Assembly: GCA_964016885.1 (NCBI GenBank)
Contig: CAXHJY010000330.1
Coordinates: 101,434 to 165,433 of the forward strand
Direction: 5' to 3'
Origin: Eledone cirrhosa
Taxonomy: Eukaryota
DNA: 64,000 nt
Shown: positions 1 to 64,000 of the stretch, piece by piece
Layout: each line of letters begins with the position of its first letter
How positions within the stretch are numbered: position 1 is the stretch's first letter
Translations under genes and position numbers: made by a program
The notes under the pieces: model-generated
What the model saw: only the letters and a program-made list of their open reading frames with translations
Databases searched by the model: none
What the model was told of the DNA's origin: nothing

Positions 1-637
1 TTTATATCTGGAGATCTCTCTGCACTTGTCGTCACATGGTACCATGGGCCCAGCACTATGTGGCAATAATTGTCGCAAGTGTAGTGTTTGTACCAGAGTT
101 TTCAAGTCGCTGGCTGAACTAAAAAGTCACACTCGTTCAGCGCATCAGTAGGGGTTCTCCTACATGGATATAAAGTAGTGACCGTACTCGAAAACGAGTT
201 GGCAGCCACCATGTTTGTATATATAGACAAAGGGCGGAATAATTCATATGAGCCAATGGCCATCCTAAAATGTGTAATTATGTATATACACATGTACATA
301 TTTATGTATATGTATATATGTAGATGCATGGGTGCATGTGTTTGTATATGCGCGGGGACATAGAAATAGTCGGGCTGGATACCCGATCGCGCGGTTAAAC
401 CACTGGGAGTGAAGGACCCCTAGCCCTTGTCAGGGCATTCTTCTAGGAGAAGGCAACTCAGGAAACTGGGATAACTCCGATATAAAACCTGGGGGCTTAG
501 TAGTTACCGATGATGTTGATCTTTTCTTCTTTTCAGGTTATAGCTACTGTCTCTCAGAGAGTGGGATTGGCTCAGTGCACAGTCTTTCCTCACTTTAAAA
601 AATATCTTCACACACAGGCATTGGACGATAGAATTAA

Positions 638-1005
638 TTAATTGTTTCTACTTTAGGCACAGGGCCAGCAAATACCCAGTGCATTACTGGTACTTTATTT
701 TATCGACCTCGTAAGGATGAAAGGCAAAATCAACCTCGGCGGGATTTGAACTCAGATCATAAAGGGACGTAACTATGCTGGAAAGCATGGCGTCCTTAAT
801 AATTACTAATAATTGTTTCTACTTTAGGCACAAGGCCAGCAATTACCTCAGTACATTACTGGTACTTTATTTTATCGACCCCGTAAGAATGAAAGGCAAA
901 GTTAACCTTGGAGGGATTTGAACTCAGTCCGTAAAGGGACGTAACTCTATGCTAGAAAGCATGGCGTCCGACCCTCTACTGATGCTGCCAATCCACTGCC
1001 CGAAT
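638..1005 (-). mobile_element. Two tandem tRNA-derived SINEs (family S1)
   Basis: Reverse complement of A box tggcag..tcggt(a), B box gagttcaaatcc, central gactttgcctttcatccttacggggtcgataaaataaagtaccag. Confidence 0.85.
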
Positions 1006-1279
1006 AATTACTAATTACTAATAATGGTATATCGGGCAATGGCCATACTCGATAACGAGGGAACAGCCATCATATATATATTTATATGTATATATATATA
1101 TGTATGTATGTATGTTTGTTTATATATATAGACAACAATAGACACCCAGTGTGTGACTATATATACAACAAAGGAAGACACAGAATAAGTTTCTACATAC
1201 ATGACATTGTCAAACATCCTCTTTTTAGTGAACGGATGGAGGAGGGGGTCGTGGTAATCTAGGTTGGGGTGGGACTAGT

Positions 1280-4239
1280 GTATTGTGGTGGCGGTGGTGG
1301 TGTGTTGTGTTGTTGTTGTTTTTTTTCGTGGTGGTTGGGGTGGTATTTGTGGTGTGTGGTGTTTTATTATGTGTTGGCGGTGTTTGTGGTGGTGTTAGGG
1401 TGGTGTGGTGGTGGTGGTGGTGACAGTGTTGTGTGGTGGTGGTGGTGACAGTGTTGTGCAGTGGTGGTGACAGTGTTGTGCGGTGGTGGTGACAGTGTTG
1501 TGTGGTGGTGGTGGTGACAGTGTGGTGGTGGTGGTGACAGTGTTGTGTGGTGGTGGTGGTGACAGTGTTGTGCGGTGGTGGTGACAGTGTTGTATGGTGG
1601 TGGTGTGTTGTGTTGTTGTTGTTTTTTCGTGGTGGTTGGGGGTGGTATTTGTGGTGTGTGGTGTTTTATTATGTGTTGGCGGTGTTTGTGGTGGTGTTAG
1701 AGTGGTGTGGTGGTGGTGGTGGTGACAGTGTTGTGTGGTGGTGGTGGTGACAGTGTTGTGCAGTGGTGGTGACAGTGTTGTGTGGTGGTGGTGTGTTGTG
1801 TTGTTGTTGTTTTTTCGTGGTGGTTGGGGTGGTATTTGTGGTGTGTGGCGTTTTATTATGTGTTGACGGTGTTAGTGGTGGTGTTACAGTGGTGTGGTGT
1901 TGGTGGTGGTGACAGTGTTGTGTGGTGGTGGTGGTGGTGATGTTGGTGTTAGTTGTGTGGTGGTGGTGGTGGTGTTGGTGGTATGTTGTGATGGCGATGG
2001 TGGTGGTGTTGTGAGATTGTAGTGGTGGTAGAGTGTGTCGTGTTTGGTTGTGGTAGTGCTCGTAGAGGTGATGGTGGTGGTGGTGTGTTTGTGTGGTTGT
2101 TGTGATGGTGGTGGTGGTGTGTTTGTGTGGTTGTTGTGATGGTGGTGGTGGTGGTGTGTTTGTGTTGTTATTGTGATGGTGGTGGTGGTGTGTTTATGTG
2201 GTTATTGTGATGGTGGTGGTGGTGTGTTTGTCTGGTTATTGTGATGGTGGTGGTGGTGTGTTTGTGTTGTTATTGTGATGGTGGTGGTGGTGTGTTTATG
2301 TGGTTATTGTGATGGTGGTGGTGGTGTGTTTGTCTGGTTATTGTGATGGTGGTGGTGGTGTGTTTGTTTGGTTGTTGTGATGATGGTGGTGGTGGTGTGT
2401 TTGTGTGGTTATTGTGATGGTGGTGGTGGTGGTGTGTTTGTGTGGTTGTTGTGATGGTGGTGGTGGTGGTGCGTTTGTGTGGTTATTGTGATGGTGGTGG
2501 TGGTGTGTTTGTGTTGTTATTGTGATGGTGGTGGTGGTGTGTTTATGTGGTTATTGTGATGGTGGTGGTGGTGTGTTTGTCTGGTTGTTGTGATGGTGGT
2601 GGTGGTGTGTTTGTGTGGTTGTTGTGATGGTGCTGGTGGTGTGTTTGTGTTGTTATTGTGATGGTGGTGGTGGTGTGTTTATGTGGTTATTGTGATGGTG
2701 GTGGTGGTGTGTTTGTCTGGTTATTGTGATGGTGGTGGTGGTGTGTTTGTGTGGTTATTGTGATGGTGGTGGTGGTGGTGCGTTTGTTTGGTTATTGTGA
2801 TGGTGGTGGTGGTGGTGGTGCGTTTGTTTGGTTGTTGTGATGGTGGTGTTGGTGGTGGTGGTGTGTTTGTGTGGTTATTGTGATGGTGGTGGTGGTGGTG
2901 GTGTGTTTGTGTGGTTATTGTGATGGTGGTGGTGGTCGTGTGTTTGTGTGGTTGTTGTGATGGTGGTGGTGGAGGTGGTGTGTTTGTGTTATTATTGTGG
3001 TGTTGGTGGTGGTGGTGTGTTTGTGTGGTTGTTGTGATGGTGGTGGTGGAGGTGGTGTGTTTGTGTTATTATTGTGGTGTTGGTGGTGGTGGTGTGTTTG
3101 TGTGGTTGTTGTGATGGTGGTGGTGGTGGTGCGTTTGTTTGGTTGTTGTGATGGTGGTGTTGGTGGTGGTGGTGGTGTGTTTGTGTGGTTATTGTGGTGA
3201 TGGTGGTGGTGGTGTGTCATAGTGGTGGTGGTGTGTTATACTTGTGGTGGTGGTGGTGGTGATGTAGTGTTCGGTAATGATGACGATGGTGATGATGATG
3301 ATGGTGATGATAGTGTTGGTATGTTTGAGGATCGGTTAGATGGCGTGTAATGGCGGCGGCGGCGGCGGCGGTGTTGGTGTCGGGGTGGGGTGGTGTGGAG
3401 TAGGCGGGGCTGTGTGTGGGGGGTGGGAGGGGGAGGTGGTAAAGGGACGAAGGTAACATGAGAAGTCTAACATGAAGCTACAACATCCTGTGGCCCTTGT
3501 AGAGGGCGGCGGCGGAGGGGAGGGTGGGGTTTCATTGATTGTGTGGAGGAGGGGGAGGGCGGGATGGGGGAGGATTGTGTCCGAGGCCCTACTTGGGTCT
3601 CGGGTCGGGTGTAGGTAGGGTTTAGGGTAGGGCTTATAGTGGTGGTTGTTGTTGTATGGTGATGGTGGTGCCGTGGTGGTACTAATGGTGGTAGTGGTGG
3701 TGGTGGTGGTGGTTGTTGTTGTGGCGGTGGTAGTGGTGATGGTGGTGGTGGTGGTGGTGGTGGTGGTTGTTGTTGTGGCGGTGGTAGTGGTGATGGTGGT
3801 GGTAGTGGTGGTTGTTGTGGTGGCGGTGGTGGTACTAATGGTGGTGGTGGTGGTGGTGGTGGTGGTGGTAGTGGTGGTTGTTGTTGTGGTGGTGGTGCCG
3901 TGGTGGTACTCATGGTGGTGGTGGTAGTGGTGGTGATGGTGGTGGTACTAATGGTGGTTGTGGTGGTGGTGGTGGTGGTGGTGGTGGTGGTGGTTGTTGT
4001 GGTGGCGGTGGTGGTACTAATGGTGGTGGTGGTGGTGGTGGTGGTGGTGGTGGTGGTGGTGTGAACGAAGGGCAAATGGTGGGGAGGGGGAAGGTGAGAA
4101 GTTTACGTGGAGATTAAACACATTCGCGGGCCAGGGGTGGCATTGATAGTGTGGTGGGGGTCTAGGGTGGTGGTGGTAGTGGTGGTGGTGGTGGTGTGGT
4201 GGTGGTAGTGTAGTGGTGGTGGTGGTGATGGTATTGTTG

Positions 4240-4292
<53 letters not shown>

Positions 4293-4353
4293 GGTGGTGG
4301 TGGTGGTAGCGGTGGTGTAGTGGTGGTGGTGGTGATGGTATTGTTGGTAGTGA

Positions 4354-4393
<40 letters not shown>

Positions 4394-4525
4394 GGTGGTG
4401 GTGGTGGTGGTAGTGGTGGTGTAGTGGTGGTGGTGGTGATGGTATTGTTGGTAGTGGTGGTGGTAGTAGTAGTAGTAGTGGTGGTGGTGGTGGTGGTGGT
4501 GGTGGTAGTGGTGATGGTATTGTTG

Positions 4526-4590
<65 letters not shown>

Positions 4591-4603
4591 GATGGTATCG
4601 TTG

Positions 4604-4652
<49 letters not shown>

Positions 4653-4655
4653 CAA

Positions 4656-4688
<33 letters not shown>

Positions 4689-4735
4689 CAGTAGTAGTAC
4701 TATAGTAGTAGCAGTAGCAGTAGTAGTAGTGGTAG
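1280..4735. repeat. (GGT)n/(GTA)n compound micro/minisatellite
   Basis: Direct reading. Similar tracts at 25665-26160, 35450-36930 (CCA) and 39150-40190 (GAT/GGT). Confidence 0.95.
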
Positions 4736-4901
4736 ACGCAGTGGACACGTGGTTAAACTGACAACAGTGAAATCTACAATGTTTACACACGCACAGCCCT
4801 TACTGTGGTCTCATGCGACAACCTGCTAGAAATAGAAGCCAGATTTCTCACGAATCACACACTCTACTGTATTATCCATGCATGTGCATACCAGAGTATA
4901 T

Positions 4902-4951
<50 letters not shown>

Positions 4952-4954
<3 letters not shown>

Positions 4955-5305
4955 CGAAGGAAATGTGGTAAGGAACCAGGTGGACCATAACGCACCAGAG
5001 TACTCAATACTTAGGGTAGTAGAGTGGGAAATAGGAAGAGGTATGACCCCCGACGACAGAGCTACAGCCGTTTTGACGGCTATTTCTAGTCCATATATAG
5101 GAACTAGTAGGACCCCGACGGCTGAGCTCAAGCCGTTTCGACGGCTAATTCTGGACTCAAAAGATTTTAGTCCAGAATTAGCCGTCGAAACGGCTTGAGC
5201 TCAGCCGTCGGGGCCCTACTCGTTCCTATTACCCACTCTACTACCCTAAGTATTGAGTACTCTGGTGCGTTATGGTCCACCTGGTTCCTTACCACATTTC
5301 CTTCG

Positions 5306-5308
<3 letters not shown>
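4952..5308. mobile_element. Fold-back element in (TA)n, family A (Penelope-like pLTR inferred; 3' half of hammerhead)
   Basis: Outer arms 4953-5037 / 5224-5307 and inner near-perfect hairpin 5097-5229. Contains GAAA-cggc-ttgagctca-gccg-TC (helix III + GUC). Flanked by (TA)n. Confidence 0.75.
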
Positions 5309-5343
<35 letters not shown>

Positions 5344-5380
5344 TAGTAGTAATAGTAGTAGTATATATTTATATATATAT

Positions 5381-5414
<34 letters not shown>

Positions 5415-5415
5415 C

Positions 5416-5461
<46 letters not shown>

Positions 5462-6008
5462 AGATAGGGGGCGTTGTGTCATGTCGGAATAAACTTTCTT
5501 CCTCTCTTTTATTTGTTTTTTATGAAGCGACAAGTAACTACTACTACTACTTCTGCTGCTACTACTACTACCACCACCCACCACCTCCACCACTATTACC
5601 GCCACCAATACCACCACCACCACCACCACAACCACCCTCTCCACGACCACCACCACCACAATCACACCGCTACCACCACCACCACCACCACTATCAACAC
5701 CACCACCACCACCACCACTCTCACCACCACCACCACCACTATCACCCCGCTACCACCACCACCACCACTACTGTTGCCGGTACCCAGCAGTCAGTCAGTC
5801 ATTCTCCAGTACACCCTCAACATGTAAACATGTGTGGACATTAATTAGTTCTATTTCCTACAATACAACATTCTACTAGTTTGTTTTGTCCCTATGGAAG
5901 GTAAGGAAAAAAACCCTTATTTATCTGTTTATTGGTCCCTTTTGATATCAACCAGCCCTTAAAAATCCTACTCTGTATGCAACATGTGTGGACATTAATT
6001 AGTTTGGA

Positions 6009-6189
6009 ATGGCAGTATCGGTAGAGGGTCGGACGCCATGCTTTGCAGCAAAGAGTTACGGCCCTTTATGATCTGAGTTCAAATCCCGCCGAGGTTGACT
6101 TTGCCTTTCATCCTTACGGGGTCGATAAAATAAAGTACCAGTAATGTACTGGGTAATTGCTGGCCTTGTGCCTAAAGTAGAAACAATTA
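6009..6189 (+). mobile_element. SINE S1
   Basis: A/B boxes and central domain; ttaattagtt duplicated on both sides; inserted in the second unit of a ~160-bp tandem duplication (5828-6326). Confidence 0.85.
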
Positions 6190-6364
6190 ATTAGTTCTAT
6201 TTCCTACAAAACAACATTCTACCAGTTTGTTTTGTCCCTATGGAAGGTAAGGAAAAAAAACCCTTATTTATCTGTTTATTGGTCCCTTTAGATATCAACC
6301 AGCCCTTAAAAATCCTACTCTGTATGGTCAACAAAGATTGCTAAAACTCTGTGTGTAGATCACA

Positions 6365-7958
6365 ACTAAACCACTGAAGCTACTACAGCCACAACTACAA
6401 CCACCACTACCACCACCACAGCCACCACTCACACTGAAGCTACTACAGCCACAACTACAACCATCACTGCCACCACCACTGCCACCACTCACATTAAAGC
6501 TACTACAGCCACAACTACAACCACCACTACCACCACCACAACCACCATTCACACTGAAGCTACTACAGCCACAACTACAACCACCACTGCCACCACCACA
6601 ACCACCACTCACACTGAAGCTACTACAGCCACAACTACAACCACCACTGCCATCACCACAACCACTGCCACCACTACAACCACAACCACCACAACCATTC
6701 ACACTGAAGCTACTACAGCCACAACTACAACCACCACTGCCACCACCACAACCACCACTCACACTGAAACTACTACAGCCACAACTACAACCACCACTGC
6801 CACCACCACAACCACCACTCACACTGAAGCTACTACAGCCACAACTACAACCACCACTGCCACCACCACAACTACCACTCACACTGAAGCTACTACAGCC
6901 ACAACTACAACCACAACTACAACCACCACTGCCACCACCACAACCACCACTCACACTGAAGCTACTACAGCCACAACTACAACCACCACTGCCACCACCA
7001 CAACCACTGCCACCACCACAACCACCACTCACACTGAAGCTACTACAACCACAACTACAACCACCACTGCCACCACCACAACCACTGCCACCACCACAAC
7101 CACCACTCACACTGAAGCTACTACAGCCACAACTACAACCACCACTGCCACCACCACAACCACTGCCACCACCACAACCACTGCCACCACCACAACCACT
7201 GCCACCACAACCACTGAAGCTACTACAGCCACAACTACAGCCACCACTACCACCACCACAACCACCACTCACACTGAAGCTACTACAGCCACAACTACAA
7301 CCACCACTGCCACCACCACAACCACCACTCACACTGAAGCTACTACAGCCACAACTACAACCACCACTGCCACCACCACAACCAACACTCACACTGAAGC
7401 TACTACAGCCACAACTACAACCACCACTGCTACCACCACAACCACTGCCACCACAACCACTACAACTACAACCACCACAACCATTCACACTGAAGCTACT
7501 ACAGCCACAACTACAACCACCACTGCCACCACCACTCACACTGAAGCTACTACAGCCACAACTACAACCATCACTGCCACCACCACAACCACCACTCACA
7601 CTGAAGCTACTACAGCCACAACTACAACCACCACTGCCGCCACCACAACCACCACTCACACTGAAGCTACTACAACCACAACCACTCACACTGAAGCTAC
7701 TACAGCCACAACTACAACCACCACTGCCACCACTACAACCACAACCACTACCACCACTCACACTGAAGCTACTACAGCCACAACTACAACCACTGCCACC
7801 ACTACAACCACAACTACAACCACTACAACCACTGCCACCACCACTACAACCACAACCACTACCACCACTCACACTGAAGTTACTACTGCCACCACTACAA
7901 CCACAACCACTACCACCACTCACACTGAAGCTACTACAGCTACCACTACAACCACTGC
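6365..7958 (+). repeat. ~60-bp CCA/ACA-rich minisatellite
   Basis: Anchor cacactgaagctactacagccacaactacaacc recurs with triplet-length variation. Confidence 0.9.
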
Positions 7959-8560
7959 CATTACTCTATATATACTATTGTATTTTCACGGTAAAGGCTT
8001 TACCTCACATAATATCTCACATAACATTTACATTACTCTATATATACTATTGTATTGTCACAGTAAAGGCTTTACCTCACATAATATCTCACATAACATT
8101 TACATTACTCTATATATACTATTGTATTTTCACAGTAAAGGCTTTACCTCACATAATATCTCACATAACATTTACATTACTCTATATATACTATTGTATT
8201 TTCACGGTAAAGGCTTTACCTCACATAATATCTCACATAACATTTACATTACTCTATATATACTATTGTATTTTCACTGTAAAGGCTTTACCTCACATAA
8301 TATCTCACATAACATTTACATTACTCTATATATACTATTGTATTGTCACAGTAAAGGCTTTACCTCACATAATATCTCACATAACATTTACATTACTCTA
8401 TATATACTATTGTATTTTCACGGTAAAGGCTTTACCTCACATAATATCTCACATAATATCAAATCTATGAGATTTTGATGTTATTTATTTTGAGAACAAT
8501 ACCGTTATATCAGTATGAGTGGCCCGTTACAACCGGTTTGAACAGAAAGAGTTGAGAGAA
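7959..8560 (+). repeat. Partial copy of the same element: ~7 x 72-bp units plus unique 3' part
   Basis: Same unit; 8460-8560 matches 17860-17960; TIRs not retained. Confidence 0.9.
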
Positions 8561-9128
8561 TTATATACAGGACACGGCCAAATGCACCCAGCCCACACTG
8601 TAAAGTGGTCGTGTAAAAGATACCGTAAAAAGCAGCCACCAGACACTTTCAATGTGGTTGACGTTAGGAAGGGCATCCTGCCATAGAAAACCAGCCAGAA
8701 CCACCGCTATTTGAGCGAGACATAGTCACCTGACATAACTCGCCTCAAAATAGGACCCGTCTAACCCATGCTAGCATGGAAGATAGACATTAATTGATGA
8801 TGATGATGATGATGATAACATACATATATTAATGTTAATATATGGTTGTTATTAGTAAACCTATCTCATTTTTTATTATTATAAACCTCCCTAGGTGTCT
8901 TGTAGCTCACCAATATATTTTTCTCTCCTACTGCTCTCAATGTATTAAGAACTTTATTGGTAAAATAAATCATTATTTATTATCACCTATATATTAATGT
9001 GTGGTCCTTATTAGTAACCCCAACTCATTTTTTATTAATATAACCCTCCAAGGGTGTCTTGTAAGCTCACCAATATATCTTGCTCTTTTATGGCCATAAA
9101 TTTTGAGCAATTTATGACCTCGGTGTAT

Positions 9129-9514
9129 TGGCAGTATCAGTAGAGGGTCGGACACCATGCTTTGTAGCATAGAGTTACGGCCCTTTATGGTCTCAGTTCA
9201 AATCCCGCCGAGATTAACTTTGCCTTTCATCCTTACAGGGTCGATAAAATAAAGTACCAGTAATGCACTGGGGTAATTGCTGGCCTTGTGCCAAATATAG
9301 GAACAATTATTACCTATATATGGCAATGGGTTGGCAGTGTCGGTAGAGCGTCAAACGCCATGCTTTGTAGCATAGAGTTACGGCCCTTTACACTCTGAGT
9401 TCAAATCTCGCCGAGGTTAACTTTGCCTTTCATCCTTACGGGGTCGATAAAATAAAGTACCAGTAATGTACTGGGTAATTTGCTGGCCTTGTGCCAAAAA
9501 GTAGAAACAATTAT
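9129..9514 (+). mobile_element. Two tandem SINE S1
   Basis: Same consensus; a partial copy also lies at 10826-10925. Confidence 0.85.
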
Positions 9515-10825
9515 TTGTTATTACCTATATATTAGTGTGGTTGGTGTTATTTGTAACCTCCACCTATTTTAATTAATATAACCCTCCTAGGATGTCTTGT
9601 AAGCTCACCAATATATCTTGCTCTCCTACTGCCCTCAATTTTGCGCAATTTATGAGCTGTAAAACTAAATCATTATTTGTTATTACCTATATATTAATGT
9701 GTGGTCGGTGTTATTTGTAACCTCCAACTATTTTAATTAATATAACCCTTCTAGGGTGTCTTGTAAGCTCACCAATATATCTTGCTCTCCAACTGCCCTC
9801 AATTTTGCGCAATTTATGAGCTGTAAAACTAAATCATTATTTGTTATTACCTATATATTAATGTGTGGTCGGTGTTATTTGTAACCCCCACCTATTTAAA
9901 TTAATATAACCCTCCTAGGGTGTCTTGTAAGCTCACCAATATATCTTGCTCTCCTACTGCCCTCAATTTTGCGCAATTTATGAGCTGTAAAACTAAATCA
10001 TTATTTGTTATTACCTATATATTAATGTGTGGTCGGTGTTATTTGTAACCCCACCTATTTAAATTAATATAACCCTCCTAGGATGTCTTGTAAGCTCACC
10101 AATATATCTTGCTCTCCAGCTGCCCTCAATTTTGCGCAATTTATGAGCTGTAAAACTAAATCATTATTTGTTATTACCTATATATTAATGTGTGGTCAGT
10201 GTTATTTGTAACCCCACCTATTTAAATTAATATAACCTTCCTAGGGTGTCTTGTAAGCTCACCAATATATCTTGCTCTCCTACTGCCCTCAATTTTGCGC
10301 AATTTATGAACTGTAAAACTAAATCATTATTTGTTATTACCTATATATTAATGTGTGGTCGGTGTTATTTGTAACCTCCACCTATTTTAATGAATATAAC
10401 CCTCCTAGGATGTCTTGTAAGCTCACCAATATATCTTGCTCTCCTACTGCCCTCAATTTTGCGCAATTTATGAGCTGTAAAACTAAATCATTATTTGTTA
10501 TTACCTATATATTAATGTGTGGTCGGTGTTATTTGTAACCCCCACCTATTTTAATTAATATAACCCTCCTAGGATGTCTTGTAAGCTCACCAATATATCT
10601 TGCTCTCCTACTGCCCTCAATTTTGCGCAATTTATGAGCTGTAAAACTAAATCATTATTTGTTATTACCTATATATTAATGTGTGGTCGGTGTTATTTGT
10701 AACCCCCACCTATTTTAATTAATATAACCCTCCTAGGATGTCTTGTAAGCTCACCAATATATCTTGCTCTCCTACTGCCCTCAATTTTGCGCAATTTATG
10801 AGCTGTAAAACTAAATCATTATTTG
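9510..10825 (+). repeat. 163-164-bp AT-rich tandem repeat, ~8 copies
   Basis: aaaactaaatcattatttg at 9661, 9825, ...; diverged units at 8825-9120 and 11285-11480. Confidence 0.95.
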
Positions 10826-10947
10826 GAGGTTGACTTTGCCTTTTATCCTTACGGGGTCGATAAAATAAAGTACCAGTAATGCACTGGGTAATTGCTGGCC
10901 TTGTGCCTAAAGTAGGAACAATTATTTGTTATTACCTATATATTGTG

Positions 10948-11290
10948 TCATCATCATCATCATCATCATTTTACGTCTGCTTTTCCCTGCTTGCAAGGGT
11001 GGGACGGGAACTGATGCTGGCTTGATCTCTACAGCTGGATGCCCTTCCTAACACCAACCTCATTTACAGTGAGTGCTGGGTGCTTTTTTCCGTGGCACCT
11101 CCACGACCACTTTGCAGTGGAATGATAGGGACCCCAGTCCCTATCATCTCATTTCTACAGCTGAGTAAACTGGAGCAATATGAAATAAGTGTCTTGCTCA
11201 AGGAAACAACACATCACCCAGTCTGAGAATTGAACTCACAACCTTTCGATTGCAAGCCCAATGCTCTAACTACTAAGTCATATGCCTCCA
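10948..11290 (-). mobile_element. tRNA/CORE-like SINE with RTE-derived tail (family S2)
   Basis: Minus strand: tRNA head (gagttcaattc), ccttgagcaagacactt, aggaagggcatccagctgtag, tail cccacccttgcaagcaggg..(gat)n shared with the RTE 3' end at 35245-35290. Confidence 0.8.
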
Positions 11291-11544
11291 CCTATTTTAA
11301 TTAATATAACCCTTCTAGGGTGTCTTGTAAGCTCACCAATATATCTTGCTCTCCCACTGCCCTCAACGTATTAAAAACGTTATGACCTGTAAAATGAATT
11401 ATTATATAATGTCACTTAAGGTCACCCATTTATTTATATTGTCTGGTTTATTGTTAAACCCACCTTTTTTTAAATTAATATAAAATACCTGAACCGTGTC
11501 GTATCTTTCATTCACCTGTGTACATTGCTTTTGTAATGTTTCAA

Positions 11545-14166
11545 TATATCCTACAACCCAGCACCATCACCCTGATACCCTACAATCCACCACCACCACC
11601 ACCAACACCCTAATACCCTACAATCCACCACCACCACCAACAACACCCTGATACCCTACAATCCACCACCACCCACCGCCACCAACACCCTGATATTCTA
11701 CAGCCCACCACCACCACCACTACCACCACCAACACCCTGATATCCTACAGACCAACACCACCACCAACACCCTGATATCCTACAGACCAACACCACCACC
11801 ACCAACACCCTGATATCCTACAGACCAACACGACTACCACCAACACCCTGATATCCTACAGCCCACCACTACCACCAACACCCTGATATCCTACAGACCA
11901 ACACCACCACCAACACCCTGATATCCTACAGACCAACACCACCACCACCAACACCCTGATATCCTACAGCCCACCAACACCCTGATATCCTACAGCCCAC
12001 CACCACCACCAACACCCTGATATCCTACAGCCCACCACCACCACCAACACCCTGATATCCTACAGCCCACCACCACCACCAACACCATGATATCCTACAG
12101 CCCACCACCATCACCAACACCCTGATATCCTACAGACCAACACCACCACCACCAACACCCTGATATCCTACAGCCCACCAACACTTTGATATCCTACAGC
12201 CCACCACCACCACCAACACCCTGATATCCTACAGCCCACCACCACCACCAACACCCTGATATCCTACAGCCCACCACCACCACCAACACCCTGATATCCT
12301 ACAGACCAACACCACCACCACCACCCTGATATCCTACAGAACACCACCACCACCAACACCCTGATATCCTACAGACCAACACCACCACTACCACCACCAC
12401 CCTGATATCCTACAGACCAACACCTCCGCCACCAACACCCTGATATCCTACAGAACACCACCACCACCAACACCCTGATATCCTACAGACCAACACCTCC
12501 GCCACCAACACCCTGATATCCTACAGACCAACACCACCGCCACCAACACCCTGATATCCTACAGAACACCACCACCACCAACACCCTGATATCCTACAGA
12601 CCAACACCACCACTACCACCACCACCCTGATATCCTACAGACCAACACCTCCGCCACCAACACCCTGATATCCTACAGACCAACACCACTACCATCAACA
12701 CCCTGATATCCTACAGACCAACACCACCACCACCACCAACACCCTGATATCCTACAGACCAACACCACCACCAACACCCTGATATCCTACAGACCAACAC
12801 CACTACCACCAACACCCTGATATCCTACAGACCAACACCACCACCACCACCATGATATCCTACAGACCAACACCACTACCACCAACACCATGATATCCTA
12901 CAGACCAACACCAACACCATGATATCCTACAGACCACAACCACCACTACCAACACCCTGATATCTTACAGCCCACCACAACCCACCACCACCCTGATATC
13001 CTACAGACCAACACTACCACCACCACCAACACTCTGATATCCTACAGCCCACCACCGCCACCAACACCCTGATATCCTACAGACCAACACCACCATCACC
13101 ACCAACACCCTGATATCCTACAGACCAACACGACCACTACCAACACCCTGATATCCTACAGACCAACACCACCATCACCACCACCCTGATATCCTACAGA
13201 CCAACACCACCACCACCACCAACACCATGATATCCTACAGACCACCACCACCAACACCCTGATATCCTACAGACGACCACCACCACTACCACCAACACCC
13301 TGATATCCTACAGACCAACACCACCGCCACCAACACCCTGATATCCTACAGACCAACACCACCACCACCAACACCCTGATATCCTACAGACCAACACCAC
13401 AGCCACCAACACCCTGATATCCTACAGAACACCACCACCACCAACACCCTGATATCCTACAGACCAACACCACCACCACCACCACCAACACCCTGATATC
13501 CTACAGACCAACACCTCCGCCACCAACACCCTGATATCCTACAGACCAACACCACCGCCACCAACACCCTGATATCCTACAGCCCAACACCACCACCAAC
13601 ACCATGATATCCTACAGACCAACACGACCACCATCACCACCATCCTGATATCCTACAGCCCACCACCACCATCACCACCAACACCATGATATCCTACAGA
13701 CCAACACCACCACCACCACCAACACCATGATATCCTATGGACCAACACCACCACCACCACCAACACCCTGATATCTTACAGAACACCACCACCACCACCA
13801 CCAACACTCTGATATCCTACAGCCCACCACCGCCACCAACACCCTGATATCCTACAGATCATCACCACCACCACCAACACCCTGATATCCTACAGACCAA
13901 CACCACCCACCGCCACCAACACCAGGATATCCTACAGACCAACACCACCACCACCATGATATCCTATGGACCAACACCACCACCACCACCAACACCCTGA
14001 TATCTTACAGAACACCACCACCACCACCACCACCACCAACACTCTGATATCCTACAGCCCACCACCGCCACCAACACCCTGATATCCTACAGCCCACCAC
14101 CGCCACCAACACCCTGATATCCTACAGATCATCACCACCACCACCAACATTCTGATATCCTACAGA
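11545..14166 (+). repeat. Minisatellite with constant core ccctgatatcctacag and variable (CCA)n spacer
   Basis: Roughly 75 units of ~25-45 bp. Confidence 0.95.
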
Positions 14167-14390
14167 CTTTTGTAGCTGATGAAAGATATGTGGGTAGAGA
14201 AGAAAGTGGAGTGAGAGGGGGGTTCTTTCTCCTGCAGATTTGTCTAGAGAGGGTTTGGGGGAAAATTTGTAAAAATGTCCCAGAGAGAATGACTCTTAAT
14301 CTCAGCAGGTTCTTAGGAAATGAAATGAAAAAAATGTCATTTAGAGCTCACACCTATTGTATCTCATAAGAGGTTTTGGGGGTATTTTAA

Positions 14391-17300
14391 CCCTTTAGTA
14401 TTTATATTACTCTATATATACTATTGTATTTTCACAGTAAAGGCTTTACTTCACATAATACCTCACATAACATTTACATTACTCTATATATACCATTGTA
14501 TTTTCACGGTAAAGGCTTTACCTCACATAATATCTCACATAACATTTACATTGCTCTATATATACTATTGTATTTTCACAGTAAAGGCTTTACCTCACAT
14601 AATATCTCACATAACATTTACATTACTCTATATATACTATTGTATTTTCATGGTAAAGGCTTTACTTCACATAATATCTCACATAACATTTACATTACGC
14701 TATATATACTATTGTATTTTCACAGTAAAGGCTTTACCTCACATAATATCTCACATAACATTTACATTACTCTATATATACTATTGTATTTTCACGGTAA
14801 AGGCTTTACCTCACATAATATCTCACATAACATTTACATTACTCTATATATACTATTGTATTTTCACAGTAAAGGCTTTACCTCACATAATATCTCACAT
14901 AACATTTACATTACTCTATATATACTATTATATTTTCACAGTAAATGCTTTAGCTCACATAATATCTCACATAACATTTACATTACTCTATATATACTAT
15001 TGTATTGTCACAGTAAAGGCTTCACCTCACATAATATCTCACATAACATTTTCATTACTCTATATATACTATTGTATTTTCACAGTAAAGGCTTTACCTC
15101 ACATAATATCTCACATAACATTTACATTACTCTATATATACTATTGTATTTTCACAGTAAAGGCTTTACCTCACATAATATCTCACATAACATTTACATT
15201 ACTCTATATATACTATTGTATTGTCACAGTAAAGGCTTTACTTCACATAATACCTCACATAACATTTACATTACTCTATATATACTATTGTATTGTCACA
15301 GTAAAGGCTTTACCTCACGTAATATCTCACATAACATTTACATTATTCTATATATACTATTGTATTTTCACAGTAAAGGCTTTACCTCACATAATATCTC
15401 ACATAACATTTTCATTACTCTATATATACTATTGTATTTTCACAGTAAAGGCTTTACCTCACATAATATCTCACATAACATTTACATTACTCTATATATA
15501 CTATTGTATTTTCACAGTAAAGGCTTTACCTCACATAATATCTCACATAACATTTACATTACTCTATATATACTATTGTATTGTCACAGTAAAGGCTTTA
15601 CTTCACATAATACCTCACATAACATTTACATTACTCTATATATACTATTGTATTGTCACAGTAAAGGCTTTACCTCACATAATATCTCACATAACATTTA
15701 CATTATTCTATATATACTATTGTATTTTCACAGTAAAGGCTTTACCTCACATAATATCTCACATAACATTTACATTACTCTATATATACTATTGTATTGT
15801 CACAGTAAAGGCTTTACCTCACATAATATCTCACATAACATTTACATTACTCTATATATACTATTGTATTTTCACAGTAAAGGCTTTACCTCACATAATA
15901 TCTCACATAACATTTACATTACTCTATATATACTATTGTATTTTCACAGTAAAGGCTTTACCTCACATAATATCTCACATAACATTTACATTACTCTATA
16001 TATACTATTGTATTTTCACAGTAAAGGCTTTACCTCACATAATATCTCACATAACATTTACATTACTCTATATATACTATTGTATTTTCACAGTAAAGGC
16101 TTTACCTCACATAATATCTCACATAGCATTTACATTACTCTATATATACTATTGTATTTTCATGGTAAAGGCTTTACCTCACATAATATATCACATAACA
16201 TTTACATTACTCTATATATACTATTGTATTGTCACAGTAAAGGCTTTACCTCACATAATATCTCACATAACATTTACATTACTCTATATATACTATTGTA
16301 TTTTCACAGTAAAGGCTTTACCTCACATAATATCTCACATAACAGTCACATTACTCTATATATACTATTGTATTTTCATGGTAAAGGCTTTACCTCACAT
16401 AATACCTCACATTACATTTACATTACTCTATATATACTATTGTATTTTCACAGTAAAGTCTTTACCTCACATAATATCTCACATAACATTTACATTACTC
16501 TATATATACTATTGTATTTTCACAGTAAAGGCTTTACCTCACATAATATCTCACATAACATTTACATTACTCTATATATACTATTATATTTTCACAGTAA
16601 AGGCTTTACCTCACATAATATCTCACATAAGATTTACATTACTCTATATATACTATTGTATTTTCACAGTAAAGGCTTTACCTCACATAATATCTCACAT
16701 AACATTTACATTACTCTATATATACTATTGTATTTTCACAGTAAAGGCTTTACCTTACATAATATCTCACATAACATTTACATTACTCTATATATACTAT
16801 TGTATTTTCACAGTAAAGGCTTTACCTCACATAATATCTCACATAACATTTACATTACTCTATATATACTATTGTATTTTCACAGTAAAGGCTTTACCTC
16901 ACATAATATCTCACATAGCATTTACATTACTCTATATATACTATTGTATTTTCATGGTAAAGGCTTTACCTCACATAATATATCACATAACATTTACATT
17001 ACTCTATATATACTATTGTATTGTCACAGTAAAGGCTTTACCTCACATAATATCTCACATAACATTTACATTACTCTATATATACTATTGTATTTTCACA
17101 GTAAAGGCTTTACCTCACATAATATCTCACATAACAGTCACATTACTCTATATATACTATTGTATTTTCATGGTAAAGGCTTTACCTCACATAATACCTC
17201 ACATTACATTTACATTACTCTATATATACTATTGTATTTTCACAGTAAAGTCTTTACCTCACATAATATCTCACATAACATTTACATTACTCTATATATA

Positions 17301-17995
17301 CTATTGTATTTTCACAGTAAAGGCTTTACCTCACATAATATCTCACATAACATTTACATTACTCTATATATACTATTATATTTTCACAGTAAAGGCTTTA
17401 CCTCACATAATATCTCACATAAAATTTACATTACTCTATATATACTATTGTATTTTCACAGTAAAGGCTTTACCTCACATAATATCTCACATAACATTTA
17501 CATTACTCTATATATACTATTGTATTTTCACAGTAAAGGCTTTACCTTACATAATATCTCACATAACATTTACATTACTCTATATATACTATTGTATTTT
17601 CACAGTAAAGGCTTTACCTCACATAATATCTCACATAACATTTACATTACTCTATATATACTATTGTATTTTCACAGTAAAGGCTTTACCTCACATAATA
17701 TCTCACATAACATTTACATTACTCTATATATACTATTGTATTTTCACAGTAAAGGCTTTACCTCACATAATATATCACATAACATTTACATTACTCTATA
17801 TATACTATTGTATTTTCACAGTAAAGGCTTCACCTCACATAATATCTCACATAATATTGAATCTATGAGATATTGATGTCATTTATTTTGAGAACAATAC
17901 CTTAATATCAGTATGAGTGACCAGTTATGGCAAGTTTGAACAGAAAGAGGTGAGAGAATTCTGGCCAGATACGACTGGTTTTAAATGCTAAAGGG
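14391..17995 (+). mobile_element. piggyBac-like non-autonomous element (TTAA TSD) carrying a 72-bp tandem array
   Basis: TTAA|CCCTTTAGTATTTA ... TAAATGCTAAAGGG|TTAA (TTAA at 14387-14390 and 17996-17999). Confidence 0.8.
14402..17857 (+). repeat. 72-bp satellite, ~48 copies, with 360-bp and 792-bp higher-order periods
   Basis: Unit tttacattactctatatatactattgtattttcacagtaaaggctttacctcacataatatctcacataaca; diagnostic variants recur at +360 and +792. Confidence 0.95.
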
Positions 17996-18029
17996 TTAAT
18001 GGTAGGGCCTGCCTCCAGTCAAATCATGT

Positions 18030-18430
18030 TGTTGTTACAGTTCACACCTATGTAGGTTTAGCTGGCCTCCTACAAGGGAGATTTCTTGGGTGTTTTAATG
18101 AGAGGGACCCCAGTCCTATCATGTTGTTACAGCTCACACCTATGTAGGGTTAGCTGGCCTCCTACAGGGTTGTATCTCATAGGAGGTTTCTTGGGTGTCT
18201 TAATGATAGGGACCCCAGTCCTATGATGTTGTTACAGCTCACACCTATGTAGGTTTAGCTGGCCTCCTACAAGGTTGTATCTCATAGGAGGTGTCTGGGG
18301 TGTTTTAATGATAGGGACCCCAGTCCTATGATGTTGTTACAGCTCACACCTATGTAGGTTTAGCTGGCCTCCTACAAGGGAGATTTCTTGGGTGTTTTAA
18401 TGATAGGGACCCCAGTCCTATCATGTTGTT
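18030..18430 (+). repeat. ~95-110-bp tandem repeat (host of the piggyBac-like insertions)
   Basis: cagctcacacctatgtagg...gggtgttttaatgatagggaccccagtcctat x4. Confidence 0.85.
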
Positions 18431-18442
18431 TTTGTTACAACT

Positions 18443-19015
18443 CATCATCATCATCATCGTTTAACGTCCATGTTCCACGCTTGCATGGGTTTGGACGGGA
18501 GTTTTCCCACTTGAGGCAAGAGTGGTTGTCTTGCTCGCATAGGACTGTCTGGCGGGTTTTCTACAGCTGGATGCCCTTCCTAACACCAACCACATTTACA
18601 GTGTGGGGCTGGGAGGTTTTTGCCGTGTTGCCTACACAGCCACATTACAGCGTGGACTGTCTGGCGGGTTTTCTACAGTTGGATGCCCTTCCTAACACCA
18701 ACCACATTTACAGTGTGGGGCTGGGAGGTTTTTGCCGTGTTGCCTACACGGCCACATTACAGCGTGGACTGTCTGGCAGGTTTTCTACAGCTGGATGCCC
18801 TTCCCAACACCAACCACATTTACAGTGTGGACTGGGAGGTTTTTACCGTGTTACCTACACGGCCACATTACAGCGTGGACTGTGTGTTTTTTTGGTTTTT
18901 TTTGTCGTGACACCTATACGAGTGAGACACAGTCACCTGACCAATCTTGCCTCAAGTGGGACAGCTCCCGTCTAACCCATGTGGAAGATAGACGTTTAAA
19001 CGATGATGATGATCA
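18443..19015. repeat. RTE-tail SINE fragments in inverted arrangement with a 112-bp internal tandem
   Basis: Tail on minus (18443-18545), 112-bp unit x3, tail on plus (18920-19015). Related fragments at 8575-8815 (+) and 45616-45890 (-). Confidence 0.75.
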
Positions 19016-19554
19016 TGATATATATATATATATATATATATATAACAAAAAAGGTATGGTAAGATACCAGGTGGACCATAACACCCCAGAGTACTCGTAT
19101 GTAGGGTAGACGTTGGGGTCCTGACTCTTTTCCTATATATATAAAGTTTAACCTGTTTAGCTTGCTTCGTTTTTGGGGCTCCGGTGACTGATAGCTTTAT
19201 TACCGCCATTTTCACTTTGCATGGCCTCTCTAACATATGTTAATTGCTCTGGCCTTCCTTGTATATCTGATAAATTTCGACCTTACACACTTGCACCTCT
19301 CTAAGACAATGTCACTGGACCGAGATCTTTGGCGCTACGCAGTAATACAGAAGACCCACCTTGCCTATGTACAAAGCGAAACCAACAGTCAAGGAGGCAC
19401 CTCTTAACCAAATATACACCCCAATCCACTACCCCTACCCTAATATCCCACTCCCACCAACACCACCCTCTCTCTGTAAAGTTGGTACCACAACATCCAA
19501 TCCAAATAAATGAGATAATGTGATTGAGATAGAGATCGTGTAGGTGTCATGACA

Positions 19555-20425
19555 AAAAAAAACACACAGTCCACGCTGTAATGTGGCCGTGTAGGTGTCA
19601 CAACAAAAAACACACAGTCCACGCTGTAATGTGGCCGTGTAGGTGTCACAACAAAAAACACACAGTCCACGCTGTAATGTGGCCGTGTAGGTGTCACAAC
19701 AAAAAACACACAGTCCACGCTGTAATGTGGCCGTGTAGGTGTCACAACAAAAAACACACAGTCCACGCTGTAATGTGGTCGTGTAGGTGTCACAACAAAC
19801 AAACACACAGTCCACGCTGTAATGTGGCCGTGTAGGTGTCACAACAAAAAACACACAGTCCACGCTGTAATGTGGCCGTGTAGGTGTCACAACAAAAAAC
19901 ACACAGTCCACGCTGTAATGTGGCCGTGTAGGTGTCACAACAAACAAACACACAGTCCACGCTGTAATGTGGTCGTGTAGGTGTCACAACAAAAAACACA
20001 CAGTCCACGCTGTAATGTGGTCGTGTAGGTGTCACAACAAACAAACACACAGTCCACGCTGTAATGTGGTCGTGTAGGTGTCACAACAAAAAACACACAG
20101 TCCACGCTGTAATGTGGCCGTGTAGGTGTCACAACAAACAAACACACAGTCCACGCTGTAATGTGGTCGTGTAGGTGTCACAACAAACAAACACACAGTC
20201 CACGCTGTAATGTGGCCATGTAGGTAACACGGTAAAAAGTTCCCAGTTCCACACTGTAAATGTGGTTGGTGTTAGGAAGGGCATCCAGCCCTAGAAAACC
20301 TGCCAGATAGTCCTATATGAGTGAGACACGGTCACCCGACCAACCTTGCCTCAAGTGGGACAACTCCCGTCAAACCCATGCTAGCGTGGAAGATGGACGT
20401 TAAACGATGATGATGATGATGATGA
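19555..20425 (+). repeat. 48-49-bp minisatellite amplified from a SINE internal segment, followed by the RTE-type tail
   Basis: Unit cacacagtccacgctgtaatgtggccgtgtaggtgtcacaacaaaaaa x~14; the unamplified relative is at 63595-64000. Confidence 0.9.
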
Positions 20426-21264
20426 TATTATACACTATAATATATGCGTATATATATATTATATTATATATATATATACACTATGTATGATGCAGTTTGG
20501 TTGGAATATAGTATTGTGTGGTGTAGTACGATGTGGTGTGGTGTAATGTATTTTAGTGTAGTGTGGTTTGGTGGTAGTGGTGGTGGGGTGTTGGAGGTGG
20601 GGTGTTGGAGGTGGGGTGTTGTGTTGTGTGGTGCTACTGGTGGTGTGGGTGGTGGTGGGGTTGTGTAGTGTGGTGGTGATGTGTTGGAGGTGGGGTGTTG
20701 TGTGGTGGTACTGGTGGTGTTGGTAGTGGTGATGGCGTTTTGTGTAGTGTGGTAGGGTGTGGTGTGGTGATGGTGGTGGTGGTGTGTTGGAGGTGGTGGG
20801 GTGTTGTGTGCCTTAATGAACTCACTTCCCTTCTGAAGCATCCATCTGTTTTGGCTCCGTTAATGTCACCCACAACATCCGATCAACCCCCACCACACAC
20901 ACACCAGTGACAGCTGTAACCCCACCACCACCACCACCACCATACCACACCATCACCACCACACCACCACACCACCTTACCACCCTTATTAATGAGTTCT
21001 ACTTTAACATCCTTCCCATCCATCACCACCCCCTACACCACCACCACCACCAACACCACCACCACCATCACCACCACCAAGGGCCTTGTTTCAGGGAGGT
21101 ACTAGGGGACAAGCCCCCACCACCAGCACCGCACACACACACACACTTTTTCAAACGTCTATATTTTATATTTTGTTTATATGATATAATAAATTCTTTT
21201 TAAGCTTATTTTTTTATATCTGATCTTCATTTGAATATATAAAATTTAATTAACGTAAAATTTT

Positions 21265-22070
21265 ACTTATGTGATAGGGTCCAGGAGAGACACCTTAAAC
21301 AATACTAACATGGTCCTTTAAGGATCAACAAATGTTGGTTTGTCCCCCTCACGTTTTTAAGGCAGACGAGACCCCTGTATGTATGTATATATGTATGTAC
21401 ATATATATATATATATACATATATTAATTATGTGATAGGGGCCAGGAAAGGCACCATAATACTAACATGGTCCTTTAAGGATCAACAAATGTTGGTTTGT
21501 CCTCACGTTTTTAAGGCAGACGAGACCCCTGTATGTATGTATATGCATATATGTATGTATATATGTATGTACATATATATATATACATATATTACTTATG
21601 TGATAGGGGCCAGGAAAGGCACCCATAATACTAACATGGTCCTTTAAGGATCAACAAATGTTGGTTTGTCCCCCTTGCATTTTTAAGGCAAAAGAGGCCC
21701 CTGTATGTATGTATGTATATATGTATGTATATATATATGTATATATGTATGTACATATATATATATACATATATTACTTATGTGATAGGGGCCAGGAAAG
21801 GCACCATAATACTAACATGGTCCTTTAAGGATCAACAAATGTTGGTTTGTCCCCCTCACGTTTTTAAGGCAGACGAGACCCCTGTATGTATGTATATGCA
21901 TATATGTATGTATATATGTATGTACATAGATATATATACATATATTACTTATATGATAGGGGCCAGGAAAGGCACCATAATACTAACATGGTCCTTTAAG
22001 GATCAACAAATGTTGGTTTGTCCCCCTTACATTTTTAAGGCAAAAGAGGCCCCTGTATGTATGTACATAT
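21265..22070 (+). repeat. ~165-180-bp tandem repeat x5 including a TA-rich microsatellite
   Basis: tgataggggccaggaaaggcaccataatactaacatggtcctttaaggatcaacaaatg recurs five times. Confidence 0.9.
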
Positions 22071-22448
22071 ATCATCATCTGGGAGAGATGACCCCTTAGC
22101 CTTTGTCAAGGCAGAATTCTAGGAGAAGGAAAACTCTGATATAACACCTGCAACCCTGATGGTATCCAATGATGTTGACTTGTTCTTCCTTTTGGTAAAT
22201 ATCATCTTGGTTAAGAGAGTGGGACTGGCTTTGTGCAGTGCCTTTGCTCACTATAAAAGCTTCATGGCACAGGCATTGCTTTATATCTGGAGATCTCTCT
22301 GCACTTGTCGTCACATGGTACCATGGGCCCAGCACTATGTGTCAATAATTGTCACAAGTGTAGTGTTTGTACCACTAGTACATGTGCCTCCACTATATAT
22401 TTATATAATATATATATATATACACACACACATACATTCGCATATATA

Positions 22449-22495
<47 letters not shown>

Positions 22496-22551
22496 ATGTA
22501 TATATATTTATATATATTTTTCATTTATATTTTTTTATATATATATGTATG

Positions 22552-22584
<33 letters not shown>

Positions 22585-22746
22585 ATATATATATATATGT
22601 ATATATATATGTGTATATATATATATGTATAATATATATGTATGTATAATATATATGTATGTATGTATATATGTACGTATATATATATATGTAATATTTA
22701 TATATGTATATATATATATATGTGTGTATATATATATATATACACA

Positions 22747-22790
<44 letters not shown>

Positions 22791-22804
22791 TGTGTATATA
22801 TATA

Positions 22805-22845
<41 letters not shown>

Positions 22846-22846
22846 A

Positions 22847-22878
<32 letters not shown>

Positions 22879-23041
22879 CACACACAAGTACAGACACTCA
22901 ATATGCCAGCAATAAAGACAGTCTCCAGACAGTTCCATTGTCTGAGAGTTTTCTCTGTTTATTCTGCTTAATGGTTCTATGGAGACTTAGAAACACTGCT
23001 GCCTGGTATATATATAGTGTGTGTGTATATATATATATATA

Positions 23042-23091
<50 letters not shown>

Positions 23092-23118
23092 TGTGTGTGT
23101 ATATATATATATAGTGTG

Positions 23119-23161
<43 letters not shown>

Positions 23162-23233
23162 TGTATGTATATATATATATACATATAGTGTGTGTATATA
23201 TATATATATATAGTGTGTGTGTATATATATATA

Positions 23234-23344
<111 letters not shown>

Positions 23345-23459
23345 TGTATATATATATATATAGTGTATATATATATACTATATATATATATATATAGTAT
23401 ATATATATATATATATAGTGTGTGTGTATGTGTATATATATATATATAGGTATATATAT

Positions 23460-23497
<38 letters not shown>

Positions 23498-23734
23498 GTG
23501 TGTGTGTGTATATATATTATATATATATATATAAATACACTATATATATATATATATATAGTGTATATATATATATTTATAAAATGTGTGTGTATGTGTA
23601 TATATATATATAAATATATATATATATAGTATGTATATATACCAGGCAGCAATGTTTCAAAGTCTCTACAGAACCATTATATATAGTATATATATATAGT
23701 ATATATATATATATAGTATATATATATACATATA

Positions 23735-23785
<51 letters not shown>

Positions 23786-23878
23786 ATTCAGTTACAATAA
23801 TACATTAGTGTCCATGTGTTTTAAACATATGGACACAATACTTAAGTAGATAGAGAGATAGATAGATAGATATATCTA

Positions 23879-23930
<52 letters not shown>

Positions 23931-23947
23931 TTAAAATAACAGATTAA

Positions 23948-23998
23948 AGTTTAAGCAAAAAATCGCTGCTTTCACCCTTAATGGGATCTTCTGAAACT
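23948..23998 (-). ncRNA. Hammerhead-like motif with variant core CAGAAGA (family E)
   Basis: Reverse complement agttt-CAGAAGA-tcccattaagggt-GAAA-gcagcgattttttgc-TT-aaact. A third, 5'-truncated copy lies at ~26668-26705. Confidence 0.6.
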
Positions 23999-24159
23999 AA
24001 AAAAAAAAATCAATCTGTGAACACAGAAGTAAATATTTCGAAAAACGTTGCAACCGAAGGAAGACAGGAAGGTGATACTTTGGTTCATGGAGAAGTTCCC
24101 TGGCAATAAATGGGGAAAAAAGCGAAGATAATATGTCATTATTTGTCATTATTTGTCTT

Positions 24160-24504
24160 ACGTCCCTTTACGATCTGAGTTCAAATCCCGCCGAGGTTGA
24201 CTTTGCCTTTCATCCTTACGGGGTCGATAAAATAAAGTACCAGTAATGCACTGGGTAATTGCTGGCCTTGTGCCTAAAGTAGAAACAATTATTTGTCATT
24301 ATTTGTCATTATTGTGGACTGGCAGTATTGGTAGAGGGTCGGACGCCATGCTTTGACGCATAGAGTTACGGCCCTTGCCATTCTGAGTTCAAATCCTGCC
24401 AAGGTTAACTTTGCCTTTCATCCTTACTGGGTCGATAAAATATAGTACCAGTAATGCACTGGGTAATTGCTGGCCTTGTTTGTGCCTAACGTAGAAACAA
24501 TTAT
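24160..24504 (+). mobile_element. Two SINE S1 (first 5'-truncated)
   Basis: Same consensus. Confidence 0.85.
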
Positions 24505-26521
24505 TTGGAACGATGAGAACAAATATCACACGAAAAGACAAAACCATGTTTATGGTATATATTCTGTTTAGGAAACTGTATGATTCTCGGCTCGGAGTTA
24601 TATACATATATATTTATATATATATATATTTATATATGTATATATATATATACATATATACATATATATATATATATGCATATATATATATACATATGTA
24701 TATATACATATGTATATATACATATATATATATATACATAGTTAGTAAGGTACTCAATACATTAGTAGAGTGTAAACATCAAGTTTATGTCAAACACTCA
24801 CACAGACATACATTCACACACACACGGATAGAGAGACAGGCATACACTCCACACAAACACATACACTGTCATACACACAGACACACACACACACACACAC
24901 AGACATACACACACTCACAGAGAGAGAAATAGACCTACACATCACACAAACACACACAGTCATACAGACACACACACACACACACACCTACAGACACATA
25001 CAAATACACCTACACACACAGACATACATACACACACACATACAGTCATACACACAGAGAAACATACACACACCTACACAGACATACATACACACACACA
25101 CTTACACAGACACACATACACCTACACACACATACATACACACATACAGTCATACACACATACACATACAGTCATACACACAGAGAGACAGACACACACA
25201 CACTTACACACACACACATTTACACACACACTTACACAGACACACATACACCTACACACACACACACCTCTACACACCTACCCAGACATACATACACGAA
25301 AGCAGGTGAAATTTAGGGGTCTCTTTCTTCCCACAAATATAAAAGGGGTAAATGTACTAAAGACATTATTTGATCTTTTATCTGTAACCAATGTCGCCCC
25401 CTGGGTCCTCTTCTATGTCCCTTATATAACCCCTCCACCACCGCCACCAACACACACACACACACACACCACCTCCACGACCACCCCAGGAGGTGGGGCC
25501 TCTCTAGAAGAAGGGTAGGCTGTGACAACATGGGGGCTCTTGTGATTTTGAAAGGGAATCAAATAAAAATATCAAGGTGTGTTCCCTTCTCGCCCTTTTT
25601 CTTTTTTTTTTTCTTTTTTTTTTCAAATTATTTTGTGAGAATTGGACAGTCAGAAAGTGATGTGGGGTGGTGGTGTTGTTGTTGTGGTGGTGGTGGTGTG
25701 GTGGTGGTGGTGGTGGTGGTGGTGTGGTTGTGGTGGTGGTGGTGGTTGTGGTGGTGGTATTGTTGGTGTTGGTGTTGGTGGTGGTGGTGGTTGTAGTGGT
25801 GGTGGTGGTGGTGGTGGTGGTGGTGGTGGTGGTGGTGGTGGTATGGTGTGGTGGTGGTGGTGGTTATTGTAGTGGTGGTGGTGGTGGTGGTATGGTGGGG
25901 TGGTGGTGGTTGTTGTAGTGGTGGTGGTTGTTGTTGTTGTTGTGGTTGTTGTTGTTGTGGTGGTGTGGTGGTATTGTGGTTGTTGTTGTTGTGGTGGTGG
26001 TATGGTGTGGTGGTGGTGGTTGTTGTAGTGGTGGTGGTGGTGGTGGTACGGTGGGGTGGTGGTGGTTGTTGTAGTGGTGGTGGTGGTGGTTGTTGTTGTT
26101 GTGGTGGTGTCGTGGTGGTGGTTGTTGTAGTGGTGGTGGTAGTGGTGGTGGTGGTGTGTGTGATGGGATTATGGGGGGGGGTTATAACATGGGTCCAGCC
26201 AGCATTACAAATAAAAGAGGGGGTAGAAGAACAATGATTGTGTAGGGGGTGGATGGTGTATGTGTAGGGCTGGGTGGGGGCTGGAGGTTACCCCACCTCC
26301 ACCAACCTCCCCCACCACACCCTGTCCAGTCTTGGTGACAATGGCTCTTCTACTCATTGTACTATACGCACACATATACACCCTGTGTGTGTGTATATAT
26401 ATAGGAATTTATATACCTCTATACACACATATATGTATATTTATGTATGTATATGTATATACATGTATATATATATATGTATGTATATTTATATATGTAT
26501 GTATTTGTATATATATATATA

Positions 26522-26576
<55 letters not shown>

Positions 26577-26737
26577 GTATATATATATATATATATAATG
26601 TATATATATATATATATATATAATGTATATATATATATATATATATATAATGTATATATATATATATATTCTTTGCTTAAACTTTAATCTGTTATTTTAA
26701 TAAATATATATATAAATATAAATATATATAAATATAT

Positions 26738-26827
<90 letters not shown>

Positions 26828-26868
26828 TATGTATGTATAGATCTCCCCATGCACATGCCAATATCAGC

Positions 26869-26904
<36 letters not shown>

Positions 26905-27146
26905 ATGTATGTATGCATATATAGTGTATATATTATGGTGATATTTGCATGTGCATGGGGAGACTTATACATACATAATAGACAATTTATATATTTAATT
27001 GAAAGTAGTCCCCCTCATACACATACACATACATATATATATATATGTATATATATATATGTATGTATATATATATATATATATATATGTATAGATATAT
27101 ATATATACATTTATATATATATACAATGCAGTGCTGCATCTACCCA

Positions 27147-27182
<36 letters not shown>

Positions 27183-27184
27183 CA

Positions 27185-27218
<34 letters not shown>

Positions 27219-27224
27219 CATACA

Positions 27225-27288
<64 letters not shown>

Positions 27289-27714
27289 CATACATACAGG
27301 GGGTGTCACTCAAATATCCCTAGATTTAATTAAATCTATTCAGAAGCCCCCTATGTCATAAAAAAAACAGCCACCCATCCACACATCCACCCATCCACCC
27401 TGCCATTCATGCCACCCCCAACACACACATGCACACTTCCCCATCAACGTCTAGCTAAACACAGGAGTCATACACCCCGTTTTTTTTATTATGTTCTTGT
27501 TATATCCACGCAAGCCAACAATACCAAGACTGAGACGGGTTAGAAAGAGAAAGGGACCCCTAAGTTGTCTGTGGTTATACTAGAAATAACAGCAAATATC
27601 TCTCCTCATTTTTTTTTTCTCTCTAGTTTTTCTTTTCTTTTCCTCCATTCACCCAATTATCGGCAAATTACGGCTAGAGGGACAAATCTGGCCTGCAGGC
27701 ATCCCATGGGCAGG

Positions 27715-28505
27715 TATTAGCCCACAATTTCCCATGGACTGGATTTAGCTCCCAGATCCCTATGGACTGGATTTAGCTCCCAGATCCCTATGGACTGGAT
27801 TTAGCTCCCAGATCCCTATGGCCTGGTTTTAACCTACAGCACACTATGGGCTTGATTTAGCCCACAACATACGATAGGCTGGATTTAGCCCACACATTCC
27901 CATGGGTTGGATTTAGCCCTGAGGTTCCCATGAGCTGGATTTAGCCCACAAATTGCCATGGGCTGGATTTAGCTCCCAGATCCCTAGGGCATGGTTTTAA
28001 CCCACAGCACACCATGGGCTTGATTTAGCCCACAACATACGATAGGCTGGATTTAGCCCACAGATTCCCATGGGTTGGATTTAGCCCAGAGGTTCCCATG
28101 AGCTGGATTTAGCCCACAAATTGCCATGGGTTGGATTTAGCTCCCAGATCCCTAGGGCATGGTTTTAACCCACAGCACACCATGGGCTTGATTTAGCCCA
28201 CAACATACGATAGGCTGGATTTAGCCCACACATTCCCATGGGTTGGATTTAGCCCAGAGGTTCCCATGAGCTGGATTTAGCCCACAATTTGCCATGGGTT
28301 GGATTTAGCTCCCAGATCCCTAGGGCATGGTTTTAACCCACAGCACACTATGGGCTTGATTTAGCCCACAACATACGATAGGCTGGATTTAGCCCACACA
28401 TTCCCATGGGTTGGATTTAGCCCAGAGGTTCCCATGAGCTGGATTTAGCTCCCAGATCCCTGGGGCCTGATTTTAACCCACAGCACACCATGGGCTTGAT
28501 TTAGC
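27715..28505 (+). repeat. 28-bp minisatellite with a 168-bp (6-mer) higher-order unit
   Basis: ggatttagc anchor every ~28 bp; variant atttagcccacaacatacgatagg at 27855, 28023, 28191 and 28359. Confidence 0.9.
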
Positions 28506-28580
28506 ACGAAAGGGTGTCTGTGTGTCTCTTTATATGTATGTGTGTGTCTATATGTGTGTGCATGTATGTATATGTATATA

Positions 28581-28625
<45 letters not shown>

Positions 28626-28739
28626 GTATACACAATATAATTGATTAAAAAAGGTGTATTCACACAAAAGTATGCGCACACACACATATATATATATACA
28701 TACATATATATAGATATATATGTATATATATATATACAT

Positions 28740-28824
<85 letters not shown>

Positions 28825-29149
28825 TATACATACATCTACACACATGTACACGCAGAGAAGGTGTTTTGTTTACAATGAGTTCTCTCTTAATAATAAATAT
28901 ACCTTCATTCATTTATATATACATATATACATACAAACATACATACATATACACATATATGTATATATATACACGCATATATACATGCATACATATATAT
29001 ATATATATACATATATACATACACACATACATAATCTACCCACTGTTACCCCCTAACTTCAATAGCAACTAACCAATACACATATATATATGTGTGTGTA
29101 TATATATATGTGTGTGTATATATATATATATGTGTATATATATATATAT

Positions 29150-29217
<68 letters not shown>

Positions 29218-29230
29218 CTGTTTCATTCAT

Positions 29231-29317
<87 letters not shown>

Positions 29318-29439
29318 GCATACATACATATGCATACATATATATACTGTATATATATCACAGCATGAGACCCAGTGGCATACAAATTGTAAAGATCTTA
29401 TATATATATACACACATGTATATATATATATATATACAC

Positions 29440-29475
<36 letters not shown>

Positions 29476-29479
<4 letters not shown>

Positions 29480-29682
29480 TTAATATAGATGAGATTCTAC
29501 AGGACTAGAACTGTTTCATTCATTAGAAATCATCATTCATTAGAAATCATCATTCCTGATGATTTCTAATGAATGAAACAGTTCTAGTCCTGTAGAATCT
29601 CATCTATATTAAAACTGTTATACTCTGCTATGTATTGAGTACCTTACTTACTGTGGTTACCTCCGATTCAACCCGGAATAAC

Positions 29683-29683
<1 letters not shown>
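29476..29683 (+). mobile_element. Fold-back element family B
   Basis: Arm 29476-29536 is the reverse complement of 29557-29616; 3' extension with tattgagtacc; inside (TA)n. Confidence 0.75.
29552..29598 (+). ncRNA. Type I hammerhead ribozyme (family B) in fold-back element
   Basis: attc-CTGATGA-tttctaatgaat-GAAA-cagttctagtcctg-TA-gaat. Same family as 56377; helix I shortened to 4 bp by the inversion junction. Confidence 0.75.
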
Positions 29684-29718
<35 letters not shown>

Positions 29719-29744
29719 GTATATATATATATATATATACACAC

Positions 29745-29824
<80 letters not shown>

Positions 29825-29933
29825 GTATATATATATATATATATATATATACGCATGTATATATATATACACATGTATATATATATATATATATATATAG
29901 ATATATATACACATGTATATATATATATATACA

Positions 29934-29987
<54 letters not shown>

Positions 29988-56829: not shown

Positions 56830-57260
56830 ATATATATATGTATATACACACACACATATATATATATATACACATACACATACATCCATAAATACACACT
56901 ATAACCAACAGCATTCCAACAATGACCATCACTCTGTTTTTTATTCTTTATTTGAATAGTTTCATGACACTTATCCTTCCTTTAAGACAGTATAGTGAGG
57001 TATTTGAGGGATATTTGGCTGTTATTTCTAGCGTATTGCTAGTCCACTTCTACAAGGTACTCACAGGATATTTCAATGAAATGGATGTTTCGGATGTTTC
57101 ACCTTTATCTGATAACTGGTGCTGAGGTTTTATTGCAAGGAATTGATGAAGCAAGGTTTTCTAGGTCCCTCGTTCAGTAAGTACTATACAAGATCTGAAA
57201 TAGATCTTGGTGGTGTGTGTGTATGTGGGGGGTGGAGGGGAATATATATATATATATATA

Positions 57261-57318
<58 letters not shown>

Positions 57319-57458
57319 GTGTGTGTGTGTAGATATATATGTATGTATATATATGTAGAATATATGTATGTATATATATGTATATATATATGTATATATA
57401 TATGTATATATGTATATATGTATATATATATATGTATATATATATATATGTATATATG

Positions 57459-57494
<36 letters not shown>

Positions 57495-57568
57495 TATAAT
57501 GTGTGTGTGTGTAGATATATATGTATGTATATATATGTAGAATATATATATATATATGTATATATATG

Positions 57569-57601
<33 letters not shown>

Positions 57602-57770
57602 GTATATATATATATGTATATATATATGTATATATATGTATATATATATATCTATATATATATATATATGTATGTATATATGTATACATGTATGTATATA
57701 TGTATGTATATATGTATGAATATATATATATGTATATATATGTATGTAGATATGTATATATATGTATATG

Positions 57771-57841
<71 letters not shown>

Positions 57842-57910
57842 AAATGCATATATATATATATATGCATATATATGTATAGATATGTGTATATATATATATA
57901 TATATATAAG

Positions 57911-57943
<33 letters not shown>

Positions 57944-58154
57944 GTATATGTAAGTGTGTGGATACCTTACTGACATTTCGCTGTTACTCTGACCAAAAGT
58001 GACCACCACTACTAACTAACAAACAAACAAAACACCCTTCTAGATGCTTCAACGTTGTTGTGCTGTCTTGTCTCACCAATCCTATACTGACCACCACTCC
58101 TTAGTTACTAGACTTCTCATATAAAATACTAAAAATACTGGAGTCTTCCGTTTA

Positions 58155-58200
58155 AGGTTCTTCCGAGATTCGGACCCCGATCGCTGGATTTAGAGTCTGA
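58155..58200 (-). pseudogene. tRNA-Gln-like 3' half (pseudogene)
   Basis: Reverse complement tcagactctaaatccagcgatcggggtccgaatctcggaagaacct resembles eukaryotic tRNA-Gln ...GACTCTGAATCCAGCGATCCGAGTTCAAATCTCGGTGGAACCT. Adjacent to a decayed S1 SINE (58205-58300). Confidence 0.65.
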
Positions 58201-58344
58201 AGTATGAACGGATTTGAACCCAGAACGTAAAGGGCCATAACTCTGTGCTCCATTTTTTTTGGGGGGGGGGGTTGTCCGACGCTCTACCAATCCTATACCG
58301 AAGTCTTTATACCCATTGCATAATGTCATTCTTCATTTAAGTAA

Positions 58345-59632
58345 GGTTCTATAGTGTAATGGTTAGAAATATTTGAGGAGCGCAGGTGTTCAATAATGTA
58401 GTGGGTAGACATTCGGTTGTTGGTGGTGGAAGAGGGGACCAATGGTGTAATGGTTAGTATTTTTTAAGGGTTAAGGGAACGTAGGTGTTCTATGGTGTAA
58501 TGGTTAGTATTTTTTTAAGGGTTAGGGGAATGTAGGTGTTCTATGGTGTAATGGTTAGTATTTTTTTAAGGGTTGGGGGTATGTAGGTGTTCTATGGTGT
58601 AATGGTTAGCATTTTTTTAAGGGTTGGGGAGTGTAGGTGTTCTATGGTGTAATGGTTAGCATTTTTTTAAGGGTTAGGGGAACGTAGATGTTCTATGGTG
58701 TAATGGTTAGCAATTTTTTAAGGGTTGGGGGAACATAGGTGTTCTATGGTGTAATGGTTAGTATTTTTTAAGGGTTAGGGGAACGTAGGTGTTCTATGGT
58801 GTAATGGTTAGCATTTTTTTAGGGGTTGGGGAGTGTAGATGTTCTATGGTGTAAGGGTTAGGGGAATGTAGGTGTTCTATGGTGTAATGGTTAGTATTTT
58901 TTTAAGGGTTAGGGGAACGTAAATGTTCTATAGTGTAATGGTTAGCATTTTTTTAAGGGTTGGGGGAACATAGGTGTTCTATGGTGTAATGGTTAGTATT
59001 TTTTAAGGGTTAGGGGAACGTAGGTGTTCTATGGTGTAATGGTTAGTATTTTTTTAAGGGTTGGGGTATGTAGGTGTTCTATGGTGTAATGGTTAGTATT
59101 TTTTTAAGGGTTAGGGGAGTGTAGGTGTTCTATGGTGTAATGGTTAGCATTTTCTTAAGGGTTAGGGGAGTGTAGGTGTTCTATGGTGTAATGGTTAGCA
59201 TTTTTTTAAGGGTTAGGGGAACGTAGATGTTCTATGGTGTAATGGTTAGCATTTTTTTAAGGGTTGGGGAGTGTAGGTGTTCTGTGGTGTAATGGTTATC
59301 ATTTTTTTAAGGTTTAGGGGAGCATAATGGTGTAATGGTTAGCATTTTATGAAGGGTTAGGAGAACGTAGGTGTTCTTTGGTGTAATGGTTAGTATCTTT
59401 TAAGGGTTGGGGAGAATGTAGGTGTTCTATGGTGTAATGGTTGGCATTTTTTAAAGGGTTGGGGGTATGTAGGTGTTCTCTGGTGTAATGGTTAGTATTT
59501 TTTAAGGGTTGGGGAGAACGTAGGTGTTCTATGGTGTAATGGTTAGCATTTTTAGGGCAGATGTTCAATATTGTAATAGTAACACATTCGGTTGTTGGTG
59601 ATGAACACAGCGTTTGAATCTCGATGGAACCT
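58345..59632 (+). repeat. ~50-bp satellite built on a tRNA-Gln-like 5' segment
   Basis: Unit gtaggtgttctatggtgtaatggttag(c/t)atttttt(t)aagggtt(a/g)gggga. Array starts ggttctatagtgtaatggttag and ends gtttgaatctcgatggaacct. Confidence 0.85.
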
Positions 59633-59818
59633 TAAGCATTTAAAATATATTCTAGGGTCTTTTACCCTATATATATATATATATATCCACCCCCCCTCCT
59701 CCACCCTCTCCACTCCACCCCCCAGCGTCCATTGACCCCGATCCCGTCACCTCTCTATCTCTTAATCGGCGCTTCTGCTAACAAAATAGTTTGCTCGAAT
59801 TTTCTAAATGTGTATATA

Positions 59819-59974
<156 letters not shown>

Positions 59975-59978
59975 TATA

Positions 59979-60022
<44 letters not shown>

Positions 60023-60223
60023 TATATACATACATATATATATGCATATATACATACATATATATATGCAAATATACATACATATATATATATATATATA
60101 TGCAAATATACATACATATATATATATATATGCAAATATACATACATATATATATATATATATGCATATATACATACATATATATATGCATATATACATA
60201 CATATATATATATATATATATGC

Positions 60224-60255
<32 letters not shown>

Positions 60256-60440
60256 GCATATATACATACATATATATGCATATATACATACATATATATA
60301 TATATATATACATATATATAATATATATCATATATATATATATATCTAATATATATATATAATATATATCATATATATATATATATATCTAATATATATC
60401 ATATATATATATATATATATCTAATATATATATAATATAT

Positions 60441-60505
<65 letters not shown>

Positions 60506-61012
60506 ATATATGTATATATGTATATATGTATCTATATATAGCTACATTTTCTGGATGTTTTTTTTTGGGATGCCACGCATGATTTAATCTGGAACGTTTT
60601 ATTGTTTTATTGTTTTATTTAATTCTTAATCCATCCATCCAAACATCCATGCATGACTGACTGACCACCTCTCCCACCCTTAACCCCCATACACCCACCC
60701 ACACACCTAAAACCTACCAACCCCTTTTTACTTTTATTTTCAGCATCTTGTCAGTTGTAGTTGTAGTAGTAGTAATAGTAGTTGTATTTGTTTTGTAATA
60801 CAAATGCCTGTTGTTATTTTTCTTTTAAATGTGATTATATTTAACCTTTATATTTTGTAATTTTTGTTGTTGTTGTTCTTGTTGTTTTAACTTGGGAAGG
60901 TAAGGGCGCGTGGCCTAGTGGTCAAGGAATTCGGATGCATAATCAAAAGCCAGGTGATGCGTTTTTTTTGTTGCTGTTTTTTTTGCGAAAAATACTATAG
61001 TTAAGAAATTAT

Positions 61013-61290
61013 ATCATCATCATCATTTTACATCCGCATTTCTCTGCTTGAAAGGGTGGGACAGGTCTTATTCAGCACAGCATCTCTCCACTTGTCACAG
61101 TCCTTCGTCATCTCCTCCGTGAGTTTCAGTGACCTAAGGTCTGCTCTCACCACTTCCGCAAGATGTTTTTCGTGGTCTTCCTCTACTGCGTCTTCCTTCT
61201 ACTAGGATTTCTTGGCACTTCTTTACTCAGCAGTCATCCTCCCTGCGCATCACATGTCCATACCATCACAGTTTTCTCTCCCGCACACTA
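61013..61290 (-). mobile_element. RTE LINE 3' end fragment
   Basis: Reverse complement is homologous to 35020-35290, including the (GAT)n tail. Confidence 0.8.
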
Positions 61291-61549
61291 TGTATATATA
61301 TTTATATTTTTAACTGTTGGTCAATCTATGATAAACATTGATTGCCAGCTAAATTGTTTATAGAAATATATAAAACAAATATATACTGAAATTAAAGCAA
61401 AAACCAAACCAAACAGTGAGTGTGTTTTACTATTTTTTGGCAATATGAGGACAACATAACCCTCCCTGAATATAACAATATCTGTTTCAACACACGATTT
61501 CATATCAAAAACCTTAGAAAACAAATACATCGCCACTATGTTTAACATT

Positions 61550-61845
61550 GCTCCTTCTACCAGGAGTTGTAACCAACAGATAGTATCAGCAATGGAAAGA
61601 CCAATGGAAATATTGTTTCCTTGTTCTGATCTGATGATCAGCTCCTTTCTTCTACCAGGAGTTGTAACTGACAGATAGTATCAGCAATGGAAAGACCAAT
61701 GGAAATATTGTTTCCTTGTTCTGATCTGATGATCAGCTCCTTTCTTCTACCAGGAGTTGTAACCAACAGATAGTATCAGTAATGGAAAGACCAATGGAAA
61801 TATTGTTTCCTTGGTCTGATCTGATGATCAGCTCCTTTCTTCTGT
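61550..61845 (+). repeat. 95-bp tandem repeat x3
   Basis: tctaccaggag at 61556, 61651 and 61746. Confidence 0.9.
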
Positions 61846-61881
61846 CAGATCCAGCTGAGGCCATGTTGGGGCACCACCCTT

Positions 61882-61919
<38 letters not shown>

Positions 61920-62073
61920 CAAAAAGGAAGAGTATATATATGCATGTACATACATATATATATACATATATATATGTATATATATATATATATGCGTGTA
62001 TATATATATGAAACTAATAAGACTTTGTGTTCTTGAATCTCTATGTTTATCTTGTCTATTCTTGAGCTATATA

Positions 62074-62116
<43 letters not shown>

Positions 62117-62188
62117 GCATCTATATGTATATATATATATATATATATACGCATGTATATGTAGATGTATATATATATATATATCTAT

Positions 62189-62246
<58 letters not shown>

Positions 62247-62324
62247 GCATCTATATGTATATATATGTATATATATATATATATATACGCATCTATATGT
62301 AGATGTATATATATATATATCATC

Positions 62325-62355
<31 letters not shown>

Positions 62356-62767
62356 CACATATATATACACCTTCTCTTCTAACCCACCCACCCACCCCTG
62401 CCACGAACCAGTTCTTGTTCTCACGTTTAACAGTTCTCAACCATCGTCATCTTCAGCACAACAAACGCTTCAAACATTTTCGGAATCTTCATCATACACT
62501 ACATAACTATTATGAAAAGAAAACATTCTGTCTATGAAGCTATCCAGCCATGCCCTTCCCTCACTAAAAGCTAAGCCACTAAATTATATGAAGGAATTCC
62601 TAACAGCAATAAGTGGCTTAATAAACCGTTTTGCTTTTCTACTTTCCCCCCTCCTCCGACCCGACCCTTTCCAGCTACAGCCCCGGTCCCCCTCGCAAAT
62701 AATAACAACAACAACAACAACAACAAAAATAATAACACTTTCTTTTGTTGTTCTTATAACAATGATA

Positions 62768-63511
62768 ATAATTGTTTCTACGTTTGGCACAAGGCCAGCA
62801 ATTATCCCAGTGTATTACTGGTACTTTATTTTATCGATCCCGTAATGATGAAGGACAAAGTTAACCTCTGAGAAATTTGAACTCAGACCAAACTCAGACC
62901 ATATAATAATTGTTTCTACTTTTGGCACAAGGCCAGCAAATATCCCAGTGTATTACTGGTACTTTATTTTATCGATCCCGTAATGATGAAGGACAAAGTT
63001 AACCTCTGAGAAATTTGAACTCAGACCAAACTCAGACCATATAATAATTGTTTCTACGTTTGGCACAAGGCCAGCAATTATCCCAGTGTATTACTGGTAC
63101 TTTATTTTATCGATCCCGTAATGATGAAGGACAAAGTTAACCTCTGAGAAATTTGAACTCAGACCAAACTCAGACCATATAATAATTGTTTCTACGTTTG
63201 GCACAAGGCCAGCAATTATCCCAGTGTATTACTGGTACTTTATTTTATCGATCCCGTAATGATGAAGGACAAAGTTAACCTCTGAGAAATTTGAACTCAG
63301 ACCAAACTCAGACCATATAATAATTGTTTCTACTTTTGGCACAAGGCCAGCAAATATCCCAGTGTATTACTGGTACTTTATTTTATCGATCCCGTAATGA
63401 TGAAGGACAAAGTTAACCTCTGAGAAATTTGAACTCAGACCATAAAGGGCCGTAACTCTTTGCTGCAAAGCATGGCGTCCGACCCTCTGCCGATACTGCC
63501 AATCCACCGCC
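62768..63511 (-). repeat. SINE S1 with its 3' part amplified as a 138-bp tandem x5
   Basis: Units start at 62768, 62906, 63044, 63182 and 63320; single head at 63440-63511. Confidence 0.9.
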
Positions 63512-64000
63512 CTAGCCAATATATAACAGACCATATAATAATATCGACCCCGTAAGGATGAAAGGCAAAGTTAACCTCGGCGGGATTTGAACTGCTGGAC
63601 CGAGATCTTTGGCGCTACACAGTAATAGAGAAGACCTGCCTTACCTAAGTGCAAAGTGAAACCTACTACAGTCAGTAGGCACCTCTAACAAAATACACCC
63701 CGTCCCACTACCCCCACCCCATCCACACCACGCCTTTCAATATAAAGTTATGTTGGTACCACAACATCCAGCCCGAAACAAACGAGGTCGTGTAGGTGTC
63801 ACGACAAACAAAACACACAGTCCACGCTGTAATGTGGCCATGTAGGTAACACGGTAAAAACCTCCCAGTCCACGCTGTAAACGCGGTTGGTGTTGGGAAG
63901 GGCATCCAGCTGTAGAAAACCCACCAGACGTGTAGATGTCACGATAATAAAACACACAGTCCACACTGTAATGTGGCCATGTAGGTAACACGGTAAAAAC

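Follow-up and report, generated by a model that had tools for sequence, protein, structure and literature searches.

Penelope-like elements (PLEs) are the closest relatives of telomerase RT, and how their inverted and tandem ends come about is described as an open question in the available text of PMC8557442 and PMC11167929. Already in print, as far as the available text of the papers cited here goes, are inverted PLE arms, tails, hammerheads in the pLTR and a self-priming proposal. Head-to-head pairs of one tailed and one tail-less arm are the known layout of PLE insertions (PMC8557442, PMC3846280), and the portion of PMC3846280 available favors self-priming on an antisense template. A literature search, with most subscription papers and supplements lying outside it, returned no paper tying PLE inversion points to a capped 5' end.

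The locus described here is a hairpin in a 64,000-nt stretch of the Eledone cirrhosa genome, which we call the window, and it can be compared with several described systems in so far as their available text goes. With the PLE pLTRs of Arkhipova et al. (2013, PMC3846280), the element shares head-to-head arms, a tail on one arm, junction palindromes, and TATA and Inr-like motifs in the pLTR. Like the PLEs of Cervera and de la Pena (2014, PMC4209133), where a U3-A8 core has been reported, it has a type I hammerhead in the pLTR with this covariant core and dual motifs lying 100-700 bp from each other on the two strands; unlike the hammerheads in the available part of that paper, the one found here has a helix III of 5 bp, a loop II of ~35 nt, and a putative transcription start inside loop II. 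Hydra-clade PLEs (Craig et al. 2021, PMC8557442) likewise combine (TA)n targets with partial tandems, an inverted 5'-truncated copy and a tail, but in the text available their units are generally <3 kb and their hammerheads canonical, whereas here the unit is ~3.5 kb, the hammerhead is of the U3-A8 variety with a long loop II, and most copies are stubs. The tail here measures 76 nt, against the 30-40 bp given for PLEs in the same text. Poseidon PAc in vitro (Frangieh et al. 2024, PMC11167929) offers a parallel in that 2 adjacent internal RT start sites bound the tail, the target is AT-rich, extension takes place on both target strands and RNA that has not been cleaved serves as the main template. 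As far as its available text goes, that account explains the outer ends only, not the inner junction or a wall at the RNA 5' end. A further likeness is to LINE-1 twin priming, in which 2 target-primed cDNAs are end-joined and full-length 5' ends carry an extra G (PMC11702581, available text).

The hairpin and its full-length relatives

A preliminary description of the window, made from the letters alone, had read the hairpin at 5097-5229 as cDNA that snapped back and primed itself on helix II of a hammerhead ribozyme. The hairpin it reported is real, with 61-nt arms carrying 2 mismatches (5097-5157 and 5169-5229) around an 11-nt centre, CAAAAGATTTT, and a fold z-score of -24.6. Its reading of the sequence 3' of the turn as the 3' half of a hammerhead also holds, and this half is all of the ribozyme that the copy at 5097-5305 contains. 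With the G of GAAA (window 5187) counted as position 0 of the element, the plus-strand order is helix II 3' strand (5175-5186), GAAA (5187-5190), a 4-bp stem at helix III, the GUC site with a predicted cut after 5209, and the stem I 3' strand. Both outer ends of the insertion abut (TA)n, and the hairpin is a stub insertion of a (TA)n-targeting PLE, which we refer to as family A.

The tail-less arm (5097-5157, minus strand) runs from element position +42 to -18, joins a short (TA)n at its outer end, and appears to be a cDNA primed from the left flank. Left arms mostly end at +42 and pass into (TA)n, with a plain ATATAT continuation in 52 of 66. The other arm is made up of the shared part (5169-5229, plus strand) and a 76-nt tail found on this arm only (5230-5305, plus strand), which ends near +118 and is 5' UTR in full-length copies. 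Between the arms lies C-AAAA-GA-TTTT (5158-5168), and the left arm ends GGACT-C. At 5158, the first C is complementary to a G just 5' of A(-18) that is likely cap-derived, and the A/T runs are likely untemplated additions, although three T also match native sequence. A(-18) itself, the A of TTAGTC at 5169 (plus strand), lies inside hammerhead loop II and is the putative main transcription start of family A. The outer inverted repeat around the hairpin arises because the neighboring segment at 4954-5092 (minus strand) is a tailed arm of another family A subfamily; this arm ends at -13, and its last 5 nt (-18 to -14) are inverted in place.

Uninverted cores, which gave 4,866 genome matches to a degenerate core pattern, have the order stem I, YTGANAA directly 3' of it, G-nn-CGGCTATT, a ~35-nt loop, TAGCCGTC, GAAA, helix III, GUC and stem I. 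Core position 8 is A in all 30 uninverted cores printed; among 15 aligned copies, 12 are U3-A8 and 3 are C3-A8, with GAAA and GUC kept in most. Uninverted family A copies therefore carry the type I hammerhead core pattern in its U3-A8 variant and are putative ribozymes. The absence of CTGANGA had been taken as a sign that half the core was deleted; the motif is indeed missing from the window copy, but all 30 uninverted cores printed lack it as well and carry YTGANAA. The perfect central stem of the window hairpin was made by inversion and is not native helix II; uninverted copies have a native AT-rich loop 5' of AGTCCAG, and their true helix II 5' strand (G-nn-CGGCTATT) lies ~45-55 nt upstream. 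The minimum-energy fold of an uninverted copy is a three-way junction no stabler than shuffles (z-score -0.37); paired cells amount to 92% in the copies aligned, with no two-sided changes among these close copies.

Family A is abundant, its tail 23-mer having 24,737 exact matches in the 3.0-Gb genome, and pattern matching finds at least 10,139 short palindromes of its main subfamilies. Arm matches for families B and C number 27,663 and 37,858 genome-wide. Tens of thousands of independent insertions in this genome keep a record of each step. Full-length family A copies are present elsewhere in the genome, and an intact 718-aa frame at L166:4583-6736 contains, by motif inspection, FDIES, YRDD and YIG in that order, together with RLRWR (34), DKT (116), CNCPDRSIC (571), CNLC (669) and CKH (697), while GxKF/Y is absent. 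Searches of Pfam, NCBIfam and PDB with this ORF gave no match. On these motifs the element has the predicted make-up of an EN+ PLE, a single ORF encoding a PLE-type RT and, at its C-terminus, a GIY-YIG endonuclease, and it fits the Hydra clade as defined in the available text of PMC8557442 by RWK-like, DKT, CxCX5C linker, CxxC and CxH motifs, a GIY-YIG-like C-terminus and no GxKF/Y; RWR stands where that clade has RWK, and we otherwise count the motifs as the same. Partial tandems (pLTR), an inverted 5'-truncated copy and a tail at one end are present (L166-L171), and long insertions pair a tailed arm head to head with a tail-less one. The tail of ORF-bearing copies continues into the 5' UTR, ~95 nt before the ATG. 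The unit length of ~3.5 kb is taken from tandem spacing, and (TA)n insertion was seen in the copies sampled.

Several peculiarities were met along the way. The first full unit in L166 is 3,118 bp and, by deletion or template skip, is without ~425 nt of 3' UTR that are present in its own upstream partial copy (L166:3488-3915) and in other tandems of ~3,540 bp. On contig C2 (356030079-356031001), the tail/5' UTR junction occurs at least 4 times at 299-bp spacing, likely a chain of 5'-end pieces. A minus-strand frame at L063:2923-3930 belongs to another PLE-like RT/endonuclease fragment, unrelated to the first, that is inserted next to a family A copy, and L104 is a family B-type palindrome with part of a family A-type tail.

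Where the arms end

Sorting the first 100 listed tail matches on contig C1 by hand gave short palindromes in 80 cases, plain truncations in 11 and long copies in 7; the remaining 2 were a long palindrome that jumps at -19 (L033) and a chimera with family B. Breakpoints were taken from exact matching and hand reading, excluding extension calls that overran self-similar AATT and A/T runs; the first 30 loci, biased by the query, were left out of the counts. In the 48 palindromes mapped exactly, all of which pass -8 with both arms and fit the search motif, the arms end from -8 to -24 and none goes beyond -24. The 48 have 44 distinct centres. As the preliminary description had anticipated, the breakpoints are clustered, far from uniform, and the palindromes are independent insertions with no single master. 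A non-autonomous master of MITE or retrozyme type, copied whole, was rejected on the number of distinct centres and on the existence of short family A copies without half the core. An assembly fold-back artefact was likewise rejected, given outer ends that are fixed and asymmetric, mutations that distinguish the arms, and plain copies that end at the same place.

In family A, one arm begins where the tail ends (+118), its partner at +42, and both stop near -18 (to -23). We call this limit the wall. The ends are ragged over -10 to -23, for which trimming or several start sites must be assumed, and both arms reach -22 in 411 loci genome-wide. By hand count, the tail-less arm is the longer by >8 nt in 14 of the 80 sampled palindromes and the tailed arm in 4 of 80, although the tail anchor of the sample favors the class with the longer tail-less arm. 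A longer tail-less arm cannot be a copy of the tailed cDNA, unless a deletion followed, and had the tail-less cDNA been copied, the tail would not have been supplied. At the centres, arms overlap by 0-1 nt or have a 1-nt insert in 25 of 48 cases and longer inserts in 15; an apparent microhomology of 3-4 nt is seen in 8 of 48, compared with 2% of simulated blunt joins, the observed share being inflated by choosing the best of 18 references.

The 2 arms nearly always share subfamily variants, with exceptions in L056 and L078, which fits copying of one RNA and equally fits copying of one arm from the other. Among 30 loci with a 5' core, there were 12 events in which both arms pass the wall and none in which a long arm is paired with one ending at the wall; the rest show no partner arm within 1.5 kb. 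Since 12 events were long in both arms and 0 were mixed, the stop is a property of the template and not a chance stall. Deletions between short repeats have occurred within some arms (L044, L080, L102). The end segment occurs three times in L293, and A/T runs and end-segment repeats are also found in L101 and L128, all of which fit an enzyme at the end of its template. In a long palindrome (L028 / L065:4644-5764), the arms share the upstream sequence and differ in subfamily downstream of ~-9, possibly by a crossover near the wall. A T-to-C variant at +27 (window 5214) occurs in 140 vs 15,399 arms (0.9%), lies in tailed rather than tail-less arms by ~2:1 in the 100 listed (p=0.0009), and is almost never in both arms of one insertion; the T/C difference between arms was considered as a sign of 2 templates and dropped, since a variant of this frequency may be a later mutation.

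Copies without an inverted arm respect the same wall, with plain copies joined to (TA)n at ~-18 in 685 matches vs 16 at +1 to +4. An additional base is often present there. By hand count, like all G counts given here, and among the first 100 matches listed, family A has an extra G at -19 in 17 of 86 loci, a position at which T or C is the element's own base and only T and A occur in the target. At the control positions, an extra G was found in 3 of 94 loci at -14/-15 (among the first 100 matches listed) and in 0 of 15 at +1 to +4 (all listed), giving Fisher p=0.0006 and p=0.07, respectively. At plain (TA)n junctions of family C, 21 of 76 loci show the extra G and 7 the native C (all listed). 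In family B, 37 of 92 loci among the first 100 matches listed have a G, which is ambiguous since it could pair as part of stem I. In L047, the G is found on both arms. An extra G is a recognized mark of cap copying in L1 insertions (PMC11702581, available text), and the wall G is likely of this cap type, an untemplated G from reverse transcription of the mRNA cap.

The position of the wall relative to the ribozyme varies, lying in loop II in family A, 6 nt 5' of C3 in family B and 80-90 nt 5' of C3 in family C. The wall base is A(-18) in family A, the A of CCAGATT in family B and the A of CACT in family C. Uninverted family A copies have a TATA-like TATTTAAA or TATATAAA 29 nt upstream of A(-18), and family B has a TATA-like TATAAATA 30 nt upstream of its wall (L248, counted by hand), while the spacing in family C is loose at ~18-31 nt (by eye). 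A AAATACCA motif upstream of the wall is common to families A and B. Among 30 loci in which the tail passes into the 5' UTR, two ORF-bearing copies begin at the wall behind an inverted arm (L308, L332), in five (L309-L311, L313 and L335) the wall sequence is joined to pieces of the 5' UTR or ORF start, and ordinary tandems with the native sequence upstream make up about half.

Origin of the two arms

We consider it likely, judging from the pattern of arm ends and extra bases, that the arms are 2 separately primed cDNAs that ran off the 5' end of a capped mRNA and were joined head to head. The enzyme, probably as a dimer, would cut (TA)n and prime at 2 fixed RNA sites 76 nt apart (+42 and +118), one cDNA from each side of the cut. 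If the copy of the priming sites near the cap is engaged, only cDNAs of ~60 and ~136 nt would result, and if the copy at the 3' end of a read-through transcript is engaged, both arms would be long. At the end of its template the enzyme may add bases, stutter or jump to another RNA, after which the cDNA ends would lose 0-10 nt by trimming and undergo end-joining. The loop II start site of family A would split the ribozyme, leaving an mRNA 5' end with half the core missing and unable to cut itself in cis; the turn would fall within helix II only because the promoter lies there. In favor of 2 run-off cDNAs are the findings that either arm can be the longer and that long arms pair with long arms, along with the TATA-like motifs upstream of the family A and B walls, the ORF-bearing copies that begin at the wall, and the tail-bounding start sites of the PLE studied in vitro (PMC11167929); counting against them are the ragged ends, the microhomology, the subfamily variants shared by the arms, the ambiguous G of family B and the loose TATA spacing of family C. 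L1 inversions have scattered internal priming and little overlap, unlike the fixed start sites and arm overlap of ~60 nt found here.

Should the wall be the cap, a G on the 5' side of a sense-strand A indicates that a capped sense RNA served as template and was primed and copied twice, unlike the antisense self-priming proposed in the available text of PMC3846280. The turn would then give transcription start sites for any PLE family from DNA alone, and the family A promoter would halve the ribozyme at the mRNA 5' end while the 3' copy stays whole. The stubs, which fold into extended hairpins, can readily be taken for MITEs or microRNA precursors.

An extension of this scheme, which we regard as rather doubtful, is that PLE replication includes a strong-stop step like that of retroviruses. 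Both mRNA ends would contain a 40-nt repeat delimited by the promoter start (-18) and the ribozyme cut (+22); cutting would remove the 3' priming sites, so that reverse transcription would have to begin close to the cap and, after running off, transfer to the 3' end. The pLTR would be built by successful jumps, and the tens of thousands of mini-palindromes would be failed ones. The jumps from the wall in L309-L311, L313, L335 and L033 and the subfamily difference between the L028 arms downstream of the wall region are as expected for such a step, but the paired long arms fit read-through templates as well, and in vitro another PLE did not need ribozyme activity.

The wall could also be the RNA 5' end with only one cDNA involved, which folds back over a few bases and copies itself, a second priming supplying the tail or closing the flank. 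Self-priming has been proposed for PLEs (PMC3846280, available text), the arms share variants, 8 of the 48 centres show the apparent microhomology, and the family C 5' end is natively self-complementary, with a 5-nt overlap in the copy at window 43242. We nevertheless think this unlikely, as the blunt or nearly blunt centres and those with longer inserts do not resemble primed hairpins, both arms of L047 carry a cap-type G, and there is no consistent containment of one arm in the other. The more specific model of the preliminary description, in which cDNA folds back on helix II or another ribozyme stem, retains hardly any probability. The family A turn does lie between the 2 helix II strands, and by eye ~4 of the 50 centres listed, from 411 loci in all, still contain the 4-nt loop that natively caps an upper hairpin. 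No exact genome match exists, however, to the junction that snap-back on helix II should give, against 10,139 palindromes, and neither the native helix II 5' strand nor its loop was found between the arms in any of the 80 sampled palindromes. Self-priming is further opposed by the >8 nt present in the tail-less arm and absent from the tailed arm in 14 of 80, and by the wall, whose distance from the core is not the same in families A, B and C and where a cap-type G is present. A stem-paired junction does occur at stem I in 59 family B loci, ~1% of the family B short palindromes if 17 pairs per 100 listed arms is typical. The short arm is the tailed one in 4 of the 5 such loci fetched, so that this junction still needs a second priming. 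Contradicted as the main route, self-priming on ribozyme stems could remain as a route of about 1%.

Explanations that place the stop elsewhere than at an RNA 5' end appear weaker still than the self-copying cDNA. RT might stall at the tip of an extended helix II, the stalled ends then being joined; the predicted fold has a small upper hairpin (3' strand -22 to -14) whose tip (loop -26 to -23) would be right at the outer wall, and in family B the wall coincides with the 5' edge of stem I. This upper hairpin is poorly kept, with 7 of 8 pairs broken in some copies, independent stalls predict mostly mixed long and short arms where 0 mixed and 12 both-long were seen, and neither the position-specific G nor a family C wall far from the ribozyme is explained, so we find a stall very unlikely. 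Palindromes are unstable, and the arms with internal deletions between short repeats might suggest that longer palindromes were trimmed at the centre after insertion, the wall marking deletion hot spots. Yet the same wall, with its G, is seen in plain copies that have no inverted arm, and we judge such trimming highly improbable. A splice acceptor (pyrimidine tract plus AG) at the wall, with the arms copied from spliced RNA, recalls the 5' UTR intron of Penelope (PMC2377424, available text), and TTTAG|TCCAG (A), CCCAG (B) and TCCAG (C) do look acceptor-like. Many arms keep pyrimidines 5' of the AG (to -19 to -23), the centres have no common upstream exon and in family C the wall, the A of CACT, precedes the AG by 6 nt, all of which makes splicing extremely unlikely.

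Other palindromes and repeats in the window

An independent family A palindrome at 38261-38455 (plus strand) has a tail-less arm reaching -12 and a tailed arm reaching -19; the earlier observation that this copy turns at the same place is borne out at 38261-38377. An older family A variant at 34367-34501 (minus strand), read by eye, has a tailed arm to -8 and a tail-less arm from +4. It interrupts an RTE-like LINE fragment with a 60-bp internal tandem at 34140-35260. Of 2 family B palindromes, that at 29476-29683 (plus strand) has the whole core in its right arm, with CTGATGA at 29556 within the inverted repeat 29476-29616, and a 17-nt duplication at its centre, and that at 31258-31438 (plus strand) has a tail-less arm (to -17) longer than the tailed arm (from -5).

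Three family C palindromes, not named in the preliminary description, lie at 41718-42050, 43242-43578 and 43719-44021 (the latter 2 within 43242-44021). All have the core in both arms, and the first has the centre GGGTAGT-G-ACTACCC at the family C wall. The family F palindrome at 50996-51220 (plus strand) has a TTGAAAA (U3-A8 type) core in both arms and, read by eye, turns ~40 nt 5' of it. The proposal that the palindromes often delete half the catalytic core holds for family A, which loses the 5' half, but not for 29476-29616, family F or family C, which keep it.

An Rfam scan of the window had no hammerhead in the best 150 of 442 matches, which were microRNA models on simple repeats and hairpins; the family F copy gave weak microRNA-family matches. 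A repeat search of the window was dominated by (TA)n. Further possible PLE families are indicated by a hammerhead-type core (CTGATGA...GAAA) at 38057-38094 (minus strand) and by small inverted repeats at 26811-26994 and 55842-55914 beside (TA)n. Repeat copies at 6010-6200 and 33600-34130, the latter in tandem, we take to be SINE-like. The sequence at 48600-48800 reads by eye like a cadherin-repeat coding exon, and tandem arrays of 48-49 bp and 42 bp occupy 18494-20313 (with inverted partners at 18631-18894) and 31466-32200, respectively.
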